Part shown: positions 1 through 64,000 of the stretch, one piece after another
Numbering within the stretch: the stretch's first letter is position 1
Layout of the letters: each line of letters opens with the position of its first letter
IMG/VR virus record: IMGVR_UViG_3300017902_000306
Location: 10,083-74,082 of that record
DNA length: 64,000 nucleotides
Reading direction: 5' to 3' (one strand)
Source: a virus
Taxonomy: Duplodnaviria > Caudoviricetes
The notes under the pieces: generated by a model
The model's input: only the letters and a program-made list of their open reading frames with translations
Databases searched by the model: none
What the model was told of the DNA's origin: nothing
Translations under genes and position numbers: made by a program

Positions 1-3000
1 GATGGCCTCAACAAAAGATTTGATGCGGGCGAAACACTTACAGTATCTTCAACGAACGCTGATAGAAACGGTGATACTTTCATAGTAAACAGTGATACAA
101 GTCTAACTCTTGCTGCAAACAATTTCTATGGTCAGATTATTGACTTTACTATTCCAGAGGGTGTGATCTACGCACAGGGTAGGTTTGTAAAACACGAAAC
201 ACAAACCATTCGTCTGGATGACTACACTGCTCGAGTAAATTACTTCATTGGTGTCATTCTCAAAGAGGAAATTATTACTTCAGATGATGATGCCACTCTC
301 CTTGACCCAGCGACAGGTGCTTTCAACTATAATGCCCCAGGCGCAGATAGGACAAAAATAACAACTGAAATTGCAAAAGTTCCTTTTGCTAAAGAATACG
401 CACAGAGCACAGCTTATCAATTGGGTGACTCTGTTTCATTTGACAATAATGTATACACCGTAACCACTGCTGGAACATCCCCCTCATCTGGTGGAGAACC
501 AGTTCATACCAGTGGTTCTGTGACAAGTGGTTCCGTAGAATTTACTTTTTTCCAATTTCCAGATAACTTTACTGCCGTTTACAAAGTCGTAAATGGTCAC
601 CTACAGAAGAAGATAAACGAAGACGTTTCTAAACTTGCAGAGTTGGGTAAAGTTCTTGCAAAGAGAACAATGGAAGAATCTGGTAACTATGTTATCGAAC
701 CTTTCACCCTTGAAATTATTGAACACCTCAAGACTGTTAAGGGAACAACTTTCAATACCTCTACCAATACTGCTTACAGTTTGCGAGAACTTGTAAACCA
801 CAGTGGTAATCTCTACGAGGTAACAAAAGCAGGAACAGCTACTGCTGCATCCCCACCCGTTCATACTGGTGGAACGACTGTTATAAGTGGAACGGTTTCG
901 TTTACCCACAGAGGTGCTTCTTATCGAATTGATAACGAAGGATACAAGTATTCTAATGATCCTAGTGATCCAGGCTCTGCTGATCACGTTGTTGCAAAAG
1001 TTGCCCCAGGCATCGCATATGTAGAAGGATATCGCAGAGAGTTTATAGAAAATACTTTCGTAAAAATCCGAAAGGGAACCAGCACAAAGATTGAAGAAGG
1101 TCTGGATGTAAACCTTGGATATGGTAACTACGTTGATGTTGATGAAGTTGTTGGTGAGTGGGATTTAGAAAACGGTTCTCTTGTTGAAATTGCATACAAT
1201 GGTTCGCTTGGAAGTCAAACTGGTTCTGCGGCCGCAACGGGTGCTGGTAGTGGAACATCCGCACCAGCAAATGTTATCGGAACTGCTAGAGTAAGACAGG
1301 TGCAGTGGTTGAGTGGAACCCCAGGCGCTGCAGCATGTCAATATAGAGTTTTCCTTTACGATATAAAAATTAATACTGGTGATTTTGAAGACGCAACTGT
1401 TATTCATCACTCTGCTGGTGCAACAAATTCTGCTTTTGCTGATATAAAACTTGAAGGTGGAGCGACTCACGCTGCTGGTGGTAAAGCAAAACTTAGAGCA
1501 GTTGCACAGAATAGAATGGTCTTCCCATGTCCATGGCGTGCGACAAAAACCTTATACGCTGCTGGGGGTGGAACACTAGATACTGCTTATCTGTATAGAG
1601 AGGAATTCAACGTATCGTCACTATCAGATGGAACGTTTTCTTTGAATCTTGCTGGTCTTGGATCAGAGTTTACTTTCCCCGTTGGAAGTGGTGCTCTTCA
1701 AAGTCAGTGTGACGCAGCCTTCTATGTAGTAAACAATGGTAGTGCGGTGACAATAAACAGTGTTTCCGTTGCTGCTGGTAAAGTGATTAGAATTACTCCT
1801 TCAATGATTCTGGGAACTTCTACTACAACTCAATTGAACTTTGATTTGGGAACCGTGAGTGGTGCGGTTGACCTTTACATTCAAGCAAAAGTAAAAGTCA
1901 CCGATGCTCCTCCTGTAACGAAGAATCTAAATCAAGGTAGGTATGTAAAAATCCGCACCGTAGATGCTGCGAATGGTGCTAACGGCCCTTGGAGTTTGGG
2001 TATACCAGATGTCAAAGAAATTGAATCTGTTTTCATTGCTCCAGGCGATAGACAAGATGGATATTTTGATGATTCTGATGATCCACAGGATTACAAGGAT
2101 CAATTTATTCTTGACAATGGACAGAGAGATAATCTATACGGACACGCACAACTTATCAAGAAAGGTAGTAGTAGTCAAGACCTCACTGACAAACTATTGA
2201 CTATCAAATTAAAACACTACGTCCCAGACTACAGTAGTTCAAACGGAACTTACTTTGCCAAGAACTCTTATCCTGTTGATGATACTGGATCAACTGGTAT
2301 CTATACTTTTGAGATTCCAATTTACAGATCACAACTTTTGGGAAGTATTGATTTACGAGATGCAATTGACTTCAGACCATATGCAAAATCTGTTGCTGCA
2401 TCCTCATCTACTCTTGCTGGTGCTACAGAGAACCCTTACAGAACTGATAAACTAGATACACCTTCTGGTGGTGTTCACTTCCCGATTCCTTCTGCGTCTT
2501 TCACAACTGACGTAGAATACTACCTACCCAGAACAGATAGACTTTACATTGGTCGAAACGGAAACTTGAGAATCGTTGAAGGTGTGTCCGACATACCATC
2601 AAAACCACCTGTATTGAAACAGGGTATGCAAGTTGCAGAAATCCGTATACCACCTTTCCCGTCTGTTGCTAAAAAGGTAGGACAAAAATTTGGTCGTATC
2701 GAAAGTGCTGTTACTTTCTTCTTGAAAGGACAGGACAAACGATACACTATGAAAGATATCGGTTCAATCGAAAAACGAATTGACCGACTAGAATACTATC
2801 TTGCACTGTCTCTTATGGAGATGCAAGCGAAAGATAAAGTTATCTTGGATGCAAATGGCAACGACAGATTTAAGAACGGTATCTATGTGAATCCGTTTGA
2901 TAGTGATCTGTTGAGTGATATTGCTGATCCAAGTTACAACGCTGCCTATCACTCTACGCACAAACTGTGTGAACCGAACTATGTTGAATCTGAAATCTCA

Positions 3001-6000
3001 ATGCAGATTAATCCAGACCACGATAGTAGTGGATGGGCTAGAATGGGACAACATATCACCAGACCATATGAGAAGATTGGTGTTTTTGAAAATCGTTTTG
3101 CTACGAAGACAAGAAATCTAGTTGGTGAGTTGTTGTTTAACTTCACTGGTAAGATGGACTTGTTTCCACGATCAGATAATTTCCCAGATGATGTTACACC
3201 ACTACAACCAATGAATCTAACCGCTAGTAATCAAGCGGATATTCAGGCTGTTGCTGCTAGTGTAAACTCCTCCAAGAATGTGGTTGGTTCAACTACAACG
3301 TTTGAAATGGGTGCAGTAAATAGTGCTGGTCAATTTGTTGCTGGTGGTGTAAACACAAACACTCAGAAAGTAGAATTTACTCCCGCTGAAGGTTCTGATG
3401 GATCGTTCAGTGACACTGGACATGGAGCGGTTATTGGTGGTCTACCAGAAACAATGACAACACCTAGACCTGGCGGCGGTTGGTTTCAAGAAATTTCAGA
3501 AGGTAAAACAGCGGTTAATGCTAGTGGTGAAGTTGTAGTAAGTGGTTCTTATGACCAGACAGTGAGCTCGCAAGATATCATGTCTAGCACCACGGAATAC
3601 TTATTGACTGCTAGTGCTCAATCTGCTGGTTCCTTGAACTTCAACATAGGAAATGTTGTCAGGGATGTATCTTTGTTACCATTCATGCGTTCTAAGATGA
3701 TTGGTGTAAGATGTAGTATGTTGAAACCCAACACAAGAATGTATGTATACTTTGATGATCAGGAAGTAACAGATCGTTGCACACCGTGTAATACGGATAC
3801 TGGAACTACGTTTGATTCTTTGATTCCAACGTTTGTTGATAATCAACAGAGTGCAGGATGGTGTTTCGCTGGGTCAACTAAAGGCAATTCCATGACCCAA
3901 CACATTGGTAATCTTGTTACCGATGCAAACGGTGATCTGGCATTTATGTATTTCCTAGAGGGTGGTAGACATCCAGTTGGAACACGAAGAATGTTTGTTG
4001 TTGACGATCCTACAAATCGTGACAACTTTATCACCACTTCTGCTGAGACACAATACTCCGCATTTGGTTTACACACCACTACACAAGAAGTCAGTCTGAC
4101 TGCTGAACTTTACACTGTTCAGTATGGAACTACCACGGGTTCAACCTCTACAGGTAAGGTTGGAAGTGTTGTCACTGATGTTGTAAACAGTAATGCGGAA
4201 ATCAGTGTTGATGTCAAAGATTTTGAAGTTGGTATTGATATTACACAACCAGAATATATTTTCCACCCACCGATACGATTCGGTGACCCCGTTGCACAAA
4301 GTTTCACTGTGGCACAATCGCCTACTGAAGTATTCTTGTCAGAGATTAAAGTTTGGTTTAGGTCTAGGCCTGGTCAGAGAGACAATATTACTAACTCAGC
4401 TACTGATCCTGCTACTACTGGAACTGGTCGAAGTGTAGAAATGCAGATCAGATTGTGTAACGAAGCTGGTATGCCTACTAGAACGGTTATTGGTAGTTGC
4501 ACACTGCCTCACGATCAAATTAAAACCACTCCAGATTTGTCGGGTGGACAGGCAACAAACTTTGATTACAGGGATCAATTCTCAACAAACTTCCAGTTTG
4601 GAGTAGCACCTTCAAATGCTGTGGGCGGTGCAGAATCGGGAACACCTGTTGTTCTTGACCCCGCTAAGGAATATGCCTTTGTTCTTATCCCTGCCAACAA
4701 TGACCCAAGTTATGAAGTTTGGTGTTCTAAGTTGGGTGAGGTCAAAATCGGAACACAGGCAGACAGAGTTACTGCTGAAGACGCATATCACGGTATGTTG
4801 TTCACTTCATCGAATAACAGAACTTGGACTCCGCATCAACAAGAGGACATGAAGTTTGTTCTATCTGCTTGGTCATTTGCTACAGGAACGGGAACAGTAG
4901 AAGTAGTGAACGAACACCAAGAGTTTATTACTGGTAAAGATTACGTTGGTGGTAAGGGTGATGTTACGAAACCAGGCGAGTGGTTCAGTTTCAAACCGAC
5001 AATCACAACTGCTGGTTCTGGATACGTTGTTGGTGAAAGGATTACTCTAAACACCACTCGGGCAAATTGTCCGAAAGGAATTATTCTTGAAGTCACATCT
5101 GTAAACGGTTCTGGTGGTGTTACTGGTATCAAACCAATACAGTGGCATGATGGAACACAGGCATCGTTTGAAGCGAAACCTTATACTCTGGGTGCCACCA
5201 CAGTTGGTGGAACTACCACTGACTTTACTCAGGCCAGCACGACTGCGGTGGGTGCTAGTTTCACATGTAATCTAAAACCAAAACACATGATCTTGAAGAA
5301 GTTTGATCCTCAGAAAGATGAGTATGACTTCTTGTTGCCTCCTACTTCAAACGTTCTCAACATTGCGAATGTTCTTGCTGGTGACACTGATCTATTGTTA
5401 CCGAAAGTTGATGATCTGTGGTTCAATGATATTGTTGGACGCAGAAGTTTCTATGTCGCAACCGCTGGAAACAAAAAGAAAATAAACTTGTCCAAGACGA
5501 ATATGACGGTCAAGGAATTTGATGGTGCTGATATTAATATCACAAGGGCATCTACCAAGTCAACTGGTGTTTCTGCTCGTGGAACCACTTTCGTAAACTT
5601 GACACCGACACAGTTTAGAGGCATGCCAGAAGAGCACGCAATCTATTCATTGAGTGAAGAACTTGGATTTACTGGTTCTGATATCATGTCGAAGAAGTCT
5701 TACAGACACAGAGTTGCTTTGACAAACACAGACGCAAACGTGTCGCCTATTTTGAATCCATCTCGACTCTCCGCAAACGTGAGAAGTTATGTGATCAACA
5801 ACGACAGCACCAACGAAACCAACCCTCTTGGTGGTAGTGCTAAGTCTAGGTTTATCAGTAAGATTGTCAAACTTGCAGATGGTCAAGAGGCAGAAGATTT
5901 AAGATTGTCTCTCGCTAAGTTTACTCCAATAAGTAGTGCTATCAAAGTATACTTCAAGGGTCTGCACGAATCTGATGATTCTGACATCCGCAGAGAGAAA

Positions 6001-6651
6001 GATTGGGTTCAAATGGAGTTTGCCGATGTAAACCCACAAGGCGCTTCCGAATCCACTAATCAGTTTATTGATTTGGACTTCAAGTTGCCGAGCAGCGCAC
6101 TCAACGCTAGTGGACAGTTCGCATACACCACACGAAGAATTGATGCGGTTACAATTACAAGTGCTGGAACAGGATATCCTCTACTTTCAGACGCACCAAT
6201 TTTTGTCTCCACTGCTGACGGAAATGGCGCAGAGATAGAAGCGACTGCCTTGAATGGCACTGGTGGAATCACTGCTGTAGAGATTGTCAATCCTGGCCGT
6301 GGATTTAGTTCAACGCCTCCGACAATCACCGTTGGTGTAACACATGGTGTAAGTCGAGAGTATGGAATAAACCAAGTTGTTGCTAACGCTGGTAAGATTT
6401 ATAGAACTACTACTAGTGGAACAACTGGTGCAGCTTCTGCTTCAAGCGCACCCACACATACTTCTGGAACTGTTGCAGATGGAACTTGTAATTGGACACA
6501 CCTTGGAAATCAGGCAACCATGACATGCACCGTTGCTTCTGTGGAATATACTGGATTCAAATACTTCCAGTGTAAAGTTGTCTTCTTGTCTTCTAACACT
6601 TCAGTCATTCCGAGAATCAAACAACTCAGAATGATTGCTTTACAGGCGTAA
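1..6651 (+). CDS. Giant virion structural protein, VrlC/DUF4815-like (5' truncated)
   Basis: Frame 1 is open from base 1 (DGLNKRFDAGET...) into the listed 2162-aa ORF. Motifs RTxEESGNYVIEPF, YYLPRTDRL, RYTMKDIGSIEKRIDRLEYY, DRFKNGIYVNPF and C-terminal IPRIKQLRMIAL are typical of this T4-like family. Confidence 0.8.
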   Translation, partial: DGLNKRFDAGETLTVSSTNADRNGDTFIVNSDTSLTLAANNFYGQIIDFTIPEGVIYAQGRFVKHETQTIRLDDYTARVNYFIGVILKEEIITSDDDATLLDPATGAFNYNAPGADRTKITTEIAKVPFAKEYAQSTAYQLGDSVSFDNNVYTVTTAGTSPSSGGEPVHTSGSVTSGSVEFTFFQFPDNFTAVYKVVNGHLQKKINEDVSKLAELGKVLAKRTMEESGNYVIEPFTLEIIEHLKTVKGTTFNTSTNTAYSLRELVNHSGNLYEVTKAGTATAASPPVHTGGTTVISGTVSFTHRGASYRIDNEGYKYSNDPSDPGSADHVVAKVAPGIAYVEGYRREFIENTFVKIRKGTSTKIEEGLDVNLGYGNYVDVDEVVGEWDLENGSLVEIAYNGSLGSQTGSAAATGAGSGTSAPANVIGTARVRQVQWLSGTPGAAACQYRVFLYDIKINTGDFEDATVIHHSAGATNSAFADIKLEGGATHAAGGKAKLRAVAQNRMVFPCPWRATKTLYAAGGGTLDTAYLYREEFNVSSLSDGTFSLNLAGLGSEFTFPVGSGALQSQCDAAFYVVNNGSAVTINSVSVAAGKVIRITPSMILGTSTTTQLNFDLGTVSGAVDLYIQAKVKVTDAPPVTKNLNQGRYVKIRTVDAANGANGPWSLGIPDVKEIESVFIAPGDRQDGYFDDSDDPQDYKDQFILDNGQRDNLYGHAQLIKKGSSSQDLTDKLLTIKLKHYVPDYSSSNGTYFAKNSYPVDDTGSTGIYTFEIPIYRSQLLGSIDLRDAIDFRPYAKSVAASSSTLAGATENPYRTDKLDTPSGGVHFPIPSASFTTDVEYYLPRTDRLYIGRNGNLRIVEGVSDIPSKPPVLKQGMQVAEIRIPPFPSVAKKVGQKFGRIESAVTFFLKGQDKRYTMKDIGSIEKRIDRLEYYLALSLMEMQAKDKVILDANGNDRFKNGIYVNPFDSDLLSDIADPSYNAAYHSTHKLCEPNYVESEISMQINPDHDSSGWARMGQHITRPYEKIGVFENRFATKTRNLVGELLFNFTGKMDLFPRSDNFPDDVTPLQPMNLTASNQADIQAVAASVNSSKNVVGSTTTFEMGAVNSAGQFVAGGVNTNTQKVEFTPAEGSDGSFSDTGHGAVIGGLPETMTTPRPGGGWFQEISEGKTAVNASGEVVVSGSYDQTVSSQDIMSSTTEYLLTASAQSAGSLNFNIGNVVRDVSLLPFMRSKMIGVRCSMLKPNTRMYVYFDDQEVTDRCTPCNTDTGTTFDSLIPTFVDNQQSAGWCFAGSTKGNSMTQHIGNLVTDANGDLAFMYFLEGGRHPVGTRRMFVVDDPTNRDNFITTSAETQYSAFGLHTTTQEVSLTAELYTVQYGTTTGSTSTGKVGSVVTDVVNSNAEISVDVKDFEVGIDITQPEYIFHPPIRFGDPVAQSFTVAQSPTEVFLSEIKVWFRSRPGQRDNITNSATDPATTGTGRSVEMQIRLCNEAGMPTRTVIGSCTLPHDQIKTTPDLSGGQATNFDYRDQFSTNFQFGVAPSNAVGGAESGTPVVLDPAKEYAFVLIPANNDPSYEVWCSKLGEVKIGTQADRVTAEDAYHGMLFTSSNNRTWTPHQQEDMKFVLSAWSFATGTGTVEVVNEHQEFITGKDYVGGKGDVTKPGEWFSFKPTITTAGSGYVVGERITLNTTRANCPKGIILEVTSVNGSGGVTGIKPIQWHDGTQASFEAKPYTLGATTVGGTTTDFTQASTTAVGASFTCNLKPKHMILKKFDPQKDEYDFLLPPTSNVLNIANVLAGDTDLLLPKVDDLWFNDIVGRRSFYVATAGNKKKINLSKTNMTVKEFDGADINITRASTKSTGVSARGTTFVNLTPTQFRGMPEEHAIYSLSEELGFTGSDIMSKKSYRHRVALTNTDANVSPILNPSRLSANVRSYVINNDSTNETNPLGGSAKSRFISKIVKLADGQEAEDLRLSLAKFTPISSAIKVYFKGLHESDDSDIRREKDWVQMEFADVNPQGASESTNQFIDLDFKLPSSALNASGQFAYTTRRIDAVTITSAGTGYPLLSDAPIFVSTADGNGAEIEATALNGTGGITAVEIVNPGRGFSSTPPTITVGVTHGVSREYGINQVVANAGKIYRTTTSGTTGAASASSAPTHTSGTVADGTCNWTHLGNQATMTCTVASVEYTGFKYFQCKVVFLSSNTSVIPRIKQLRMIALQA

Positions 6652-6656
6652 TAAAT

Positions 6657-6893
6657 ATGAGTAACAATAGAGTATCAACAGAAAATTGGGGCAGAGACCC
6701 AGATTCAGGCGCTCTAGTATCTGTGGACAACAATGGTCTCGCAGCCTATAAAGCAAGGCGTGCTAAAATGAGGCAGAAAGATTCACAGATTACGGAAATG
6801 TCAAATGATATAAATAGTCTGAAAGAAGATTTTCAAGAACTCAAGAATATCTTGTTACAGGTAATGAATTCTTATAACAAAAATGACGGATAG
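6657..6893 (+). CDS. Small conserved coiled-coil phage protein
   Basis: 78 aa; RDPDSGALVSVD followed by a coiled coil; this type usually follows VrlC-like genes in T4-like phages. Confidence 0.65.
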   Translation: MSNNRVSTENWGRDPDSGALVSVDNNGLAAYKARRAKMRQKDSQITEMSNDINSLKEDFQELKNILLQVMNSYNKNDG

Positions 6894-6901
6894 GGACTAA
6901 A

Positions 6902-7747
6902 ATGGCTACGATTACTTTAAGGTCTGCTAAAGGTTCTCCACTTACAAACACCGAGGTGGATACAAACTTTACCAACCTAAACAATGACAAGTATGAGTCT
7001 GGTGATAACGTATCAGTCGGAACCTTGACGGCCTCAGGGAATGTAACATTTGGTATCGCTGCCACTGTTTCCGCCGCTGGATCGACCCAAGGAACTGCTA
7101 CGGCACTCACCAAAACTTATAACATTGTCTCAACAGCTTCGGCTGCACAAGGTGTTGTTCTTCCTGCTGCTACGGCAGGATTAATTATTAACATTTTCAA
7201 CATTAGTGGTAACACCATCAAGGTTTACCCTACATCCACACAGACCATTGACGGTGGTAGTGCAAACGCTCCAGTAGAACTTGTTACTTCTAACGGTTCT
7301 GAGTTTGTTGGAACAGGAACAGGAACTTGGAGACAGGTTGGTTCTGGTGGTAACAACGTTGAGGACTTCACAATCAATGGAACTGCAAAGTTACTTGGCG
7401 CTCTTGAATTGGGTGTCACTGCTGCGGTATCTAGTGCTGGTTCTACGCAAGGTGATGCTACTGCTCTTACTGAGACTTTCAATAACATCACAACTGTTGG
7501 TGCATCAACTCAGGGTGTGGTTCTACCAACCGCTGCTGCTGGTCTGACAGTTATTGTTGCGAATACTACTACGTCTAACTGCAAATTGTATCCTGCTACA
7601 TCTGATACGATTGAGGGTGGATCGGCGAATGCTGCTGTGACCTTACCCGCTAAGACTACATTTACTTTGACATGTAAAGATGCTACTGATTGGACTAAAC
7701 ATAGAGGTCTCGCAGTCTATAATTCCAGTGGCACTTTGATTAACTAA
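6902..7747 (+). CDS. Fibre/virion structural protein with internal duplication
   Basis: N-terminal ITLRSAKGSPLTNTEVDTNFTNLN anchor-type motif; two copies of a ~70-aa unit SxAGSTQGxATALT...GVVLP...KxYP...TIxGGSANA. Confidence 0.7.
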   Translation: MATITLRSAKGSPLTNTEVDTNFTNLNNDKYESGDNVSVGTLTASGNVTFGIAATVSAAGSTQGTATALTKTYNIVSTASAAQGVVLPAATAGLIINIFNISGNTIKVYPTSTQTIDGGSANAPVELVTSNGSEFVGTGTGTWRQVGSGGNNVEDFTINGTAKLLGALELGVTAAVSSAGSTQGDATALTETFNNITTVGASTQGVVLPTAAAGLTVIVANTTTSNCKLYPATSDTIEGGSANAAVTLPAKTTFTLTCKDATDWTKHRGLAVYNSSGTLIN

Positions 7748-7758
7748 GGAGAACTTTA

Positions 7759-8733
7759 ATGGCAGGCCCAATAACACTTAAAGCAGGCGCCTATCCCGCC
7801 GTAGCTGACGGACTTGAGGGTTTCCAAGAGCTCACGGTTGCAGAAATTAAAAATCAGGTTGCCGGTGAGATTACTCTAAAGTTTGCTACTGACACTGACG
7901 GGTCTGGCACAGCTGAGCTCAATGTTGTAACTGGCGGTTCTGCTGGTAGTGACGAAATTGGAACTTTCACAAACAGAGAAAGACAAGAAGCAGTAGGTGT
8001 TCACCCCGCTGGTGGCGCTACTACTGACACCGTATATCGTTTTAATCAGATCAGTGCCACAGCTACTGAAAACCACGACAGACCTTTGAGATGGACTGAT
8101 ACTTCTATTGAAGAATCTACTGACTCAGAAATTGATACAGAAATCTTAGATCATTGTATTAAGGCAATGGTTGACGAAGATGCCAATACTGTAGGTCAAT
8201 ATAAAATTGACACTTCTACTCCTTCTGGTGGAACATGGACTGCTAGATATACCATCGCTGAAACTCAAGTTGATGGCACGGACGTAAACTACTACCTCTG
8301 GCAAAAAACTGCTCCTACCACTGACGCTGGCACAAACGAAAACATTCTTCTGAAAGCAAATAACACTACTGGTGCAGTAATTGAAATGGCAGAATCTAGT
8401 CTACACAAACTGGTTCCTGCCTTCCAAAACAGAATCATTGCATCTGGTATCGGAACATATCTTTTAGAATCAACGACTCCATCTGTAACTGGAACTTGGG
8501 CGCAGATGGGAGGAACCATGACCGACCAGTTGAAGGATATCACTTCCGCTAACTATGCTGGTGACTACACTGGTTCTTATGTTGGATACTACCAACGATT
8601 CTTTGGTGGATTCTTGAACGGTGCTTTCGCTGGAACCTACTCAGGAACCTTCACTGGATTTTTTGCTGGTAACACGGTTCAATCTAGTTCTTCCACCCAA
8701 GAAACAAAACAGTTGTTCGTAAGGACTGCTTAA
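7759..8733 (+). CDS. Virion structural protein (Gly/Thr-rich)
   Basis: GGAG RBS; composition and position among fibre genes; C-terminal aromatic-x-G-x tetrapeptide run. Confidence 0.6.
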   Translation: MAGPITLKAGAYPAVADGLEGFQELTVAEIKNQVAGEITLKFATDTDGSGTAELNVVTGGSAGSDEIGTFTNRERQEAVGVHPAGGATTDTVYRFNQISATATENHDRPLRWTDTSIEESTDSEIDTEILDHCIKAMVDEDANTVGQYKIDTSTPSGGTWTARYTIAETQVDGTDVNYYLWQKTAPTTDAGTNENILLKANNTTGAVIEMAESSLHKLVPAFQNRIIASGIGTYLLESTTPSVTGTWAQMGGTMTDQLKDITSANYAGDYTGSYVGYYQRFFGGFLNGAFAGTYSGTFTGFFAGNTVQSSSSTQETKQLFVRTA

Positions 8734-8736
8734 TAC

Positions 8737-8765
8737 TTGACATATATATTTGAAGGGAGTATAAT
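8737..8765 (+). promoter_or_regulatory. sigma70-type promoter
   Basis: TTGACA-17 bp-TATAAT, perfect consensus, upstream of ORF 8786. Confidence 0.8.
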
Positions 8766-8785
8766 ATATACTCCCACTATTTACA

Positions 8786-9247
8786 ATGAGGAACATTATG
8801 GATCAGCCAAAATATAGAAATCCACGTTGGATTGATAAAAATGAGCGCCGTGTCTGGTGCGAAATCCTAGTCGGACAAAAATACCACCCCTGTGTCATCA
8901 ATGTTGGAAACGAATCTGAAGGTCTTGTCAATAAAGACTTTGATGCGATCATGGAAGAATTCGGCCCAGAAGTATTGGACGAAAATCTAAAACTCTATGA
9001 AGAACATGTCGATGAACAAAGACAGAAAGAAGACGAAGCACGAGAAGTTCATATAAACAGAGTCAAACAAGAAACTCTGTTTGAGATGAAACTTGAAGCA
9101 TTTGAATCTGACCTGATAAAAAACTCCAAAGATAAAGAACTCAAAAAGATGATAAGAAAAGCAAAAACTCTCATTGAGGTTCAGGCCTTTTCAACCATCT
9201 TGATACAGAAAGAGTTGGAGTTACAAAGTGTCGGCAGCGATACATAG
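8786..9247 (+). CDS. Hypothetical protein
   Basis: 153-aa ORF with GAGG upstream; charged helical C-terminus. Confidence 0.65.
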   Translation: MRNIMDQPKYRNPRWIDKNERRVWCEILVGQKYHPCVINVGNESEGLVNKDFDAIMEEFGPEVLDENLKLYEEHVDEQRQKEDEAREVHINRVKQETLFEMKLEAFESDLIKNSKDKELKKMIRKAKTLIEVQAFSTILIQKELELQSVGSDT

Positions 9248-9941
9248 TATACCGCACTGTGGTTATCTGTATGTTGCAACGGTAAGACATGAATACTATA
9301 TTGCAGCAAAGAGATCGGCAAAGTCTCTCCTAGATTTTTACCCAGAAGCAAAGATTGCTCTTTTTACTTTGCCAGAATGGGTAGAGGAAGAAGATCACGA
9401 AATCTTTGAACACATTAGGACTGACGGCCCAAACCATGTAAGGACTAAACTATGGGCGTTGGCGCATACTCCCTACTACAAGACAATGTATGTGGACTGC
9501 GACACGTTCATTCAACACGAGGACATATCAACCGTCTTTGATTATCTTGGTGACAATGATATCATCTTCACTCGGAATCGTCCTTACAATGCGAAGATAA
9601 CAAAACTAAACGACACGGAAGAAATGATATACCATTGTGGTATATTCGTTTACAAGAAAACAAAGAATACGCTGTCCTTGATGTTGGATTGGTATGAAAG
9701 ATATCTTGAACAGGTAGCGCCTGGGTTTGATCCCTCTCCGTATTCGGAACGGGTGAGACCTTGGGACACATTCACTATGTGGTATCTACTGAACAAAACG
9801 GAATATAAAGACACTATCAAGGTTGGTGACTTTCCAAGTCCAGATGCACGATGGAACTTTTGCATGGGACAAAAACCAGAGGAGTTGATGGGAGAGGATG
9901 TGATCATTAGTCACTACACCATCAGCAGAGTAAATATATGA
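9228..9941 (+). CDS. GT-A fold glycosyltransferase (GT8-like)
   Basis: RTKLWAL...PYYKTMYVDCDT (DxD motif), CGIFVY, WDTFTMW, RWN motifs. Confidence 0.65.
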   Translation: MSAAIHSIPHCGYLYVATVRHEYYIAAKRSAKSLLDFYPEAKIALFTLPEWVEEEDHEIFEHIRTDGPNHVRTKLWALAHTPYYKTMYVDCDTFIQHEDISTVFDYLGDNDIIFTRNRPYNAKITKLNDTEEMIYHCGIFVYKKTKNTLSLMLDWYERYLEQVAPGFDPSPYSERVRPWDTFTMWYLLNKTEYKDTIKVGDFPSPDARWNFCMGQKPEELMGEDVIISHYTISRVNI

Positions 9942-10546
9942 GACCCATTTCAATCAACAGTGATTTGACTAGAATGTTGGACGATTACATAAATTGGTTC
10001 AACAAAAAAGATTTTGATTTGCCGATGGATGAAAAGAGGTTCGGCGACAGGGACATGGAGTATTACTGTTCCAAAGAATATCTTGACCATGTAATGTCTG
10101 AATCGAAGAAACACAGAGGCCCTCCAGAGTATGCGAAGGTATGTGACTTTCATTTGACACACAAGACACCACAACAGGCAAGAGAAAAGTCATTAGAATT
10201 TTGTAAGGACTTGGCTGCATATCTTGGCGCCAAGTTTACCGCAGTTCACGTTTACTATCCCGAAGGTGGATATATGTCGTGGCATAACAATTGGGACTGT
10301 CCAGGCTACAATATACTACTATCTCATAGTGATGGTGGTGGATTCTTCAAGTATCTCACTGAAGATGGTTCTATTGAAACAATGAACGATCCTGCCGGAT
10401 GGAACGCAAAGGTTGGATATTACGGTGGCAAAGATGATCCATACTGGCACTGTGCTGGTTCTACTAGTCCTAGACAGACAATCGGATTTGTTATCCCCGA
10501 CAAGGACATGTGGGAAATGATGATAGAGGATATCAGTTATGCTTAG
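9938..10546 (+). CDS. Putative 2OG-Fe(II)/cupin-fold oxygenase
   Basis: YYPEGGYMSWHNN ... YWHCAG ... RQTIGF resembles the double-stranded beta-helix oxygenase pattern. Confidence 0.5.
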   Translation: MRPISINSDLTRMLDDYINWFNKKDFDLPMDEKRFGDRDMEYYCSKEYLDHVMSESKKHRGPPEYAKVCDFHLTHKTPQQAREKSLEFCKDLAAYLGAKFTAVHVYYPEGGYMSWHNNWDCPGYNILLSHSDGGGFFKYLTEDGSIETMNDPAGWNAKVGYYGGKDDPYWHCAGSTSPRQTIGFVIPDKDMWEMMIEDISYA

Positions 10547-11120
10547 TGACAAGGTAGCGATGTCTATGACAAAGTTCTTTCGGTTTTTTGCCGATACGTT
10601 CTTTGCTAAAAGGTATGGACATAGAGCAGTTGTTTTAGAAACCATTGCAGGGGTGCCTGGTATGGTAGCAGGGATGTGGTTACATCTAAAAAGTCTGCGT
10701 AAAGCAAAAACTGGATACGGGCCTACGATTCGTGAACTACTTGCAGAAGCAGAGAATGAACGTATGCACTTGATGTTCTTTATAGAAATTGCAAAACCAA
10801 ACTGGTTTGAGAGACTACTGATTCTCTTGGCGCAGTTTATATTCTGGCATTTTTATTTCATTATGTATCTCATTTCGCCACGGACTGCACATAGAATGAT
10901 TGCATACTTTGAAGAAGAGGCGGTCAGGAGTTATACGGAATATATGACACTGATTCAAGCTGGTGTGATACCAAACGTCAAGGCACCTCAACTAGCAATA
11001 GACTACTACGATATGCCACAGGATGCAAAGTTATGGGACATGGTTTATAATGTTCGCAATGACGAACTCAACCACTCCAAAGTAAATCATAGGATGGCGG
11101 ACAACTTATGTTCTCAATAA
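10539..11120 (+). CDS. aox: Alternative oxidase (ubiquinol oxidase, di-iron)
   Basis: RYGHRAVVLETIAGVPGMVAGM, EAENERMHL, HRMIAYFEEEAVRSYT and VRNDELNH supply all four iron-binding segments of AOX. Confidence 0.95.
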   Translation: MLSDKVAMSMTKFFRFFADTFFAKRYGHRAVVLETIAGVPGMVAGMWLHLKSLRKAKTGYGPTIRELLAEAENERMHLMFFIEIAKPNWFERLLILLAQFIFWHFYFIMYLISPRTAHRMIAYFEEEAVRSYTEYMTLIQAGVIPNVKAPQLAIDYYDMPQDAKLWDMVYNVRNDELNHSKVNHRMADNLCSQ

Positions 11121-11725
11121 ACTGGTTCATGGCCGATGAACAGTTGCAGAAGTATGATGGCATCTGGACAGGAGAAGTTACTTGGGATACTGTAAACTTC
11201 TATAAAGATTATGCTGGAACTCTATCCAACAATGAGAATCTAGCTGGACATCTTCAGAAACAAATAAAAATAGAAGATTTGCCTGTCACTATCCGTGATG
11301 ATATTATGAGAAACTTCCGAAGACCAGAAGTTACTGAATATGTGAGTAAATACAAGGATACGATGAATCCTATCCCACCGATCAAACTGGAGACAACGTG
11401 GGTAAACTATATGGAGAAAACTGAATTCAATCCTCTCCATAGACATGGTGGGTTGTTTTCTTTTGTGATATTCATTCAGATACCATACGACTTGTCAGAA
11501 GAAGACAAGGTATTTCCAGACACACCCGACAAGAAGACATCAAGGTTGGGGTTCGTATTCAATGAACCTCTTGCTGGCCCAGAAGAAATTACTCTGGATG
11601 TTGATGAAAGTTTTGTTGGTAAGATAATTTTGTTTGATGCCAAGTTGCCACATCTTGTGTATCCGTTCTACACATCTGATGAACATAGAATCACTGCGTC
11701 AGGCAATGTGGTGTTTGCACACTAG
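11108..11725 (+). CDS. Putative 2OG-Fe(II) oxygenase
   Basis: WVNYMEKTEFNPLHRH..FSFVIFIQIP ... GKIILFDAKLPHLVYPF...RITASGN. Confidence 0.75.
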   Translation: MFSINWFMADEQLQKYDGIWTGEVTWDTVNFYKDYAGTLSNNENLAGHLQKQIKIEDLPVTIRDDIMRNFRRPEVTEYVSKYKDTMNPIPPIKLETTWVNYMEKTEFNPLHRHGGLFSFVIFIQIPYDLSEEDKVFPDTPDKKTSRLGFVFNEPLAGPEEITLDVDESFVGKIILFDAKLPHLVYPFYTSDEHRITASGNVVFAH

Positions 11726-12429
11726 AAGAACCCTTCTCTCTGACCGATAATCATATAACGATCATACTCTTTCTTACCATCCCACGAGAAGTAAGTTTGA
11801 GTTTTTGTTCCTTCATATCCAGTATCCTCAATACCAATTTGTTCTTTCAGTTCTTCAACTGATCCCACGCAATTGATACCATACATTTCCTCTACCACGT
11901 TTGAGTTTTGCACTGCGTAAACTGCCTGTGCATTTTTGCCGTTGAGTTCTTGCAGTGGATACATTTGTTCAGTGTGAATACAGATGACCACATCTGCTTC
12001 GATTTTGTTTAGGTTTTCAAACTCAAAGGGGATGTCCAGATTCCAGTGCCGGATGTTGACAAACTTATCTTGTGCGTAGTGTTTATGAAAAATCTTGGAC
12101 AGTTCTATTGATTCTTCATCCAAGTCTACAAGATGGATTTGAGATACATCCAAGTTCTCACATAAGAGAGGAACCATTGGTATTCCCAACCACGAGTTGA
12201 GAATCAACACACGCAAGTTACCGTTCTTTGCGTAGTATTCTTCCAAGTATTTTTTCAGTTCTTCTACCAACCAAACACTTGCCTCCATATTATTTTCTGA
12301 CAAAGACTGTCGAAAGTCTGCCAGTTTATTAGGCATTTTGTTTTCTATGATGTGCAGGGCCTCGCCCCAGTGTTTGAAATTATTTAAGAAATTAAAATTT
12401 AACATCTTCACTTTTTCCCATTGAGTCAA
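11722..12429 (-). CDS. Class I SAM-methyltransferase-like protein (possibly degenerate)
   Basis: VLILNSWLG (motif I-like), IHLVDLDEE (acidic motif II), ADVVIC. Confidence 0.5.
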   Translation of the reverse strand: MTQWEKVKMLNFNFLNNFKHWGEALHIIENKMPNKLADFRQSLSENNMEASVWLVEELKKYLEEYYAKNGNLRVLILNSWLGIPMVPLLCENLDVSQIHLVDLDEESIELSKIFHKHYAQDKFVNIRHWNLDIPFEFENLNKIEADVVICIHTEQMYPLQELNGKNAQAVYAVQNSNVVEEMYGINCVGSVEELKEQIGIEDTGYEGTKTQTYFSWDGKKEYDRYMIIGQREGFF

Positions 12430-13066
12430 AAATACAAATGTATGGAAGTTCTCGGTAGGTGTGTCTTTCTATGTCATGCGGAAAGACGTATCCCTGATTG
12501 AAACTATATACCCATCCAAGGGGGAATAGTTTTGTTTTGATCACCCTTCTATTGTAGAAGAAATTATCAAGTCCTCTGTAATACCACAGTATTTGTTTTT
12601 GATATTGATTAAAATACTCTGTAAGTTCTCTAGTATTTAGGTTGTCATTCCAACGCAACACAGATGAGTTGAGGTCTGTGAACTTATGTGGAATGTGTCT
12701 GGTTTCTTTGTATTGTTTTTCTAAGTCATGCCACCATGTCTTTACGAGACACAAACAGTCTTCTGGATCGTAGTTTGCGATGACATCAATGTTCTTTTGT
12801 ATGATTGCATCAATGTCAAAGAACATCTTCTCACCTTTTTGTGTGACGATGTTATCATCAAACAGATACATCTTGTTCCACCACTTTTCTAGTTTGTTGC
12901 CGCCTGGCAATGCTAGTGGTTTGATGTCTGGGTCTAAATCTTTTGGATTTTCTGTAAGACAATAGAAATCAAAATCACACGTTAGAAACTGCAAACAAGA
13001 TTGGTATATATTGTTTACATGTTGGTGATTATATTTGTCGCCCCACTTAACTGTGTAGATATTCAT
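12392..13066 (-). CDS. GT-A glycosyltransferase-like, KWGxKY family
   Basis: TVKWGDKY, WWNKMYLF, FFDIDAII, NSSVL, FPLGWVYSF. Confidence 0.7.
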   Translation of the reverse strand: MNIYTVKWGDKYNHQHVNNIYQSCLQFLTCDFDFYCLTENPKDLDPDIKPLALPGGNKLEKWWNKMYLFDDNIVTQKGEKMFFDIDAIIQKNIDVIANYDPEDCLCLVKTWWHDLEKQYKETRHIPHKFTDLNSSVLRWNDNLNTRELTEYFNQYQKQILWYYRGLDNFFYNRRVIKTKLFPLGWVYSFNQGYVFPHDIERHTYRELPYICIFDSMGKSEDVKF

Positions 13067-13739
13067 TGATTACTTCTTTCACAAATCTTTCGTGTTGTTC
13101 TACAGAGGGGTGATCTCCAGTGCCTTCACACCCATCACACCACTCATACATTCCTCGTATGGGTAAGAATTTTTCCCAATCTACCAATGCGTATAGATGG
13201 GTCAACTCTTTTGTTCTTGGCATGTCTTTGAATATATCCATGAAAGATGTCATAAAATAGTTTATATTGTATTTTTGTAAAAGCCACTGTGTTCTCAATA
13301 TGTGTTCCATCGTATTGATATATCCAAAAGTGGCGTGGTGAAGTTTGTGATAATATATGTCACTCTTTTCTGTCATCCAATGTGGATTAAGTATCTGCCA
13401 GTTTTTATTTCTTGAATTGACAAATCCAGTTGGGTTTTCGGCCCACATATCAATGTTCTCAAATAATGGTTCTGAAGTATAAATCTCATGTCTATCTGTT
13501 CCAGACCACATTATTGCAACCAGCATTTCATCAGCTTCGTGCAGTCTTTGTGAAACTTCATAGATGACGCCTCTGCTTATGAGTCCATTTCCCTGAGACC
13601 CCATTGCTTTTGATGTCAGATCAGCATCAAGTTCTTGTGCTAAAAAGTCAGGCCAAGTAGGATGATGGTCTTTTATGTTTTGACTAGTTAAACTAAAACT
13701 ACAACCACCAGTAATTAATTTTGTTTTCATCCTGTCCAA
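13047..13739 (-). CDS. SGNH/GDSL hydrolase-like protein
   Basis: ITGGCSFS (block I), AMGSQGN (block II), C-terminal DHPS (block V). Confidence 0.65.
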   Translation of the reverse strand: MDRMKTKLITGGCSFSLTSQNIKDHHPTWPDFLAQELDADLTSKAMGSQGNGLISRGVIYEVSQRLHEADEMLVAIMWSGTDRHEIYTSEPLFENIDMWAENPTGFVNSRNKNWQILNPHWMTEKSDIYYHKLHHATFGYINTMEHILRTQWLLQKYNINYFMTSFMDIFKDMPRTKELTHLYALVDWEKFLPIRGMYEWCDGCEGTGDHPSVEQHERFVKEVINEYLHS

Positions 13740-14542
13740 TGCTCCAATAATTTCGGGTCAGCAAGTTCATCTTGTTTTGTGTGTCCTCTACTCTTGTCCT
13801 CAAAAGGTAAGAGATCAACATTGAACACACAGAGAATACAGTTGGGTCTGTAGATACCCACGTTCAAGTCATCTTCTTCCCACGATCTACCTCTGTTGTA
13901 GGAGTATGCCATCCATGAGGGAAAGTAGTCCCACAAGTCTTCACCATACCTACCCCACTTCCACGAGTGATAATTGTCTGTTCCGTCTGTGTATGTAAAC
14001 CAAATCTTTTCTTGGTTCTCTAGGACATCATTCCAGATACACTCACACTGATCATCTGACCATACTTGACACGATCCATTTGTGTATGCACCATGTGCCA
14101 ACTTGAACTGTCTTGTTGTCATGGGTCTTGGGTCTTGCCACCACGACTTCATCTTTGTAGGTCTTTCTAAATTATAGGTGATGATGGGGGTAAGGTCACG
14201 TTGGATAATAACATCAAGATCAAAGAAAATAAAACGACCACTAGGCTTATCAGGAGCAAAGTTGTGAGTATTAAAAACAAAAGTTTTAGGCCTGTCCCAA
14301 CAACGTGCCATACCATACTTAAAATCTTCATTCCCAAACCAATACTTAGGATGGATATTAGGAATATCAGGAAAAGGGATAACATTGATATCGTCATCTA
14401 AACCCTCATCATTATCAGTGTAACAGTAAAAGTGAAAGTCAAATTGATCGGGGATGTTCCTCTTTGACATTTCTTTCAATCGGTTCACAAAGTGTGGGCC
14501 GTATTTTGTTCCCCACTTACTACAAACTACATTAACTCGCAT
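13727..14542 (-). CDS. GT-A glycosyltransferase-like, KWGxKY family
   Basis: VCSKWGTKYGPHFVNRL, CWDRPK, FFDLDVII, YSYNRG; start taken at the ATG (ORF track begins at 14554). Confidence 0.7.
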   Translation of the reverse strand: MRVNVVCSKWGTKYGPHFVNRLKEMSKRNIPDQFDFHFYCYTDNDEGLDDDINVIPFPDIPNIHPKYWFGNEDFKYGMARCWDRPKTFVFNTHNFAPDKPSGRFIFFDLDVIIQRDLTPIITYNLERPTKMKSWWQDPRPMTTRQFKLAHGAYTNGSCQVWSDDQCECIWNDVLENQEKIWFTYTDGTDNYHSWKWGRYGEDLWDYFPSWMAYSYNRGRSWEEDDLNVGIYRPNCILCVFNVDLLPFEDKSRGHTKQDELADPKLLEHWTG

Positions 14543-17270
14543 TGCAACTACCACACTTTTTATTACAAATAGTCAGAGGGTTGCGTTTCAAACTCTGACT
14601 GATGTTTTCAAAATCATTACTGTAAATTATTTCACCTACAGTAAAGTTCTTTAGACTATTATACTGCTTATTGTAGGTATAGTCAAGGGGATGATAGGGT
14701 AAAAGTTTACTTTCTAAAAAGTCTCTTGCTATATATGCACACGGATATGCGCTACTATCTGCACTGACATAGAAGTATCCACTCTTTCTCGCATCACACC
14801 AAACTGGTTCTGACTTCTTTGATCTTGGTTTTGGTCTACGCACTTCATCTTCTTTCTTAAACATCTTGAGAGTTTCTAAGTTCACTGGTATGTCACTCGC
14901 AATCGTTTCTTGCACCACTGGTATGTGTTCTGTTTGCTGTGGTTGATCAACATATTCTACCTCATCAATCCAAGTTGGTTTCATAAAAGTTTGATCATAT
15001 GTTTGAACGGTGAGAGTGATTCCGTTGTCACGGAAGTATTTACATATCTCCTCAAAGTGTTCCGACTTTGTGGGGTCAGATAGTTCGCACATCAAGGTCA
15101 CCCAATTGACTCTATACCTGTCAAAAATTTTACGAATAGATGTCAAATTATGGTCATGGCCTGTCAAAAATATGTCATTGTATGGATCATTTGTGTCATT
15201 TCTTGAGGCACTAAGTTGAACAAGAGCCCCGTCAGGTGACCCTTCTTCATACAGGCCACGATACATGTCCGAGTATTGTTCGCCGTGCATCTGAAAGTAT
15301 TTTACTAACGTATCATCATCTGACATGTTATCTTGTTTCAGTATTGACAACAGTTCGTCTTTGGGCATGATGTTGTATAATCTCTCAAACACTGCCTCAT
15401 AATCTTGTTTGTAAAACAGTTCTTTAAGATTGTCTAGGTAGTATCTCTTGTATAGTTTCTGTGTGTCTAAATCATCCGCATCCCAAAACAATCTCTGAAT
15501 ACCATAGAGTTCTACGTTCTTCATAAACTCTTGTTTTATTTTAGGCAGTTCATTTTTATACCACAGTCTTCTATACAATGCGAAACATTGCATCCAACTG
15601 ACATTCCAGAAGTATCTTACTGACCCCCACTCTTTTGCTTCATCATATACAATCTTGTGTTGTCGAGATATGTATCTTTCCTTGTAGAAATTATAAATGT
15701 CATCTGCATCTTTATTCCAATACAAAGACTGATCTCCTCGTTGCAACATCTTATCGTCTGGGAAATCTGCAAGGAATTTTTTGTGCATAGAAATCATGTC
15801 ACCAGTATCATATATTTCTCTGATGATTTGTCTATGTTGTGGCTCTATGCGCCTAATAAATGTTAGGTCAGATATTTCTTTTTCTAATTCTGGAATAGAT
15901 TCTTTTATCTCAGGTATGGTTCCCTTGAGTTGTTCTTCTAACTCAGGGAAGTATTCTATCATTTGTTTTGACAGTGATGTTAGGTCTGGTTCGTTTACCA
16001 TCTTTCTAAGTTTGTTGATCACGTTTTGATCCATGTAGTTTCTTTCCAGAGTTTCATCTGTCATAGAATCAAACTGTGACCAGTTCTTGATACTATCAAA
16101 CTTGTCTTTATACCTTTCCCAATCAATTTTTAGTTTTGGTAAATCTTTGTAGAACTTCTCCACAAGAACATCAAATACAACTTTGTGCATTTTGTAGACG
16201 TATCTCTCTTTGTAGAAATCGTAGATGCCATCTACGTCCTTGTTCCAGTATAAAGATTCGTCACCCTCTAACAATAGGGGATCGGTAGGAAAGTCTGCCA
16301 GAAACTTTTTGTGCATGGAGATCAGATCACCATCAAGTTTCTTGATTGTTTTCAAGTGGCGAGATTCTATTTGTCTTATGAACGGATCATAAGAGTTTGC
16401 ATCTTTGATCAGTGTGTCAATTCTGTCTGTGTGTTTGTTCTTTGTGAAAAAACTTTCTGGGAACTTTGGCATCCACAGTCTTTCAAATTCTGTTTTGCCG
16501 TGCCAGTGTATTAGAATGTTGTAGTCTTTTACACCATCTGGTTTGAAATACTTTTGCACACTTTTGTTTGGAACCACAGGAACATCAAAGATACAGAACT
16601 TTGCCTGATCCCTGTATAGATGTTCTGTCAAATTGTCTGGGTATGACTGACCCCTGTTATAAGAGTATACCCAATCAGTAGGCAAGAATGACCAATAGTT
16701 ATCACCAACTACTTGATGTTCTCTCCAAGGGTAATAGTTGTCAGTCCCTTTCCAGAATGTTTTGAATACGGTGTTCTTGTGTTTGAGGACATCATTGTAA
16801 ATCTTCTCACCCTCATCATTACACCATAACATTACACTGGAATTGTATAGACTGCCACGCATATCTTTGAATCGTCTGTCATTTAAGACATCTGGATTCT
16901 CCCAACTAGAATATAACATGTGTGGTGTCTTGGACAACTCAAAGATTTCGTCAATGTTGTTTTGAATTACAACATCTAAGTCCAGATAACAGAAGGGGCC
17001 TTTTGTTCTTAACCAGTGATGAGAGTTTAGGACAAGAAACTTTGCCCGATCCCAGCAATAATTTTCCCGACCAAACCAATAGTCTGGGTGTAGGGGGTCA
17101 ACTCTGGGTATCGCTCGGATGGTAATCCCTTTGTCAATACCATCGGCATCATCGGTGTAACAGATAAACTTGTGTCGCTTGGTATAGTTCTGTTGAACCA
17201 TCTTGCGTAAATTGTTTACATATTCTGCTGGGTATTTGTTACCCCATTTTATGCAGAGAAAGTGCATCAT
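14532..17270 (-). CDS. Fusion: KWGxKY glycosyltransferase + helical repeats + degenerate radical-SAM/SPASM-like domain
   Basis: N-terminus CIKWGNKYPAEYVNNL...YLDLDVVI...YSYNRG; internal ~50-aa repeat; C-terminus WC...VSADSSAYPC...ICNKKCGSC. Confidence 0.7.
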   Translation of the reverse strand: MMHFLCIKWGNKYPAEYVNNLRKMVQQNYTKRHKFICYTDDADGIDKGITIRAIPRVDPLHPDYWFGRENYCWDRAKFLVLNSHHWLRTKGPFCYLDLDVVIQNNIDEIFELSKTPHMLYSSWENPDVLNDRRFKDMRGSLYNSSVMLWCNDEGEKIYNDVLKHKNTVFKTFWKGTDNYYPWREHQVVGDNYWSFLPTDWVYSYNRGQSYPDNLTEHLYRDQAKFCIFDVPVVPNKSVQKYFKPDGVKDYNILIHWHGKTEFERLWMPKFPESFFTKNKHTDRIDTLIKDANSYDPFIRQIESRHLKTIKKLDGDLISMHKKFLADFPTDPLLLEGDESLYWNKDVDGIYDFYKERYVYKMHKVVFDVLVEKFYKDLPKLKIDWERYKDKFDSIKNWSQFDSMTDETLERNYMDQNVINKLRKMVNEPDLTSLSKQMIEYFPELEEQLKGTIPEIKESIPELEKEISDLTFIRRIEPQHRQIIREIYDTGDMISMHKKFLADFPDDKMLQRGDQSLYWNKDADDIYNFYKERYISRQHKIVYDEAKEWGSVRYFWNVSWMQCFALYRRLWYKNELPKIKQEFMKNVELYGIQRLFWDADDLDTQKLYKRYYLDNLKELFYKQDYEAVFERLYNIMPKDELLSILKQDNMSDDDTLVKYFQMHGEQYSDMYRGLYEEGSPDGALVQLSASRNDTNDPYNDIFLTGHDHNLTSIRKIFDRYRVNWVTLMCELSDPTKSEHFEEICKYFRDNGITLTVQTYDQTFMKPTWIDEVEYVDQPQQTEHIPVVQETIASDIPVNLETLKMFKKEDEVRRPKPRSKKSEPVWCDARKSGYFYVSADSSAYPCAYIARDFLESKLLPYHPLDYTYNKQYNSLKNFTVGEIIYSNDFENISQSLKRNPLTICNKKCGSCNAS

Positions 17271-17970
17271 TATATTTTTGTCTCAAATTGTGATTGACTT
17301 CATCTTGTCCATTCAATAAAACGATTGGATACTCTGGCAGTATTTGATGTGATCGTGGTGCAGAATCAGTCTCAATATCTACTCCACCAAGGAAAGAGTA
17401 TATCAATCCCCTTGGAAAAACACTCCCAAGTATATTTTCGTGATATAAAAATCTATCATCTCCACAGTATTTAGTCATGTAATACTGATCTTGTTTTGCA
17501 AAGGTGTTGTAGATATATCTTGCTTCGTTGTCTCTCCATGCCATGACACTAGAGTTATACATACCTTTCCACTTCTGCATCCACGGATCGTTCTCTGATC
17601 CCTCGCCCCTGTAACGAGAGTCGGGATTGTGTCTGCGATTGGTAGTTGTCATACTATTGTCTTTCCAATAGGTAAAACAAATTGTCGGTTGCAAACAATG
17701 AACAAATAATCTATCTAGGCTGCCCTGTATTATAACATCTAAGTCTAGGTAAAGGCAATCCCCAACCCAATCATTTTTGAACATTTTTATCTTTTCCCAA
17801 TGACCTTCTGGGTCTTCTATTAGGATTTGTTTTATCTCAGGTCTGAGGTGTTTTGCATTTTGTTCGTCAACTATGCAAGTGTGATGGTATTGTTTTGTAG
17901 CATCATAAATACGATGGACATCATCAGCGTTATATTTGTCTCCATAAAGGAGAGTGACTATGGTTTTCAC
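17239..17970 (-). CDS. GT-A glycosyltransferase-like, KWGxKY-related
   Basis: LLYGDKY, HWEKIKMF, LYLDLDVII, NSSVM, GDDRFL, FPRGLIYSF; GGGAG RBS before a GTG start. Confidence 0.7.
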   Translation of the reverse strand: MKTIVTLLYGDKYNADDVHRIYDATKQYHHTCIVDEQNAKHLRPEIKQILIEDPEGHWEKIKMFKNDWVGDCLYLDLDVIIQGSLDRLFVHCLQPTICFTYWKDNSMTTTNRRHNPDSRYRGEGSENDPWMQKWKGMYNSSVMAWRDNEARYIYNTFAKQDQYYMTKYCGDDRFLYHENILGSVFPRGLIYSFLGGVDIETDSAPRSHQILPEYPIVLLNGQDEVNHNLRQKYNDALSLHKMG

Positions 17971-17986
17971 GTTTAAACTCCCATCT

Positions 17987-17994
17987 TATAAATA
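17987..17994 (+). promoter_or_regulatory. T4-type late promoter
   Basis: TATAAATA upstream of ORF 18020. Confidence 0.8.
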
Positions 17995-17995
17995 G

Positions 17996-18003
17996 TATTT
18001 AGA
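17996..18003 (-). promoter_or_regulatory. Probable late-promoter variant driving the minus-strand island
   Basis: TCTAAATA on the minus strand, ~26 nt before the GTG at 17970. Confidence 0.5.
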
Positions 18004-18019
18004 CACAGAGGAAAGCATC

Positions 18020-18352
18020 ATGGCTGTAAAAACTATCAAGAATTTAGTCATCGACCAAGGTTCAACTTTTAGTGCTACTATATCTGTAACCACGGACGGA
18101 TCGACTGCAAAAACATTAACTGGATATACCACGACTGGCCAGATCAGAAAGTCTTACGGTAGTAGCACTGCTACAGATTTTACTACTTCTCAGGTAGATG
18201 GGACGGGTGTGATAACGATATCACTGACCGCAACACAGACTGGCGCATTGAAAGCTGGTAGATATGTCTACGATGTAGAGATTGCAAATGCACCAGAGGT
18301 TATTCGTGTAAGAGAGGGTATCATAACCGTCACTCCACAAGTTACACGTTAA
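18020..18352 (+). CDS. Small conserved virion protein
   Basis: NLVIDQGSTFS...GRYVYDVEI...VREG pattern common in T4-like phages; late promoter upstream. Confidence 0.7.
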   Translation: MAVKTIKNLVIDQGSTFSATISVTTDGSTAKTLTGYTTTGQIRKSYGSSTATDFTTSQVDGTGVITISLTATQTGALKAGRYVYDVEIANAPEVIRVREGIITVTPQVTR

Positions 18353-18361
18353 GTATTTATT

Positions 18362-19624
18362 ATGTCAGAAGAACTCTCTAAATTCTTTGCGGCGATTGCT
18401 GAGGAAAAGAAAAAATCCAAAGCAAAAACAAAGCAGCGCTCAAAGAAATCTGAGGATTTTATAAAACAGTTCTCTGAGGAATTTGAAAAACTAAAAGAAC
18501 AAGAAGAACAACACAAAAGAGATGTCGCTGCTATGGAGGCATTTCTTACTCAACCTTCTCCGCCCAAACCAGAACCAGAATACATTGAGGAAGACACTGC
18601 CGAGGATGAAGGCAAGATGATCTACGGTGGGATGTGGGAAGAACCAGAACCCGATCCAGAACCAGAGTTGATACCTGAGACTCCCCTACAAGAACAAGCT
18701 CTGGAATACTTGAAGACCAAGAAGAAAGAGATCGCTGAGGAATCTGCTGAAGTAGAGTCAATCAAGAAACAGATTCAAGACCTCAAGAAAAATATCACTA
18801 GTCTAAGTCTCGCCCAACAGGGTATGGGTGGCGGTGGTGCCGTAAACATCCGAGACATGGATGATGTCGATAGGTCTACCGCACTTGTAAATGGTAAGTT
18901 TCTAAAATACAATTCTACCACTGGTAAGTTTGTCGGTGCGGATGCAACTGCTGGAGACAGTGATGAGGCTGCGATACTAGACAACTCTGGGACACCAGAA
19001 CTTGCAACAGGGATAACTGCGGCAGAAGTCAGGACTTTGATCGGAGCAGGAACTTCTACTTTCGATGGTGCATACGGTTCACTGTCGGGTAGACCAACAA
19101 TTCCTGCTGCACCAGCTCTTGAAGATAACTCTGGAACTCCTGCTCTTGCCACTGGTATTACAGCTGCTGAGGTGAGAACTGCGATAGGGGCAGGGACTTC
19201 TAGTTTTGATGGCGCTTACAGTTCTTTGAGTGGGAAACCTACTATTCCTGCCGCCCCAGCGCTTGAGGATAATTCTGGCACTCCTGCCCTCGCAACTGGT
19301 ATCACTGCCGCAGAGGTGAGGACTGCTATTGGTGCGATTGATGACTACACGGTAACTGAATCAGATGTCACCGCACATCAAGCCGCACTTTCTATTACTG
19401 AGTCTCAGATAAGTGACTTGCAGACCTATGCTCTTGCTAGTTCTGTGAGTAATGTAACAAATGAAAGTAAGGCCACTATGTTTACTAGTGCTGCTCTGAC
19501 AGGAACACCTACCGCTCCAACCGCCTCAACAGGCACAAATACTACTCAAATAGCCACTACTGCCTTTGTAAAAAACGAGATAGACGCACTCAAGGCCTTG
19601 TTATACGCTTACGACCAATCCTAA
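18362..19624 (+). CDS. Fibre-like structural protein with 48-aa tandem repeats
   Basis: Acidic/coiled N-terminus; GGGG-V-IRDMDDVD motif; C-terminal ALTGTPTAPT...NTTQIATTAFV tail-fibre motif. Confidence 0.65.
   Translation: MSEELSKFFAAIAEEKKKSKAKTKQRSKKSEDFIKQFSEEFEKLKEQEEQHKRDVAAMEAFLTQPSPPKPEPEYIEEDTAEDEGKMIYGGMWEEPEPDPEPELIPETPLQEQALEYLKTKKKEIAEESAEVESIKKQIQDLKKNITSLSLAQQGMGGGGAVNIRDMDDVDRSTALVNGKFLKYNSTTGKFVGADATAGDSDEAAILDNSGTPELATGITAAEVRTLIGAGTSTFDGAYGSLSGRPTIPAAPALEDNSGTPALATGITAAEVRTAIGAGTSSFDGAYSSLSGKPTIPAAPALEDNSGTPALATGITAAEVRTAIGAIDDYTVTESDVTAHQAALSITESQISDLQTYALASSVSNVTNESKATMFTSAALTGTPTAPTASTGTNTTQIATTAFVKNEIDALKALLYAYDQS
18980..19339 (+). repeat. 144-bp (48-aa) tandem repeat, ~2.5 copies
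   Basis: DNSGTP units start at 18980, 19124 and 19268. Confidence 0.9.
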
Positions 19625-19628
19625 ACAT

Positions 19629-19636
19629 TATAAATA
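19629..19636 (+). promoter_or_regulatory. T4-type late promoter
   Basis: TATAAATA before gp13. Confidence 0.8.
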
Positions 19637-19669
19637 ATGGCACTATAAACCTTTTTTGGGAGTTCTAAC

Positions 19670-20626
19670 ATGGCTTTGTCAACAAGACAGGAACTCATTG
19701 ATTATTGTCTACGAAGATTGGGGGCACCTGTCATCGAAGTCAATGTTGATGATGACCAAGTTTCAGATCGTATTGACGATGCCCTCCAACATTGGAATGA
19801 ATATCATTTCGATGGCACAGAAAGAACATACGTTAAACATAAATTAACTGGTTCTACTCTGACTCTTACCGGCAGTGCAACATTCACAGCAGGAGAGACC
19901 ATTACTGGTGGGACATCTGGAGCGAAAGCAACAGTTCATAAAAGTAGTTCTGGAACCTCTGTGGTCTACGAAAAGACCTCAACCGCCGCACCGTTTGAGG
20001 CAAACGAAACAATCACTGGCGCAGACTCAGGAACAACTGCTACTATTCAGAGTATATCAAAGGGCGATATAGAGAACGGATTCATTACTGTCAGCAACAA
20101 CATTCTCACCATTGTGAGGGTGTTTAAGTTTGGTGCGATTGTCGGTTCTAAGTCGGATGGTCTATTCGATGTAGACTATCAGTTTGCACTGAACGATCTA
20201 TACAATCTACTCTCTGCTGACATCACATACTATGCGATGACAAAAACGCATATGACTACATTGGAACAACTGTTCCGAAATGAAAGACAGATTCGCTGGA
20301 ATAGAAAGACAAACAAATTACACATAGATGCAGACCTTGGAGAGACATACGACATAGATGATTATGTTGTCGCAGAAGCTTACGCTATACTAGACCCCTC
20401 CACATACACTGAGGTGTATGATGACATGTTCTTGAAAAGGTATGCTACTGCTTTGATCAAGAGACAGTGGGGAGAGAACTTGAAAAAGTTTGCCGGCATC
20501 CAGATGCCAGGCGGAGTAACACTGAACGGAGATCAGATTTATCAGGAGGCAATAGCAGAGATTCAGCAGATCGAAGAAGAAATGCAATTGAAATATGAAC
20601 TGCCCCCAACTTTGATGGTAGGATAA
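19670..20626 (+). CDS. gp13: Neck protein gp13
   Basis: LIDYCLRRLGAPVIEVNV, EYHFDG, QWGENLKKF.G.QMPGGVTLNG. Confidence 0.92.
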   Translation: MALSTRQELIDYCLRRLGAPVIEVNVDDDQVSDRIDDALQHWNEYHFDGTERTYVKHKLTGSTLTLTGSATFTAGETITGGTSGAKATVHKSSSGTSVVYEKTSTAAPFEANETITGADSGTTATIQSISKGDIENGFITVSNNILTIVRVFKFGAIVGSKSDGLFDVDYQFALNDLYNLLSADITYYAMTKTHMTTLEQLFRNERQIRWNRKTNKLHIDADLGETYDIDDYVVAEAYAILDPSTYTEVYDDMFLKRYATALIKRQWGENLKKFAGIQMPGGVTLNGDQIYQEAIAEIQQIEEEMQLKYELPPTLMVG

Positions 20627-20627
20627 A

Positions 20628-21374
20628 ATGGCAACCAATGTCTACTTCCAATCAGGCCTAACCTCTGGCACAACCAATGAACAACGACTAGTTGAAGATT
20701 TGGTTATAGAAAGTCTGAAGATATATGGACACGATGTGTTCTATCTTCCAAGAACTATTGTGAACAGAGATACTATCTTTGACGAAGATGCTTTGTCAAG
20801 TTTTACGCAAGCCTATCCAGTAGAGATGTATCTGGAAAATGTAGACGGTTATGAAGGTGAAGGAGATTTATTCACCAAGTTTGGCATAGAGATTAGAGAT
20901 CAAGCAACTTTTGTTCTGTCTAAAAGAAGATGGGAAGAAGTTGTCGATACGTCTGGCGGAACATTCCAATTGGATGCTAGGCCTGCTGAGGGTGATCTGA
21001 TATACTTCAGCAAAACTAAATCTGTTTTTGAAATAAAAATGGTAGAGTTTCAGAATCCATTCTACCAGTTAGGAAAAATTTATGTATTCAGATTGCGTTG
21101 TGAGTTGTTTGACTACGGTTCAGAAGTTCTTGATACTGGTGTCACAGACCTTGACGCAATCGAAGATTCAAATAGTTTGGACATGTTGCAATTCCAGTTT
21201 ACTTTGGAGAACGGAGACAAGTTGCAGTTGGAAGATCGTTCATCCCTTATCTTGGAGAGTTACTCAACACAGAAATCAAATGCGAATACAGACAACGCAG
21301 ACTTTGATGTGTTCCAAGCTCAAGATGATATCGTGGACTTCACGGAAATCAATCCATTTGGTGAGTTAAGATAA
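20628..21374 (+). CDS. gp14: Neck protein gp14
   Basis: EQRLVEDLVIESLKIYGHDVFYLPR, KFGIEIRDQ, PAEGDLIYF, FYQLGK. Confidence 0.92.
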   Translation: MATNVYFQSGLTSGTTNEQRLVEDLVIESLKIYGHDVFYLPRTIVNRDTIFDEDALSSFTQAYPVEMYLENVDGYEGEGDLFTKFGIEIRDQATFVLSKRRWEEVVDTSGGTFQLDARPAEGDLIYFSKTKSVFEIKMVEFQNPFYQLGKIYVFRLRCELFDYGSEVLDTGVTDLDAIEDSNSLDMLQFQFTLENGDKLQLEDRSSLILESYSTQKSNANTDNADFDVFQAQDDIVDFTEINPFGELR

Positions 21375-22378
21375 TGTTTAATAATCAACAATTTTATCAC
21401 AAACATACAAAGAAAGCAATCATTGCTTTCGGGACTATCTTCAACCAGATCAATATCAGGCGTTTGGACTCGTCTGGTAATTTGTCACAGTCGATTAGAG
21501 TTCCCCTCGCATACTCGCCAAAACAGAAGTTTCTCTCTAGGATTGCACAGATACCAGACGCCACTACCAGAGGAGAAGTGGCAATCACTCTGCCCAGAAT
21601 GGGATTTGAGATACTTGGATTTAATTTTGATCCCACTAGAAAGATATCACCCGTTCAAAAAAATCTTGCAGTTGGTTCTGGTCAAGACGCAAATACATTC
21701 AAAAGAGGATTTGTATCTACCCCGTATGATATGCAAATGGGTTTGTATATCTTTGCAAAGAACCAAGAGGATGCGCTACAAATTGTAGAACAAATTCTAC
21801 CATACTTCAATCCAGACTTCAGTGTGACAGTAAACGACTTGCCTGAGTTGGGAATCAAACGAGACATCAAGATTGTCATGGATAGTGTTGCGTTTGAAGA
21901 TGATTATGAAGGTGACTTTGCATCTCGTAGAAGTATCATATGGACTATGACGTTTACCATGAAACTAAACTACTACGGGTTTGTAGCAGATCAAGGGTTT
22001 ATCAAAAAGTCTATTGCACAGACTTACGAAAACATAGACATGGATGGCCCGCATATCAGACAGACGTTTGAGATTCAACCCACGGTTGCAACAGGAACCG
22101 CCACTGTGGCAGGGGGATCGTTGACGGGTATCACCATAACCTATGGTGGCAAAGGTTACACTGATACAAGTCCACCCAATATAACTATAGATGGAAACGC
22201 AAGAGCTCACGCAGAGACAACAAATGGTGTTGTGACTAAAATTGTCATTGATGATGCCGGATCGGGGTATGTGACTGCTCCTACAGTTACATTTGAAAAC
22301 CCACCAGACTTCAAAGCGAATCCATTCAAGGATGATCCACATAGGTTCGTAGAAGAATTTTTACAGGTTTATGAATAA
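21374..22378 (+). CDS. gp15: Tail terminator/sheath stabiliser gp15 with C-terminal extension
   Basis: FYHKHTKKAIIAFGTIFN, VPLAYSPKQKF, LPRMGFE, QIVEQILPYFNP. Confidence 0.9.
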   Translation: MFNNQQFYHKHTKKAIIAFGTIFNQINIRRLDSSGNLSQSIRVPLAYSPKQKFLSRIAQIPDATTRGEVAITLPRMGFEILGFNFDPTRKISPVQKNLAVGSGQDANTFKRGFVSTPYDMQMGLYIFAKNQEDALQIVEQILPYFNPDFSVTVNDLPELGIKRDIKIVMDSVAFEDDYEGDFASRRSIIWTMTFTMKLNYYGFVADQGFIKKSIAQTYENIDMDGPHIRQTFEIQPTVATGTATVAGGSLTGITITYGGKGYTDTSPPNITIDGNARAHAETTNGVVTKIVIDDAGSGYVTAPTVTFENPPDFKANPFKDDPHRFVEEFLQVYE

Positions 22379-22809
22379 TGAGTAGAAATAAAGTATTTGA
22401 TGCACTGGACAAAACGTTCAAAACAATGCCAACGGAGTCAAACCCCGTGAAGGCGCCAGCGCTTAGTGATAAGAATGATGTCAATACAGACTTTCGTAAG
22501 GCAAGAGAGACCCTAGAAAAGGCCATGTCATACAGTGAACAGGCCGCAGAGGGTATTTTGAATGTTGCTATGAGTAGCGACAACCCTCGTGCCTATGAGG
22601 TTGCCGGTCAGATCATCAAGACGATGGGTGAACAGGCAAAAGATATGATGGAGGTTCAAGAGAAAAAACATCGTATAGATGATAAGACGGGTGAGACTCA
22701 ACCCAGAATCCAAACGCAAAACAATGTTGTGTTTGCTGGAACCACAAGTGATATCTTGAAAGCAATTCGTGATGAGGAATCAAAGACAATAGAACATGAA
22801 CCAGATTGA
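22378..22809 (+). CDS. gp16: Terminase small subunit
   Basis: PRAYEVAGQIIK and NNVVFAGTTSDI motifs; directly before gp17. Confidence 0.85.
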   Translation: MSRNKVFDALDKTFKTMPTESNPVKAPALSDKNDVNTDFRKARETLEKAMSYSEQAAEGILNVAMSSDNPRAYEVAGQIIKTMGEQAKDMMEVQEKKHRIDDKTGETQPRIQTQNNVVFAGTTSDILKAIRDEESKTIEHEPD

Positions 22810-24424
22810 TACTTCTTACCATGGCAATCCCAATCTAAAACCAGTTGGATATCAACACGATTTTACAAAGAAACAGTTAGAAGAATTTGTAAAGTGTGCA
22901 AAAGACCCAATCTATTTTATTGAGAACTATTGCCAAATAGTAACACTTGACGCTGGACTACAACCATTCAAGTTGTATGAGTGTCAGAAAAGAAAAGTAG
23001 ACTTCATTATGAATAATCGAAAGACTATTCTGATGGAGGGCAGACAGCAGGGTAAAACTGTCACTGCGGCTGCGTGTATTCTACACTACACTATCTTCCA
23101 AGACAATAAGATGGTTGCCATCATGGCAAACAAGACCGCAGCTGCTCGTGAAGTTCTGAACAGATATCAGATCATGTATGAGAATCTACCTATCTGGATG
23201 CAACAGGGTGTCAAGACATGGAACAAAGGTGACGTTGATCTGGAGAATGGATCACGAGTATTCACCTCTGCAACCACAACATCTGGTATTCGTGGTAAGT
23301 CAGTCAACTGGTTGTATATTGATGAGGCGGCGATCATCCCAAACAACATTGCGGATGAGTTCTTTGCATCTGTATATCCTACAATTTCTGCTGGTGAAAC
23401 CACAAAGATTCTTTTGACATCTACGCCACTAGGATACAATCATTTCTGGAAGTTCTGGAATGAGGCAGAGAAGGGAACCAATGGATTTGAAAATATGTTC
23501 GTCCACTACACGGAGATTCCAGGCCGTGATGATGCGTGGGCAGAGGAACAGTTCAAACTTCTGGGTGAGATCAAGTATAATCAGGAAGTCTTGTGTGAGT
23601 TCTTGGGGTCAACGAATACGCTGATCAGTGGTAAAGCACTGTCAATGATGTCATCCAAAGAGATCGTTTACAAGAAGGATGGACTAGACATTTATGAAGA
23701 ACCTCAACAAGATAAATATTATGTAATCACATCCGATACCTCACGGGGTATTGGTGGTGATTTTTCTGCTTTTATTGTAGTAGATATAACAGAGATGCCA
23801 TTTAGGGTAGTTGGAAAGTTCAGAGATAATAAAGTCTCTCCACTTCTATACCCAGATTTTATTGCTCGTGTTGCGAAGGACTACAATAATGCTTATGTAT
23901 TGATAGAGAATAACGATATAGGTCAACAGGTAGTTGACATATTGCATCAAGAACTGGAGTATGAAAACATCTTCAGCACGGTGCAAGAAAAAAATAAACA
24001 GTATGTATCGCCGGGCTTTGGCAAACAAACTACATTGGGGGTTCGGACATCAAAAGCAGTAAAGAGACAGGGTTGTTTAGCACTTAAAAGTCTTGTAGAA
24101 GAAACAAAGTTTTTAATTTGGGATGCTGATTGTATTAATGAGTTATCTACATTCGTAGAAAAGGGAGGTTCTTTCTCTGCGGATGAAGGTTATCACGATG
24201 ATCTCGCAATGTGTATGGTTTTATTTGCGTGGTTGTCTACAAATACATTCTTCAAAGATTTAACAAATGTTAATATCAGAGAAGGATTATATAATGCTGA
24301 GATGAGGTCGATACAAACTGACCTCACTCCATTCGGGTTCGTAGATGATGGACTTGAGCCGGAGGCAGAAGTGATTGATGGTGACTACTGGATGTGGGCA
24401 GATGAGAGAAAAGATTTTTTATAA
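22796..24424 (+). CDS. gp17: Terminase large subunit
   Basis: YHGNPNLK, GRQQGKT (Walker A), LYIDEAA (Walker B), HDDLAM nuclease motif. Confidence 0.97.
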   Translation: MNQIDTSYHGNPNLKPVGYQHDFTKKQLEEFVKCAKDPIYFIENYCQIVTLDAGLQPFKLYECQKRKVDFIMNNRKTILMEGRQQGKTVTAAACILHYTIFQDNKMVAIMANKTAAAREVLNRYQIMYENLPIWMQQGVKTWNKGDVDLENGSRVFTSATTTSGIRGKSVNWLYIDEAAIIPNNIADEFFASVYPTISAGETTKILLTSTPLGYNHFWKFWNEAEKGTNGFENMFVHYTEIPGRDDAWAEEQFKLLGEIKYNQEVLCEFLGSTNTLISGKALSMMSSKEIVYKKDGLDIYEEPQQDKYYVITSDTSRGIGGDFSAFIVVDITEMPFRVVGKFRDNKVSPLLYPDFIARVAKDYNNAYVLIENNDIGQQVVDILHQELEYENIFSTVQEKNKQYVSPGFGKQTTLGVRTSKAVKRQGCLALKSLVEETKFLIWDADCINELSTFVEKGGSFSADEGYHDDLAMCMVLFAWLSTNTFFKDLTNVNIREGLYNAEMRSIQTDLTPFGFVDDGLEPEAEVIDGDYWMWADERKDFL

Positions 24425-24427
24425 ATA
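24420..24427 (+). promoter_or_regulatory. T4-type late promoter
   Basis: TATAAATA before gp18. Confidence 0.8.
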
Positions 24428-24482
24428 ATTCTCAGGAACAACTATTTATTAGTAATAAAACCGAAATACGAAGGAGAACAAC

Positions 24483-26435
24483 ATGGCTTTCCAGATTTCA
24501 CCTGGCGTCTTAGTCCAAGAAAAAGACATTTCCAACGTAGTCCCAGCAGTAGCGACCACTATTGGCGGCATCGTTGGAAACTTTCAGTGGGGGCCGGTTC
24601 AAGAGATTGTATCAATTGACTCGGAAAATGAATTAGTAGACACGTTTGGCAAACCAACCACTTCTGTGTTCTATGATCACATGGTTGCATCAAGCTTTCT
24701 TGCTTATGGTTCTGAACTTTTAGTTGTCAGGGCCGCAGCGGAAGCTACCGCAAAAAATGCTGGTTCAAAAGGAACCGCTATCTTAGTTAAGGGCGAAGAT
24801 GACTACGAAAGTAAATCTTCTAGTGCTCTTGCTGCTGTCGGGCCTTGGGTTGCAAGATTCCCAGGCACCCTTGGTAACAACTTAAAAGTTGAAATGGCAG
24901 ATAAGTTTTCATCAACAAATACTAGTATCGCCTCAATCGCACTTGACTCTGCTGATTCTGCTGGCGACAGAACTACTGCAACGGTTGCTATTTCTGCACC
25001 CGATCTTGCAACTGCTTCTGGTGGTGTTCAGGCAACTGCAACTGCTACTATTGCTGGTGGTAACATCACTGCTATCGTTGTTACACATCCAGGCTTTGGT
25101 TACACTGGAACACCTACCGTAACTATCTCAGCTGACGGAACGGGAACTCCTGCTGCTACTGCAACAAAGAGCACCAAGTGGACATATGCTGATGACTTTG
25201 ATGACACACCAGGCACTAGTGATTGGGCAACCGATAACGGTGCATCTGACGATGAACTTAACGTCATCGTAATTGACGAAGATGGTGGTATCACTGGTTT
25301 CGCTGGAACTATCATTGAGAAGTATGCAAATGTATCAAAGGCTTCTGATGCTAGGGATGATGTCAACCAGAGTAACTACTACCCAACTGTAATTAACAAT
25401 GGGTCTAAGTGGATTCGATGGGCAGGACACATTGATACTGGAGCAAATTGGGGCACCGCCACTACTGGTGGAACCACATATGATCCAATGGACGCTCAAG
25501 ATGCTGAACAGGCACGTTCACTATCTGGTGGTGTAGATAGCACACCAGTTTCAGGAGATATTACTAACGGATACGACTTGTTCGCAAATGACGAGCTCGT
25601 TGACATCTCTTTGGTTCTAAACTCTAACCACGGTAAGGCTGTCGCAAACCATATCATCGACAACATTTGCGAAGTTCGTAAAGATTGTCTTGCGTTTCTC
25701 TCGCCGGAAGCCGGAAGTGTTGTCCCAGGCCAAGTTTCTGTTGGAGCTGAAGCAACATCAATCGTAGCGGAACTTGCCGCAAACTCAATGACCCGATCTT
25801 CTTTCTCTGTCTTTGACAGTGGATGGAAGTATATGTATTGTAAGTATACTGACAGATATGTATACGTTCCGTTGAATGGTGATATTGCTGGAACGTGTGT
25901 TATCACTGACCGCACCGATGATCCTTGGTTCTCACCCGCTGGTTTCAGCCGTGGTGTGATTAAAAACGCAGTCAAACTTGCTTACTCACCGAGGAAAGCA
26001 GATAGGGATACTCTCTACAAGAATGGTATCAACCCTGTTATTAACTCGCCTGGGGCTGGTATAGTTCTGTTTGGTGACAAGACTATGCTCGCCAAACCTT
26101 CTGCATTTAATCGAATCAATGTTCGCCGTCTGTTCATTGTGCTTGAGAAAGCAATTGCAACTGCTGCTAAATTCCAGTTGTTTGAGTTCAACGATGCGTT
26201 CACAAGGGCACAATTTGTTGCGTTGGTCGAACCGTTCTTGCGTGATGTTCAAGGACGTAGGGGTGTTTATGACTTCCGTGTAGTCTGTGACGAAACGAAT
26301 AACACTCCACAGGTTATTGACTCTAACGAGTTTAGGGCTGACATATTCATTAAACCTGCTAAGTCTATCAACTTCATCACTCTTACATTCGTTGCTACCA
26401 GAACTGGTATCTCGTTTGAAGAACTTGGCGCTTAA
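24483..26435 (+). CDS. gp18: Tail sheath protein
   Basis: FQISPGVLVQEKD, PWFSPAG..RG, SAFNRINVRRLF, IKPAKSINFI. Confidence 0.97.
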   Translation: MAFQISPGVLVQEKDISNVVPAVATTIGGIVGNFQWGPVQEIVSIDSENELVDTFGKPTTSVFYDHMVASSFLAYGSELLVVRAAAEATAKNAGSKGTAILVKGEDDYESKSSSALAAVGPWVARFPGTLGNNLKVEMADKFSSTNTSIASIALDSADSAGDRTTATVAISAPDLATASGGVQATATATIAGGNITAIVVTHPGFGYTGTPTVTISADGTGTPAATATKSTKWTYADDFDDTPGTSDWATDNGASDDELNVIVIDEDGGITGFAGTIIEKYANVSKASDARDDVNQSNYYPTVINNGSKWIRWAGHIDTGANWGTATTGGTTYDPMDAQDAEQARSLSGGVDSTPVSGDITNGYDLFANDELVDISLVLNSNHGKAVANHIIDNICEVRKDCLAFLSPEAGSVVPGQVSVGAEATSIVAELAANSMTRSSFSVFDSGWKYMYCKYTDRYVYVPLNGDIAGTCVITDRTDDPWFSPAGFSRGVIKNAVKLAYSPRKADRDTLYKNGINPVINSPGAGIVLFGDKTMLAKPSAFNRINVRRLFIVLEKAIATAAKFQLFEFNDAFTRAQFVALVEPFLRDVQGRRGVYDFRVVCDETNNTPQVIDSNEFRADIFIKPAKSINFITLTFVATRTGISFEELGA

Positions 26436-26474
26436 TAGAGTAGATAAATAACATACAGACAGGAGAAAAGATAG

Positions 26475-26990
26475 ATGAACATTGAGGAATTTAAGGCTAG
26501 ACTGGGCGCCGGTGGTGCTCGCCCTAATCAGTTCCGTGTGAAACTTGCGTTTCCCGGCTACGTTAGTGGTGCAGACCCATCTTACAGTCTACTCGTAACA
26601 GGCGCCGCACTTCCGGCATCTAACGTAAACCCAGCGATTATCCAGTATAGGGGTCGTGAGGTGAAGTTGGCCGGTGAAAGGATTTTTGATCCTTGGACAA
26701 TCACGATAGTCAATGACTCGGAATTCAGTTTGCGAGGCCCGTTTGAGGATTGGATGAACGGACTGAATGATCGGGAAACGAATGAGGGTATTCTTGCTCC
26801 TCGTGACTATCAAACTGACATCATTGTGGAACATCTTGATCGTAATGATCAGGTATTGCCTGGCGGTGTTTACACCCTACGCAATGCGTTCCCCATCCAG
26901 ATGTCTGAAATTGCATTGAACTATGCACAGAATGATATTTTTGAAGAATTCACGGTGACTTGGCAATACTCACATTACGATGTAGCCTAA
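26475..26990 (+). CDS. gp19: Tail tube protein
   Basis: GGARPNQFRV, YRGREVKLAGERIFDPWTITIVND, EEFTVTW; GATAAATA late-promoter variant at 26443. Confidence 0.95.
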   Translation: MNIEEFKARLGAGGARPNQFRVKLAFPGYVSGADPSYSLLVTGAALPASNVNPAIIQYRGREVKLAGERIFDPWTITIVNDSEFSLRGPFEDWMNGLNDRETNEGILAPRDYQTDIIVEHLDRNDQVLPGGVYTLRNAFPIQMSEIALNYAQNDIFEEFTVTWQYSHYDVA

Positions 26991-27011
26991 ATCACAGTGG
27001 TGGGATAAATT

Positions 27012-28520
27012 ATGGAATTATTTGGATACGAAATTAAGCGATCCAAAACATCCAAAGGAGAGAAGTCTTTTGTCGCTCCTACGGATGATGGATCGCTCGA
27101 GTCGATTAAGGCTGGTGGTTACTACGGAACCTACTTTGATATAGAAGGAACCGCTAATAACGAGAGCCAGTTGATTAAAAGATACAGAGACATCTCTATG
27201 ATGGGAGATGTTGACGCTGCTATTGAGGACGTTGTAAATGACTCAATCAGTAATCTGGAAGATGAGAAACCTGTTGTCCTTGACCTTGATAATGTAAAGT
27301 TATCTGCATCGGTCAAAAAGACAATGGTAGAGGAGTTCAATAACGTATTGTCGATATTGGATTTCAATACGAAGGCTCAAGATTACTTTAGGCGGTGGTA
27401 TATTGATGGAAGGATTTACTTCCACAAAGTTATTGATATGGATAGTCCGAAGGATGGACTAAAAGATATTCGATACGTTGACCCAAGGAAAATCCGAAAG
27501 GTCAGAGAAGTAAAGAAAGAGAAAGACAAACAGACTCAGGTTACTCTGGTCAAAGATGTAAATGAGTATTTTGTTTTTGATGAAAAGGGAATTGCTTTAA
27601 CAAGTAGTCAACAATATAAAACAGATGTTGTCAACGATAAAGCAATCAAGGTTAGTAAGGACGCAGTATGTTACTGCACTTCTGGTCTGGTAGATCAGGA
27701 CAGAAACATACCACTATCTTTCCTTCACAAGGCGATACGCCCCGCTAACCAACTTAGAATGATGGAAAATGCGGTGGTGATTTATCGTATCACCCGTTCT
27801 CCAGAAAGAAGAATTTTTTATATAGATGTTGGTAATCTGCCTACAGGTAAGGCGGAACAATATCTAAAAGATGTTATGAATCGGTATCGTAACAAGTTAG
27901 TTTACGATTCTGAAACTGGAGAAATCCGTGATGACAAGAAGTTTATGTCAATGCTTGAAGACTTCTGGTTACCACGGAAAGAAGGTGGCAGAGGAACAGA
28001 GATTCAAACATTGCCTGGGGGCCAGAACTTAGGTGAGATTGAAGATGTAGTTTATTTTCAGAAGAAACTATATCAATCACTCAACGTTCCTGTCTCTAGG
28101 TTAGAACAACAGACGGGTCTGAACTTTGGTCGGTCTGCTGAGATTACAAGAGATGAACTCAAGTTTACTAAGTTCATTTCTAAACTGAGAAAAAGGTTCT
28201 CTGGTGTCTTTGATGATTTACTCAAGACACAGTTGATACTTAAAGGAGTAATCAACGAAACAGAGTGGCCTGAGATCAGAGAAGACATCATGTATAAGTT
28301 TGCTTCTGATGCTTACTATACAGAGTCAAAGGAACAGGAAGTTCTGAGGAGTAGAGTTGAAATACTGAATAGTGTTGCACCATTTGTAGGTCAGTTGTTC
28401 AGTAAGGAATACGTTCAGAAAAATGTGTTGCGATTGACAGATGATGAAATTGCTTTGATGGATCAACAGATCGGAGCAAGTCAACCAGAAGATAATGTAG
28501 TAGGAGATAATAATGAGTGA
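27012..28520 (+). CDS. gp20: Portal protein
   Basis: WYIDGRIYFHK, ANQLRMMENAVVIYRITRSPERRIFYIDVGNLP, EDFWLPRKEGGRGTEI. Confidence 0.97.
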   Translation: MELFGYEIKRSKTSKGEKSFVAPTDDGSLESIKAGGYYGTYFDIEGTANNESQLIKRYRDISMMGDVDAAIEDVVNDSISNLEDEKPVVLDLDNVKLSASVKKTMVEEFNNVLSILDFNTKAQDYFRRWYIDGRIYFHKVIDMDSPKDGLKDIRYVDPRKIRKVREVKKEKDKQTQVTLVKDVNEYFVFDEKGIALTSSQQYKTDVVNDKAIKVSKDAVCYCTSGLVDQDRNIPLSFLHKAIRPANQLRMMENAVVIYRITRSPERRIFYIDVGNLPTGKAEQYLKDVMNRYRNKLVYDSETGEIRDDKKFMSMLEDFWLPRKEGGRGTEIQTLPGGQNLGEIEDVVYFQKKLYQSLNVPVSRLEQQTGLNFGRSAEITRDELKFTKFISKLRKRFSGVFDDLLKTQLILKGVINETEWPEIREDIMYKFASDAYYTESKEQEVLRSRVEILNSVAPFVGQLFSKEYVQKNVLRLTDDEIALMDQQIGASQPEDNVVGDNNE

Positions 28521-28791
28521 TGGAGAAACAGTCGAAGTAGAAGTATCAGATGAGGTTACGCCCCAAGATGCTATCAGAAATATGATGGATAAGTGGGCCG
28601 ATGGTGATCTTACTGGTGCTAACGATGAGTTCTTTGCAATGATGAATAAAAGGGCGGATGACATGCTTGCCGTAAGAAAAGCAGAAGTTGTTCCTCAGAT
28701 TTTCAATGATCCAGAAATGCAAGCTATGGGGTTAGAAGATGCTCCAGAAGCAGAAGAACCAGAAGAAGAGGCCACAAATGAAGACGTTTAA
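28513..28791 (+). CDS. Small acidic prohead-core-like protein (gp67 position)
   Basis: 92 aa, acidic, immediately after the portal gene. Confidence 0.55.
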   Translation: MSDGETVEVEVSDEVTPQDAIRNMMDKWADGDLTGANDEFFAMMNKRADDMLAVRKAEVVPQIFNDPEMQAMGLEDAPEAEEPEEEATNEDV

Positions 28792-29128
28792 AGATTTTAG
28801 GGAAGAAGCAAAACCAGTAGAGAAACCTTCTAAGGATAAGGCTACTGCAAATCATCCCGCTGAAGATGGTATAGAGGGTGACGTAACTCCCCCTAAGCAG
28901 GGAAGTTCTGAAGACCCCAAACTCACTCATATGTGTGCGTTAAAAGTTTTGCACCCTAAGTTTGGTGAAGGCAAACCCATCATGGGTGAACATGCCGAAC
29001 CAGATTCAAACGGTGATATCTGGTGGTATAAAATCATGTTTGAACATGGTATTGAAACGTGTGACACACCTGAGTTGGATATCTTAGAAGAAGGTTCACA
29101 CGGTAACCACAAGAAAAAAGGATACTAG
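28778..29128 (+). CDS. Conserved hypothetical head-region protein
   Basis: HMCALKVLH...GEHAEPD...WYKIMFEHGIE; start at ATG 28778. Confidence 0.6.
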   Translation: MKTFKDFREEAKPVEKPSKDKATANHPAEDGIEGDVTPPKQGSSEDPKLTHMCALKVLHPKFGEGKPIMGEHAEPDSNGDIWWYKIMFEHGIETCDTPELDILEEGSHGNHKKKGY

Positions 29129-29138
29129 GAGAAAATAA

Positions 29139-29528
29139 ATGGCAGTCGTAGTAGACGTTTTAAAATTGACACAAGTGGAGGGTGTAGTTTGTGTGCGTGG
29201 CACTGCGGCTACTGGCACCATTGCTCTTGCCACAACTCTTAAAAAATCCACAGAAACTCAAAGTTCTCCTACAGTAGATATCAAAGGACTTCAATGGGCA
29301 TTGTCCTCTGGGGCAAGTGCCAAGGTGCAACGAAATAGTGTAGTCCTCTGGGAACTCATGGAGAGTGGAACACTAGACTTCAACGGATTCAGTGACAACG
29401 ATGAGAACACAAACGACATCGAAGTGGTCATTGCCGGTGGTGCTGGTGGTTCAGTCGTAGTTAAGTGCGCTAAGATCAGTGGATACGGATCACAACAACA
29501 CCAAGGCGCAGACGGGAGCTTAGGATAA
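29139..29528 (+). CDS. Hypothetical structural protein
   Basis: GGAG RBS, 129 aa, between the portal and protease genes. Confidence 0.6.
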   Translation: MAVVVDVLKLTQVEGVVCVRGTAATGTIALATTLKKSTETQSSPTVDIKGLQWALSSGASAKVQRNSVVLWELMESGTLDFNGFSDNDENTNDIEVVIAGGAGGSVVVKCAKISGYGSQQHQGADGSLG

Positions 29529-29529
29529 A

Positions 29530-30183
29530 ATGAAACTAATAACCGAAGTCACTGAGGACATTCAATACATCTCAGAAGAAAAGAATGGCAAGAGAAACCT
29601 CTACATTGAGGGTGTTTTCTTACAATCAAATCTCACCAATCGTAATAATCGCACATATCCTAAAGAGATTATGCGTAAAGAGGTAGATAGATATCGCACA
29701 GAACAGATAGATAAGAAAAGAGCAATGGGAGAACTCGGTCACCCCGATGGCCCTACTCTGAATCTGGATCGTGTATCGCATATGATCACCTCTCTAAAAG
29801 AAAGTGGTGATAACTGGATTGGTAAAGCAAAAATTCTTGATACACCTATGGGTAATATCGTAAAGAATCTTATGGACGAAGGCGCACAACTCGGAGTTAG
29901 TTCACGAGGTCTTGGTTCAATCAAAGAAAAGAATGGTATCAATGAAGTTCAAGATGACTTTATCTTATCTACTGCTGCTGACATTGTGGCAGACCCATCC
30001 GCTCCAGATGCCTTTGTTAGAGGTATCATGGAGAACAAAGAATGGATGATGGTAAACGGAATTTGGACTGAGAAGGAAATGGACATTGCACAGGCGACTA
30101 TTCGTAAGTCTAGTTCCCGTGAACTGGAGGAACAGAAACTTCAAGTGTTTAGTTCATTCCTTGATAAGTTATCAAAAATCTAG
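29530..30183 (+). CDS. gp21: Prohead protease
   Basis: MKLITE, YIEGVFLQ, GELGHPDGP, GVSSRGLGS, DIVADPSAPDAFV. Confidence 0.96.
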   Translation: MKLITEVTEDIQYISEEKNGKRNLYIEGVFLQSNLTNRNNRTYPKEIMRKEVDRYRTEQIDKKRAMGELGHPDGPTLNLDRVSHMITSLKESGDNWIGKAKILDTPMGNIVKNLMDEGAQLGVSSRGLGSIKEKNGINEVQDDFILSTAADIVADPSAPDAFVRGIMENKEWMMVNGIWTEKEMDIAQATIRKSSSRELEEQKLQVFSSFLDKLSKI

Positions 30184-30188
30184 TTTTG

Positions 30189-30196
30189 TATAAATA
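30189..30196 (+). promoter_or_regulatory. T4-type late promoter
   Basis: TATAAATA before gp22. Confidence 0.8.
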
Positions 30197-30232
30197 ATTA
30201 TCAGTAACGCAAAATCTCAAAGGAGAATAACA

Positions 30233-31486
30233 ATGAGCGTAGAAAGCAAAATCAGAGACTTTCTCAAGAAGGGTAAGGAGATCGAAGAATCTCTGCAACT
30301 CGCTGAAGAAGTCAATGAACTAGAAGAAAAGGCCGCAGCGGAGAACTTAAAGCCCAATGCAACGCCTGGAGATTCTACTAATCCTACACAGGGTAGCTCC
30401 AATCCTAACCCCGAAATGCAAGACCTCTCTGGAACTGGCGACAAGCATGGTGGATTAACTTCCCCCATCGGTAAAGCCGCTTCTGCAAAGTTGAGCAAGA
30501 TGGGTGAACTGGAGAACCAAGGTGCCGGTCAGGCTCCTAACTACGAAGGTGGCGAAGACACTGCCAGTGTTGTTGCACAACCTTCTTCAAAAGGTAACGT
30601 TCATCAAGAAGAAGTTGACGAGATCGACCCCTTCACTGGTGATGTGATTTCTGAAGACGAAGAAGTTGTTGCAGAAGAAGAAACCGAAGAAGAAGTTGAA
30701 GTTGTCGCAGAGGAAGAAGAAGTTGAGTCTGAGGAAGAATCAGATGAGTCAACAGAAGAAACTCTGTTTGAAACCGACATTCAAACTCTTTTTGCTGATG
30801 AAGAACATCTCTCAGAAGGTTTCAAGGTTAAGGCTGCGGAGTTGTTTGAGACAGTTGTAACTGCTCGCCTCGCAAACGAAATCGAAACAATCCAGACCGA
30901 ACTCGCAGAAGAAGCTGCTGCTGAAACTGAGAAGTTCAAGACCGACATGGTAGAGAAGATTGATTCTTACCTCAACTATGTTGCAGAGAACTGGATGAAG
31001 GAAAATGAACTCGCTATTGAACGTGGGTTACGCACAGAAATCACGGAAGACTTCATTAAGTCTCTCAAGACAGTTTTCCAAGAACATTATATTGAAGTGC
31101 CTGAAGAAAAGTATGATGTATTAGATGAAATGCAAAACGAAATTGAGGCTCTCAAGGGTAAACTCAACGAACAGATTGAGGCTACCGTTGATCTCAAAGG
31201 TCAAAACGAAGCAATGTTGCGACAGAAAGCTATCGCAGAGGCGTCTGAAGATTTGACCATGACCGAATCCGAGAAGTTGGCATCTCTTTTAGAAGATGTT
31301 GAGTTTGGTGATTCTGAAATTTTCGCTGAGAAGGTTGCAGTTGTTAAGGAAACTTACTTCCCGAAGCAAGGTGCATCTGATATCTCAGAGGATAAGTTGA
31401 CCGATACTGTTGACTCTAACTTCCTTGATGAAGGCAATTACATCAACAAGTATGCTCAGGCTATTTCAAAACAGATTAAAAAGTAA
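30233..31486 (+). CDS. gp22: Prohead scaffold protein
   Basis: Acidic; LSEGFK.KAAELFE, YLNYVAENW.KEN, FQEHYIEVPEEK. Confidence 0.92.
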   Translation: MSVESKIRDFLKKGKEIEESLQLAEEVNELEEKAAAENLKPNATPGDSTNPTQGSSNPNPEMQDLSGTGDKHGGLTSPIGKAASAKLSKMGELENQGAGQAPNYEGGEDTASVVAQPSSKGNVHQEEVDEIDPFTGDVISEDEEVVAEEETEEEVEVVAEEEEVESEEESDESTEETLFETDIQTLFADEEHLSEGFKVKAAELFETVVTARLANEIETIQTELAEEAAAETEKFKTDMVEKIDSYLNYVAENWMKENELAIERGLRTEITEDFIKSLKTVFQEHYIEVPEEKYDVLDEMQNEIEALKGKLNEQIEATVDLKGQNEAMLRQKAIAEASEDLTMTESEKLASLLEDVEFGDSEIFAEKVAVVKETYFPKQGASDISEDKLTDTVDSNFLDEGNYINKYAQAISKQIKK

Positions 31487-31492
31487 ACTTTT

Positions 31493-31500
31493 TATAAATA
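31493..31500 (+). promoter_or_regulatory. T4-type late promoter
   Basis: TATAAATA before gp23. Confidence 0.8.
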
Positions 31501-31539
31501 AACTTAGGTAAAACAAAAACCGAAATCAAGGAGACTACA

Positions 31540-32805
31540 ATGTATCTTTCTGAAGAAATCCAAAAGAAGTGGAGTCCAGTTCTGGATCATCCCGATTTGC
31601 AGGAAATTTCCGACCCGTATCGTAAGTCGGTAACTGCTGTAATTCTGGAGAACCAAGAAAAGGCTCTACAAGAAGAAAAGCAAGTCTTTTCTGAAGCAGT
31701 GCATGCCAACAACATGTCAGCTGCGATTGACACTTATGACCCCATCCTCATCAGTTTGGTTCGCCGTGCGTTGCCTAACCTGATGGCGTATGATGTCTGC
31801 GGTGTTCAACCGATGACTGGCCCCACTGGTCTTATCTTTGCGATGAAGTCGCATTATACTTCACAAACCGGCACAGAAGCTCTGTATAACGAAGCAGACA
31901 CCGACTTTGCTGGTGCTGGAACCCACGCTGGTTCCAACCCTGTTGATGGAACATACACAACAGGAACAGGTATCACTCGTGACAACGCTGAGTTGTTGGG
32001 TGACACCGTTACTCTTAACCAGATGGCATTCTCAATTGAGAAGACCACGGTTACTGCTAAGTCTCGTGCGTTGAAGGCAGAATACACTGTCGAACTCGCT
32101 CAAGACCTCAAGGCAGTTCACGGTCTGGATGCTGAGTCAGAGTTGTCAAACATTCTGTCTCAAGAAATCCTCGCTGAGATCAACCGTGAAGTCATCCGAA
32201 CCATCTACAAAGTTGCTAAGACGGGTGCTGCTTCAACTGCAACCGCTGGAACTTTTGACCTAGACGTTGATTCAAATGGTCGTTGGTCTGTAGAACGGTT
32301 CAAGGGTCTTCTCTTTAACATCGAAAGAGATGCTAACGTAATCGCTCAAGATACTCGTAGGGGCAAAGGTAACTTCATCATCTGTTCTTCAGATGTTGCA
32401 AGTGCTCTGTCAATGGCTGGTGTTCTTGACTACGCTCCCGCCCTCAACACTTCTCTGAATGTTGATGACACTGGTAACACTTTTGCAGGTGTTCTCAATG
32501 GTCGGTATCGTGTATACGTTGATCCTTATTCTGCAAACACTGGTGCTGCAAGTCAGTTCTACGTTGCTGGATACAAGGGCACATCACCTTACGATGCTGG
32601 TCTGTTCTATTGCCCATACGTTCCTCTGCAAATGGTTCGTGCGATTGACCCGTCTACTTTCCAACCTAAGATTGGATTCAAGACTCGTTACGGTATGATC
32701 GCTAACCCATATGTAACTCAGTCAGATGGAACTACTGATGCTGATACGTTCACTGCTGATCGTAACCAGTATTACCGTTCAGTCAAGGTAACAAACTTGA
32801 TGTAA
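31540..32805 (+). CDS. gp23: Major capsid protein
   Basis: LISLVRRALPNL.AYDVCGVQPMTGPTGLIFA, AKSRALKAEYTVELAQDLKAVHGLDAESEL, FQPKIGFKTRYG. Confidence 0.98.
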   Translation: MYLSEEIQKKWSPVLDHPDLQEISDPYRKSVTAVILENQEKALQEEKQVFSEAVHANNMSAAIDTYDPILISLVRRALPNLMAYDVCGVQPMTGPTGLIFAMKSHYTSQTGTEALYNEADTDFAGAGTHAGSNPVDGTYTTGTGITRDNAELLGDTVTLNQMAFSIEKTTVTAKSRALKAEYTVELAQDLKAVHGLDAESELSNILSQEILAEINREVIRTIYKVAKTGAASTATAGTFDLDVDSNGRWSVERFKGLLFNIERDANVIAQDTRRGKGNFIICSSDVASALSMAGVLDYAPALNTSLNVDDTGNTFAGVLNGRYRVYVDPYSANTGAASQFYVAGYKGTSPYDAGLFYCPYVPLQMVRAIDPSTFQPKIGFKTRYGMIANPYVTQSDGTTDADTFTADRNQYYRSVKVTNLM

Positions 32806-32834
32806 TAAAAAGAATCCCCACAAGGGACATTTTT

Positions 32835-32861
32835 AAGGGACTCTACGGAGTCCCTTTTTTT
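32835..32861 (+). terminator. Intrinsic terminator after gp23
   Basis: AAGGGACTC-TACG-GAGTCCCTT followed by a T tract; cUNCGg tetraloop. Confidence 0.88.
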
Positions 32862-32866
32862 ATGTG

Positions 32867-32874
32867 TATAAATA
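32867..32874 (+). promoter_or_regulatory. T4-type late promoter for the riboswitch-peptide unit
   Basis: TATAAATA directly after the gp23 terminator. Confidence 0.75.
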
Positions 32875-32920
32875 ATTATTGCCCACTCGGGCTCCATAAG
32901 TCATGGGTGAAAAGACTACA

Positions 32921-32982
32921 TTCGTTCATCCACCCTAAATGTAGCGGTGGACGGAAGTAGGCAATTCCGCCGAAGGAACGCA
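32921..32982 (+). ncRNA. Glutamine riboswitch (glnA RNA motif, class I)
   Basis: CGTTCA...GACGGAAGTAGG...CCGAAGGAACGC. P1 CGTTC/GAACG, P2 TCCACC/GGTGGA, AGUA/GAA E-loop, P3 GGC/GCC; SD GGGAGG follows ~10 nt later. Confidence 0.85.
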
Positions 32983-33003
32983 TCTTCTAAAGGGAGGTGT
33001 TAT

Positions 33004-33177
33004 ATGACTACACAACTAAACTACAGAGGCGTTAAGTATAACGAACTTATAACTCAAAAGGCAGAGATGCCTTTAGAGATGTTATATCGTGGCGCTAAAT
33101 ACGATCCTACTCAGAGACAACAGAATGTTCCTGCTAAATCTGGAATATACCGTGGTTCTAAGTGGAGTTTAGTCTAA
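33004..33177 (+). CDS. DUF4278-like 57-aa peptide
   Basis: MTTQLNYRGVKY...LYRGAKY...IYRGSKW; strong SD at 32992-32997; the listed ORF start (32947) lies inside the riboswitch. Confidence 0.8.
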   Translation: MTTQLNYRGVKYNELITQKAEMPLEMLYRGAKYDPTQRQQNVPAKSGIYRGSKWSLV

Positions 33178-33186
33178 GCTAAAAAG

Positions 33187-33212
33187 AAGGGCAACCTTGC
33201 GTTGCCCTTTTC
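33187..33212 (+). terminator. Intrinsic terminator
   Basis: AAGGGCAAC-CTTGC-GTTGCCCTT-TTC; A tract on the 5' side, so possibly bidirectional. Confidence 0.75.
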
Positions 33213-33220
33213 TCATCTCT

Positions 33221-33228
33221 TATAAATA
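33221..33228 (+). promoter_or_regulatory. T4-type late promoter
   Basis: TATAAATA just before gp3. Confidence 0.75.
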
Positions 33229-33233
33229 GAAGT

Positions 33234-33821
33234 ATGGCATATACACCGACAATCGCAATAAACCAAGGAACCCACACTGCTCAATCAAGTAGTGAGTTGG
33301 ATTACTTACGGCCTAATGGTTTTAAGTTCCAAGTGCATAACATACCGCATGTCGCATTTTTCTGTCAGGGTGCAAACATTCCAGATATTAGTATGGGATT
33401 TCCTGTTCAGACTACACCACTTTCTGACATACCATACCCAGGCGATAAGATTGCTTTCGGTGATCTAAACATTCGATTCCTCATTCAAGAAGACATGACA
33501 AACTACAAAGAGTTATATGATTGGATGATCGGATTGGGTTCGCCAGAAAAACACTCACAGTATACAGACTACATCAAGACACAAACATGGAGAACTGCGA
33601 GTGCAAGAAAAGACAAACAGGAAGCTCTCGCACAAGTAAGTGACGCAAGTTTGTTTGTCTTGGATTCAAACGACAATCCAAAGATAGAAATTATTTTCAA
33701 AGATTGTTTTCCAGTTGCTCTTGCCGGACTTGACTTTGATCTTTCTGGTGGAGACCAACCCTATTTTGTAGGAATCGCATCATTTAAATATCGTATATAT
33801 ACTATTAGACCTATGAGTTAA
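33234..33821 (+). CDS. gp3: Tail tube terminator/completion protein (gp3-like)
   Basis: YLRPNGFKF, FFCQGANIP.I, PYPGDKI.FG.L.IRFLIQEDM.NY.ELY.W; usual position after gp23. Confidence 0.8.
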   Translation: MAYTPTIAINQGTHTAQSSSELDYLRPNGFKFQVHNIPHVAFFCQGANIPDISMGFPVQTTPLSDIPYPGDKIAFGDLNIRFLIQEDMTNYKELYDWMIGLGSPEKHSQYTDYIKTQTWRTASARKDKQEALAQVSDASLFVLDSNDNPKIEIIFKDCFPVALAGLDFDLSGGDQPYFVGIASFKYRIYTIRPMS

Positions 33822-33835
33822 AATTTGGATTTATT

Positions 33836-34279
33836 ATGGCAACATTGATTGAACTTCAGTCTCAATGGGCTGAGGATTGTAAACTTGATGAATTAGACTT
33901 AGGTAGTGAATCTACCAGAACCCCCGTGTTACACTCAAAGTATGTAACCCTTCTTTCAAATTCCAAACTCCAACTCCGCAAAGCAGTCGCAGATTTGAAA
34001 CGACTTGAGAATATCAAGTCCGACTACTATCGGGGTGAGTTATCAAAGGAGGAACTTGATCAACTAGGATGGGAACCTTGGAGAAAGAACGCCGTGTTAC
34101 GATCTGACATGAGAGATCAGTTAGACAGTGACCCAGATGTTATCAAACAACAGGATAAAGTCTATTACCTAGAAACAACCGTTGATTTTTTGGATCGTGT
34201 TCTACGCAGTTTAAATAGTAGAGGATGGGACATCAAAAACGCAGTGGAGTGGAATAAGTTACAATCTGGCCTCATATGA
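33836..34279 (+). CDS. uvsY: Recombination mediator UvsY
   Basis: W.EDCKLD..DL..ES...P.LHSKY, R.WDIKNA.EW.K. Confidence 0.9.
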   Translation: MATLIELQSQWAEDCKLDELDLGSESTRTPVLHSKYVTLLSNSKLQLRKAVADLKRLENIKSDYYRGELSKEELDQLGWEPWRKNAVLRSDMRDQLDSDPDVIKQQDKVYYLETTVDFLDRVLRSLNSRGWDIKNAVEWNKLQSGLI

Positions 34280-35769
34280 TTTGGGTAAAACAAAAAGATA
34301 ACGTCCACGTTTATGTGGAAGCAGACGATGGCATAAGGAGAGAGATATCAGATTTCTTTACCTTTGAAGTCCCTGGCGCCAAGTTTATGCCATCATACCG
34401 TAATAGATATTGGGATGGTAAGATACGACTCTACAATGTAAACAAGTGTGAGTTGTATATCGGCTTGGTTCCCTACCTACTGGAGTTTGCAAAACAATTA
34501 GAATACAAAGTCCAAGTTGATCTTGAACCTTTTGGTGAGAAGATTACGAAGGAAGAAGTATCAGAATTTTGTGGTGCATTGAAACTGCACAGTCAAAAGA
34601 AACCAATTGAAGCGAGAGACTATCAACAGTCTGCGATTCACGAGGGTATCAACTCAGGTAGAACTTTACTACTGTCACCCACTGCAAGTGGTAAATCACT
34701 AATCATTTATTCACTGGTTAGATATCATCAAGCATTGGGTAGAAAACAATTGATCGTAGTTCCTACCACCTCACTGGTAGAACAAATGTATGGTGACTTT
34801 AGAGACTACTCCACTCACAACGGATTCAAAGTAGCAAAACATTGTCACAGAATTTACGGTGGGAAAGAAAAATCAAACGCCGCTGATGTAGTGATATCTA
34901 CATGGCAATCTATCTACAAGTTCCCACAGAAGTGGTTTGAACAGTTTGATGTGGTGTATGGTGACGAGGCTCACTTGTTCAAGGCAAAGTCATTGATGAC
35001 TCTCATGGATAAGTGTAAGAACGCACGTTTTAGAATCGGAACCACAGGAACCCTTGACGGAACAAAGACACACAAGTTGGTGTTAGAAGGTGTGTTTGGC
35101 CCAGTGTTCAAGGTAACAACCACTAAGAAATTGATGGACAGGAAGGAACTGGCAGACCTAAAAATTATTTGTATGATTATTGGATACAGTGATGAACAAA
35201 GAAAACTGGTATCCAAAATGACTTATCAAGAAGAAATGGACTTCCTAGTATCCAACCCAGAAAGGAACGACATTCTGGCGAAGCTGGCGGCGTCACAGAA
35301 GGGTAATACGCTGGTTTTATACCAGTATGTAGAAAAACACGGAGACCATCTACACAAGTTAATCAGTGGATACGCACATGGTAAGAAAGATGTTCACTTT
35401 GTATGGGGTGGAACAGATACAGAACAAAGAGAAGAAATTAGATACTTGACAGAACAATCAGATAATAGTATCATTGTTGCCTCATACGGAACCTTTTCTA
35501 CTGGTATAAATATAAGAAACCTACACAATGTGGTGTTTGCTTCACCAAGTAAGAGTAGGATCAGAAATCTACAGAGTATCGGTAGAGGTCTGAGAAAAGG
35601 TAACAACAAATCGTCATGTAATTTGTTTGATGTTGGTGATGACCTCTCTTGGAAGTCTAAGAAGAATTACACTTTGAACCATGTCTTAGACCGAATCAAA
35701 TTATACAATGAAGAAAACTTTGATTATAAAGTAATAAGGATATCGTCAGATGGGAACATGCAAACCTAG
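34276..35769 (+). CDS. uvsW: DNA/RNA helicase UvsW
   Basis: WDGKIRL, SPTASGKS, GDEAHLFKA, GTTGT, LQSIGRGLR. Confidence 0.96.
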   Translation: MIWVKQKDNVHVYVEADDGIRREISDFFTFEVPGAKFMPSYRNRYWDGKIRLYNVNKCELYIGLVPYLLEFAKQLEYKVQVDLEPFGEKITKEEVSEFCGALKLHSQKKPIEARDYQQSAIHEGINSGRTLLLSPTASGKSLIIYSLVRYHQALGRKQLIVVPTTSLVEQMYGDFRDYSTHNGFKVAKHCHRIYGGKEKSNAADVVISTWQSIYKFPQKWFEQFDVVYGDEAHLFKAKSLMTLMDKCKNARFRIGTTGTLDGTKTHKLVLEGVFGPVFKVTTTKKLMDRKELADLKIICMIIGYSDEQRKLVSKMTYQEEMDFLVSNPERNDILAKLAASQKGNTLVLYQYVEKHGDHLHKLISGYAHGKKDVHFVWGGTDTEQREEIRYLTEQSDNSIIVASYGTFSTGINIRNLHNVVFASPSKSRIRNLQSIGRGLRKGNNKSSCNLFDVGDDLSWKSKKNYTLNHVLDRIKLYNEENFDYKVIRISSDGNMQT

Positions 35770-36214
35770 TATTATTTGTCTCGACAACGGATTACAACTG
35801 TGTGCCGGTATACTTGACGGAACAGAAGATGATGAAATTGTATCCACTACTTTCCCGCTAGAAATTCGTAGGATTGAAGTGGGCCCAACAACCGAGGCAA
35901 TATCATTACGGCCGTGGTTATCATTCACTGTAAGAAATAGTTTCAAACTTAAACAGTCAAAAATTTTGGCGATAACGCCCCTGCATGAACAATACCACGA
36001 AGATTTTTTTAAGATGACAACTTCCTACATGGAAGATAGAAACGTGCCACTAGAATTTAGTCAAGAAGATGACACCAAGGACTACTATGACTTGGCGAGA
36101 CAGATTATGGCTGAAGAACCACCAGATGAGTGGTTAGAACAACACGACAATTTGACATTGGAAGAATTGATGGAGTCACTAAAAAATATGGGGCCAAAAA
36201 GAAATTTACATTAA
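35750..36214 (+). CDS. Hypothetical protein
   Basis: 154-aa ORF overlapping the end of uvsW; occupies a conserved slot before gp55. Confidence 0.6.
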   Translation: MGTCKPSIICLDNGLQLCAGILDGTEDDEIVSTTFPLEIRRIEVGPTTEAISLRPWLSFTVRNSFKLKQSKILAITPLHEQYHEDFFKMTTSYMEDRNVPLEFSQEDDTKDYYDLARQIMAEEPPDEWLEQHDNLTLEELMESLKNMGPKRNLH

Positions 36215-36242
36215 GCTGTATATCCCTTAGAGGCACAGCTCG

Positions 36243-36271
36243 ATTATAATGATTTTGACAACAGATGTCAA
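36243..36271 (-). promoter_or_regulatory. Antisense-facing sigma70 promoter
   Basis: Minus strand reads TTGACATCTGTTGTCAAAATCATTATAAT (TTGACA-17-TATAAT). Confidence 0.55.
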
Positions 36272-36287
36272 GGGTATTTTTTTATCA

Positions 36288-36316
36288 TTGACATCTGACT
36301 AAGAATACCGTATAAT
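36288..36316 (+). promoter_or_regulatory. sigma70 promoter for gp55
   Basis: TTGACA-17-TATAAT. Confidence 0.85.
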
Positions 36317-36341
36317 GTTTTGAATTAGTAAGGATTTAATT

Positions 36342-36938
36342 ATGGCAAAGAAGAAAACAGAGAACAGGCATTACGTCAACAACAAAGAATTTCTGGCGGC
36401 GATGACTGAGTATCGCACTGCTAGGGTTGCTGCTGAGGAAGCAGGAGAAACACCACCCCGTGTATCAAACTACATTGGTGAGTGTTTTGTCAAGATTGCA
36501 AACCACCTCGCATACAAATCTAACTTTGTAAACTACACCTTCAGAGAAGAAATGATTCTGGATGGTATTGAAAATTGTATCACATACATCAATAACTTTG
36601 ATCCTGCCAAATCATCCAATCCTTTTGCATACTTCACACAGATAACCTACTACGCCTTCTTGCGTAGGATTCAGAAAGAAAAGAAACAACTGGATGCTAA
36701 ATACAGATACATTCAGAGTTTAGACTTACAAAACATGATGGATGAACTTGCCGCTGATGGGGGGTCTAACGAGTATCTTGAGTATATGAAGCGACAGATT
36801 GAGGAAGCAGACAAACAGAACGAGAAGTTTGCCAACGAAGGTAAGAACATTCCAAAACGAAGACCTAAATACTTCAATGACAAAGAGGCTCTTGCAGTTG
36901 CTAAGGAGAAAATTGACGCACTCAAAGATGCCCCGTAA
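36342..36938 (+). CDS. gp55: Late sigma factor
   Basis: HYVNNKEFL, YIGECF.KIA.HL, NYTFREEMI.DGIENC, NPFAYFTQI.YYAFLRRIQKEKKQ. Confidence 0.96.
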   Translation: MAKKKTENRHYVNNKEFLAAMTEYRTARVAAEEAGETPPRVSNYIGECFVKIANHLAYKSNFVNYTFREEMILDGIENCITYINNFDPAKSSNPFAYFTQITYYAFLRRIQKEKKQLDAKYRYIQSLDLQNMMDELAADGGSNEYLEYMKRQIEEADKQNEKFANEGKNIPKRRPKYFNDKEALAVAKEKIDALKDAP

Positions 36939-36952
36939 CGAAAGTTGAGAAG

Positions 36953-37183
36953 ATGGAAAATAAAGTAAAAACCCAAAAAACAAAAACTTCTTGGTTAGGT
37001 AGTTTCGGAAAATTTTTTGTAGACGGGGCCAAGTTAAGTGTTGACCCTGACCCCGATGAAGTAAACAGTGAAAATGCCTACAAAACGAGATGGGTTTGGT
37101 ATCATACAATGTTGGGTATTCTCATTTTGACTACCAACATATTGCTAGTCGCTATACTGATAGTCCTAGCAGTGAAACTTTGA
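36953..37183 (+). CDS. Small membrane protein
   Basis: 76 aa with a C-terminal hydrophobic helix. Confidence 0.55.
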   Translation: MENKVKTQKTKTSWLGSFGKFFVDGAKLSVDPDPDEVNSENAYKTRWVWYHTMLGILILTTNILLVAILIVLAVKL

Positions 37184-37215
37184 CCCTTGACACCCGCTTG
37201 GTTTGTGTGTATAAT
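37184..37215 (+). promoter_or_regulatory. sigma70 early/middle promoter
   Basis: CCC-TTGACA-17-TATAAT. Confidence 0.85.
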
Positions 37216-37241
37216 GTAATGAATACTAGGGGGTATATATT

Positions 37242-37781
37242 ATGAACGCATTTGGACTTGACCGCAACTACACCGTAGCTGCAATGTTACACAACGACAA
37301 ACACGTTGTGAAAATGAACATCGAATACTGTCAACTTATGTCTACTGCTCATCGTGTTCTTGATGGTGAAGAATACTATGACAAGACTAAGAACAATCGC
37401 CGTATCAAACGATGGCGGTTGGATGATGTTCATATGGAGAACACACTCTACAAAGCATCTCATATCAATCACCCGACAAACATCTGGGTGCGATCCACTG
37501 TGGGTAATTACCTATGGATGTATGGTCTGTGGGAATCTCTCGCTGAGGAATACACACACCGATACGGCAAGGTTCATGCCTCGTGGGAAAAATTGCACAA
37601 TGAATTGGCGATGCCACCAAAAAACATTCCTGATGGCCCTTTTCAAGAAATACCACAGGCAATGCCAGATGATGTCAAACGTGATGACTTTGTTGAGGCG
37701 TATCAAGAATACTATCGCAAATACAAAGCACACTTCTCTAAGTGGACTAACAGACCCACACCAGAATTTATGTTCGTATGA
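37242..37781 (+). CDS. Pyrimidine-dimer DNA glycosylase-like (DenV/Pyr_excise family) protein
   Basis: HNDKHVVKM..EY.QLMSTAH, H.NHP..IW.R, EY.HRYGK.H, AY..YY...K..F.KW..R..P. Confidence 0.7.
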   Translation: MNAFGLDRNYTVAAMLHNDKHVVKMNIEYCQLMSTAHRVLDGEEYYDKTKNNRRIKRWRLDDVHMENTLYKASHINHPTNIWVRSTVGNYLWMYGLWESLAEEYTHRYGKVHASWEKLHNELAMPPKNIPDGPFQEIPQAMPDDVKRDDFVEAYQEYYRKYKAHFSKWTNRPTPEFMFV

Positions 37782-38890
37782 TTTTAACAAAAGAAGATTC
37801 ATACTACGCTAGCAAAATGGTTGTCGAATACTTCTCAAAGTTTGAGAGGATTGATGATTATTTTCGTGCGAGAAAGATTGAGAGGGTAAAACAATTACCA
37901 CCCCCTCTACTTGGCATGAGCGTAGAAGATGATATGTTTCAAGATTGGGAAACGCCACCAGAAGACTTAGACTTTGAAGTTGTTCAGATGAACAATGAAA
38001 TCTTTGATCAGATGTTGGAAATGACAGCTTCGTTTTCCCCCGATGAGGCGCCAGGAAAATCTCTCAAACTTATTGTGAAAGAGACCAACTCTAACAAAGC
38101 AGTTGGGTTTATCAAGATGGGTTCCCCCCTCATCAACTCTAAACCCAGAAATGAGTATCTTGGTGGCGTTCCCGATCTTGGCATTTTTAATCAACGTGCA
38201 ATCATGGGATTCAACATTGTTCCCGTCCAACCATTCGGTTTCAATTATCTTGGGGGTAAACTGATGGCTGCGATTTGTTGTTCGCATGATGTTCGCAGAA
38301 TGTTGAACAAGAAGTATGACACGGAGTTTTGTTTGTTTGAAACAACATCTCTCTATGGCAACATTAAGGGCGCATCTATGTATGATGGTATGCGCCCGTT
38401 TCTTAGATACAAGGGTGATACCATGTCATCCTTTTTATTGACTATGGGTGAGGATATATACTTTCATTTGAGAGATTGGTTTGAAGAAAGAAACAATGAC
38501 GAACCTCTCATTCACAAAGGCGCATCAAGTAGAAAACTAAAGTATCAGACAAAGATGATACAAATAATCAAGGCGTCACTCAAGGAGCACGATGAGAAGG
38601 GATATAATATGTTTTGTGATGTCATTAGTAAGTCTACTGATGTCACCACAAATAAAAGATTTTATATGTCTGAGTATGGATACACAAATACCAAGGATGT
38701 TTTACTTGGCAAAACGGACAAACTGGAGAAGGCAGAGAATTTTGATAGATTTGAACTACCTGAGATTATCAAGTGGTGGAAAAAACTAGCAACCAAACGC
38801 CACAACAACCTCATGTCGGATGGTAGAATCCGCAAAGAGTTAGAAGTGTGGAATCACGATACAATTGATAAGATAGATATTATAAGATGA
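37778..38890 (+). CDS. DUF4338/DruA-like protein
   Basis: GFIKMGSP...R..YLG, IVPVQPFGFNYLGGKL.A, FETTSLYG...S.YDG; family recalled, not searched. Confidence 0.6.
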   Translation: MILTKEDSYYASKMVVEYFSKFERIDDYFRARKIERVKQLPPPLLGMSVEDDMFQDWETPPEDLDFEVVQMNNEIFDQMLEMTASFSPDEAPGKSLKLIVKETNSNKAVGFIKMGSPLINSKPRNEYLGGVPDLGIFNQRAIMGFNIVPVQPFGFNYLGGKLMAAICCSHDVRRMLNKKYDTEFCLFETTSLYGNIKGASMYDGMRPFLRYKGDTMSSFLLTMGEDIYFHLRDWFEERNNDEPLIHKGASSRKLKYQTKMIQIIKASLKEHDEKGYNMFCDVISKSTDVTTNKRFYMSEYGYTNTKDVLLGKTDKLEKAENFDRFELPEIIKWWKKLATKRHNNLMSDGRIRKELEVWNHDTIDKIDIIR

Positions 38891-39306
38891 AGATTGGATT
38901 TACTTGCGGTTCATTTGATTTGTTACACGCTGGCCATGTGGTCATGTTTGAAGAAGCAAAAGAAAATTGTGACTTCTTGATAGTGGGACTACAGACAGAC
39001 CCCACCTTAGACAGATCAGATAAAAACAAACCCATACAAAGTATCTACGAAAGATACATTCAGTTGTATGGATTGAAGTGGATTGATGAAGTCATACCAT
39101 ATGATAGAGAAACTTGTCTCATGGATATCTTGAACACCAAAAAAATTGATGTCAGATTTGTTGGTGAAGAATACAAAGACAAACAGTTTACGGGGTCACA
39201 CTTGCCCATAGAAATTTACTACACCAGCAGACAACACACCTTTTCCTCTACCGAACTGAGAGATAGAGTAACTAGGGGTGAGATAAAAGAAAAGATTAAA
39301 AGATGA
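38887..39306 (+). CDS. TagD-like cytidylyltransferase
   Basis: GFTCGSFDLLHAGH (HxGH), K.KPIQ...ER, R.HTFSST.LR. Confidence 0.85.
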   Translation: MKIGFTCGSFDLLHAGHVVMFEEAKENCDFLIVGLQTDPTLDRSDKNKPIQSIYERYIQLYGLKWIDEVIPYDRETCLMDILNTKKIDVRFVGEEYKDKQFTGSHLPIEIYYTSRQHTFSSTELRDRVTRGEIKEKIKR

Positions 39307-40298
39307 AGATTACATGTGCTAGATTGCGATCAAACGTAAGATATAATGGCCCACTGGAAACCGTATTGGATAGTTTCTTAGAAAACTATAGATTGTGGAT
39401 GCGTAACAATCCACAACACCAGTATGAGACATACAACATATCCTTCAATCAGTATCGTCCACAGAGAACACCAGAGACAATAGAGTGGGCAGATGCGATT
39501 GTGATACCAAGTGACAGTGAGTTTCGGTATCATGGTGAGTTGCAGATGAACCCAAAAGATTTGGCAAAGTCTCAATCACACATGGAAAAAATTATTCCCT
39601 TCTTCAAGGACAAACATGTAATTGTCCTGAGATCAGACAGGGGTGACAGTGAAGAACTCTACAGGGAACACACTCTACAGAACATACCAATCAAGTCCTA
39701 CACCGAGATTGATGAGATTGATTTCTCTGGTAACATCCACGGTATGAAGTATCATTTCATTCGTGACAAGTTTGACAATGCCATATCTGAGATGTTTGGT
39801 AGGTCATACAATCACGACTTTGGATATTGGGGTAGGATGAAAGATGGGTGTGATCGTGGTAAAGTGTTGAGAAAGATTTACAGAGACCCAGACATCTCTA
39901 CCATTCTGATTGGCGGGTTTCCCTCTGGTATGCAAAGACAATCTGCGTGGATCAAAGATTGGAATCAGTTGTATCCAAAATTGTCTCCGTGTCGATCCAC
40001 ACTTTGTTTCAACTGGAAAGACCCCAAGGCCACTACTTCAAGATATGTAGAGGCACTTGCGATTGGTATGATTCCGTTTGTTTATCAGAACTATGATGAG
40101 AACAATACATATAACATTGATGATTGGCAAAGAGTGCAGGACTTTGATGAATTCAGAGAGAAGGTTGGAGTGCTGAAAACCCCGTCAGTCATGGCAGATA
40201 AACTTTCTGAATACAGGAAGAATTACGAAAAGGTTTTATTATCCAAAGAAGGATACTATGAAATCTTTGCTCACAAAATGAATAAGGTTTTTGCATGA
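39303..40298 (+). CDS. GT-B glycosyltransferase resembling T4 DNA beta-glucosyltransferase
   Basis: YWGRMK, TTSRYVEALA.G..PFV...YD C-terminal pattern; 331 aa; adjacent to gp47. Confidence 0.55.
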   Translation: MKITCARLRSNVRYNGPLETVLDSFLENYRLWMRNNPQHQYETYNISFNQYRPQRTPETIEWADAIVIPSDSEFRYHGELQMNPKDLAKSQSHMEKIIPFFKDKHVIVLRSDRGDSEELYREHTLQNIPIKSYTEIDEIDFSGNIHGMKYHFIRDKFDNAISEMFGRSYNHDFGYWGRMKDGCDRGKVLRKIYRDPDISTILIGGFPSGMQRQSAWIKDWNQLYPKLSPCRSTLCFNWKDPKATTSRYVEALAIGMIPFVYQNYDENNTYNIDDWQRVQDFDEFREKVGVLKTPSVMADKLSEYRKNYEKVLLSKEGYYEIFAHKMNKVFA

Positions 40299-41344
40299 AG
40301 GTTGCTTTAGTTACTGACACTCACTTTGGTGCGAGGTCAGACAGTCTTGCTTTTGACGCTTACTTCAAGAGGTTCTATGATGACTTCTTTTTCCCATCTC
40401 TACAAGCGCAAGGGATAAATACTATTGTTCATTTGGGTGATGTATTCGATAGAAGAAAGTTCATCAACTACAACACACTGAAGTCTTGTAAAGAATACTT
40501 TTTCGGACAAGCACATCGTCTGGGTATGACCATGCACATGATCCCAGGCAATCACGATACTTATTTTAAAAATACTAACGATGTAAACTCTCTGGAATTG
40601 TTGTTGCAAGAATACGACAACATAAAAATTTACCCAGAAGTTTCGGAGCTGGAATTAGATGGAAGAAAAATACTATTTGTTCCGTGGATATGTAGCGATA
40701 ATTATCATGGCACTATGGAGAAAGTTAAGGTCACTGATGCCAAAGTTTGTTTTGGACATTTTGAGTTTACTGGTTTCCAAATGTATAAAGGTGTGCCGAA
40801 TGATCATGGAATGGATCACGATCCCTTTAGGCATTTTGATTTGGTTTGTAGTGGGCATTTCCATCACCGCAGTTCTAGGGACAACGTTACTTATCTTGGT
40901 AACCCTTATGAAATTACTTGGTCTGATTTCCAAGATGATAGAGGATTCAATATCTATGATACGGAAACGAATCAGTTAGACTTCCACAAAAATCCATTCC
41001 GCATGTTCCACAAGTTGTTTTACAACGATGTTGATGGTCAGAGTAAGTTTGATTTGGCTGAGGTTGTTGGTGCTTGTGTCAAACTGATTGTTGTCAAGAA
41101 AGAAAACTTTATGAAGTTTGACAAACTGGTGGATTCCCTGTATACTTGTAACTGTGTAGAACTAAAAATAATTGAAGACTTCTCGGAGTTTGAAGATGAG
41201 GCAGTCGGTGAAGTAGAGTTGCAAGTGGATGACACTATGACTCTGTTGCGAGAATATATAAACAACACGGTTACTGACTTAGATAAAGATAGATTGACAT
41301 CTGTTATGCAGACGTTGTATGTTGAGGCACAACACGAATTATGA
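40295..41344 (+). CDS. gp47: Recombination endonuclease subunit (Mre11/SbcD-like)
   Basis: TDTHFG, HLGDVFDRRK, GNHD, SGHFH, YLGNPYE..W.D. Confidence 0.96.
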   Translation: MKVALVTDTHFGARSDSLAFDAYFKRFYDDFFFPSLQAQGINTIVHLGDVFDRRKFINYNTLKSCKEYFFGQAHRLGMTMHMIPGNHDTYFKNTNDVNSLELLLQEYDNIKIYPEVSELELDGRKILFVPWICSDNYHGTMEKVKVTDAKVCFGHFEFTGFQMYKGVPNDHGMDHDPFRHFDLVCSGHFHHRSSRDNVTYLGNPYEITWSDFQDDRGFNIYDTETNQLDFHKNPFRMFHKLFYNDVDGQSKFDLAEVVGACVKLIVVKKENFMKFDKLVDSLYTCNCVELKIIEDFSEFEDEAVGEVELQVDDTMTLLREYINNTVTDLDKDRLTSVMQTLYVEAQHEL

Positions 41345-43011
41345 TAATGTTTCAAAAACTGCGGTGGAAGAATTTTCTATCCACCGGCAACTCTTTTACA
41401 GAGATAGATTTTATGAGAAACCCCACGACATTGATCGTGGGGGAAAACGGCAGTGGTAAGTCTACTTGTCTTGATGCGCTGTGTTTCGGATTGTTCAATA
41501 AACCATTTCGTAGTATCAATAAACCACAACTAGTAAACTCAATCAACGGCAAACGACTGATGGTTGAGATTGAATTTTCTGTGGGTAAAAAACACTACAA
41601 GGTTGTGCGTGGTATGAAACCACATGTGTTTGAAATCTACTGCAATGATCAGTTCATTGATCAGGATGCTGCTGCTCGTGACACACAGAAGTATCTGGAA
41701 GACAGTATCTTGAAACTAAACTACAAGTCATTCACTCAGATCGTGATATTGGGTTCTGCTTCTTTTACTCCCTTCATGCAGTTGCCTACTACGCACAGAC
41801 GAGAGATCATTGAGGACTTATTGGATATCCAAATCTTCACGAACATGAATCTTCTTTTGAAGGAGAAGATCGGTGTGTTGAAGGATGAGATAAGTTCTAT
41901 TGAAGGTGCCATTGAAGTGGCAAAACAAAAGACAAAAGTTCAAAAAGAATATATAGATACGTTGGAAAGTGATAAAGCCACCCGACTCAACAACTTGGAG
42001 GAACAAATCAATGCGCTCGAGCAGGAAATTGCAACAAACCAAGAGGAGACAAATACAAGGGAGGCGGAGAAACTGGCTCTTGGCAACCCAAAAGAGGAAC
42101 AAAGAAACCTTGAGGGACACCGAAAACAATTCCAATCAGATATTGCTCAAGCCCAAAGAGAGTTAGATTTTTATGAAAATAACGAGGACTGTCCAACCTG
42201 TAAGCAGGGCATACCACACGAACACAAAAGACAGGCGCAAGAATCCAAATCCAGAGAGATTCAAGACCTTACTAAAGCAACGAAAGGCCTTGACAAAAGA
42301 TACGAAGAAGTAGTAGGGACACTAGAAAAGTTTGTTGATCTGTCTAATCAGATATCAGAGTTGCAAACTGAGATGTTGTCTCAAGAAAGATATAAGAATA
42401 CTTTACAGAATGATCTCAACTCTCTAAAAGATAACAGGGCAAACATAGATGAGGAGTCAAAGAAACTCAAGTCTATGGCAAAAGATGTTCTTGATCAGAA
42501 TGCCAACAAGTCTGCAAAGAATGAAGAACAACACTACAACATTGCTGCATCGCATTTGTTGAAAGACACTGGTATCAAGACAAGAATCATCAAACAGTAT
42601 TTGCCTGCCATCAATACGTTGGTCAATAAATACTTGCAGTCAATGGACTTCTTTGTTCACTTTGAGTTGGATGAGAAGTTCAATGAAACAATCAAGTCTC
42701 GACACAGAGACAGATTTAGTTACGCCTCATTCAGTGAGGGTGAGAAACAACGCATCGACTTGGCATTGTTGTTCACATGGAGAACGATTGCCAAGATGAA
42801 GAACAGTGCAAGCACAAACCTCTTGATACTTGATGAGGTGTTTGATAGTTCACTTGATAACAATGGAACTGACTATGTGATGCAGTTGTTGAATACTATC
42901 GGAGATCAAACAAATGTCTTTGTGATTAGTCACAAGGGTGATCAGTTGTTTGATAAGTTTAGAAGTCAGATTAAGTTTGAAAAGAAACAGAATTATTCGG
43001 TGATGACATGA
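41341..43011 (+). CDS. gp46: Recombination endonuclease ATPase subunit (Rad50/SbcC-like)
   Basis: GENGSGKST, CPTC hook, FSEGEK signature, LDEVFD. Confidence 0.96.
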   Translation: MIMFQKLRWKNFLSTGNSFTEIDFMRNPTTLIVGENGSGKSTCLDALCFGLFNKPFRSINKPQLVNSINGKRLMVEIEFSVGKKHYKVVRGMKPHVFEIYCNDQFIDQDAAARDTQKYLEDSILKLNYKSFTQIVILGSASFTPFMQLPTTHRREIIEDLLDIQIFTNMNLLLKEKIGVLKDEISSIEGAIEVAKQKTKVQKEYIDTLESDKATRLNNLEEQINALEQEIATNQEETNTREAEKLALGNPKEEQRNLEGHRKQFQSDIAQAQRELDFYENNEDCPTCKQGIPHEHKRQAQESKSREIQDLTKATKGLDKRYEEVVGTLEKFVDLSNQISELQTEMLSQERYKNTLQNDLNSLKDNRANIDEESKKLKSMAKDVLDQNANKSAKNEEQHYNIAASHLLKDTGIKTRIIKQYLPAINTLVNKYLQSMDFFVHFELDEKFNETIKSRHRDRFSYASFSEGEKQRIDLALLFTWRTIAKMKNSASTNLLILDEVFDSSLDNNGTDYVMQLLNTIGDQTNVFVISHKGDQLFDKFRSQIKFEKKQNYSVMT

Positions 43012-43520
43012 TGGAATTACTACCACTGAACCACCCTATGTTGAAGGTTCCACCTACTGAGTTTACTGCGTGGGACGAGGCAGAGGATATTGGTGAGATG
43101 ATATTTACAAGACAACAGGCAATTGGTGGAGTAGGACTCTCTGCCAATCAAGTCGGATTGAACTATAGAATGTTCACGATGGGTATAAAGAAAGACAAGT
43201 GGATCATGTTCAATCCAGAACTGGTGTCTGTTAGTGAAGAACAAGTGAAGATGGAAGAAGGATGTCTCAGCGCCCCAGGCATTATGTTGAAAGTGTGGCG
43301 TCCTGAGAAATGCACCATCTCATATCAGAACGCAGATCAAGAAATTGTCATGGAAGAATTTGATGGTCTGTGGGCTAGAGTTGCCTTGCATGAGTATGAT
43401 CATATGTTGGGGCAAAACTTCTTGATGCGAGTCAGCAAACTACAGTTGGACAGGGCAATCAAGAAGGTGAAAAAACAACAAAGAAAAATTAAAAAAATAA
43501 AAGAGGAGCAAGTTGTATAA
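43008..43520 (+). CDS. def: Peptide deformylase
   Basis: GVGLSANQVG, EGCLS, HEYDH. Confidence 0.93.
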   Translation: MMELLPLNHPMLKVPPTEFTAWDEAEDIGEMIFTRQQAIGGVGLSANQVGLNYRMFTMGIKKDKWIMFNPELVSVSEEQVKMEEGCLSAPGIMLKVWRPEKCTISYQNADQEIVMEEFDGLWARVALHEYDHMLGQNFLMRVSKLQLDRAIKKVKKQQRKIKKIKEEQVV

Positions 43521-43686
43521 ATATATAGCGAAGGCTTGGCTGGTGTGGAAATTTGCAGTTGGGTCTTTCTCGGACGAAAAAACAAAAGACTACGATGATA
43601 TTGTAGCTATCGTTAGAACAATGATTGTATTGGTCAATTTTGTCACATGCTTTTTTATAATGGCCAATGCAATAAGGCACTGGTAA
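43513..43686 (+). CDS. Small membrane protein (not in the ORF track)
   Basis: TTG start after GAGGAG: MYKYIAKAWLVWKFAVGSFSDEKTKDYDDIVAIVRTMIVLVNFVTCFFIMANAIRHW; resembles a common marine-phage peptide ending in RHW. Confidence 0.55.
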   Translation: MYKYIAKAWLVWKFAVGSFSDEKTKDYDDIVAIVRTMIVLVNFVTCFFIMANAIRHW

Positions 43687-43690
43687 AAAA

Positions 43691-44077
43691 ATGGCATACT
43701 CAGATAAAGTTATAGATCACTACGAGAACCCCAGAAATGTCGGCAAATGGGAGCCTGGCACTGAGGGGGTTGGAACTGGAATGGTTGGCGCACCCGCTTG
43801 TGGTGATGTCATGCGATTGCAGATCAAGGTAGAAGACGATAGAATTATTGATGCAAAATTTAAAACCTATGGTTGCGGTTCTGCAATTGCATCATCCTCA
43901 CTTCTTACCGAATGGGTAAAAGACAAAACTCTGGATCAAGCTTCAGAGATAAAGAATACAGAACTTGCCGAAGAACTGGCACTCCCGCCCGTGAAAATTC
44001 ACTGTAGTGTTTTGGCGGAAGACGCCATAAAAGCCGCAATCAAAGATTACAAGGAAAGATATGCTGGAGATAACTGA
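43691..44077 (+). CDS. iscU: Fe-S cluster scaffold IscU
   Basis: YSDKVIDHYENPRNVG, GAPACGDVM, FKTYGCGSAIAS, LPPVKIHCS. Confidence 0.96.
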   Translation: MAYSDKVIDHYENPRNVGKWEPGTEGVGTGMVGAPACGDVMRLQIKVEDDRIIDAKFKTYGCGSAIASSSLLTEWVKDKTLDQASEIKNTELAEELALPPVKIHCSVLAEDAIKAAIKDYKERYAGDN

Positions 44078-44387
44078 TACAGCTAAGTCATATTGGAGTA
44101 ATCTACTTGCCCAAAAGCCTGGCGCTAAGTATGTTCGACTGTCCATCAAGGGTGGTGGATGTGCTGGATTCTCATATGAATGGCAATACACCGACAACGA
44201 TGACAGAGGCACACTAGTTGATGATATCGTAGTGGTGGATGATGTTGCCAGCACCGCAGTTATCGGTAGCACAGTTGATTTTGTAGAGAACTTGGGTGGT
44301 TCTCACATAGAACTTACCAACCCAAATGAAGCAAGTGCTTGTGGGTGCGGAGAGAGTATACAATTCGTAGATGCTGTTATTGGATAA
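44061..44387 (+). CDS. iscA: A-type Fe-S carrier (IscA/HesB family)
   Basis: GGGCAGFSY and NPN...CGCGES. Confidence 0.88.
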   Translation: MLEITDTAKSYWSNLLAQKPGAKYVRLSIKGGGCAGFSYEWQYTDNDDRGTLVDDIVVVDDVASTAVIGSTVDFVENLGGSHIELTNPNEASACGCGESIQFVDAVIG

Positions 44388-44395
44388 GGAGAGAA

Positions 44396-44545
44396 ATGAC
44401 AGAAAAAGAGCTAGAGAGTTGGGTAATAAATAATCCTATCTTGGCCAATGCAGTGTTCCCAACATGCGTAGTTTTGGGGGCATTGACCTTAATGACGGGG
44501 ATGATATTTTTTATTGATTGGATGTTGTATATACATTCATTCTAG
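44396..44545 (+). CDS. Small membrane peptide
   Basis: AGGAG RBS, ATG 44396, one hydrophobic helix. Confidence 0.5.
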   Translation: MTEKELESWVINNPILANAVFPTCVVLGALTLMTGMIFFIDWMLYIHSF

Positions 44546-44554
44546 GAGAAAGAC

Positions 44555-44923
44555 ATGTCAGATGATTTCGATTTTGGTTTTACTGCGGTAGATGATATAC
44601 CTACCACTGCCAGTGAACCATCTCAGCCCGTAAGGGCAGAATTACCAGATGATGCGCTAGATGCCATCATGGATAAATTGGAACAATTAGAATCAAGAAT
44701 TCTGTCTGCTGATAACAGTGACATGATCAATGAACATCGCTCTCTGTTGGAGTCAGATATCGCACAGAAACTTCAGGCGGTTGAAGGATTGATTCTACCA
44801 CTATTACACAATCTGAAAAAGAATCCAGAGAAGGACTATATTCACTGGCCAAATAGGAACGTGATTATAGATAAACAAATAGAGAAAATACAGGCGGTGA
44901 CAAGATACTATGAAAGAATCTAA
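44555..44923 (+). CDS. Conserved hypothetical T4-like protein
   Basis: DFDFGFTAVD...NLKKNPEKDYIHWPNR. Confidence 0.7.
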   Translation: MSDDFDFGFTAVDDIPTTASEPSQPVRAELPDDALDAIMDKLEQLESRILSADNSDMINEHRSLLESDIAQKLQAVEGLILPLLHNLKKNPEKDYIHWPNRNVIIDKQIEKIQAVTRYYERI

Positions 44924-45080
44924 CAAAACAGAACAAGATTTACTCATTGAGGTTCAAGGGGATCAACTGAGATTTGAAGAAAAAAGACTCCAGCAACAGC
45001 AGGAAAAAATCAAAAAACAGGCCGAATTGATCGCTGAACAGACCAAAATGAGTCAAATTTTGTCAAAAGAAACCATATAA
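44910..45080 (+). CDS. Small coiled-coil protein (not in the ORF track)
   Basis: MKESNKTEQDLLIEVQGDQLRFEEKRLQQQQEKIKKQAELIAEQTKMSQILSKETI. Confidence 0.45.
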   Translation: MKESNKTEQDLLIEVQGDQLRFEEKRLQQQQEKIKKQAELIAEQTKMSQILSKETI

Positions 45081-45085
45081 ATTTA

Positions 45086-45098
45086 TAAGCCCTTGATT
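45086..45098 (-). promoter_or_regulatory. IHF-consensus box
   Basis: Reverse complement AATCAAGGGCTTA matches WATCAANNNNTTR. Confidence 0.55.
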
Positions 45099-45134
45099 TA
45101 AAAGGGAAACTATTTTCACTTTTTTCGCTCGAGC

Positions 45135-45166
45135 CCCTTGACATCTGCTTCGATAGCTGTCATAAT
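45135..45166 (+). promoter_or_regulatory. Early promoter
   Basis: CCC-TTGACA-17-CATAAT with extended TG. Confidence 0.8.
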
Positions 45167-45194
45167 ATGTATATATTGAGATGAGAGATAGTTA

Positions 45195-47507
45195 ATGAAT
45201 ATAGGTTCCAAATCCCAACTCGCCAAGTTGCTCGCCACCGAGGATATCTCTGTGGAACATGCAAATGTCGAGACTGCGTATTTCGATCTGAAAGAACGCA
45301 AGGTGGTTCTTCCCAACTGGAAGGACATGCCCCCCGAATTGTATGATCTACTGCTTGGCCACGAGATCGGTCACGCTCTTGTTACCCCGCTAGAGGGTTG
45401 GCATGATGCGACTTGTTCCGAGGGCCCTGCCTTCAAATCATTTCTTAATGTTGTCGAGGATGCTCGTAACGAGCGACTGACCAAACTACGATACCCTGGC
45501 TTAGTCAAGTCATTCTACAAGGGTTACAGTATACTTCACAAAAGAGATTTCTTTGGTATTGGTGATCGTGATGTCAATACCTTGCCTCTTATTGATCGAA
45601 TCAACCTACACTACAAAGTGGGTTCATTCGCCAATGTTTCTTTCACTGCTGAAGAACAAATCTGGCTCAATGCGATTGATGCCGCTGAGGAATGGGATGA
45701 AGTTGAACAGATTGCTCGTGACTTGTTTGCTCTCGCCAAACAAGAGATGCAAGATCAACCACAAGCACCATCCATGCCAGAACAATCTGATGATGTTGAA
45801 GAATCCGATGATGCTGGTTCTGCTCCTTCACCTAGTCCACTTGATGATGCTGAAGATGGCGAAGAACAAGATGGCGACACTGGTTCCGATGGTGAGTCTG
45901 ATGACGGTGAAGAATCTGATGAAGATGTTGACGGTGAGACTGGCGACATTTCTTCTGATGATGCCGAAGAAGAAAAAGATTCTGACTCCGAGGCCGAATC
46001 AAAAGAGGAGTCTGGTGATATTGATCTAGGTAGTGAAATCAATGATCCAGTTGCTGCCACTGACATGGCATTCCGTGAGAATGAGGAACGTCTAGTTGAG
46101 AATTCTCAAAATGAGTGTGTTGTCACTGCTAGAGTTCCTAAGTTGAATCGTGCTCGAAACGTGATGACTACTGATCAAACATGGTCAGAACCCTTTGTGG
46201 TCTCAAAAGATCGTTGGTCACATGACCATCTTTCTCCTGCCGAACAAAAGAAGTTCGTTAAAAAGTTGAATGAGGAATTTCAAAACAAAAACAAATCTTC
46301 CATCAATCAATTGGTGATGCAGTTTGAGATGAAGCGCAAGGCGTCAGAGTTACGCAAGGCTCAGGTCAACAATACTGGTAAGTTGAATGAAGACAAGTTG
46401 TGGGCTTACAAGTTGACTGATGATTTGTTTCTGTCAAACACTGTTGTGCCTAAGGGTCAGAATCATGGTATGTTCATGGTTCTGGATATGTCTGGTTCAA
46501 TGGGTAACCATATGGAAGGAACTATCGAACAGTTATTGATCCAAGTTTCTTTCTGTCAAAAAGTTGGCATCCCATTTGATGTTTACGGGTTCACTTCCTG
46601 TATGGGAACCCCAGACTCACTTGGGCCAAAACAGTCAATGAACAGTGGTGAACTGGTTGTGGAAAACGGCGTTGGCCTTGTTCAGTTGATTACTTCTGAC
46701 AAAGGTTCTGCTGAGTTTACTAGGTGTTTTGAAAACTTGCTCATGTATGCAAGTTGTTTCGGAACTTTTTGCTCTCGCAATAGTAGGGAGTCTTATCAGG
46801 ACTGCTACGTTGAATACTACAATCTTCCTAATTGGTTACAACTTGGTGGCACTCCGCTTGCTCAGTCAATGGTGGTTGCTATTGATGTTGCTAAGGAGTT
46901 CAAATCACGCAACAAAGTTGAAGTGTTGAACACAATCGTGTTGTCTGATGGTGAGAATACTGACAATTTCAGTGTTGTTGATACCAATGTCGATGGCCAT
47001 GTTACCTTCAACCGATTCCAAACAATTCCTAACAAACTTGTTCTGAAAGATGGTTACACTTCTGTCGTTGTCACTGAACCTGAGAGTAGTTTCTATCGTG
47101 GTTGGGGTTCAATCTCCAGAGGCATTTCACTGAAGGGTGTCATGGAATTGTTCAAGTCTGTCACTGAGTCTCGAATGATTCACTTGTTCCTTTGCGGCAA
47201 AAGCAAACGTGAAGTCAAAAACAATTGGCACGACATGACTGGCATCCGTGATCACTGGACACCAAACCCAGAGTTTGAAAAGACTTACAAAGAATTCTGG
47301 AACAAAAAAGATTTCTTGCCTGTCGATAGTGTATGGGGATTTGATGCTGCGTTTCTGATCAAGGGTGATTCGCTCAAAGTTGAGGAAGCGGAATTGGAAA
47401 TCAAGTCTGAGAAAAAGGCCGATGTGCTGCGTGGATTCCGCCAGTTTCAGTCTAAAAAGACTAATTCCCGCCACTTCATTAACCGATTCATTGATCAGGT
47501 TGCGTAA
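45195..47507 (+). CDS. cobT: CobT-like VWA/metallopeptidase-domain protein
   Basis: TAYFDLKER...LP.W, HEIGH, NVVEDAR, acidic linker, DMSGSM MIDAS, GGTPL, LSDGE. Confidence 0.75.
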   Translation: MNIGSKSQLAKLLATEDISVEHANVETAYFDLKERKVVLPNWKDMPPELYDLLLGHEIGHALVTPLEGWHDATCSEGPAFKSFLNVVEDARNERLTKLRYPGLVKSFYKGYSILHKRDFFGIGDRDVNTLPLIDRINLHYKVGSFANVSFTAEEQIWLNAIDAAEEWDEVEQIARDLFALAKQEMQDQPQAPSMPEQSDDVEESDDAGSAPSPSPLDDAEDGEEQDGDTGSDGESDDGEESDEDVDGETGDISSDDAEEEKDSDSEAESKEESGDIDLGSEINDPVAATDMAFRENEERLVENSQNECVVTARVPKLNRARNVMTTDQTWSEPFVVSKDRWSHDHLSPAEQKKFVKKLNEEFQNKNKSSINQLVMQFEMKRKASELRKAQVNNTGKLNEDKLWAYKLTDDLFLSNTVVPKGQNHGMFMVLDMSGSMGNHMEGTIEQLLIQVSFCQKVGIPFDVYGFTSCMGTPDSLGPKQSMNSGELVVENGVGLVQLITSDKGSAEFTRCFENLLMYASCFGTFCSRNSRESYQDCYVEYYNLPNWLQLGGTPLAQSMVVAIDVAKEFKSRNKVEVLNTIVLSDGENTDNFSVVDTNVDGHVTFNRFQTIPNKLVLKDGYTSVVVTEPESSFYRGWGSISRGISLKGVMELFKSVTESRMIHLFLCGKSKREVKNNWHDMTGIRDHWTPNPEFEKTYKEFWNKKDFLPVDSVWGFDAAFLIKGDSLKVEEAELEIKSEKKADVLRGFRQFQSKKTNSRHFINRFIDQVA

Positions 47508-47517
47508 GTTGTTGATT
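47505..47517 (-). promoter_or_regulatory. IHF-consensus box
   Basis: Reverse complement AATCAACAACTTA. Confidence 0.55.
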
Positions 47518-47553
47518 TCAAAGGGAAAGAAAATTAAATTATTTTCGCCAAGC

Positions 47554-47585
47554 CCCTTGACATTTGCTATAAAGGCTGGTAAGCT
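47554..47585 (+). promoter_or_regulatory. Early promoter
   Basis: CCC-TTGACA-17-TAAGCT with extended TG. Confidence 0.7.
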
Positions 47586-47622
47586 AGGTATATAAAGTTG
47601 AGAAATTGAGAGTGAGTTTATT

Positions 47623-48792
47623 ATGAGTGTAAAACAGAAAGATCAGTTGATGTCCGCCCTTGCTGAGGCAAACAATTCCACGGGAATCTTCACTAAGTCT
47701 GAAGTTCTCAAAATCGCTGCTGAGGCTGGTCTCAGTAAACCGATGTGGTTTTTCAAAGAGGCCAAAGTTGGTCGCAATCAGTTCAATCCTTCAATGGTTG
47801 GTCAAGTTGTGCAAATGCCAAAACCAGTTGAAGTGATTCAAACACAACCAGAACCAGTTGCCGCTGCTGCGTCTAAGGTTCTAACCATGGCGAAACTTGC
47901 AGTGGAAATTGAAAACCTAGTTCCTGCCAAAGATTCGACATACGTTCCTTTCGGTTTCTATCGTGACCTAGTGAACATTGTCAAGTCTGGTATGTTCTAC
48001 CCTACTTTTATTTGTGGTCTCTCTGGTAACGGTAAGACCATGATGGTTGAACAAGTCTGCGCTAAGTTGCAGCGTGAGGCAATCCGTGTCAACATTTCGA
48101 TTGAGACCGATGAAGATGATTTGATCGGTGGCAATACGCTGGTTGATGGTAACGTTGTCTATCGTGAAGGCCCTGTGTTGACTGCCATGAAACGTGGCGC
48201 AATTCTGATCCTTGATGAGATTGACCGTGGATCAAACAAGTTGATGTGTCTACAGGCAATCCTTGAAGGCAAACCCTACTTCAACAAAAAGAATGGCGAA
48301 GTTGTCACTCCCGCCGCTGGTTTCAACGTGATCGCTACTGCGAACACAAAGGGCCGTGGTTCCGATGACGGTAAGTTCATGGGTGCTCAGATTCTTGATG
48401 AGGCGTTCCTTGAGCGATTCGCAATCACGGTTGAACAGGAATACCCTTCCGCTGTTCAAGAGAAAAAAATCATTGTCAACAAAATGACTGTCGCCAATTG
48501 TGTCGATGAAGATTACGCTGACAAGTTGGTTACTTGGGCTGATGTGATCCGAAAGACTTTCTATGAGGGTGGCATTGATGAGTTGGTTTCGACTCGCCGA
48601 CTTGAACACATTGTCAAGGCGTTCGCCATGTTTGGTGACCGACTCAAGGCGATTCAGTTGTGTGTCAACCGATTCGATACTGACACCAAGGCTGCGTTCA
48701 TTGATCTCTACACCAAAGTAGATGCTGGTGTTGATCTTGATGCCGAAGTGACAGAAACTTCTGAGGAAAAGGAAGATGATCTTGACTTCTAA
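47623..48792 (+). CDS. cobS: CobS-like MoxR AAA+ ATPase
   Basis: GLSGNGKT, LILDEID, ATANTKG.G, DEAFLERF, STRRL.HI. Confidence 0.9.
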   Translation: MSVKQKDQLMSALAEANNSTGIFTKSEVLKIAAEAGLSKPMWFFKEAKVGRNQFNPSMVGQVVQMPKPVEVIQTQPEPVAAAASKVLTMAKLAVEIENLVPAKDSTYVPFGFYRDLVNIVKSGMFYPTFICGLSGNGKTMMVEQVCAKLQREAIRVNISIETDEDDLIGGNTLVDGNVVYREGPVLTAMKRGAILILDEIDRGSNKLMCLQAILEGKPYFNKKNGEVVTPAAGFNVIATANTKGRGSDDGKFMGAQILDEAFLERFAITVEQEYPSAVQEKKIIVNKMTVANCVDEDYADKLVTWADVIRKTFYEGGIDELVSTRRLEHIVKAFAMFGDRLKAIQLCVNRFDTDTKAAFIDLYTKVDAGVDLDAEVTETSEEKEDDLDF

Positions 48793-49060
48793 TATAAATT
48801 ACAAATACAATGAAGGAGCTCTTATCAAAGAGCTCCAAAAATATATTGATGCTACCTATGGTGAACACTACTCAATCAATAAGTATCAGGCGACTGAGTT
48901 TATTATTGACGGTGGCCACGGTGAGGGGTTTTGCATTGGAAACATCCTAAAGTATGCACAACGCTACGGTAAAAAGGATGGATACAACCGAAAAGATTTG
49001 ATGAAGGTGTTACACTACGCCTTGATCGCACTCCATGTTCACGACTTAGAACAGGAGTAA
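48776..49060 (+). CDS. DUF3310-like conserved phage protein
   Basis: GEGFCIGNILKYAQRYGKKDG...DLMK.LHY. Confidence 0.7.
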   Translation: MILTSNINYKYNEGALIKELQKYIDATYGEHYSINKYQATEFIIDGGHGEGFCIGNILKYAQRYGKKDGYNRKDLMKVLHYALIALHVHDLEQE

Positions 49061-49065
49061 CAGTT

Positions 49066-49136
49066 CCGCTACGGCGGGCCGGACATCGTGCAGACCTCTC
49101 TCACTCTCTCTCAATATGCCGATGTCCGGCATTTTT
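49066..49136 (+). terminator. Double hairpin with T tract; terminator and/or sRNA candidate
   Basis: CCGC-TACG-GCGG, then GCCGGACATCG(49078-88)...CGATGTCCGGC(49120-30) followed by ATTTTT. Confidence 0.65.
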
Positions 49137-49138
49137 AT

Positions 49139-49146
49139 TATAAATA
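49139..49146 (+). promoter_or_regulatory. T4-type late promoter
   Basis: TATAAATA before ORF 49186. Confidence 0.75.
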
Positions 49147-49185
49147 AGAGAGATAAATAAACAACTGTCGAGAGGAGAAATTCAA

Positions 49186-49521
49186 ATGGCATTTAGATAT
49201 CGAATGACTTTTACAAGGGCCAATGCAGACACAGAGTGGCCTTTTTGGGAATCAAGTTTGACCAGCACTTCTTTTCAAACTAAAGCAAACGCATGGCAAG
49301 ATTGGTATGCAGAGAGATCAGATTCTTCTCTGTCAACTTCCACTAGTGCTGATGGTAATACCATTCACATTGACTTGATGTTTGCAAATGAGGAGGCATG
49401 GAACACCTTTAGGTCAGAAGCAGAATCAGCTGGTCTTGATAATCAGTGGGCGGATAGTAATGTTACTTCTTGGATGACCACCAATAATGTCTCTTTGTCG
49501 GAGTCAAGTGGAGCAGTTTAA
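49186..49521 (+). CDS. Hypothetical late protein
   Basis: GAGGAG RBS, 111 aa, late promoter upstream. Confidence 0.65.
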   Translation: MAFRYRMTFTRANADTEWPFWESSLTSTSFQTKANAWQDWYAERSDSSLSTSTSADGNTIHIDLMFANEEAWNTFRSEAESAGLDNQWADSNVTSWMTTNNVSLSESSGAV

Positions 49522-49553
49522 CCCTTGACACCTTCTTTATTTTTTGTTATGAT
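49522..49553 (+). promoter_or_regulatory. Early/middle promoter
   Basis: CCC-TTGACA-17-TATGAT. Confidence 0.75.
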
Positions 49554-49577
49554 GTATTTTGTTGATTGGAGAAATTT

Positions 49578-50234
49578 ATGATGAAAGTTAGTAAACCCAC
49601 ACTTGATACCTTTAAGAACTTTGCCTCTATCAACACGAACCTTCTAGTTCGTGAGGGGCAAACTCTTTCTACGGTATCAAATTCTATGAACATTCTGTGC
49701 CGTGCTGCGGTGACAGAAACTTTTCCACGAGAATTTGCCATCTATGACTTGAACCAGTTCCTATCCCTATTGACTATGGATGAGGATGCTGATCTTGAGT
49801 TTGGTGATGAGTCTGTTACCGTGAAAACTGGCGTTGGTAAGTTTGAGTTCTTCTATGCAGAACCATCCGTTATCAAGGCTGCACCAGACAAAGAGATTCC
49901 TGTCGAGGAATTGTATTCCTTCTCTGTCACCAGAGATACTATCCAGACAATCTATCGTGCTGCGTCTGCTATCTCTGCTCCCTTCCTGAGAGTAGTTGGT
50001 GATGGTAGTCAGGTATCGCTCTCTGTTGGTGATCCCAATACGCCCAAGAGCAATTCGTTCACGATGTCTCTGGGTTCAACCGATCTTGAGTTTGATGCTA
50101 GACTTGGCATTGACTCACTCAAGATCATTCCCGATGATTATGATGTGACCATTGGCACCAAACCAGTGATGAAGTTCAGTAATTCTGGCCGAGTATATTG
50201 GTTGGCGCTTGATCCATCCTCAAAAGTAGGATAA
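49578..50234 (+). CDS. gp45: Sliding clamp
   Basis: LDTFKNFASINTNL, EFAIYDLNQFL, FFYAEPSVI, DYDV; start at the ATG after GGAG. Confidence 0.93.
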   Translation: MMKVSKPTLDTFKNFASINTNLLVREGQTLSTVSNSMNILCRAAVTETFPREFAIYDLNQFLSLLTMDEDADLEFGDESVTVKTGVGKFEFFYAEPSVIKAAPDKEIPVEELYSFSVTRDTIQTIYRAASAISAPFLRVVGDGSQVSLSVGDPNTPKSNSFTMSLGSTDLEFDARLGIDSLKIIPDDYDVTIGTKPVMKFSNSGRVYWLALDPSSKVG

Positions 50235-50238
50235 AAAA

Positions 50239-50862
50239 ATGAATGGTGTGATTGAAGTGGGGCAAAAAGTCCCAATGGATGTCGTGTGGAATACACGAGT
50301 CAAATGCCCTGAGATGGTAAGTGCTGGAGTAGAAAACCCATACAAGTGGGAATCAGTAACTTCATCTGATATCTTTGCAGGCAAAAGGGTAATTGTTTTT
50401 GCTCTGCCTGGAGCCTTTACTCCGACTTGTTCCTCTAAACAACTACCCGAATTTGAAAACAACTATCAGATGTTCAAGCGAGCGGGTGTCGATGAGGTTT
50501 ATTGTCTATCAGTGAACGACAGTTTCGTAATGAACATGTGGTTCCGATACCAACAGATAAATGGAGTCAAACCCATCCCCGATGGTTCTGGTTTGTTTAC
50601 TGCTGAAATGGGTATGATGGTAGACAAAGATAACTTATCATTTGGTTCTCGCTCTTGGCGATACTCTATGCTAGTCAATGATGGTGTAGTAGAGAAGGCA
50701 TTTGTCGAAGATGGTTTCGGTGATAACATTGGTGATGATCCTTTTGAGGTATCTGATGCGTTGACAATGTTCAACTATGTTACCACTGATAGTCCTGTTG
50801 GCCGTCAACTGACCTTGAACCTTGAAGAACGTTTGAATTCCAAGGAACAGATTGGATCATAA
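50239..50862 (+). CDS. Peroxiredoxin (Prx5/Redoxin type)
   Basis: LPGAFTPTCS, YCLSVNDSFVM..W, GSRSWRYSM.V.DG. Confidence 0.9.
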   Translation: MNGVIEVGQKVPMDVVWNTRVKCPEMVSAGVENPYKWESVTSSDIFAGKRVIVFALPGAFTPTCSSKQLPEFENNYQMFKRAGVDEVYCLSVNDSFVMNMWFRYQQINGVKPIPDGSGLFTAEMGMMVDKDNLSFGSRSWRYSMLVNDGVVEKAFVEDGFGDNIGDDPFEVSDALTMFNYVTTDSPVGRQLTLNLEERLNSKEQIGS

Positions 50863-51613
50863 ATTGGCAAAAAGAATTGTTATGGTGTCGGGGGGTTTCG
50901 ATCCCCTACACGGTGGTCACATCAACCTACTAGAAAGTGCTAAAAAACTTGGTGATGTCCTAGTAGTCGGTCTCAACAGTGATGATTGGTTGTTCCGCAA
51001 AAAGGGAAAACCTTTCATGGACTTCTGGCAAAGACTCGACATCATGGCAAATCTAAAAATGGTTGATCACGTTGTCCCATTCGATGACGATGATGATACC
51101 GCAACACAATTCATTCTTGATTGCAAAAAAAATTACGGCAAAGATTGCATTTACATTTTTGCCAATGGGGGAGATCGGAGGTGTTCTAATATTCCAGAAC
51201 GTGTTGATGGTGTGATACAACAAACTGGAGTTGGGGGAGACAATAAAGCAAACTCCAGTTCTCACATCTGCCGAACAAAAAGAGATTGGGGATACTTTGA
51301 CGAACTCCTCAAGTATCCTGATGCGAAAGTAAAACTTCTTAACGTAGAACCAAATGACGGAATATCATATCAGAGACATTTTGAAAGAGGTGAGTTCTGG
51401 TTTGTCCTTGAGGGCAAGGCACTAGTCAAACATGCAATAGGTCACGAGTCGAACTATGAAAATCACATCTTGACAAAACATGATTACTTTAGTATAATGC
51501 CTTATCACTGGCATCAAGTTACAAACATTGGTGATGAACCTTTGAAAATTTTAGAGATACAATATGGTAGTTATCTTGAAGAAGATGACATTGAACGTGA
51601 GGAGATTCTATGA
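50852..51613 (+). CDS. Cytidylyltransferase fused to a mannose-6-P-isomerase-type cupin
   Basis: SGGFDPLHGGH, FANGGDR, then SYQRH..R.E.WFV..G...HQ..N...LEIQYG.Y.EEDDI.R. Confidence 0.85.
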   Translation: MDHKLAKRIVMVSGGFDPLHGGHINLLESAKKLGDVLVVGLNSDDWLFRKKGKPFMDFWQRLDIMANLKMVDHVVPFDDDDDTATQFILDCKKNYGKDCIYIFANGGDRRCSNIPERVDGVIQQTGVGGDNKANSSSHICRTKRDWGYFDELLKYPDAKVKLLNVEPNDGISYQRHFERGEFWFVLEGKALVKHAIGHESNYENHILTKHDYFSIMPYHWHQVTNIGDEPLKILEIQYGSYLEEDDIEREEIL

Positions 51614-51783
51614 GAAAGAAGGGTGTGAATGATCGGCGCAAGGTTGCGCTGGCAAACTTGGAAAAGGCTAAGTTCTTCCCAAAGAAGATCAAGTCTGGTA
51701 AGAAGATGGTGGAACGTTCCGAAGAAACTTGGAACGAGAAACGCCTGCAACAAATCGAAACTCTTGAAAAAAGAATTCGATGA
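51610..51783 (+). CDS. Small basic protein (not in the ORF track)
   Basis: GGAG RBS; MRKKGVNDRRKVALANLEKAKFFPKK...; ATGA overlaps at both ends. Confidence 0.55.
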   Translation: MRKKGVNDRRKVALANLEKAKFFPKKIKSGKKMVERSEETWNEKRLQQIETLEKRIR

Positions 51784-52241
51784 AAGAATTTGATTACAGT
51801 TTTGATTACAAGTCTCTTGACTTTACAGATCAGGAGACTCGCAAACTGTATCGTATCGGCAGGGGTGAACAAGGTGTTCTTCTGGTTCGCCCCTACACCG
51901 ATTTGATTTGTGCTCACTGGAGATTCAAAACACCAGAAGAAGCAAAAGAATCCAGTGACCGAATCTATTCTATGTTCAAACAATACAAGCAAAGTGATGA
52001 TTTTATTGGCATGGACATGGCACGCAAGTTCCTAGAGATGGGATTCACTCGTGCGAGAAGGTATGCAAACCACAACGATGGCAAAAAGTATGACAGTGAA
52101 GGGAATGTGAAACCGCAAGAACCCGATTGGAATACCAGTAAGTATGCTATCGCTGCAAGAATCTTCAAGAAGGTTCGTGACTTGGCTGCATACGATGAAG
52201 ATTATTTGGTTATGAGAAAAGAGTGGAGATCGAATGAATGA
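51780..52241 (+). CDS. DUF4385-family protein
   Basis: YRIGRGEQGVLLV.PY...HWRFKTP, GMDMARKFLEMG.TRARRYANH. Confidence 0.85.
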   Translation: MKEFDYSFDYKSLDFTDQETRKLYRIGRGEQGVLLVRPYTDLICAHWRFKTPEEAKESSDRIYSMFKQYKQSDDFIGMDMARKFLEMGFTRARRYANHNDGKKYDSEGNVKPQEPDWNTSKYAIAARIFKKVRDLAAYDEDYLVMRKEWRSNE

Positions 52242-53163
52242 ATTTTTATGGGTAGAAAAATACAGACCAGCGAACATTGCTGACTGTGTTCTTCCAGATC
52301 GAATCAAACAGAACTTTGAGGAGATCGTCAAGCAGGGTGAGATTCCCAACATGTTACTTTGTGGCACTGCCGGAACGGGTAAGACTACCGTTGCGAAGGC
52401 ACTGTGCAATGAACTTGGTGTTGACTACATCCTTATCAATGGTTCTGATGAATCAGGTATTGATGTTCTCAGGACAAAGATCAGAGACTTTGCATCCACA
52501 GTAAGTTTCGGTGGACAAACTAAAGTTGTGATCTTGGACGAGGCAGACTATCTGAATCCAAACTCCACGCAGCCTGCACTCAGGGCATTCATTGAGGAGT
52601 TCTCTGCCAATTGTCGATTCATCTTCACTTGTAATTTCAAGAACAGAATCATCGAACCTCTGCACTCTCGTTGTGCGGTGATTGATTTCAAACTCAACAA
52701 AGATGAAAAACAGTTGATCGCCAGTAAGTTCATGGGTAGACTCAAGTATGTTCTTGATGAGGAAAACATCAACTACTCTGAGAAGGTGGTCGCCGAACTT
52801 TTGATGAAGTATTTCCCAGACTATCGTAGGACTCTGAACGAGTTGCAACGATACTCCAAGTCTGGTATCATTGATGAAGGTATTCTCAGTAACATTGCTG
52901 AGGTAAACATCAAGGGTTTGGTTGACAGTCTCAAGGATAAGGACTTCAAGAAGATGCGACAGTGGGTGGCAAACAATGCTGACACTGATCCACAAGGATT
53001 GTATCGTAAAATCTATGACAGTCTTATGGACAAGGTTAGTAATCCAGCACACTTGGTTCTGCTAGTTGCAGACTACCAATACAAGTCTGCCTTTGTTGCT
53101 GATCAAGAAATTAATCTGACTGCCTGTTTGGTAGATGTGATGGCAAACCTTGATATTAAGTAA
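52234..53163 (+). CDS. gp44: Clamp loader large subunit
   Basis: LWVEKYRP, GTAGTGKTT, DEADY, LHSRC, YFPDYRR. Confidence 0.96.
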   Translation: MNEFLWVEKYRPANIADCVLPDRIKQNFEEIVKQGEIPNMLLCGTAGTGKTTVAKALCNELGVDYILINGSDESGIDVLRTKIRDFASTVSFGGQTKVVILDEADYLNPNSTQPALRAFIEEFSANCRFIFTCNFKNRIIEPLHSRCAVIDFKLNKDEKQLIASKFMGRLKYVLDEENINYSEKVVAELLMKYFPDYRRTLNELQRYSKSGIIDEGILSNIAEVNIKGLVDSLKDKDFKKMRQWVANNADTDPQGLYRKIYDSLMDKVSNPAHLVLLVADYQYKSAFVADQEINLTACLVDVMANLDIK

Positions 53164-53944
53164 TTTTAATTTATCTCAAGCAGATCACAACATTGCTCGT
53201 GCCGTCACAGATATGGTTCTGGATGACGGTGTTGTTGTTTTCCGCAATCAGAATTTGTCACCCGATGAAGAAGTTGCCTTCTGCAAAATGATTGGTGAGT
53301 GCCAAAGATTGCAGAACAAGCCCGGCGAAAGGGGAGAACACATTGCTGTCAACGATCACATCATTCGGGTAACTGGTGAGAAGAACAATCATGGTGAGCC
53401 TGGATTATTTGGACACACTTCTGCACTGGACTGGCATGCCAATCAAGCAAGCAGTTATGAACGTGCGCCCTTGATATGGTTGCATGGTGTGAAAGGAACC
53501 GCTGGAAGTTGCACTAGTTGGATTGACATGCAAGCGGCATACAGGGATTTGCCGCAAAGTATTAAAAGAGAATTGGCAGACGTAGAGATTACTTTGGGAT
53601 ACAAGTCTGGTTCCTATTCTGAGAGTGAGTTCTTTGTTGAACATCATGCTGAGGATAGACCTTTCAAGTTGGTGCATACAAATGATGCGGGCAAGACGGG
53701 TCTCTACTTTCCATTCCTACAGATATTTGGAATGGTAGGATACGAAGAACATGACTTCAAACAGACGATGGATTGGCTGATAGAACATGTGTTGCAAGAT
53801 AAGTATAGGTATGATCACCATTGGGAAGATGGTGACGTTGTGATTAGTGAACAGTGGTTGACTATCCATAAGAGACATGAGTTCATGGATATGTCTCACA
53901 GAGTATTGCACCGTATCGCATTTGATTACAGGAAGATGATATGA
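53150..53944 (+). CDS. TauD/TfdA-family 2OG-Fe(II) dioxygenase
   Basis: GVVVFRNQNLS, WHAN (His-x-Asn where HxD is expected), LVH...G, H.W..GD.VI...W.TIH.R. Confidence 0.8.
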   Translation: MILSNFNLSQADHNIARAVTDMVLDDGVVVFRNQNLSPDEEVAFCKMIGECQRLQNKPGERGEHIAVNDHIIRVTGEKNNHGEPGLFGHTSALDWHANQASSYERAPLIWLHGVKGTAGSCTSWIDMQAAYRDLPQSIKRELADVEITLGYKSGSYSESEFFVEHHAEDRPFKLVHTNDAGKTGLYFPFLQIFGMVGYEEHDFKQTMDWLIEHVLQDKYRYDHHWEDGDVVISEQWLTIHKRHEFMDMSHRVLHRIAFDYRKMI

Positions 53945-54387
53945 TCGAAGGATTGGGTGAACCAAAAAAGACATACAGTGCTGAGGAGTTTGTTGTCAAG
54001 AAAAAGGCAATCAGTCCCTTTGACTTTGCCAAGAGTATTTGTGATACCAAAGAAAATCTGATGGTGGATGATTGGTCTGAGAAACAATACAGTCCTTATA
54101 TCGTGAACAAACACTTGTCCTATGGCAGTGACACTGTGACTGCTGCGAATGAGATGAACGCAAGACCACACATTGACCACAAGTTGCAGTATGATTTTCT
54201 CAAGAGTATCATTCGCAAGAAACGTAGATTCAACAAGTGGTTGAAACCAGAACAAGAAGAAAACATGGAGTTGGTGCAAGAATACTTTGGATACAGTAAG
54301 ACCAAGGCATTGGATGCACTAAGAATTTTAAGTGATGATGATTTGTTTCTGATGAGGAAACAACTGAACAAGGGTGGGAAAAGTTAG
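53941..54387 (+). CDS. gp62: Clamp loader small subunit
   Basis: YSPYIVN..LS, EMN, QYDFL...IRKK.RF.KW.K, YFGYS..KA. Confidence 0.92.
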   Translation: MIEGLGEPKKTYSAEEFVVKKKAISPFDFAKSICDTKENLMVDDWSEKQYSPYIVNKHLSYGSDTVTAANEMNARPHIDHKLQYDFLKSIIRKKRRFNKWLKPEQEENMELVQEYFGYSKTKALDALRILSDDDLFLMRKQLNKGGKS

Positions 54388-54392
54388 CATTT

Positions 54393-54400
54393 TATAAATA
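54393..54400 (+). promoter_or_regulatory. T4-type late promoter
   Basis: TATAAATA before regA. Confidence 0.65.
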
Positions 54401-54441
54401 CTTTCAACATATGTTAATTTTGAATTGTTGAAGGTAATAAA

Positions 54442-54858
54442 ATGAGTGAAGAATTTTTCGACATTGACTTTCCAAACTATACACCAGTGGAAATAAAACT
54501 AAAAAATGATGATGACTTTTTGAAGGTAAGAGAGACACTATCCAGAATCGGTGTCGCATCCAAGAAAGAAAAAGTCCTGTATCAATCCTGCCATATCCTA
54601 CATAAACAGGGTAGGTATTTCATCACCCACTTTAAAGAGCTCTTTGCGCTTGATGGAAAGTCAGCTGACCTGAGCGAAAACGATTTGATGAGAAGGAATT
54701 CAATCGCCAAACTTTTGTGTGATTGGGGCCTCATCGAACTGTGTAAGCCAATCACAGAAGAAAACTTGGCACCAATGAGTCAAATCAAAATTTTGCCGTT
54801 TAAGGAAAAGGATGATTGGACTCTGGTTACCAAGTATAACATTGGCAGAAAAAAGTAA
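54442..54858 (+). CDS. regA: Translational repressor RegA
   Basis: DDFLKVRETLSRIGVAS, LYQSCHILHKQGRYFI.HFKELF.LDG. Confidence 0.97.
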   Translation: MSEEFFDIDFPNYTPVEIKLKNDDDFLKVRETLSRIGVASKKEKVLYQSCHILHKQGRYFITHFKELFALDGKSADLSENDLMRRNSIAKLLCDWGLIELCKPITEENLAPMSQIKILPFKEKDDWTLVTKYNIGRKK

Positions 54859-54890
54859 ACTAAACCCATTCATCTAATTAAGGAAGAACG

Positions 54891-55190
54891 ATGAACAAAA
54901 AATTGGCAATAACTGCCTTGCTTTCTATTATTATTGCAACACTAGTTCCATCACCCGCTCTCGCAGAAACAAATAGTAAAATTCATACAGTTTGCAAAAA
55001 ATCGTTGAAATCAGCAGAAAATCGTAGTGGTCGAATTGTTCTTAGTGGTATCAAGAGAAATTCAGAAAATATCATCGCAAAATATCGCACCTCAATCAAT
55101 GGTGAAATACGAGTAGTGAATTGTGTCTGGAATAAAGACACTCAAATGATCGAAGGTTTATATGATCGCACTACTGGTGTTGAACTATAA
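54891..55190 (+). CDS. Hypothetical secreted protein
   Basis: Signal-peptide-like N-terminus (KKLAITALLSIIIA...ALA). Confidence 0.55.
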   Translation: MNKKLAITALLSIIIATLVPSPALAETNSKIHTVCKKSLKSAENRSGRIVLSGIKRNSENIIAKYRTSINGEIRVVNCVWNKDTQMIEGLYDRTTGVEL

Positions 55191-55220
55191 TCAACGGTAA
55201 TAAACGGTATAGAAAAAAAT

Positions 55221-55255
55221 CACTTCCTGCCCCTTGACATTTGGGGCAGGAAGTG
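55221..55255. repeat. Perfect 13-bp inverted repeat around a TTGACA
   Basis: CACTTCCTGCCCC-TTGACATTT-GGGGCAGGAAGTG. Confidence 0.85.
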
Positions 55256-55267
55256 TTATATATAGTA

Positions 55268-55329
55268 GTGTGTTGCCGAAAGGAACACATAATTTTTAAA
55301 CATAACTCGCTGAAAAGGAGACTAACATG
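55268..55329 (+). promoter_or_regulatory. ROSE-like RNA thermometer candidate
   Basis: Hairpin GTGTT(G)CC-GAAA-GGAACAC, then CTC(G)CT-GAAA-AGGAG burying the SD opposite a UCGCU motif. Confidence 0.6.
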
Positions 55330-55806
55330 GTCACACGCAGATTTGGTGTAGCTGATTTGGATAAATTCGTAGAACACTATCGTCCATTCACAATTGGATT
55401 CGATTCGATGTTCGACAATCTTAACACAGTCGGTGAAATCGCAAACAACTATCCACCCTACAACATCATCAAACAGGATGAGGAACATTACATCATTGAG
55501 ATCGCAGGCGCAGGCTTTCGATCAGATGAATTCAACATTCATGTTGTGCCAGAAGGTAACAAACTTGTTATCCAAGGTGTTCAAGATCGTGGGGAAGATA
55601 AAAAAGAATATCTTCACAAAGGTATCGGTGCCAGAAACTTTACACGGACTTTCGCTCTGACGGAAGATGTAAAAGTTGTAGGCGCAGACTTTGATGATGG
55701 TATGCTCTACATCTCATTAGAGAAAGTAGTTCCCGAAGAAAAGAAACCCAAAGAAATCGTGGTGAATAAAAGCAAACCCCAATTCTTACAAGAAGGAGAG
55801 AAATGA
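55327..55806 (+). CDS. hsp20: Small heat-shock protein (IbpA-like)
   Basis: IGFDSMF, YPPYNI, IEIAGAGF, YLHKGI..R.F.R.F.L, GA.F.DGML.I.L. Confidence 0.95.
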   Translation: MVTRRFGVADLDKFVEHYRPFTIGFDSMFDNLNTVGEIANNYPPYNIIKQDEEHYIIEIAGAGFRSDEFNIHVVPEGNKLVIQGVQDRGEDKKEYLHKGIGARNFTRTFALTEDVKVVGADFDDGMLYISLEKVVPEEKKPKEIVVNKSKPQFLQEGEK

Positions 55807-55910
55807 AGACAGAGCCTGACGTATTTAGAAAGTTCAACACATTCGGAATATACATAATTTCATTAGTGGTGTGCGGAACAATGGCTTATAGTCTTGCTGC
55901 GATTGTCTGA
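55803..55910 (+). CDS. Possible 35-aa membrane peptide
   Basis: AGGAG RBS; MKTEPDVFRKFNTFGIYIISLVVCGTMAYSLAAIV. Confidence 0.35.
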   Translation: MKTEPDVFRKFNTFGIYIISLVVCGTMAYSLAAIV

Positions 55911-55924
55911 AACTGGAGAAAATT

Positions 55925-56326
55925 ATGAGTGAAGAAGTGATTGAAGCAAATGTGAATGAAGGAATCGAAGTTGAAGTTCCACCCCAAGAGGAGTGGCATG
56001 GTAAACAACCATCGTGTCTGGGCATTCACATAAGTGGGTGTGCCAACGACATGATCGCCTACCTTACTGATGACAGCAAAGGTAACCGATGGGTCGTTGA
56101 GAATCCTGCTGAAATACATTACCAAAAAGATGAGTCAAAGGAAGGATCAGTTTACAAAGTTCTCTTTGTTCCTGCTTCTCCTGCCAGTCAAGGAACACTA
56201 TTTGTTCCCTATGGTGAGTTGCAATACATCTTTGAACCAAAAGAAGATATCAAAAAAGAGTATGTAGCGAAGTTTCAACACTCCCCATCAACGGAGCACA
56301 AAACTGCGCCCAAGTATGAAGGTTGA
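55925..56326 (+). CDS. Hypothetical protein
   Basis: GGAG RBS, 133 aa, immediately before gp43. Confidence 0.6.
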   Translation: MSEEVIEANVNEGIEVEVPPQEEWHGKQPSCLGIHISGCANDMIAYLTDDSKGNRWVVENPAEIHYQKDESKEGSVYKVLFVPASPASQGTLFVPYGELQYIFEPKEDIKKEYVAKFQHSPSTEHKTAPKYEG

Positions 56327-56358
56327 CCCTTGACAGTTGACCCAACTTGTGATACTAT
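56327..56358 (+). promoter_or_regulatory. Early/middle promoter for gp43
   Basis: CCC-TTGACA-17-TACTAT. Confidence 0.7.
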
Positions 56359-56389
56359 TTAATTTGATTTATGATTTTGGTTATGGTTA

Positions 56390-58897
56390 ATGTCTCAAAA
56401 CTTTTACACTTACGCCTGGCAATACGGTAATTCTATATTAGTGCGAGGGGTGAGGAACGGGAAGCGTTTTACGGAACGCCACCCATTCACCCCAACCCTG
56501 TATGTAAAATCCGCAGAACCCACGCAGTTCAAATCCATTGACGGACAAAGTTTGAAGCCGATTGAGTTCGGAGATAATTCCGACTGCAAAGAATTCTTGG
56601 AAAACTATTCCAAGGTAGAAAACTATCCCATCTATGGTCAGACCGATCTGACCTATCAATACCTATCTTCAATGTATCCAAACGAAATCTCGTTTGATAT
56701 GAGTCAGATGAAGATACTTTCAATTGATATTGAGACTACCGCTCAACACGGATTCCCCGATGTAGAAAATCCAATCGAAGAAGTATTGTTGATCTCAGTC
56801 ATCGACAACGCCACCAAAGAAATCCACACTTGGGGTTCTGGTGAGTGGAAGTGTGTGTCCGATGAAGTCAGGGATTTGCCAGTCAACTACACATACTGTA
56901 GTGATGAATATGATCTGCTCCAAAACTTCATGGGGTGGTGGGCAAACAACTATCCCGATGTGATCACTGGTTGGAACATCGAACAGTTTGACATGCCGTA
57001 TCTGGTCAATCGTATTGATCGGATATTTGGTGGAGACTCAAAGAACAATCTTAGTCCATACAACATGACTCGCAAGAGAATGGTCAGGGGTCACAACCGT
57101 GAAATCCTCAAGGTTGATATCAAGGGTATCATCCAACTTGACTACATGGACTTATACAAAAAGTTTACCTATACCTTCCAAGAAAGTTATCGGCTTGACT
57201 ACATTGCCGAGGTTGAACTTGGTAAGAACAAACTTGAGTCGGGGTATGAAACTTTCCGTGAGTTCTATGAGAATGATTGGAACAGGTTCATTGACTACAA
57301 CATCATTGATACCAAACTCGTGGACGAACTTGATGACAAGATGAAGTTCCTTGAGTTGATCATCACGATGGCATATGACTGCAAGTGTAACTACAACGAT
57401 ATCTTTTCTTCTGTGAGGACATGGGATTGTTTGTTATACAATCATCTGCTCGAACAGAACATTATGATCCCCCAGAAGAAAGAACACTACTCCAAAGGAT
57501 TCCCAGGCGGGTATGTTCAAGAACCAAAGACTGGCAAATACAGGTGGGTTGTGTCCGTGGATGCGACTTCACTGTATCCGTCAATCATCATGCAACACAA
57601 TCTGTCACCCGAAATGTTGGCAGAGAATCACAAACCGATTGACTGCACAGTTGACAGTATTCTGGAACGCAGACATCAATTGAAGTTGCAAGATCACGAT
57701 CTGTCCATGGCTGCAAACGGGTATCTGTATCGAAAAGACAAACAGGGATTTATGGCAGACATCACCCAGAAGTTCTTTGATGATCGTCAACGATACAAGA
57801 AACTGATGAAACAGGCAGAACAAGAGTATGAGGACACAAAGAATCCCAAACTGTTGAATGACATTGCCAAGTATCACAACTTTCAGATGGCACGAAAGAT
57901 TCAGTTGAACTCTCTCTTTGGTGCGATTGGTAACAAGTGGTTCCGATTCTTTGATGAGAGGATTGCAGAGTCTATCACACTCACTGGTCAGTTGATCATC
58001 CGTGATACTGCGAAAGTGATTGATGAATTTATGAACAAGTTTCTCGGCACAGAGGATGAAGTATATTCTTTCTACACTGACACCGATTCATGTTATCTCA
58101 CACTGGACACTATGGTGGAGAAACATCTGAAGGACAAGTCTCGTGATGAGATCATTGACATCCTAGATAAGTTTGTCGATCAGAAACTTGAACCAATCAT
58201 CAATGGTCGCATGGCAGAACTTGGTGATTACATGAATGTGTTTGACAAAAAGATTTTCTTCAAACGTGAGGGGATTGCCGATACTGGCATCTGGGTTGCG
58301 AAGAAAAGATATGCCATGAATGTTTGGGACAACGAAGGTGTTCGATACAAGGAAGCAAAACTCAAGGTGATGGGTCTGGAGATTGTTCGATCTTCTACTC
58401 CTGCTCCAGTGAGGGAATGGTTGAAAGAGGCAGTCAGTCTTTGTCTCAATCAAGACGAAAAAGATTTGCAGAACTATGTCGAGGAAACATGGCAGAAGTT
58501 CAAGGAGTTGCCACCAGAGGACATTGCTTTCCCTCGTGGGTGCAACAACATTGATAGATATGTTTCCCGTGAGACAGTTTACACTAAGGGAACTCCGATG
58601 CACGTTAGAGGTGCCTTAGTTTACAATCACTTGGTCAGGACTCAGAAACTAGAGAACAAGTATCAGATCATCCAAGATGGTGACAAGATCAAGTTTATCT
58701 ATCTGAAGGAACCCAACCATGTGAAAGAGAACACAGTGGCGATGAATGGACAAATGCCAAAAGAGTTTGACCTACATCGCTACATTGATTTTGATACTCA
58801 GTTTCAGAAGGCTTTTCTTGATCCGTTAAATACTATCGTTGAAAGTCTGAAGTGGAACACGAGACCGATTGCAACATTAGAAGGATTATTTGTATGA
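56390..58897 (+). CDS. gp43: DNA polymerase (family B)
   Basis: DIETT, TGWNIEQFD, DATSLYPS, KIQLNSLFG, YTDTDS, KKRYA; no intein or intron seen. Confidence 0.98.
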   Translation: MSQNFYTYAWQYGNSILVRGVRNGKRFTERHPFTPTLYVKSAEPTQFKSIDGQSLKPIEFGDNSDCKEFLENYSKVENYPIYGQTDLTYQYLSSMYPNEISFDMSQMKILSIDIETTAQHGFPDVENPIEEVLLISVIDNATKEIHTWGSGEWKCVSDEVRDLPVNYTYCSDEYDLLQNFMGWWANNYPDVITGWNIEQFDMPYLVNRIDRIFGGDSKNNLSPYNMTRKRMVRGHNREILKVDIKGIIQLDYMDLYKKFTYTFQESYRLDYIAEVELGKNKLESGYETFREFYENDWNRFIDYNIIDTKLVDELDDKMKFLELIITMAYDCKCNYNDIFSSVRTWDCLLYNHLLEQNIMIPQKKEHYSKGFPGGYVQEPKTGKYRWVVSVDATSLYPSIIMQHNLSPEMLAENHKPIDCTVDSILERRHQLKLQDHDLSMAANGYLYRKDKQGFMADITQKFFDDRQRYKKLMKQAEQEYEDTKNPKLLNDIAKYHNFQMARKIQLNSLFGAIGNKWFRFFDERIAESITLTGQLIIRDTAKVIDEFMNKFLGTEDEVYSFYTDTDSCYLTLDTMVEKHLKDKSRDEIIDILDKFVDQKLEPIINGRMAELGDYMNVFDKKIFFKREGIADTGIWVAKKRYAMNVWDNEGVRYKEAKLKVMGLEIVRSSTPAPVREWLKEAVSLCLNQDEKDLQNYVEETWQKFKELPPEDIAFPRGCNNIDRYVSRETVYTKGTPMHVRGALVYNHLVRTQKLENKYQIIQDGDKIKFIYLKEPNHVKENTVAMNGQMPKEFDLHRYIDFDTQFQKAFLDPLNTIVESLKWNTRPIATLEGLFV

Positions 58898-59952
58898 GTG
58901 TGTTAGATAAGTTAAAAAAGAATACTACAATTAAAGAATCGTCAGTCCTAACTGACTCCAAGTTTTTCAATCAGAAGGACTTCATTCAAACCACAGTTCC
59001 CGCTTTGAACGTGGCATTGTCTGGTAAACTTGACGGTGGATTGACGCCAGGCTTGACAGTGTTCGCCGGCCCATCTAAACATTTCAAGACTGCATTTGCC
59101 ATGTTACTCGCAAAGGCATATCTTGATAAATATGATGATGCAGTGATCCTGTTTTATGATTCTGAATTTGGTGCTCCACAAGGATACTTTGATAGTTTTG
59201 GAATTGATACTGATCGGGTTATTCATTCACCGATCACCGACATCGAACAACTCAAACATGATGTGATGAACCAACTGTCAGAGTTGGAACGCAATGATCG
59301 TGTCATGGTTATCGTAGACTCGGTTGGTAACCTCGCATCAAAGAAAGAAGTTGATGATGCGATTGATGGTAAGTCTGTTGCCGATATGACTCGTGCAAAA
59401 CAGATGAAGTCTCTGTTCCGAATGATCACACCACATTTGACATTGAAAGATATTCCTGCCGTGGTTGTAAACCACACCTACAAAGAAATTGGTTTGTTCC
59501 CGAAGGACATCGTTTCTGGTGGAACTGGTATTTACTATTCTGCCGATAACATTTTCATCATTGGCAGACAACAAGAAAAACAAGGAAAAGATGTTGTTGG
59601 ATACAACTTCATCATTAACGTTGAGAAGTCTCGCTATGTCCGTGAAAAATCCAAAATCCCAATTGAGGTCTCGTGGGAAGGCGGGATTAGCAAGTGGAGT
59701 GGTCTGTTGGATATGGCTCTTGAGTCAGGGCATGTTATCAAACCATCAAACGGATGGTATCAGAACACTGTCACAGACGATGAGAAGAAATTCAGAACTA
59801 AGGACACATATACTAAGGAGTTCTGGTTGCCGATTCTACAGGACGAATCTTTTGTTGAATGGATTACTAAAAGATATTTGATCTCCTCCGACTCTATCAT
59901 GCAAGGTGAGGTCTCTGAGGAAGATATTGAAAATGCCTACAGCGAAGTGTGA
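58894..59952 (+). CDS. uvsX: RecA-like recombinase UvsX
   Basis: AGPSKHFKT, YDSEFG, DSVGNLASKKE, DMTRAK, SGGTG..YSAD, VEKSR; start at ATG 58894. Confidence 0.96.
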   Translation: MSVLDKLKKNTTIKESSVLTDSKFFNQKDFIQTTVPALNVALSGKLDGGLTPGLTVFAGPSKHFKTAFAMLLAKAYLDKYDDAVILFYDSEFGAPQGYFDSFGIDTDRVIHSPITDIEQLKHDVMNQLSELERNDRVMVIVDSVGNLASKKEVDDAIDGKSVADMTRAKQMKSLFRMITPHLTLKDIPAVVVNHTYKEIGLFPKDIVSGGTGIYYSADNIFIIGRQQEKQGKDVVGYNFIINVEKSRYVREKSKIPIEVSWEGGISKWSGLLDMALESGHVIKPSNGWYQNTVTDDEKKFRTKDTYTKEFWLPILQDESFVEWITKRYLISSDSIMQGEVSEEDIENAYSEV

Positions 59953-60112
59953 CAGATGTGGGGGTCAAATTGACCTTGACAACGACCAAGCAATATGTTT
60001 TAATAGTGCAGATGGTCAAATCTACATGTGTGAACCTTGCGTTGAAATTGTGAAAAGAGAATTTATTGATGAGATTAGAGAAACAAATATTATCGAATCT
60101 GATATTATGTGA
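59906..60112 (+). CDS. Small zinc-finger-like protein
   Basis: CDRC...C...CEPC. Confidence 0.5.
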   Translation: MRSLRKILKMPTAKCDRCGGQIDLDNDQAICFNSADGQIYMCEPCVEIVKREFIDEIRETNIIESDIM

Positions 60113-61451
60113 AGACTACACCAGAAAAACTATTGCGTTTCTCAAGGAAGACTATTTCCTTGATGCAGAGTTTCGGGTGGTCTTTGCTTCGATATCAGAT
60201 CACTTCCAAAGGTATAATCAAGTTCCATCAAAAAATGCTCTGTTGATTGCACTGCAAGAAAACAGACAGATAACAGAAGACCTGTATGCCAAGTCAGAAG
60301 AACTAATCAACTCTCTCAATAGTGCTGAGAGTGATAACGATTGGATGATTGATCAGACTGAGAAGTTCTGTAAGGACAAGGCAGTATACAATGCGATCAT
60401 GCAATCCATTCAGATCATTGACGGACAAGACAAAAGATACAGTGTCGATTCCCTGCCAAGTATTTTGTCTGATGCCCTGAGTGTCGGGTTTGACAATCAC
60501 GTTGGTCACGACTACATTGATGATGCTCAGTTGCGATTCGACTTCTATCACAGAGAAGAAGAAAAACTCCCATTCGATTTGGACTACTTCAACAGAATCA
60601 CTGAGGGTGGCCTGAGTAACAAGACTTTGAATGTTGCACTCGCTGGAACTGGTGTCGGTAAGTCATTGTTCATGTGCCACTGTGCCGCATCCTGTATCGC
60701 ACAAGGTAAGAATGTTCTCTATATCACACTGGAAATGGCAGAGGAGAGAATCGCAGAACGGATTGACGCCAACATGATGAATGTGCCAATCACTGATCTG
60801 CGTGATCTATCCAAGAAGATGTTTGATGATCGGGTAGACAAAATCAAGAATAAGATTGATGGTAGATTGATCATCAAAGAATATCCAACCGCATCTGCTC
60901 ATGTTGGTCACTTCAGAACTCTACTAGAAGAACTGAAAGTGAAACAAAACTTTGTCCCAGATATCATCTATGTAGATTACCTAAATATATGTGTCAGTCA
61001 AAGACTCCGTGGAAACGTTGGTGCAAATTCCTACACCATCGTAAAGAGTATCGCTGAAGAATTGCGTGGACTTGCAGTTGAGTTTGATGTCCCGATTGTA
61101 ACTGCCACTCAAACAACTCGTGGTGGATACAACAACAGTGATGTTGATTTGACAGACACCTCAGAAAGTTTCGGGTTGCCCGCAACTGCCGATCTGATGT
61201 TTGCTTTGATCAGCACTGAGGAGTTGGAACAACAGGGTCACATCATGGTGAAACAATTGAAAAACCGTTACAGTGATCCAACTAGAAACAAGAGGTTTAT
61301 GATCGGCGTTGACCGTGCCAAGATGAGACTGTTTGATCTTGATGAAGAAGCACAACAGGACATACATGATTCTGGTCAACAAGATGATACACCCGTATTT
61401 GACAGGAGTGACTTTGGTTCCCGATCTAATTTGGGTTCAATAAAGTTATAA
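60069..61451 (+). CDS. gp41: Replicative helicase
   Basis: AGTGVGKSL.MC, ITLEMAEE, IKEYPT, VDYLNI, SESFGLPATAD, KQLKNRY. Confidence 0.97.
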   Translation: MRLEKQILSNLILCEDYTRKTIAFLKEDYFLDAEFRVVFASISDHFQRYNQVPSKNALLIALQENRQITEDLYAKSEELINSLNSAESDNDWMIDQTEKFCKDKAVYNAIMQSIQIIDGQDKRYSVDSLPSILSDALSVGFDNHVGHDYIDDAQLRFDFYHREEEKLPFDLDYFNRITEGGLSNKTLNVALAGTGVGKSLFMCHCAASCIAQGKNVLYITLEMAEERIAERIDANMMNVPITDLRDLSKKMFDDRVDKIKNKIDGRLIIKEYPTASAHVGHFRTLLEELKVKQNFVPDIIYVDYLNICVSQRLRGNVGANSYTIVKSIAEELRGLAVEFDVPIVTATQTTRGGYNNSDVDLTDTSESFGLPATADLMFALISTEELEQQGHIMVKQLKNRYSDPTRNKRFMIGVDRAKMRLFDLDEEAQQDIHDSGQQDDTPVFDRSDFGSRSNLGSIKL

Positions 61452-61454
61452 ATA
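61447..61454 (+). promoter_or_regulatory. T4-type late promoter
   Basis: TATAAATA before the spanin-like genes. Confidence 0.75.
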
Positions 61455-61459
61455 GAACT

Positions 61460-61843
61460 ATGTTAAGTAAACTATTATTAGGTGTTGTTTTGACGGGTGG
61501 TGTAGCAGGATATTTCTACTACAACCAAACCCAAGCAGAGCTTATTGAGCTTCGTGAATATAATATGGCGTTGGAACTACAAGTCAAAACACAGAATGAC
61601 ACCATAGATAAGATGTCTACCCAATACGAAACCCAGATGAAGGCGTTTGGTGAGTTGAATAGTAAGTTTCAAGAGGCAGAAGCGGAGATGACTAGATACT
61701 TAGATATTTTCCGTAGACATGATCTCAGTAAACTTGCGGCTGCAAAGCCTGGTCTGATTGAACCGAGAGTAAACAATGCGACAAAGCAAGTATTTGACAG
61801 TCTGGAAGCCGATAGCACTTTTGAGTTTGATAGTAACCCTTAG
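61460..61843 (+). CDS. Putative inner-membrane spanin (Rz-like)
   Basis: N-terminal transmembrane helix plus long coiled coil; overlaps the next gene. Confidence 0.65.
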   Translation: MLSKLLLGVVLTGGVAGYFYYNQTQAELIELREYNMALELQVKTQNDTIDKMSTQYETQMKAFGELNSKFQEAEAEMTRYLDIFRRHDLSKLAAAKPGLIEPRVNNATKQVFDSLEADSTFEFDSNP

Positions 61844-62255
61844 TGGTTGCTCTTTTCTGACCCCGCCTCCACGAGAAGTGGAGATCAGAACAGTCGAACT
61901 GAAAATCCCTATCCAACATCCTAACATGCCGAGACCAATCGACATGAAGGAACCCCAGTGGTATGTTGTATCACAAAAAAATATAGATGAGTTTTTAGAG
62001 CGAATTGAAAACGAGTCTGGTGCAATGGTATTCATGGCCATGTCAGTCCCAGACTATGAATTGATGGCATACAATCTCCAAGAGATCAAACGTTATGTCA
62101 AGGAAACAAAAGAAGTTGTAGTTTACTACCGCACCGTGACCGATCCTGATGATGAACCAGAGGTAGAAGAAGAACAGACCCAAGAAAGTGGGTCACTCAT
62201 GCAATCATTGAAGGAGAGAGTAAGTGGCGGACGAGGAAGTAAAGAAGACGAGTGA
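61776..62255 (+). CDS. Putative outer-membrane lipoprotein spanin (Rz1-like)
   Basis: Lipobox LSGC, Pro-rich segment, overlap with the Rz-like gene. Confidence 0.65.
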   Translation: MRQSKYLTVWKPIALLSLIVTLSGCSFLTPPPREVEIRTVELKIPIQHPNMPRPIDMKEPQWYVVSQKNIDEFLERIENESGAMVFMAMSVPDYELMAYNLQEIKRYVKETKEVVVYYRTVTDPDDEPEVEEEQTQESGSLMQSLKERVSGGRGSKEDE

Positions 62256-62553
62256 AAGATTACCAGCTGACGTAAACGGAGATGGGTATGTCGATGATGA
62301 AGAAAAGCGCATGTATATGGAATTCAAGCGTAAAGAACTTGAAGATCAAGACGCAATGCGTGATTCTCAACGCAAGATGGCTTGGTTTGCACTTGGAGGC
62401 ATGCTGTTATATCCTTTTGCTGTGGTTGTTGCCTCACTCGCTGACTTAGATCAGGCTCAAAAAACTTTAGGTGACATGGCGCCAACATATTTTGTAGCAG
62501 TTGCTGGTATTGTTGCCGCCTTCTTTGGCGCTCAGGCATTCACGAAGAAATGA
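62224..62553 (+). CDS. Holin-like two-TM protein with an N-terminal EF-hand loop
   Basis: DVNGDGYVDDEE, then two hydrophobic helices ending AAFFGAQAFTKK. Confidence 0.55.
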   Translation: MADEEVKKTSERLPADVNGDGYVDDEEKRMYMEFKRKELEDQDAMRDSQRKMAWFALGGMLLYPFAVVVASLADLDQAQKTLGDMAPTYFVAVAGIVAAFFGAQAFTKK

Positions 62554-63062
62554 TCTACTTTGACTTGAACACCCGTTTGCATCCGACACAGGTTGAGCAA
62601 TTGCTTCAAATGGAGCATGAGTTTTGGGATCACCAAACTTATGGAGATGATACAAATCTTGATATTGCCCTGTTGCCGAAATGTTCTCTTAATGGAGAGA
62701 TTCGTAGCATGTTCATGGCCTCACCATCTGCCGTCACCGTGATGAGAATTGAGGCAGGACAAGAAGTTGTTCCCCACGTTGACGATCCAGAACACAGAAG
62801 ACCTTCTTCAGTTGTATTTCCACTTTGGCCAGGCGGTGATAAGTATGCCCCATGCACAATCTACATGGATGAGGGCACATATGATATCGGGTGGCGATCC
62901 TGCTATGCGTTCAATACCCAGATTAAACATGGTGTGAAGAACGATACCGAATATGATCGTTTAAATCTACAAGTGTGGTTCAATATGCCTATTGCTGACC
63001 TATATGACCTATATCAGAAAGGTGAACTGGTGCATCCGAGCGTAGTATACCCAACTGGTTGA
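62550..63062 (+). CDS. Putative 2OG-Fe(II)/cupin hydroxylase
   Basis: PHVD (HxD) ... FNTQIKHGV.N...RLNLQ. Confidence 0.55.
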   Translation: MIYFDLNTRLHPTQVEQLLQMEHEFWDHQTYGDDTNLDIALLPKCSLNGEIRSMFMASPSAVTVMRIEAGQEVVPHVDDPEHRRPSSVVFPLWPGGDKYAPCTIYMDEGTYDIGWRSCYAFNTQIKHGVKNDTEYDRLNLQVWFNMPIADLYDLYQKGELVHPSVVYPTG

Positions 63063-63147
63063 TTTGTAAGGATATTTTTTTCTTTTAAAATCAATCACTT
63101 AGAATTTTTTCAAATTTTTTTTATTTTTCTTATAAATCAACCACTTA
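63052..63147. promoter_or_regulatory. Three IHF-consensus boxes in an AT-rich tract
   Basis: 63052-64 (minus, AATCAACCAGTTG), 63089-101 (AATCAATCACTTA), 63135-47 (AATCAACCACTTA). Confidence 0.55.
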
Positions 63148-63160
63148 CAAGTGGCCTCGC

Positions 63161-63192
63161 CCCTTGACATCTGCCCCAATAGCTGTCATAAT
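63161..63192 (+). promoter_or_regulatory. Early promoter
   Basis: CCC-TTGACA-17-CATAAT, a near copy of the 45135 promoter. Confidence 0.8.
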
Positions 63193-63228
63193 ATATGTGT
63201 AAATTGAGTTGAGAGAGGTTTTTTGGTT

Positions 63229-63612
63229 ATGTTTCGATTGTTCCAGTTAGATGTTCCCCGCTCCGAGTTCGATGCCGTCAATCAAATGGGTTGGACAGAA
63301 GCGATGGCACAGTTCCCCCGTATTGAGGCGCACATGGCGCTGACCACTAGTGGTTCTGAGGGTTGGGTGTCAGAGTTTGATCAGTATTTCAAACATGTCG
63401 CTGACATCAATGTGCGTGATCTTGAGGACGCTTTTCTGGTTCACAATAATCCGCATGGTATGGAACATTATGAGGAGCGTATCACTCGACACGCCCCGCA
63501 ACATTCGATGTCAGTTGGTGACATCCTTGTTGGTGAGTATGGTGATGTCCACATGGTTGACAATTGTGGTTTCACTCAGTTATTGAGTTCAAAAGTTGGA
63601 GAGGCAGCATGA
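63229..63612 (+). CDS. Early protein with a YodL-like signature
   Basis: FRLFQL...DLEDAF..HN...HSMSVGDI.V. Confidence 0.5.
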   Translation: MFRLFQLDVPRSEFDAVNQMGWTEAMAQFPRIEAHMALTTSGSEGWVSEFDQYFKHVADINVRDLEDAFLVHNNPHGMEHYEERITRHAPQHSMSVGDILVGEYGDVHMVDNCGFTQLLSSKVGEAA

Positions 63613-63755
63613 CTCTTAGTAAAGCAGGACGTATTATCAATGCCGAGGCCGAGTTCCTTGGCAAGACATGGGATTGGGTGATGGAAGCCATCGCCACTAA
63701 CCCCATGATGTTCCCAGATCGTGCCATAGAGGCACACAAGGTGTTGACACAATGA
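63609..63755 (+). CDS. Small hypothetical early protein
   Basis: GGAG/GAGG RBS, ATGA overlap, MTLSKAGRII... Confidence 0.5.
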   Translation: MTLSKAGRIINAEAEFLGKTWDWVMEAIATNPMMFPDRAIEAHKVLTQ

Positions 63756-63934
63756 TGACACCTTGGTATGCTTATGGGGAAACTGGTGAGGCAGTTTTGA
63801 GTGTGGTTGAATCCGCCCTTGATGGGGGTGATCAAACACGTTTTATAAATTCGTTGCGTAGAATTGGATTGAGTGATCAGGAGATCATGCACGTTTACGC
63901 TGAGGAAGTGTTGGGAATTGAACAAAAGAAGTAA
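63752..63934 (+). CDS. Small hypothetical early protein
   Basis: 60 aa, ATGA overlap. Confidence 0.5.
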   Translation: MMTPWYAYGETGEAVLSVVESALDGGDQTRFINSLRRIGLSDQEIMHVYAEEVLGIEQKK

Positions 63935-63950
63935 ACAAAAATTATTGGAT

Positions 63951-63977
63951 CAGGAAGCTCGTAGAGAGCTTTTCCTG
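63951..63977. terminator. Possible hairpin terminator
   Basis: CAGGA-AGCTC-GTAGA-GAGCT-TT-TCCTG; weak T tract. Confidence 0.3.
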
Positions 63978-64000
63978 CTTCTGGATCATTATCTGATCGC

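Follow-up and report, generated by a model that had tools for sequence, protein, structure and literature searches.

To our knowledge, glutamine riboswitches are the only riboswitch class that reads the nitrogen status of the cell directly. In the leader of gifB, the IF17 gene of Synechocystis sp. PCC 6803, the C following P1 of the aptamer pairs together with the next nucleotides with the ribosome binding site (RBS); glutamine binding was postulated to melt this helix, and an ON response was observed by reporter (PMC6212724). Members of the class are also found in phages. The glnA motif was reported in genomes of T4-like cyanophages (PMC9964418), and RF01739 aptamers were described in T4-like phages of marine heterotrophs, namely Melnitz (Methylophilales, OM43 host), Mosig (Pelagibacter, SAR11 host) and pelagimyophage MAVGs (PMC9004378). 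An extension of the circuit to heterotroph-infecting phages, which the original prediction for the present locus had drawn from the sequence, was thus already published. For Melnitz, the switch was read as controlling tmRNA, and neither DUF4278 nor a late-promoter cassette nor a pseudoknot is described in that work (PMC9004378). While the switch class and its phage copies are already known, what the locus analysed here apparently adds is a mobile cassette with an extra pseudoknot.

Across the 64-kb window, by which we denote the whole stretch of viral DNA under analysis, the Rfam covariance-model search returned RF01739 as the sole match, located at 32921-32984 on the plus strand and spanning the full model (positions 1-53 of 53) with 60.0 bits and an E-value of 1e-10, compared to a gathering score of 35 bits. 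This search had been proposed as a check of the predicted glnA-type aptamer, and the predicted elements are all found in place: P1 (32923-32927 with 32976-32980), P2 (32929-32934 with 32946-32951) and P3 (32960-32962 with 32969-32971) surround the ACGGAAGUA/GAAGGAACG E-loop core, and the conserved strings ACGGAAGUA and GAAGGAACGC are unbroken. In relatives, compensatory changes keep the helices. P2 reads UCCACC/GGUGGA in the window, UUCAC/GUGAA in L173 and UUCACU/AGUGAA in L066, and P3 likewise changes in both relatives, from GGC/GCC in the window to AGUG/CGCU in L173, whose aptamer scores 58.5 bits on RF01739. Judged from sequence and covariation, the RNA is a genuine glnA-type (type 1) glutamine aptamer, which would be expected to respond to glutamine.

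The aptamer is framed by signals of late transcription on the plus strand. Upstream, gp23 (31540-32805; Pfam Gp23, 469 bits) is followed by an intrinsic terminator at 32835-32862, found by terminator scan, with a 9-bp stem and 4-nt loop forming the hairpin at 32835-32856 and a T run behind it; an equivalent hairpin with T run lies ahead of the cassette in L173, L341 and L066. The T4-type late promoter TATAAATA follows at 32867-32874. This motif occurs 13 times in the window, always on the plus strand, compared to 1.8 expected copies, a number reached in none of 100 shuffles, and its copies lie ahead of the scaffold gene, gp23, the cassette and the gene at the gp3 position. Homologous cassettes carry TATAAATA, GATAAATA, CATAAATA or TCTAAATA at the equivalent place, and a gp55-like late sigma gene is encoded at 36342-36938 (phrog_234, 198.7 bits). 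Both the gp23 terminator and the late promoter beside it had been anticipated, whereas the downstream boundary agrees with expectation only in part. A terminator-like hairpin closing the unit is present at 33187-33209, and in L330 the peptide gene is followed by the same hairpin; the scan called it a terminator on the minus strand only, because its plus-strand U tract is weak, so that transcription may run on into the next gene. The next TATAAATA, predicted as the gp3 promoter, exists as well, but sits at 33221-33228, one base earlier than implied, ahead of the ATG at 33234. This ATG opens a gene of 195 aa (33234-33821) of the tail-tube/tail-completion family, followed by UvsY and UvsW. Contigs of four metatranscriptome runs (Logan) over 31400-34300 cover only gp23 (31400-32757), whereby contigs of this kind cannot show absence. 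Our main reading, to which we assign a probability of roughly 0.8, is that of a self-contained transcription unit of ~345 nt in the gp23-gp3 gap of a marine T4-like myovirus, presumably expressed late. The gp55-type late machinery would start the transcript a few bases past TATAAATA, and the leader would then consist of a 5'-terminal hairpin, a small pseudoknot, the type 1 glutamine aptamer and a tail helix sequestering the Shine-Dalgarno sequence (SD), in this order.

The first two of these elements fill positions 32881-32917 and were absent from the original prediction. The hairpin GCCC-ACUC-GGGC (32881-32892, plus strand) lies at the predicted transcript start and forms in the minimum free energy (MFE) fold. 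Its sequence varies while it always pairs, as GCAUC/GAUGC in L173, GUACC/GGUAC in L330, GUGCUUAC/GUAAGCAC in L045 and GAGAGA/UCUCUC in the SAR86 locus L225. It is followed by a small 25-nt H-type pseudoknot (32893-32917, plus strand), in which stem 1 is formed by 32893-32897 with 32903-32907, while the loop 32899-32902 (AGUC) pairs with 32914-32917 (GACU) over an A-rich linker. Among 22 instances, 97% of the cells are paired, compared to 25-37% in slid controls, and covariation amounts to 0.524 versus 0.125 in shuffles (reached in 0/500). In 3.1 Mb of sequence, 13 of the 14 matches to the pseudoknot regex are followed by a glutamine aptamer at a distance of 20-80 nt. Neither the leader pseudoknot nor the four-fold pseudoknot array of L429 had a match to Rfam in an E-value scan, and judged from these comparisons the motif is apparently undescribed. 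Outside the phage cassettes, the DNA searched contained it in one lineage of SAR86, an abundant uncultured ocean clade, in leaders of glnA, of a GSII-like gene, of porins and of a 43-aa peptide; in the sampled cyanobacterial and cyanophage loci it was not seen. We put forward as a tentative possibility that the pseudoknot acts jointly with glutamine aptamers, by adding a second input, by stabilising P1 or by binding a protein, and that it marks this uncultured T4-like clade as SAR86 phages in which a nitrogen-sensing leader of SAR86 type was grafted onto a cyanobacterial-type DUF4278 peptide. If the SAR86 link holds, phages of SAR86 could be recognised by this sequence, and the motif would be a candidate for a new regulatory RNA of nitrogen control. 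Two further features of the leader were considered. An upstream mini-ORF (ATGGGTGAAAAG..., 11 codons) was rejected, being without SD and not conserved in L045, L225 and L173. Separately, a helix between leader and start codon (AGUCAU with AUGACU) is present in five cassette variants, as a weak hint; each variant is marginal compared to shuffles (fraction 0.03-0.22), and over 100 leaders the helix does not hold generally (p 0.006 versus permuted partners, 0.16 versus shuffles).

Downstream of the aptamer, the predicted SD (GGGAGGUG, 32992-32999) and 57-aa ORF (33004-33177, plus strand) were recovered. Since the SD ahead of it is strong, the ATG at 33004 was taken as start, and a 76-aa ORF from the GTG at 32947, which only lengthens this frame in the upstream direction and overlaps the aptamer, was discarded. 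The product is a basic peptide (pI 9.8, 9 K+R) with three YRG motifs, which matches DUF4278 (Pfam PF14105) with 34.8 bits at a cut-off of 25.3; the homologue in L173 reaches 30.5 bits. Identity to homologues is 71% (P0001, L330) and 41% (L173), and a tblastn search against 50,697 phage records gave no match. The peptide can be aligned with IF17-type proteins at their three YRG motifs, as well as with stand-alone cyanobacterial peptides of 56-58 aa behind the same aptamer, and AF2 modelling with a 16-sequence alignment yielded, at moderate confidence (mean pLDDT 69, pTM 0.24), three beta-hairpins with YRG at the turns. It comprises only the N-terminal DUF4278 part of IF17 and ends after the third YRG motif; the IF7-like C-terminal segment ARxLM..KRQQxML.R.AxEVG is absent in the alignment with IF17-type proteins. 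This bears on the effect on glutamine synthetase (GS) implied by the original prediction, and on the question whether the peptide acts as a GS inactivating factor, an IF17/IF7 mimic which would shut down host GS at high glutamine late in infection. The wiring, with a glutamine aptamer ahead of a DUF4278 gene, is that of gifB (PMC6212724), the basic character resembles that of the inactivating factors, which bind GS electrostatically, and the N-terminus of IF17 was reported to improve GS inactivation (PMC6316151). However, the arginine and lysine residues needed for inactivation reside in the IF7-homologous moiety of IF17 (PMC6316151), which the phage peptide lacks, while the N-terminal moiety is described as not required for IF17 to function, and a role as GS factors is unproven for the equivalent peptides of Prochlorococcus (PMC6316151; PMC6212724). 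Moreover, pairs of inactivating factor and GS are specific and co-evolving, and a search of 30 genomes from the SAR86 family with the same leader motif found no DUF4278. We therefore regard direct GS inactivation as doubtful and unsupported by the sequence. Most likely, though this is a guess, the peptide would modulate the nitrogen metabolism of the host according to nitrogen status, at a late stage of infection. With its simple late-expression context, it offers a convenient test object for stand-alone DUF4278 function.

DUF4278 being a cyanobacterial family, the phage could infect a cyanobacterium and carry, in the ordinary manner of cyanophages, a copy of the glutamine riboswitch-DUF4278 module of its host. 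Many S-SM2-like cyanophage contigs indeed carry the aptamer with two-YRG peptides, the GC content of 41% is as in S-SM2, and several genes find their best match there, for example DUF4385 with 71%. The remaining evidence makes this an unlikely explanation. The major capsid protein gp23 is 69% identical to that of Melnitz, 67% to HTVC008M and 66% to Mosig, but at most 63% to cyanophages, and in the gp23 tree the window falls into a clade of its own, separate from that of the cyanophages. Counting the best cultured-reference match per ORF, Melnitz (30) and HTVC008M (21) precede S-SM2 (15). Genes for psbA/psbD (PF00124) were found neither in the contig nor in relatives, nor in contigs from the other lineage with the cassette; as these fragments are incomplete, weight is given only to the absence from the two complete records, G002 (gp23 80% identical, same subclade) and G005. 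The leader pseudoknot otherwise occurs in SAR86. The phage is probably not a cyanophage, in line with the non-cyanobacterial host suggested earlier. Since the pseudoknot is otherwise known from SAR86 leaders, it hints at a SAR86 host; we know of no isolated SAR86 phage.

For the expression platform, we find a conserved, covarying helix directly behind the aptamer (32981-32999, plus strand), in which the anti-SD tail CAUCUUCU (32981-32988) pairs with the SD across a 3-nt loop, the first tail base being the linchpin C32981. Compensatory variants are CAUCUCU/GGAGGUG in L330 and CAUCUC/GAGAUG in L173 and L341. Among distinct viral leaders, C is the first tail nucleotide in 88/89, and in 70 of these 89 the MFE fold of the tail pairs it with the SD region, mostly with a G located 2 nt ahead of the AUG. 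The 89 tails comprise 29 variants of the helix, with CG, UA, UG and AU alternating at positions 3-5, and the mean duplex energy is -6.9 compared to -2.5 kcal/mol in controls (p 2e-31). The helix has -9.0 kcal/mol in the window and in L330 and -8.7 kcal/mol in L173; the window, at -8.2 to -9.0 kcal/mol, fits the family pattern.

The original prediction had assigned the switch to another helix, in which the 5' strand of P2 (CCACCCU, 32930-32936) pairs with AGGGAGG without glutamine, and aptamer folding frees the SD. Such a duplex is possible in the window, its -8.2 kcal/mol being close to the -9.0 kcal/mol of the tail-SD duplex, and the mutual exclusion of the two pairings of P2 would make a classical ON switch. 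This proposal appears highly improbable in view of the relatives: in L330, which combines the identical aptamer with another SD context, the pairing shifts its register and weakens to -6.6 kcal/mol, and in L173 it is without counterpart. The tail-SD helix, by contrast, is a family-wide feature maintained by compensatory changes, and in the MFE fold of the whole leader the SD is paired with the tail and P2 is left intact. The conserved tail-SD helix fits the published glutamine-ON model, and the ON direction expected by the original prediction agrees with the gifB model (PMC6212724). At low glutamine, the SD helix would be closed and the 57-aa peptide not made. Upon glutamine binding, the linchpin C would be drawn into a long-range G-C pair of the aptamer, the helix joined to P1 would melt and the exposed SD would allow translation, overall a glutamine-ON translational switch. 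When the aptamer is forced and C32981 left unpaired in a two-dimensional energy model, the SD hairpin still forms, so that for the melting step we rely on the tertiary-structure argument of the literature and not on our computation. An SD-occluding helix starting at the linchpin C is a general and covarying platform in the phage copies, which supports the mechanism proposed for cyanobacteria.

The distribution of the cassette is patchy. In most of 80 gp23 relatives, a survey which the original prediction had called for, the gp23-gp3 gap spans ~100 nt and is without aptamer, and the closest relatives, L123-L128, are without the cassette. It was found in this gap in four gp23 lineages (window, L173/L341, L045 and L066) and at another genomic site in L330-L335, L339 and L340. 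In the latter, leader and aptamer (92 nt) are 100% identical to the window, while identity of the ORF is only 78% at the DNA and 71% at the protein level. A blastn search (distant mode) with the cassette DNA against 50,697 phage records gave no match. Because it occurs in four gp23 lineages and at another site in a further phage group but is missing from the nearest relatives, the cassette looks like a mobile module ("moron"), moving between phage lineages and genomic sites. That it might be a decaying or silent hitch-hiker without regulated expression, as its absence from the closest relatives could suggest, is most improbable given an intact ORF, a perfectly conserved aptamer, the same design kept in five lineages, and a leader and aptamer identical across different phages beside an ORF that diverged without breaks. 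By our main reading, a phage can equip such a nitrogen-status sensor with a late promoter of its own and carry it as a portable ~345-nt unit.

Compared with the described systems, the cassette shares its RF01739 aptamer with Melnitz, Mosig and the pelagimyophage MAVGs, but differs in its surroundings. The Melnitz aptamer adjoins ssrA, followed by an unannotated 32-aa ORF, and the peptide downstream of the Mosig aptamer is the 51-aa Mosig_00116, whereas the cassette of the window occupies the gp23-gp3 gap. As the window contains neither a tRNA nor a tmRNA according to ARAGORN, a Melnitz-like adjacency to ssrA does not apply, and since a small unannotated ORF follows the aptamer in Melnitz, the published reading of tmRNA control probably needs revision. 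Cyanomyovirus cassettes (PMC9964418; S-SM2-like IMG/VR contigs) likewise combine a phage-borne aptamer with a YRG peptide, but carry two-YRG peptides at other loci in S-SM2-like genomes, and none of those sampled has the pseudoknot leader. Prochlorococcus loci of the PMM1846/yfr6 type also place a short stand-alone DUF4278 peptide under glutamine-ON control, yet they are chromosomal and use the type 2 (Downstream-peptide) aptamer RF01704 instead of RF01739. A cassette on the SAR86 chromosome (G041:C2, around 175 kb; also L225) has the same architecture as the phage unit, with 5' hairpin, GUC-type pseudoknot, glutamine aptamer(s), an anti-SD helix (CAUCUUUU/AAAAGGAGAUG), a basic peptide of small size and a terminator. 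It differs in that its aptamers stand in tandem, its promoter is sigma-70-like and its peptide, of 43 aa, is unrelated. With the gifB leader, the cassette shares the aptamer class, the downstream DUF4278 and the proposed translational, glutamine-ON platform, in which the C after P1 and the next bases pair with the RBS. In contrast to gifB, which is under NtcA control, it is phage-borne and follows a T4-type late promoter, encodes the DUF4278 moiety only, without the IF7-like GS-binding part, and carries an extra 5' hairpin and pseudoknot ahead of the aptamer.

The RNA element downstream of the capsid gene gp23 is, with a probability of roughly 0.8, a genuine glutamine-I riboswitch with control over a peptide, both the riboswitch class and the peptide family being known. 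The Rfam glutamine riboswitch model RF01739 aligns in full to 32921-32984 with 60 bits (gathering score 35), the sole Rfam match in the 64-kb window, and an ATG-initiated plus-strand ORF of 57 aa follows at 33004-33177, matching Pfam DUF4278 with 34.8 bits at a cut-off of 25.3. On the same strand, the gp23 stop codon (ending at 32805) is succeeded by a terminator with subsequent T run (32835-32856), the TATAAATA motif of the cassette (32867-32874) and a leader of 130 nt; the SD is GGGAGGUG (32992-32999). A hairpin (33187-33209, plus strand) lies 3' of the ORF, and a second TATAAATA (33221-33228, plus strand) precedes the next gene, beginning at 33234. Within the window, TATAAATA occurs 13 times (expected 1.8), exclusively on the plus strand, and copies precede the scaffold gene, gp23, the cassette and the next gene, and the gene for a gp55-type late sigma factor lies at 36342-36938. 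Taking Rfam, Pfam, motif and sigma factor evidence together with the terminator and the hairpin, the original prediction of a glnA-type aptamer followed by a small-peptide ORF, in a self-contained late unit beside the capsid gene, was right in all material points; it had overlooked a conserved hairpin and pseudoknot in the leader. The parent IMG/VR record spans 74 kb at a CheckV completeness of 45%.

Homologous cassettes on other contigs (L173/L338/L341, L330-L335/L339/L340, L045 and L066) share as conserved partner of the SD the 3' tail directly after P1. The window tail CAUCUUCU (32981-32988) pairs with the SD at 32992-32999, CAUCUCU with GGAGGUG in L330, and, in L173 and L341, CAUCUC with GAGAUG; these changes compensate each other, with duplex energies of -9.0, -9.0 and -8.7 kcal/mol for window, L330 and L173, respectively. 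The initially proposed pairing of the SD with the 5' strand of P2 is not conserved, dropping from -8.2 kcal/mol in the window to -6.6 and -6.3 in homologues with a shifted register. We compared 89 distinct viral glutamine-aptamer leaders from an IMG/VR pattern scan: 88 have C as the first nucleotide of the tail, and in 70 this C is base-paired when the tail is folded at minimum energy, usually with a G located 2 nt upstream of AUG. The tail-SD helix occurs in 29 variants, in which CG, UA, UG and AU interchange at positions 3-5, and its mean duplex energy is -6.9 kcal/mol compared to -2.5 kcal/mol in control 10-mers (Mann-Whitney p 2e-31). For gifB of Synechocystis, Klähn et al. proposed the C after P1 as partner in a long-range G-C pair formed upon glutamine binding; this C, together with the bases after it, pairs with the RBS in their model, melting by the ligand was postulated, and a glutamine-ON response was demonstrated with reporters (PMC6212724). 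Based on the conserved tail-SD helix and this model, we read the arrangement in the window as that proposed for gifB, i.e. as a putative translational glutamine-ON switch. Since a two-dimensional energy model did not reproduce helix melting, we infer the ligand-driven melting step from the literature.

The leader additionally contains a 5'-terminal hairpin (32881-32892, plus strand), whose sequence is different in every lineage with the pairing always kept, and a conserved stretch between hairpin and aptamer (32893-32920, plus strand), which the window and L173 share at 90% identity, while their aptamers are only 68% identical. The fold of this stretch is a small H-type pseudoknot, composed of stem 1 (UCCAU/AUGGG) with a loop of 4-5 nt, an A-rich linker and four bases complementary to the loop (AGUC/GACU in the window). 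Over 22 instances 97% of cells pair, compared to only 25-37% in slid controls, and the covariation score is 0.524 versus 0.125 in shuffles (0/500), where the search pattern fixed the four inner pairs of stem 1, leaving only the outer pair and the helix of the pseudoknot as evidence. The outer pair interchanges between AU, CG, UG and UA, and loop and anti-loop vary as (A)GUC/GAC(U), CUCC/GGAG, UUCC/GGAA, UAAC/GUUA and CAC/GUG. A structural regex found 14 sites in 3.1 Mb of sequence, 13 of them located 20-80 nt upstream of a glutamine aptamer, and no match to the pseudoknot was found in Rfam. Candidate functions are a cap protecting the 5' end, a helper stacking on P1 or a separate sensor. On one viral contig (L429, 4806-4908, minus strand), CATAAATA is followed by four tandem pseudoknots, one with the stem GCAU/AUGC, an SD, a 29-aa basic peptide and a terminator, with no glutamine aptamer beside them; judging from this arrangement, the pseudoknot can presumably act without the aptamer.

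Outside these phage cassettes, the pseudoknot was found in SAR86 genomes. Its sequence pattern gave 66 matches in 31 of 151 genomes of the SAR86 order (reversed pattern: 2) and a single match in 61 genomes of a Pelagibacterales-type order. In SAR86, the leaders of glnA, a GSII-like gene and porins carry it upstream of glutamine aptamers in tandem, and a 43-aa basic peptide gene is also found behind it, in the same cassette architecture as the phage unit. Two SAR86 genomes, G010 and G013 (loci L383, L382, L386 and L391), carry 6-7 glutamine aptamers each, mostly tandem or triple, in leaders of glnA (GSI), the GSII-like gene and porin-like genes, with one to three small pseudoknot copies before each. 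The SAR86-type leader suggests either a SAR86 host or gene flow from SAR86. Since a search of 30 genomes from the pseudoknot-bearing SAR86 family found no DUF4278, the cassette appears to be a mosaic that joins a SAR86-type leader to a cyanobacterial-type peptide.

The survey of the gp23-gp3 interval that had been put forward with the original prediction showed a gap of about 100 nt in most of the best 80 gp23 relatives (IMG/VR, 61-85% identity), among which only L173 holds the cassette there; L045 and L066, with more distant gp23, carry it in the same gap, and L336 represents practically the same phage as the window in a noisy long-read version. The four cassette-bearing lineages lie scattered across the gp23 tree, and the nearest relatives of the window (L123-L128, a group including the complete 171-kb genome G002) are without it. 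On L330-L335, L339 (a 91-kb contig) and L340, whose other genes are best matched by Melnitz or HTVC008M, the cassette occupies another site, after an unrelated 466-aa virion-type gene. Its presence in scattered gp23 lineages and at a second genomic site argues that the cassette moves as a block, from promoter to terminator. Pseudoknot and aptamer (92 nt) of these contigs are 100% identical to the window, compared to 78% (DNA) and 71% (protein) for the ORF, pointing to stronger constraint on the RNA part than on the coding part. In Pelagibacter phage HTVC008M, an 85-aa hypothetical ORF is inserted in the gp23-gp3 gap (L204 4317-4574; 75559-75816), with no RF01739 match anywhere in the genome, and several IMG/VR relatives show gaps of 0.3-2.7 kb; the gap apparently serves small cassettes as a general insertion site.

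The 57-aa peptide is basic (pI 9.8) and aligns with its three YRG motifs to those in the N-terminal domain of cyanobacterial IF17-type proteins, as well as to stand-alone cyanobacterial peptides of 56-58 aa located behind the same aptamer. According to a moderate-confidence AlphaFold2 model (pLDDT 69), the peptide would form three beta-hairpins whose turns carry YRG. That the peptide mimics a GS-inactivating factor is possible but unsupported by its sequence, since IF17 runs on into an IF7-like segment whereas the phage peptide ends at that point: DUF4278 constitutes the N-terminal moiety of IF17, which helps to stabilise the protein and is not required for GS inactivation, while the GS-contacting residues sit in the IF7-like part (PMC6316151). 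The role of equivalent short DUF4278 peptides is open in Prochlorococcus, too (PMC6212724).

A cyanobacterial host is unlikely, in line with the non-cyanobacterial host suggested at the outset, because the gp23 is closer to those of Melnitz (69%, OM43 host), HTVC008M (67%) and Mosig (66%, both SAR11 hosts) than to cyanophages (at most 63%) and falls into a separate, well-supported uncultured clade, more contig ORFs are best matched by Melnitz (30) and HTVC008M (21) than by cyanophage S-SM2 (15), and psbA/psbD were found neither in the contig nor in the two complete records G002 and G005. The phage also encodes an alternative oxidase family protein (10539-11120; Pfam AOX, 243.9 bits), for which tblastn gave no homologue in Melnitz, HTVC008M, S-SM2 or G002, adjoined by a 2OG-Fe(II) oxygenase gene (11108-11725). 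Elsewhere, a cytidylyltransferase/mannose-6-phosphate isomerase-type cupin fusion (50852-51613) is followed by a DUF4385 protein (region 50852-52241) that is 71% identical to an S-SM2 protein.

Glutamine aptamers were also observed in other phages and bacteria. In Methylophilales phage Melnitz (MZ577097.1 46398-46565; L208 1000-1165), an anti-SD helix, the SD GGGGAGAG and a 32-aa plus-strand ORF lacking annotation (MTLYQQWCYLKAQ...) come after an aptamer of 52.8 bits, in a region annotated only with a minus-strand ORF; control of this peptide is probably a better reading than the published control of ssrA tmRNA. Mosig carries an aptamer upstream of the 51-aa Mosig_00116, and S-SM2 a sub-threshold RF01739 match (GU071095.1 186779-186824, L362; 28.5 bits versus 35), perhaps a divergent or split aptamer. 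The aptamer core is present on more than 120 viral contigs (L002-L121, IMG/VR), followed by at least seven small-peptide families: YRG/DUF4278, 'TLWCY/WxxYCR' (about 30 aa), 'NRFDHLHK..INGxGTSGY' (64 aa), 'TKYQ..LPxYIxDNPFYP' (49 aa, often behind tandem aptamers), '..SRPRCEKNILSDDPRLQKI' (50 aa), 'KTKNNWQLVLIK' (32 aa) and 'YPYFRV..WLPPRWCH' (78 aa). Seven representatives of the non-YRG families other than the 78-aa one gave no Pfam match. Tandem aptamers in SAR116, Pelagibacteraceae, Rhodobacterales and alphaproteobacterial SAG contigs (L217, L234, L258, L264, L269, L272, L280) feature a conserved long spacer (..GCGGAUCUUA..CCAUAGCUAAGCAUG..) and lie about 100 nt upstream of ORFs with signal-peptide-like starts (MLKKSIYFISI...), apparently an alphaproteobacterial variant whose expression platform differs.

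A 2010 paper described the glnA motif in cyanobacteria and marine metagenomes (PMC2864571), and work from 2018 tied it to DUF4278/gifB and demonstrated that it functions as an ON switch (PMC6212724). In phages, glutamine riboswitches have been listed for T4-like cyanophage genomes (PMC9964418) and reported from Melnitz, Mosig and pelagimyophage MAVGs (PMC9004378); a mention of them also exists for SAR86 (PMC12379486). What appears to be new is that the cassette is autonomous, has its own late promoter and is mobile, that a non-cyanophage lineage carries DUF4278 as payload, and that a pseudoknot is present, along with the demonstration that the helix formed by the linchpin C directly 3' of P1 (C32981 in the window) with the SD is general in phage copies. 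The cassette places a known riboswitch class and a known peptide family in a context with an extra RNA element.

Follow-up and report, generated by a model that had tools for sequence, protein, structure and literature searches.

What would a marine phage do with a 57-residue peptide that carries three evenly spaced YRG units? The open reading frame in question lies on the plus strand near the middle of the window, the whole stretch of 64,000 nucleotides analysed here. An earlier note on this DNA had read its product as a possible mimic of the glutamine synthetase (GS) inactivating factors. The source is a 74-kb IMG/VR viral contig that is about 45% complete, and the phage is a marine T4-like myovirus. 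We consider it likely that the locus is a phage-borne, glutamine-gated copy of a module, known from cyanobacteria, that pairs a type-1 glutamine riboswitch with a small DUF4278 protein. From 5' to 3', the locus consists of:

31540..32805, + strand: gp23 major capsid gene (phrog_138 major head protein, E 6.5e-159)
32835..32866, + strand: intrinsic terminator-like hairpin and T-run (9-bp stem with 5 G-C pairs, then TTTTTAT)
32867..32874, + strand: T4-type late promoter motif TATAAATA, 46 nt 5' of the aptamer
32921..32984, + strand: glutamine riboswitch aptamer, type 1 (glnA RNA, RF01739; 60 bits)
32980..33000, + strand: expression platform, a 9-bp predicted helix (MFE fold)
33004..33177, + strand: 57-aa stand-alone DUF4278 ORF, stop codon counted in, with three modelled YRG beta-hairpin units
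33187..33209, + strand: G+C-rich terminator-like hairpin 3' of the ORF, with a borderline U-tract on the + strand
33221..33228, + strand: second TATAAATA, 5 nt before ATG 33234
33234..33821, + strand: next structural gene, a tail protein (phrog_45, E 2.9e-34)

The best tblastn matches of gp23 were Melnitz (69%), HTVC008M (67%) and cyanophages (about 62%). The hairpin (32835–32856) and the T-run behind it form a terminator-like close to the gp23 unit. In S-SKS1 (a Synechococcus phage) and Melnitz (an OM43 phage), merely 70–96 nt separate gp23 from the next structural gene, which argues that the 428-nt cassette present here is an insertion. An unrelated contig (L009) has a riboswitch–YRG cassette at the equivalent site after gp23. 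On the plus strand, the hairpin 3' of the ORF has the stem GGGCAAC/GTTGCCC followed by TTTTCTC, and the terminator scan flagged it on the minus strand; because its U-tract is weak, the riboswitch unit may read through into the tail gene. The second TATAAATA is too near ATG 33234 for a normal leader, and its role is uncertain. Since it ends only 5 nt before this ATG, the tail gene would be either leaderless or reliant on read-through from the riboswitch unit.

Translation of 33004–33177 (+) gives 57 aa containing LNYRGVKY, MLYRGAKY and GIYRGSKW. The YRG tripeptides occupy residues 7–9, 28–30 and 49–51, a spacing of exactly 21 aa, confirming the three units roughly 21 aa apart that the earlier note had described. 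A peptide of this composition would be expected to contain 0.024 YRG, and the probability of three or more is about 2e-6. Among the 678 stop-to-stop frames of at least 40 aa in the window (58,811 residues with 9 YRG), this was the sole place with three YRG within 55 residues. A Shine–Dalgarno (SD) sequence, GGGAGG, is located at 32992–32997, 5' of ATG 33004. When the ORF was compared with a relative 71% identical to it (L005), 33 codons were identical, 9 differed synonymously only and 15 non-synonymously, with the YRG units retained and the changes falling in the linkers. The peptide is basic, with a net charge of about +5.

A longer frame of 76 aa, starting from GTG 32947, passes through the riboswitch. 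Starts inside the riboswitch add 15–25 aptamer-translated residues that are not conserved between relatives, and because this holds for the N-terminal extension from GTG 32947, ATG 33004 is the likely translation start. Gene callers often begin P0002 (76 aa), P0003 (79 aa), P0046 and P0202 inside the riboswitch, at GTG or ATG. ESM Atlas contains the exact peptide sequence, and its nearest feature clusters there are DUF4278, with scores of 0.85–0.86 (lead level) and few phylum-assigned members, all of them cyanobacterial. Searches of 50,697 phage records with the peptide (tblastn) and the cassette (blastn) returned no match; the query was probably too short for the E-value limits, since PHROG profiles do match the peptide (phrog_545, E 2e-7; phrog_5049, E 5e-7). 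The YRG peptides of psbA-linked cyanophages match phrog_5049. These profile matches imply that YRG peptides are already present, unnamed, in sequenced phage genomes.

The peptide is a member of DUF4278 (PF14105), as the earlier note had suspected from its YRG signature: the Pfam profile matched it in two stretches (E 2.1e-8, 34.8 bits against a cut-off of 25.3), and it has the roughly 57 residues and three [hydrophobic]-YRG-x-x-[aromatic] units of this domain. The profile aligns to the phage peptide incompletely because the YRG units of the peptide are spaced 21 aa apart rather than 23–25 aa. In a Moorena protein of 57 aa the 57-position model runs the full length (1–57), and in the long forms it takes in residues 1–57. 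Among the 120 cyanobacterial riboswitch-linked matches listed, the ORFs fall into two length classes, 53–70 aa and 106–184 aa; the short forms account for 51 of them (about 40%) and occur alongside long forms, and 108 of the 120 have three YRG. The family comprised 486 clusters at E≤1e-3, and in the top 150 cluster representatives three YRG were found in 103, two in 37 and 4–8 in a few, so that the number of units across the family runs from 2 to 8. P0025 (223 aa) and P0108 (237 aa) have 6–8 tandem YRG units before an IF7-like C-terminus.

Three YRG units are therefore the canonical DUF4278 domain, with no special multivalent design, which leaves the purpose-built multivalent binder once read into the repeats unsupported. 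AlphaFold2 (18-sequence alignment) modelled three beta-hairpins whose turns contain R-G (pLDDT 74), their relative arrangement being undefined (pTM 0.26). PDB sequence-profile and Foldseek searches found no solved structure alike.

RF01739 matched upstream of the ORF at 60 bits (gathering score 35, E 9.9e-11) over model positions 1–53 of 53, untruncated, and the 3' end of the aptamer lies 20 nt from ATG 33004. The conserved aptamer core is GGAAGUAG, and the aptamer sequence is 100% identical in L005. In the MFE fold, GCAUCUUCU (32980–32988, from the last P1 base onward) pairs with GGGAGGUGU (32992–33000); the isolated tail helix has a predicted energy of -8.2 kcal/mol and covers the Shine–Dalgarno sequence. 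Across viral homologues, we counted how many bases of the 12 nt that follow P1 could pair with positions -16 to -3, with the 12 nt shuffled as a control. At least five SD-hiding pairs occurred in 89% of 89 unique viral platforms versus 52% of shuffles. The viral platforms have 59 distinct helix sequences (for example, CACCU/AGGGUG, CAUCU/AGAUG and CGCCU/AGGUG), and in the predicted structures the SD-sequestering helix is conserved with compensatory changes.

In Synechocystis gifB, the C of a ligand-dependent long-range G-C pair and its 3' neighbours are proposed to form a helix with the ribosome-binding site that melts when glutamine binds (PMC6212724). Because the SD-hiding helix has the same arrangement as that proposed for gifB, we infer from structure prediction and homology that the phage unit acts as a glutamine-ON translational switch. 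In the absence of glutamine, the stretch immediately 3' of P1 would pair with the Shine–Dalgarno sequence and block initiation. Glutamine binding would draw the leading nucleotide of that stretch into the long-range G-C pair of the aptamer, the helix would melt and the peptide would be translated. The full RF01739 aptamer and the predicted SD-sequestering helix upstream thus support the earlier proposal that the peptide is made only when glutamine is high.

The motif TATAAATA has 13 exact copies in the window, all on the plus strand, compared with 1.83 expected, and most of them are 25–55 nt before the starts of structural genes. The motif suggests that the unit is transcribed late, with transcription starting from the copy at 32867. 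An exact TATAAATA is found upstream in just 18% of viral copies, so late timing would be specific to this locus. Placing a phage copy under a late promoter follows the usual logic of auxiliary genes.

The aptamer and the peptide were invariably linked in viral relatives: RF01739 was directly upstream in 7 of 7 (36–96% identity), and it was likewise upstream in L271 (137 kb), the nearest relative found that lies on a long contig. The short contigs bearing relatives P0008 and P0010 added no gene context. The aptamer-core pattern had matches in at least 120 IMG/VR contigs. Among the viral aptamer matches listed, nearly all have an ATG and a Shine–Dalgarno sequence 16–38 nt downstream, the ORFs behind them (L017–L136) are small and basic (28–65 aa), and YRG/DUF4278 makes up about 30% of the peptides.

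At least five other conserved peptide families, none with a Pfam family, stand behind viral aptamers. Such families include one with a W/Y-C motif (28–38 aa), one with 'NGxGTSGY' (64–65 aa), one ending in ITDNPFYP (45–54 aa, often behind tandem aptamers) and one ending in DDPRLQKI (50 aa); one non-YRG aptamer-linked family matches phrog_32989. Examples of viral aptamer-linked ORFs are:

L017:2598-2789, - strand: viral aptamer-linked ORF
L024:3025-3171, - strand: viral aptamer-linked ORF
L025:4044-4193, + strand: viral aptamer-linked ORF
L026:4453-4584, - strand: viral aptamer-linked ORF
L043:6627-6719, + strand: viral aptamer-linked ORF

Sequenced phage genomes hold further small ORFs of this kind. 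In Melnitz-2 (MZ577096.1, about 46469–46564; L011:1572-1667, + strand), an unannotated 32-aa ORF begins 25 nt after the aptamer and has a helix that would sequester its SD; the CDS annotated at this place in the record is on the minus strand, and the Melnitz authors took the riboswitch to control the tmRNA upstream of it (PMC9004378). In Mosig (MT647606.1, L262, minus strand, just downstream of 92197), a 51-aa '...DDPRMQGI' ORF follows 16 nt after the aptamer. P-SSM2 (AY939844.2, 245155–245206; L263) and S-SKS1 (HQ633071.1, 197434–197481; L012) have variant RF01739-like matches of 35 and 25 bits, respectively, each with an ORF of 49–53 aa 9 nt later that belongs to another conserved family, ending in C-x-W-D-A.

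In cellular genomes, we searched 185,579 species genomes for the aptamer 3' end together with two YRG codon triplets, obtaining at least 120 stretches. A YRG ORF stood behind the aptamer 3' end in every one of the 120 stretches listed, and the 80 record titles listed were almost all cyanobacterial. Among the rest, the non-cyanobacterial L198 and L204 were chance matches, and L156 resembles a binned phage fragment.

One cellular contig (L273, an ENA metagenome contig of 430,509 bp, 37.6% G+C) has an RF01739 match of 42.9 bits with a long insert. There, at L273:5733-6207, a 68-aa 'SGIYRGxxW' peptide (P0195) follows about 150 nt after RF01739 and about 0.8 kb downstream of a GS-family gene, with a PNPOx gene also upstream. 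The best named relatives of the GS-family protein are from Gammaproteobacteria MAGs (about 63% identity), and this 430-kb contig appears gammaproteobacterium-like. RF01739 has been reported in SAR86 MAGs (PMC12379486). On a second contig (L274:5338-6180, GCA_039815485.1, labelled Pseudomonadota bacterium), a 59-aa DUF4278 gene is divergent beside a P-II gene; L274 had no RF01739 match at the gathering score. The Leptolyngbya BC1307 genome has several GS-family paralogues, with no clearly canonical GlnA among the matches.

To which host the phage belongs bears on what the peptide could bind. No psbA, CsgG or GS genes were found in the 74-kb contig. Among viral YRG-peptide contigs, psbA was present in 8 of 28, all 8 of the MSKVVYRG... 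or MSQATYRGC... subfamilies; it was absent from the 'SGIYRGxKW' contigs (G000, 74 kb; G001, 91 kb; G002, 57 kb; G003, 24 kb; G021, 56 kb) and present in 1 of the 49 viral contigs with a non-YRG peptide behind the aptamer. The gp23 protein is slightly nearer to those of Melnitz, HTVC008M and Mosig (66–69%) than to those of cyanophages (about 62%), and shares the length of the former. Its tree did not separate placement with cyanophages from placement with the pelagimyophage/Melnitz group, and terminase identities were equally uninformative.

The window also encodes an alternative oxidase at 10539–11120 (+; PF01786, 244 bits), whose sole match among 50,697 phage records was the uncultured phage C48C1 (61%); the complete C48C1 genome contains neither psbA nor RF01739. 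The oxidase had no match to cyanophage PTOX at E≤1e-3, and it points to a ubiquinone-using, non-cyanobacterial host. Given the absences in incomplete contigs and the relatives of one gene, we lean towards a host outside the cyanobacteria and treat this as a lead. The proteobacterial host of the earlier note is plausible, on the contig's gene content and relatives.

What, then, might the peptide do? The product would be a basic, stand-alone DUF4278 domain of three modelled YRG-centred beta-hairpins, equivalent to the N-terminal moiety of IF17 without the IF7-like C-terminus. In what is the least certain step, it may, late in infection, pass on the signal of high glutamine by acting at the protein level on the host's nitrogen assimilation. 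Inactivating factors are unstable host proteins (PMC6316151), and the phage may supply its own factor because theirs stop being made after infection; the peptide would then replace a short-lived host factor whose synthesis has ceased. GS or a GS-family enzyme, bound electrostatically by the peptide as a weak or accessory inhibitor, is the most likely single target and, even so, a doubtful one. Another nitrogen-status protein comes close to an even bet as the target, and something unrelated takes up the remainder. The nitrogen-related cellular contexts are gifB itself, the GS-family gene on L273 and the P-II gene on L274.

A tentative but credible alternative is that the peptide has a nitrogen-status target other than GS, such as P-II or a partner, a transporter or the translation machinery. 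On this view, DUF4278 would serve generally as an effector domain for the 'glutamine-high' state, and IF17 would only have borrowed it as a stabilising N-terminal part. This fits the share of short stand-alone forms among the cyanobacterial riboswitch-linked copies listed (51 of 120), the DUF4278 gene divergent beside a P-II gene in L274, and the at least five other unrelated families of small basic peptides behind viral glutamine riboswitches. However, neighbourhood is weak evidence, and the fold and sequence searches matched no known binder.

The peptide could instead be an IF17/IF7-type GS inactivating factor, its three YRG units clamping the dodecameric host GS at high glutamine. The link between DUF4278 and IF17-type proteins drawn in the earlier note was borne out (PMC6212724, PMC6316151): DUF4278 is the N-terminal moiety of IF17 (GifB), which the peptide has, and it is described as dispensable for inactivation while stabilising the protein and improving GS inhibition (PMC6316151). 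IF7 resembles the C-terminal moiety of IF17, and it is this IF7-homologous part that holds the residues critical for GS inactivation, namely R110, K102 and conserved arginines (PMC6316151). Two long forms matched NF052599 (GS_inact_IF7A; cut-off 70 bits), L162 over residues 77–140 with 90.7 bits and L152 at its C-terminus with 64.9 bits. The peptide had no NCBIfam match at E≤1, thus no NF052599 module, and the same was true of the 57-aa cyanobacterial form; in the alignment, the peptide extends no further than the start of the linker in the long forms. Judged by its sequence, it is a DUF4278 member that falls outside the IF17/IF7-type inactivators, because the IF7-like C-terminal module (NF052599) is missing, and the 'GS inactivating-factor mimic' is to that extent unsupported.

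We regard such an inactivator as unlikely, even though DUF4278 under glutamine-ON control is the logic of gifB (PMC6212724) and the DUF4278 part of IF17 reportedly improves GS inactivation and stability (PMC6316151). The peptide is basic, as inactivating factors are, a peptide of the same subfamily lies near a GS-family gene in L273, and a YRG number that varies from 2 to 8 is expected of a modular binding array. Against this, the inactivation residues R110 and K102 lie in the IF7-homologous part, whose profile NF052599 matches long forms and neither the peptide nor the 57-aa cyanobacterial form; three YRG are the family norm and not an adaptation; and GS–IF pairs are species-specific (PMC6316151), whereas the host is probably not a cyanobacterium. 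For picocyanobacteria, which have short forms only, IF-mediated GS inactivation was ruled out by earlier studies, though co-evolved binding may occur (PMC6316151).

That the ORF is a nonfunctional relic, the riboswitch governing something else such as an RNA function or transcription that continues into the tail gene, would suit the weak U-tract after the ORF, the next TATAAATA 5 nt from ATG 33234 and the tmRNA control assigned to the Melnitz riboswitch (PMC9004378), but is very improbable given the strong Shine–Dalgarno sequence at the right distance, the YRG units kept amid variable linkers, the 9 synonymous-only codons relative to L005, the 486 family clusters at E≤1e-3, an SD-sequestering helix that aims at the ORF's own Shine–Dalgarno sequence, and a small SD-bearing ORF about 16–25 nt after the aptamer in Melnitz and Mosig as well.

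On the preferred reading, that of a glutamine-gated riboswitch–DUF4278 module, the locus is a clean case of a phage carrying a metabolite sensor together with a small effector, and a direct handle on how marine phages read the nitrogen status of their hosts. The broader and more interesting lead is that many viral aptamers, mostly on psbA-less contigs, each gate one of a number of small peptide families. Taken together, it is conceivable, if rather improbable as a whole, that the host is a heterotrophic marine proteobacterium (SAR86-like or similar), that the 'SGIYRGxKW' peptides are glutamine-gated nitrogen effectors outside cyanobacteria, and that marine phages use one aptamer to gate at least six unrelated small basic peptides late. 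If this is true, small-protein inhibition of GS or another nitrogen hub would not be unique to cyanobacteria, and a phage regulon would have escaped notice, in Melnitz for instance through an interpretation as tmRNA control. Three things are worth knowing: the role of stand-alone DUF4278 proteins, a question standing since 2018 for cyanobacteria too; whether 'marine metagenome' glutamine riboswitches largely belong to phages of heterotrophs and some Gammaproteobacteria; and whether the many other small ORFs downstream of glutamine aptamers in viruses act on a common target.

Glutamine riboswitches are already on record in T4-like cyanophages (PMC9602691, PMC9964418) and in Melnitz and Mosig (PMC9004378), and the link between the aptamer and DUF4278 is on record in cyanobacteria (PMC6212724). 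Phage copies of DUF4278 were not discussed in the literature we found mentioning the family. The peptide matches phrog_545 and phrog_5049, families that carry neither a recorded function nor a riboswitch link.

Among known systems, the locus resembles Synechocystis sp. PCC 6803 gifB (IF17; PMC6212724) in having RF01739 directly 5' of a DUF4278 ORF and in the P1-attached nucleotides that would pair with the ribosome-binding site until freed on glutamine, an arrangement proposed for both and predicted here. Unlike IF17, which has about 150 aa and a C-terminal IF7-like module, the phage peptide stops 6 residues after its third YRG, and its gene lies under a late motif, whereas the gifB promoter is NtcA-repressed. 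As a stand-alone DUF4278 domain without the IF7-like part, the peptide is like the short 'IF17-like' proteins of picocyanobacteria (PMM1846 / Yfr6 ORF), which are switched on by nitrogen excess via a glutamine aptamer and whose function is unproven (PMC6212724, PMC6316151). The phage aptamer, however, is of type 1 and the picocyanobacterial one of type 2 (Downstream-peptide, RF01704), and the phage peptide belongs to the 'SGIYRGxKW' subfamily, found on psbA-less viral contigs and one contig that appears gammaproteobacterium-like.

The 53–70 aa DUF4278 proteins of filamentous cyanobacteria (for example, Moorena bouillonii L151) share with it the length of 57 aa, the three YRG and an RF01739 directly upstream; they differ in being cellular genes, in sequence (about 36% identity) and in spacing (23–25 aa, against 21 aa in the phage). 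Melnitz (a Methylophilales phage) and Mosig (a Pelagibacter phage) likewise have RF01739 with an SD-sequestering platform in marine T4-like Kyanoviridae (PMC9004378), but their aptamers precede unrelated ORFs of 32 aa and 51 aa, respectively, and not DUF4278. Set beside these systems, the locus adds a member to a known kind of module and is not a new mechanism.

Follow-up and report, generated by a model that had tools for sequence, protein, structure and literature searches.

A DruA-family GNAT and a T4 BGT/AGT-type glycosyltransferase in an early operon of a marine T4-like phage: a candidate DNA hypermodification module

To our knowledge, all characterised phage DNA glycosylations begin from 5-hydroxymethyl or 5-hydroxy pyrimidines, and we know neither of an acceptor hydroxyl on the canonical bases nor of a precedent for the glycosylation of a Mom-type appendage. 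The closest described glycosyltransferases are the compact GT-B enzymes of phage T4, Bgt (CAZy GT63, PDB 1c3j/1j39) and Agt (PDB 1y6f), and in the T4 genome (NC_000866) the genes follow the order 55 ... mobB, a-gt, 47.1, 47, 46. The Mom protein of phage Mu (PF25680; PDB 8bv8) is a GNAT-fold enzyme, enlarged by an insert, that modifies adenine in double-stranded DNA with Gly-tRNAGly as its co-substrate (Silva et al. 2026, PMC13219725). In contig 53 of Pyle et al. 2023, a HAD/APH enzyme, a CTP_transf enzyme and a T4-betaGT-like GT-B put heptose on 5hmC, and the same authors warn against assuming DNA as the target for most phage GT contigs in which no base-modifying gene lies nearby (bioRxiv 10.1101/2023.12.21.572611). 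A further described relative is DruA of type I Druantia (PF14236/DUF4338).

The locus described here lies on the + strand of a 64,000-nucleotide stretch of DNA (the window) from a marine T4-like phage, for which the phage collection, searched for nearly identical DNA, gave no match. Its features are the following:

37187..37215, + strand: consensus sigma-70 (early) promoter, TTGACA, 17 nt, TATAAT (12/12)
37242..37781, + strand: ORF3, 179 aa, phrog_624 (E 2.7e-47), weakly DenV/Pyr_excise-like
37778..38890, + strand: DruA-family (DUF4338) GNAT-fold acyltransferase, 370 aa, PF14236 33.9 bits, phrog_19197
38887..39306, + strand: small HxGH nucleotidyltransferase, 139 aa (cytidylyl/adenylyltransferase family), PF01467 60.7 bits, phrog_7878
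39303..40298, + strand: T4 BGT/AGT-like GT-B glycosyltransferase, 331 aa, from a structure model, at the position of T4 a-gt
40295..43520, + strand: gp47 (SbcD-like), gp46 (SbcC-like) and peptide deformylase (40295-41344, 41341-43011, 43008-43520), coupled translationally 3' of the cassette; context only

The promoter is the sole perfect one on the + strand of the gp55-def interval, an 11/12 site lying inside gp47 at 41118, and it reads into ORF3, the DruA-family gene, the small nucleotidyltransferase and the 331-aa gene, and on into gp47, gp46 and def. A GGGGG ribosome site precedes the ATG at 37242. A preliminary description of the locus had proposed a single sigma70 promoter, ATGA-coupled genes running into gp47-gp46-def and a cassette at the T4 alpha-gt position, and this layout is confirmed: all six junctions (37778, 38887, 39303, 40295, 41341 and 43008) are ATGA, and by the gene order of NC_000866 the 331-aa gene occupies the a-gt position, just 5' of gp47. 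The assignment of gp55 comes from phrog_234, and a 76-aa ORF (36953-37183), located 5' of the promoter, is now grouped with gp55 as a correction. Elsewhere the window holds a nucleotidyltransferase-cupin fusion and, according to the preliminary description, a glycosyltransferase island.

The first gene of the operon, ORF3, had been called glycosylase-like, a name drawn from Pyr_excise scores below threshold (PF03013, 12.9 bits, and 22.7 bits for a 54%-identical orthologue; cut-off 23). Among ORF3-related atlas clusters, PF03013 is found on 10-29% of members; against the PDB, the family profile found nothing and the single-sequence search gave chance matches only. An S-SM2 gene annotated 'denV' was considered as a relative and rejected, having no similarity. 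ORF3 occurs in the gp55-gp47 slot and just a few other loci, its linkage to the remaining genes is loose, and it is probably not core to the module. More probably it is a gene of DNA-repair type in its own right, placed under the same promoter.

The reading preferred here, with a probability of roughly 55%, is that of a DNA hypermodification module, expressed early and starting from something other than a hydroxymethyl-pyrimidine, with the DruA-family GNAT and the BGT/AGT-type GT-B enzyme as its conserved core. The preliminary description had likewise proposed a hypermodification pathway, with a CDP-activated donor; the pathway is sustained in so far as the locus looks like a DNA-modification one and its relatives have no hydroxymethyl-pyrimidine route, and the CDP donor is not established.

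The DruA-like protein passes the gathering score of PF14236 (cut-off 27) over residues 67-192, its GNAT core, and this is its sole Pfam match, with no hit to PF25680. Its model (pLDDT 89.1) has a GNAT fold with a helical insert between the last strands, and DUF4338 has also been called a GNAT by the Aravind lab (PMC10853773). In a structural search, Mu Mom (8bv8_B) takes rank 1 (Z 10.0, rmsd 3.6, 167 aa), a lead of less than 1 Z unit over ordinary GNATs (9.2-9.4), and in Foldseek Mom stands at rank 20. By sequence, hhalign of the family against Mu Mom detects no similarity (probability 0.1%); the family profile finds nothing in the PDB and the single sequence yields chance matches only. The protein also differs from Mom in its length of 370 aa, in its added N- and C-terminal helical parts, and in being acidic to neutral, with a pI of 6.4 as against 10.0 for Mom. 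The domain had been introduced as the DruA component of Druantia defence, a description that does not carry over to this gene, which encodes a GNAT with Mom as nominal best structural match. It is a phage replication-region gene rather than part of a defence island, its neighbours are gp55, the nucleotidyltransferase, the glycosyltransferase, gp47 and gp46, no DruB-E genes are found near it, and the PADLOC DruA1 match is weak and partial (E 8.3e-6). A Druantia system or decoy was rejected, given that the match is limited to the GNAT core and the rest of the Druantia genes are missing. By analogy, the DruA-like protein is proposed to be a Mom-like transferase that would act on a DNA base.

Linkage was counted over 27 distinct transferase homologues with enough flank. 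In 25 of them the transferase has a DruA-like gene no more than 4 kb away, in at least 4 different genome contexts and frequently with overlapping stop and start codons, so that the partnership suggested earlier proves to be a steady one. A 36.6-kb phage without a DruA-like gene (L056) carries a true Mom gene (PF25680, 134.6 bits) directly 3' of the transferase, and in L050-L052 Mom (173 bits) belongs to the same cluster as the transferase. Since some loci hold both DruA-like and Mom genes, the two are not simply interchangeable. Other neighbours are TAGT (phrog_842), of the T6-type beta-glucosyl-HMC alpha-glucosyltransferase family, and an N6_N4 methylase; in one fusion form, the transferase is joined to ParB_N and N6_N4 methylase domains. 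For a recurrent neighbour of 400-457 aa (the u403 family), searches of Pfam, PHROG and PADLOC gave no match.

A tRNA-Gly gene lies 0-0.7 kb from the DruA-like or the transferase gene in several relatives (L053, L068, L070, L073, L076 and the L074 group), immediately 5' of the transferase in L076, and 2 kb upstream in L055. These linked genes encode their CCA end, and G1-C2-G3, U73 and C35-C36 are invariant among them; other phage tRNAs (Thr, Arg) are at least 5 kb off. Within the window, no tRNA or other Rfam family is found in or beside the cassette, and in its closest relatives, those with the gp55-gp47 slot, no tRNA-Gly adjoins it. The GNAT model with Mom as nominal best match, the nearby tRNA-Gly genes of relatives and the use of Gly-tRNAGly by Mom are among the points in favour of a module in which the DruA-like protein is Mom-like.

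An unlikely alternative is that the GNAT and the transferase are functionally unrelated and are linked because they share an early-gene hot spot, the GNAT acting for host take-over on charged tRNA-Gly, in the manner of a TacT-type toxin, or on a replisome or host protein, and the transferase and nucleotidyltransferase serving another purpose. GNAT toxins do acetylate Gly-tRNAGly (PMC13219725), the DruA-like protein has no sequence similarity to Mom, and in many cyanophages its gene stands without the transferase, wedged between the clamp-loader genes gp44 and gp62. In the cultured Pelagibacter phage HTVC008M, which also has a tRNA-Gly(ACC), the DruA-like gene is 15 kb away from a 40%-identical transferase. 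A shared hot spot, however, agrees poorly with an adjacency that recurs in 25/27 loci over several contexts, with the true Mom that takes the DruA-like place in L056, and with the tRNA-Gly that also stands directly before the transferase in L076.

The other half of the proposed core is the 331-aa transferase, whose sequence has no match in Pfam (E <= 0.01), PHROG or NCBIfam and only chance matches in the PDB. Its structure model (pLDDT 94.7) bears out the earlier description as DNA-glucosyltransferase-like. Foldseek of the product of 39303-40298 against the PDB returns BGT (1j39, E 3e-8) and AGT (1y8z, E 1e-7), ranks 1-10 all being BGT or AGT, and VIA-align against 48,161 chains gives Z 19.6 for BGT (rmsd 3.6, 285 aa), 16.6 for AGT and 15.3 for the next GT-B; the two T4 enzymes are therefore ranks 1-2 by two independent aligners, ahead of all cellular GT-B enzymes. 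At the profile level, hhalign matches T4 BGT in the C-domain only (E 1.2e-4, probability 55%) and AGT across 46 columns (E 0.004). It places K180, R185, R247 and E250 opposite the UDP-binding residues R191, R195, R269 and E272 of BGT. All 41 family members share R185 and E250, R247 shows a conservation of at least 90%, and the R/K...R and R-x-x-E nucleotide-binding residues of the T4 enzymes are kept in the cassette transferase. D112 and D115 come after the N-domain strand 105-110, as D100, the catalytic base of BGT, likewise follows a strand, a likeness of chain order rather than of superposed structures. The differences from the T4 enzymes are an identity of about 15%, a pI near neutral (7.7 as against 9.05 for BGT), the lack of a Pfam match, and the coupling to a GNAT and an optional nucleotidyltransferase, in a phage whose relatives have no dCMP hydroxymethylase. 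The model points to a compact GT-B of the T4 BGT/AGT type that may have DNA as its substrate. The family is represented in marine metagenomes by more than 800 clusters at 90% identity.

The small nucleotidyltransferase had been described as TagD-type, making a CDP-polyol donor, and this assignment is not established. It resembles TagD, the glycerol-3-phosphate cytidylyltransferase, and domain II of RfaE (HldE), the ADP-heptose enzyme, in its HxGH and ISTT-like motifs, a length of about 130 aa and a full-length alignment. Nevertheless, its scores of 70.7 bits with TIGR02199 (rfaE_dom_II) and 61.0 bits with TIGR01518 (TagD) lie far under the equivalog cut-offs of 181.5 and 165.4, and only the superfamily models PF01467 (CTP_transf_like) and TIGR00125 reach their cut-off. 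In the PDB it matches ECT (3elb, E 1.3e-19) and TagD (1coz, E 8e-14). Judging by sequence, an ADP-heptose donor would fit at least as well as a CDP-polyol. The gene is present in 12/27 homologue loci and in none alongside TAGT (8/27), so that the three genes suggested to co-occur do not make an obligate trio, constant as the DruA-like and transferase pair is. A 95%-identical transferase occupies the same slot without the nucleotidyltransferase, and the idea that this enzyme defines an exotic, phage-only donor was therefore rejected. It is proposed instead to be an optional donor maker. As in the subclass III clusters of Pyle et al., a cytidylyltransferase-like enzyme, here scoring best on heptose-1-phosphate adenylyltransferase models, stands next to a betaGT-like GT-B; unlike them, the cassette has neither a HAD/APH kinase-phosphatase nor a methyltransferase, 5mYOX/TET is likewise missing (in a search whose TET control stayed silent), and its constant partner is the GNAT.

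It could also be argued that DNA is not the target, and that the transferase and nucleotidyltransferase glycosylate a protein of the virion or the host, a lipid, or an envelope precursor, in the manner of TagF or a heptosyltransferase. This would suit the other glycan genes of the phage (the nucleotidyltransferase-cupin fusion and the glycosyltransferase island), a transferase that is not basic, a GT-B fold so generic that cellular GT4 enzymes reach Z 14-15 with the model, and the finding that 65% of phage GT contigs have no base-modifying partner (Pyle et al., bioRxiv 10.1101/2023.12.21.572611). Such a target is nonetheless improbable: two DNA glucosyltransferases, rather than envelope enzymes, head the list of matches, the gene occupies the a-gt slot amid recombination genes under an early promoter, and what recurs beside it is Mom, TAGT, DNA methylases and ParB-type domains.

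A DNA target raises the matter of the acceptor base. ThyA (PF00303) was not found in the phage's own 74-kb fragment, nor in any of five relatives, of which three have a completeness of 91-100%; the five relatives likewise yielded no C5-methylase (PF00145); and Tet_JBP (TET) had no match in the relatives, in a search whose control was silent and which may thus have missed TET-like enzymes. As the relatives have no dCMP hydroxymethylase, no 5-hmC acceptor would be available there, and with no known route to the usual target base the phage probably makes an undescribed decoration of its DNA. A classical pyrimidine route in disguise, in which an unrecognised hydroxylase such as a 2OG-Fe(II) oxygenase would provide a 5-hydroxymethyl or 5-hydroxy pyrimidine for BGT-like glycosylation, the nucleotidyltransferase making the donor as in contig 53 of Pyle et al. 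and the GNAT decorating the sugar or being a bystander, could draw on that precedent, on the silent Tet_JBP control, and on the 2OG-Fe(II) oxygenase genes close to the transferase in L007 and L089 and the Asp_Arg_Hydrox gene 3' of its fused form in L096, but it is quite unlikely, given the missing ThyA and C5-methylase genes, the PF13759 oxygenases that are common in cyanophages without the transferase, and the linkage with GNAT, Mom and tRNA-Gly that it leaves unexplained.

The cassette is thus read as a DNA hypermodification module on account of the BGT/AGT fold match, the UDP-binding residues, the a-gt slot directly before gp47, the DruA-like linkage, the Mom substitution in L056, and the DNA-modification neighbours and fusions. 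What counts against the module is the lack of Mom sequence similarity, the narrow structural lead over ordinary GNATs, the lack of a tRNA-Gly beside the cassette in the window and in its closest relatives, the lack of a known acceptor hydroxyl and of a precedent for a glycosylated Mom-type appendage, the near-neutral pI values, the cyanophage DruA-like genes without transferase, the 15-kb gap in HTVC008M, the loci with both DruA-like and Mom genes, and the generic GT-B fold. The mechanism proposed is that the DruA-family GNAT, in a Mom-like way, would accept an acyl or aminoacyl group in activated form, in all likelihood the glycine of Gly-tRNAGly, and attach it to an exocyclic base amine of double-stranded DNA. 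The GT-B transferase would then add a sugar, or a sugar-like group, from a nucleotide-activated donor to this appendage or to nearby DNA; the precedent for a sugar on DNA is the heptose transfer by a CTP_transf enzyme with a betaGT-like GT-B. In this phage the nucleotidyltransferase may raise the supply of an ADP-heptose-like or CDP-alcohol-like donor, and in other phages TAGT, as a second glycosyltransferase, may replace it and extend the glycan. The phage DNA would in this way probably be shielded against restriction by the host and against defences of a related kind. The most specific version, in which aminoacylation of a DNA base by the GNAT from glycyl-tRNA (for some phages, from a tRNA-Gly of their own) is followed by BGT-like glycosylation of the appendage, with the donor boosted by the nucleotidyltransferase, to give a glyco-aminoacyl purine, is put forward tentatively, as a possibility less likely than not.

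If a glyco-aminoacyl purine is indeed made, no sugar modification of DNA before it would have had a starting point other than a hydroxylated pyrimidine, and the DruA/DUF4338 family of Druantia would gain its first biochemical activity. A BGT-type enzyme is widespread in phages without any known hydroxylated-pyrimidine route, and its companions are a Mom-like GNAT and, in relatives, tRNA-Gly. Should the pair act on DNA, some of the most abundant myophages of the ocean would carry hypermodification of a new chemical class, which would hint at the role of DruA in Druantia and have a bearing on restriction evasion, on the sequencing and amplification bias of marine viromes, and on new DNA-labelling enzymes.

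The stretch derives from an uncultured marine T4-like myophage (record of 74 kb, ~45% complete), whose closest cultured relative is Pelagibacter phage HTVC008M. Downstream of uvsW and gp55, a perfect promoter is followed by seven genes in which every start overlaps the preceding stop as ATGA:

37187-37215 (+), promoter TTGACA-17-TATAAT
37242-37781 (+), ORF3
37778-38890 (+), DruA/DUF4338-family gene
38887-39306 (+), nucleotidyltransferase, 139 aa
39303-40298 (+), 331-aa transferase gene
after the 331-aa gene (+), gp47, gp46 and peptide deformylase

The gene order in T4 is 55 ... mobB, a-gt, 47.1, 47, 46, and the 331-aa gene therefore occupies the alpha-glucosyltransferase position. ORF map, junctions and T4 gene order bear out the promoter and ATGA-coupled cassette that the preliminary description had placed there. 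Upstream of gp55, two perfect TTGACA-17-TATAAT promoters lie back to back, one per strand (36243-36316). Between gp55 and the cassette promoter there is a 76-aa ORF whose C-terminal stretch is hydrophobic and which has no family match (36953-37183, +). ORF3, of family phrog_624, accompanies the DruA-like/transferase pair mainly in the gp55-gp47 slot. Its earlier description as glycosylase-like survives as a marginal likeness to Pyr_excise (12.9 bits, 22.7 for an orthologue), to which its Atlas neighbours likewise point, but both scores fall below the cut-off of 23 and a profile search of the PDB gave no match. ORF3 is probably a separate gene of DNA-repair type that shares the promoter.

Gene neighbourhoods of the transferase homologues were mapped in 80 loci on viral contigs and 8 from metagenomes, and linkage was counted over the 27 distinct homologues that have 2.5 kb or more of flanking sequence to either side. 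The DruA-like gene lies within 4 kb of the transferase gene in 25 of the 27, often overlapping it directly, and at least four genome contexts harbour the pair (gp55-gp47 slot, near rnh, near uvsX, and others). The nucleotidyltransferase accompanies only 12, so that the proposed co-occurrence of three genes stands for the pair but not for this third member. In 8 of the 27 its place is taken by TAGT, a second glycosyltransferase family (PF20691; phrog_842 'beta-glucosyl-HMC-alpha-glucosyltransferase'), and none carries both. In the literature library that was searched, no paper on the pairing of a DruA-like GNAT with a BGT-like transferase was found.

The most telling linkage case is locus L056, from a phage of 36.6 kb with a completeness rating of 97%, in which no DruA-like gene is found anywhere and the gene after the transferase encodes a true Mom, the DNA-modifying GNAT known from phage Mu (PF25680, 134.6 bits; phrog_1384):

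L056:8881-9915 (+), Mom-family gene, 344 aa, right after the BGT-like gene

Downstream of it lie genes for a 742-aa protein without assigned family and an MptE-like/DUF115 protein (Maf-type glycosyltransferase-like domain). In loci L050-L052 a Mom gene (173 bits) clusters with the DruA-like, transferase and TAGT genes, and in the window-type relative G002 Mom lies 11 kb off. Further neighbours are an N6_N4 DNA methylase, a GmrSD_N/NsnA-like protein and a recurrent GIY-YIG + ParB-like protein. The last, of 400-457 aa and without database match, has an N-terminus that looks GIY-YIG-like in alignment, together with a ParB-like 'DGNHT' motif. Its gene is found next to the DruA-like and transferase genes or between them, mostly in loci without the nucleotidyltransferase; the protein may be a homing endonuclease or a modification-sensing nuclease:

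L050:6790-8001
L049:8504-9781
L085:3662-4933
L084:9009-10223
L046:2076-3449
L090:5008-6285

Distant transferase members occur in clusters of a different make-up. A single member is a fusion with ParB_N and an N6_N4 DNA methylase, followed by an Asp_Arg_Hydrox 2OG oxygenase gene; three are paired with a PALP-like protein (PLP enzyme) and one with an asparagine-synthase-like amidotransferase:

L096:5651-8077
L097:2405-4236
L099:743-2466
L098:992-3508

Dependence within the pair is one-way, as the DruA-like gene is also found without the transferase. In cultured cyanomyophages it lies in the replisome operon, between the clamp-loader genes gp44 and gp62, and a BGT-like gene was found in no cyanophage record of the collection; in HTVC008M a distance of 15 kb separates the DruA-like gene from the transferase gene.

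L110:3001-4143, DruA-like gene, S-SSM7
L111:3001-4152, DruA-like gene, S-PRM1
L112:3001-4059, DruA-like gene, S-SM2

The DruA-like protein passes the Pfam DruA model across its core (33.9 bits), whereas its match to the PADLOC DruA1 model is only partial. DUF4338 has been described as a GNAT domain by the Aravind laboratory (PMC10853773). In the structural model (pLDDT 89.1, from 38 sequences), residues ~60-310 form a GNAT core; an insert of three helices comes ahead of its last strand, and each end carries additional helices. Compared with 48,161 PDB representatives, the model comes out closest to phage Mu Mom (8bv8; Z 10.0, rmsd 3.6, 167 residues), with which ordinary GNATs (Z 9.2-9.4) are tied under the aligner's own rule; Foldseek ranks Mom 20th, and no sequence similarity between DruA-like protein and Mom is detectable. 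Mom moves glycine from Gly-tRNAGly onto adenine N6 in dsDNA, and the group then rearranges to carbamoylmethyl (PMC13219725). Among predicted viral structures (BFVD), the closest to the model are uncharacterised giant-virus proteins (Faunusvirus, E 1e-15; Yasminevirus; Dasosvirus), so the DUF4338-type fold extends beyond phages and bacteria. One relative, at locus L095, has a second, distant DruA-family paralogue (G008:C1:28783-29589; 32% identity, open frame of 429 aa), located ~10 kb away from the first one and near a tRNA-Thr.

The mapped loci were also scanned for tRNA genes. None occurs in the window or in loci of the gp55-gp47 type. A tRNA-Gly (anticodon TCC or ACC) lies 0-0.7 kb from a DruA-like or transferase gene in L053, L068, L070, L073, L076 and the L074 group, and 2 kb upstream in L055; in L053, L068 and L070 it is at most 15 nt from the mapped ends of the DruA-like gene.

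L053:2534-2607, tRNA-Gly
L068:7129-7203, tRNA-Gly
L070:1294-1367, tRNA-Gly
L076:2777-2850, tRNA-Gly
L074:5789-5861, tRNA-Gly
L001:12593-12666, tRNA-Gly(ACC) of HTVC008M, between the DruA-like and transferase genes

The ACC anticodon is unusual in bacteria. The stems of these tRNAs vary; G1-C2-G3, U73 and C35-C36, the bacterial GlyRS identity elements, are kept, as is the encoded CCA end. The remaining tRNAs of these phages (Thr, Arg, Asn) are at least 5 kb away. This adjacency fits a Mom-like role in which the DruA-like enzyme draws on Gly-tRNAGly; a GNAT that acts on tRNA itself and is functionally unrelated to the transferase would be compatible with it too.

The 331-aa protein has no match in Pfam, PHROGs, NCBIfam or PDB sequences; its homologues fill >800 clusters in marine metagenomes, and 50% clustering of the family leaves 146 representatives. 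With its AlphaFold model (pLDDT 94.7, pTM 0.92; alignment of 41 diverse members), Foldseek ranks T4 BGT (E 3e-8) and AGT (E 1e-7) first. An independent all-against-all aligner agrees (BGT Z 19.6, rmsd 3.6 A, 285 residues; AGT Z 16.6), placing all cellular GT-B enzymes at 15.3 or lower, and the earlier label 'DNA-glucosyltransferase-like' is thereby upheld. Profile alignment with BGT, although weak as a whole (E 1.2e-4, probability 55%, C-domain only), sets K180, R185, R247 and E250 on the UDP-binding R191, R195, R269 and E272. Across the family, R185 and E250 do not vary and R247 is conserved at ≥90%; the list of conserved columns does not include K180. A conserved SDRxD motif, following N-domain strand 4, would in the model take the place of the catalytic Asp100 of BGT. 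Fold ranking and aligned nucleotide-binding residues therefore make this a BGT/AGT-like GT-B enzyme, though not a member by sequence model. A rival reading is that it glycosylates something other than DNA.

Neither a ThyA-family enzyme (dCMP/dUMP hydroxymethylase, 5-hydroxy-dCMP synthase) nor a C5 DNA methylase is present in five relatives, three of them 91-100% complete and one of these with the same cassette, so a classical BGT-type substrate has no known source here. For this reason the GNAT, the constant partner, is the best candidate for acceptor-making. A hidden hydroxylase route would be the alternative supplier, and a Tet_JBP search of the relatives gave no match, its control being likewise silent.

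As for the donor, the cassette nucleotidyltransferase has HxGH and ISTT-like motifs and aligns full-length to RfaE domain II (70.7 bits), TagD (61 bits), human ECT (3elb) and TagD structures, all scores being far below equivalog cut-offs; its PHROG is annotated as a heptose enzyme. The CDP-polyol donor proposed earlier is possible but not favoured over ADP-heptose. Heptose was shown to be put on 5hmC by a CTP_transf enzyme acting with a HAD/APH enzyme and a betaGT-like GT-B (Pyle et al., bioRxiv 10.1101/2023.12.21.572611). Loci L014 (without nucleotidyltransferase) and L015 (with it) carry, in the same slot, transferases 95% identical to each other and each ~84% identical to that of the window; the host must therefore be able to provide the donor too. 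A second nucleotidyltransferase gene follows a peroxiredoxin gene and precedes DUF4385 and the gp44 clamp loader:

50852-51613 (+), 253-aa fusion of CTP_transf_like domain and mannose-6-phosphate-isomerase-type cupin

Over 87 aa, its CTP_transf_like domain shares 39% identity with the cassette enzyme, and the fusion may be part of a sugar-nucleotide metabolism tied either to the cassette or to the glycosyltransferase island of the phage.

Against a role in DNA hypermodification stand the near-neutral pI of both the DruA-like and transferase proteins, the missing sequence link to Mom, a lineage without tRNA-Gly beside its cassette, and the GNAT that occurs alone in cyanophages. On balance, hypermodification is the likeliest reading (probability about 0.55): the module would have as its core a Mom-like GNAT, which would make the acceptor, and a BGT-like glycosyltransferase acting with it on DNA, and in this phage the nucleotidyltransferase would be an optional maker of the donor.
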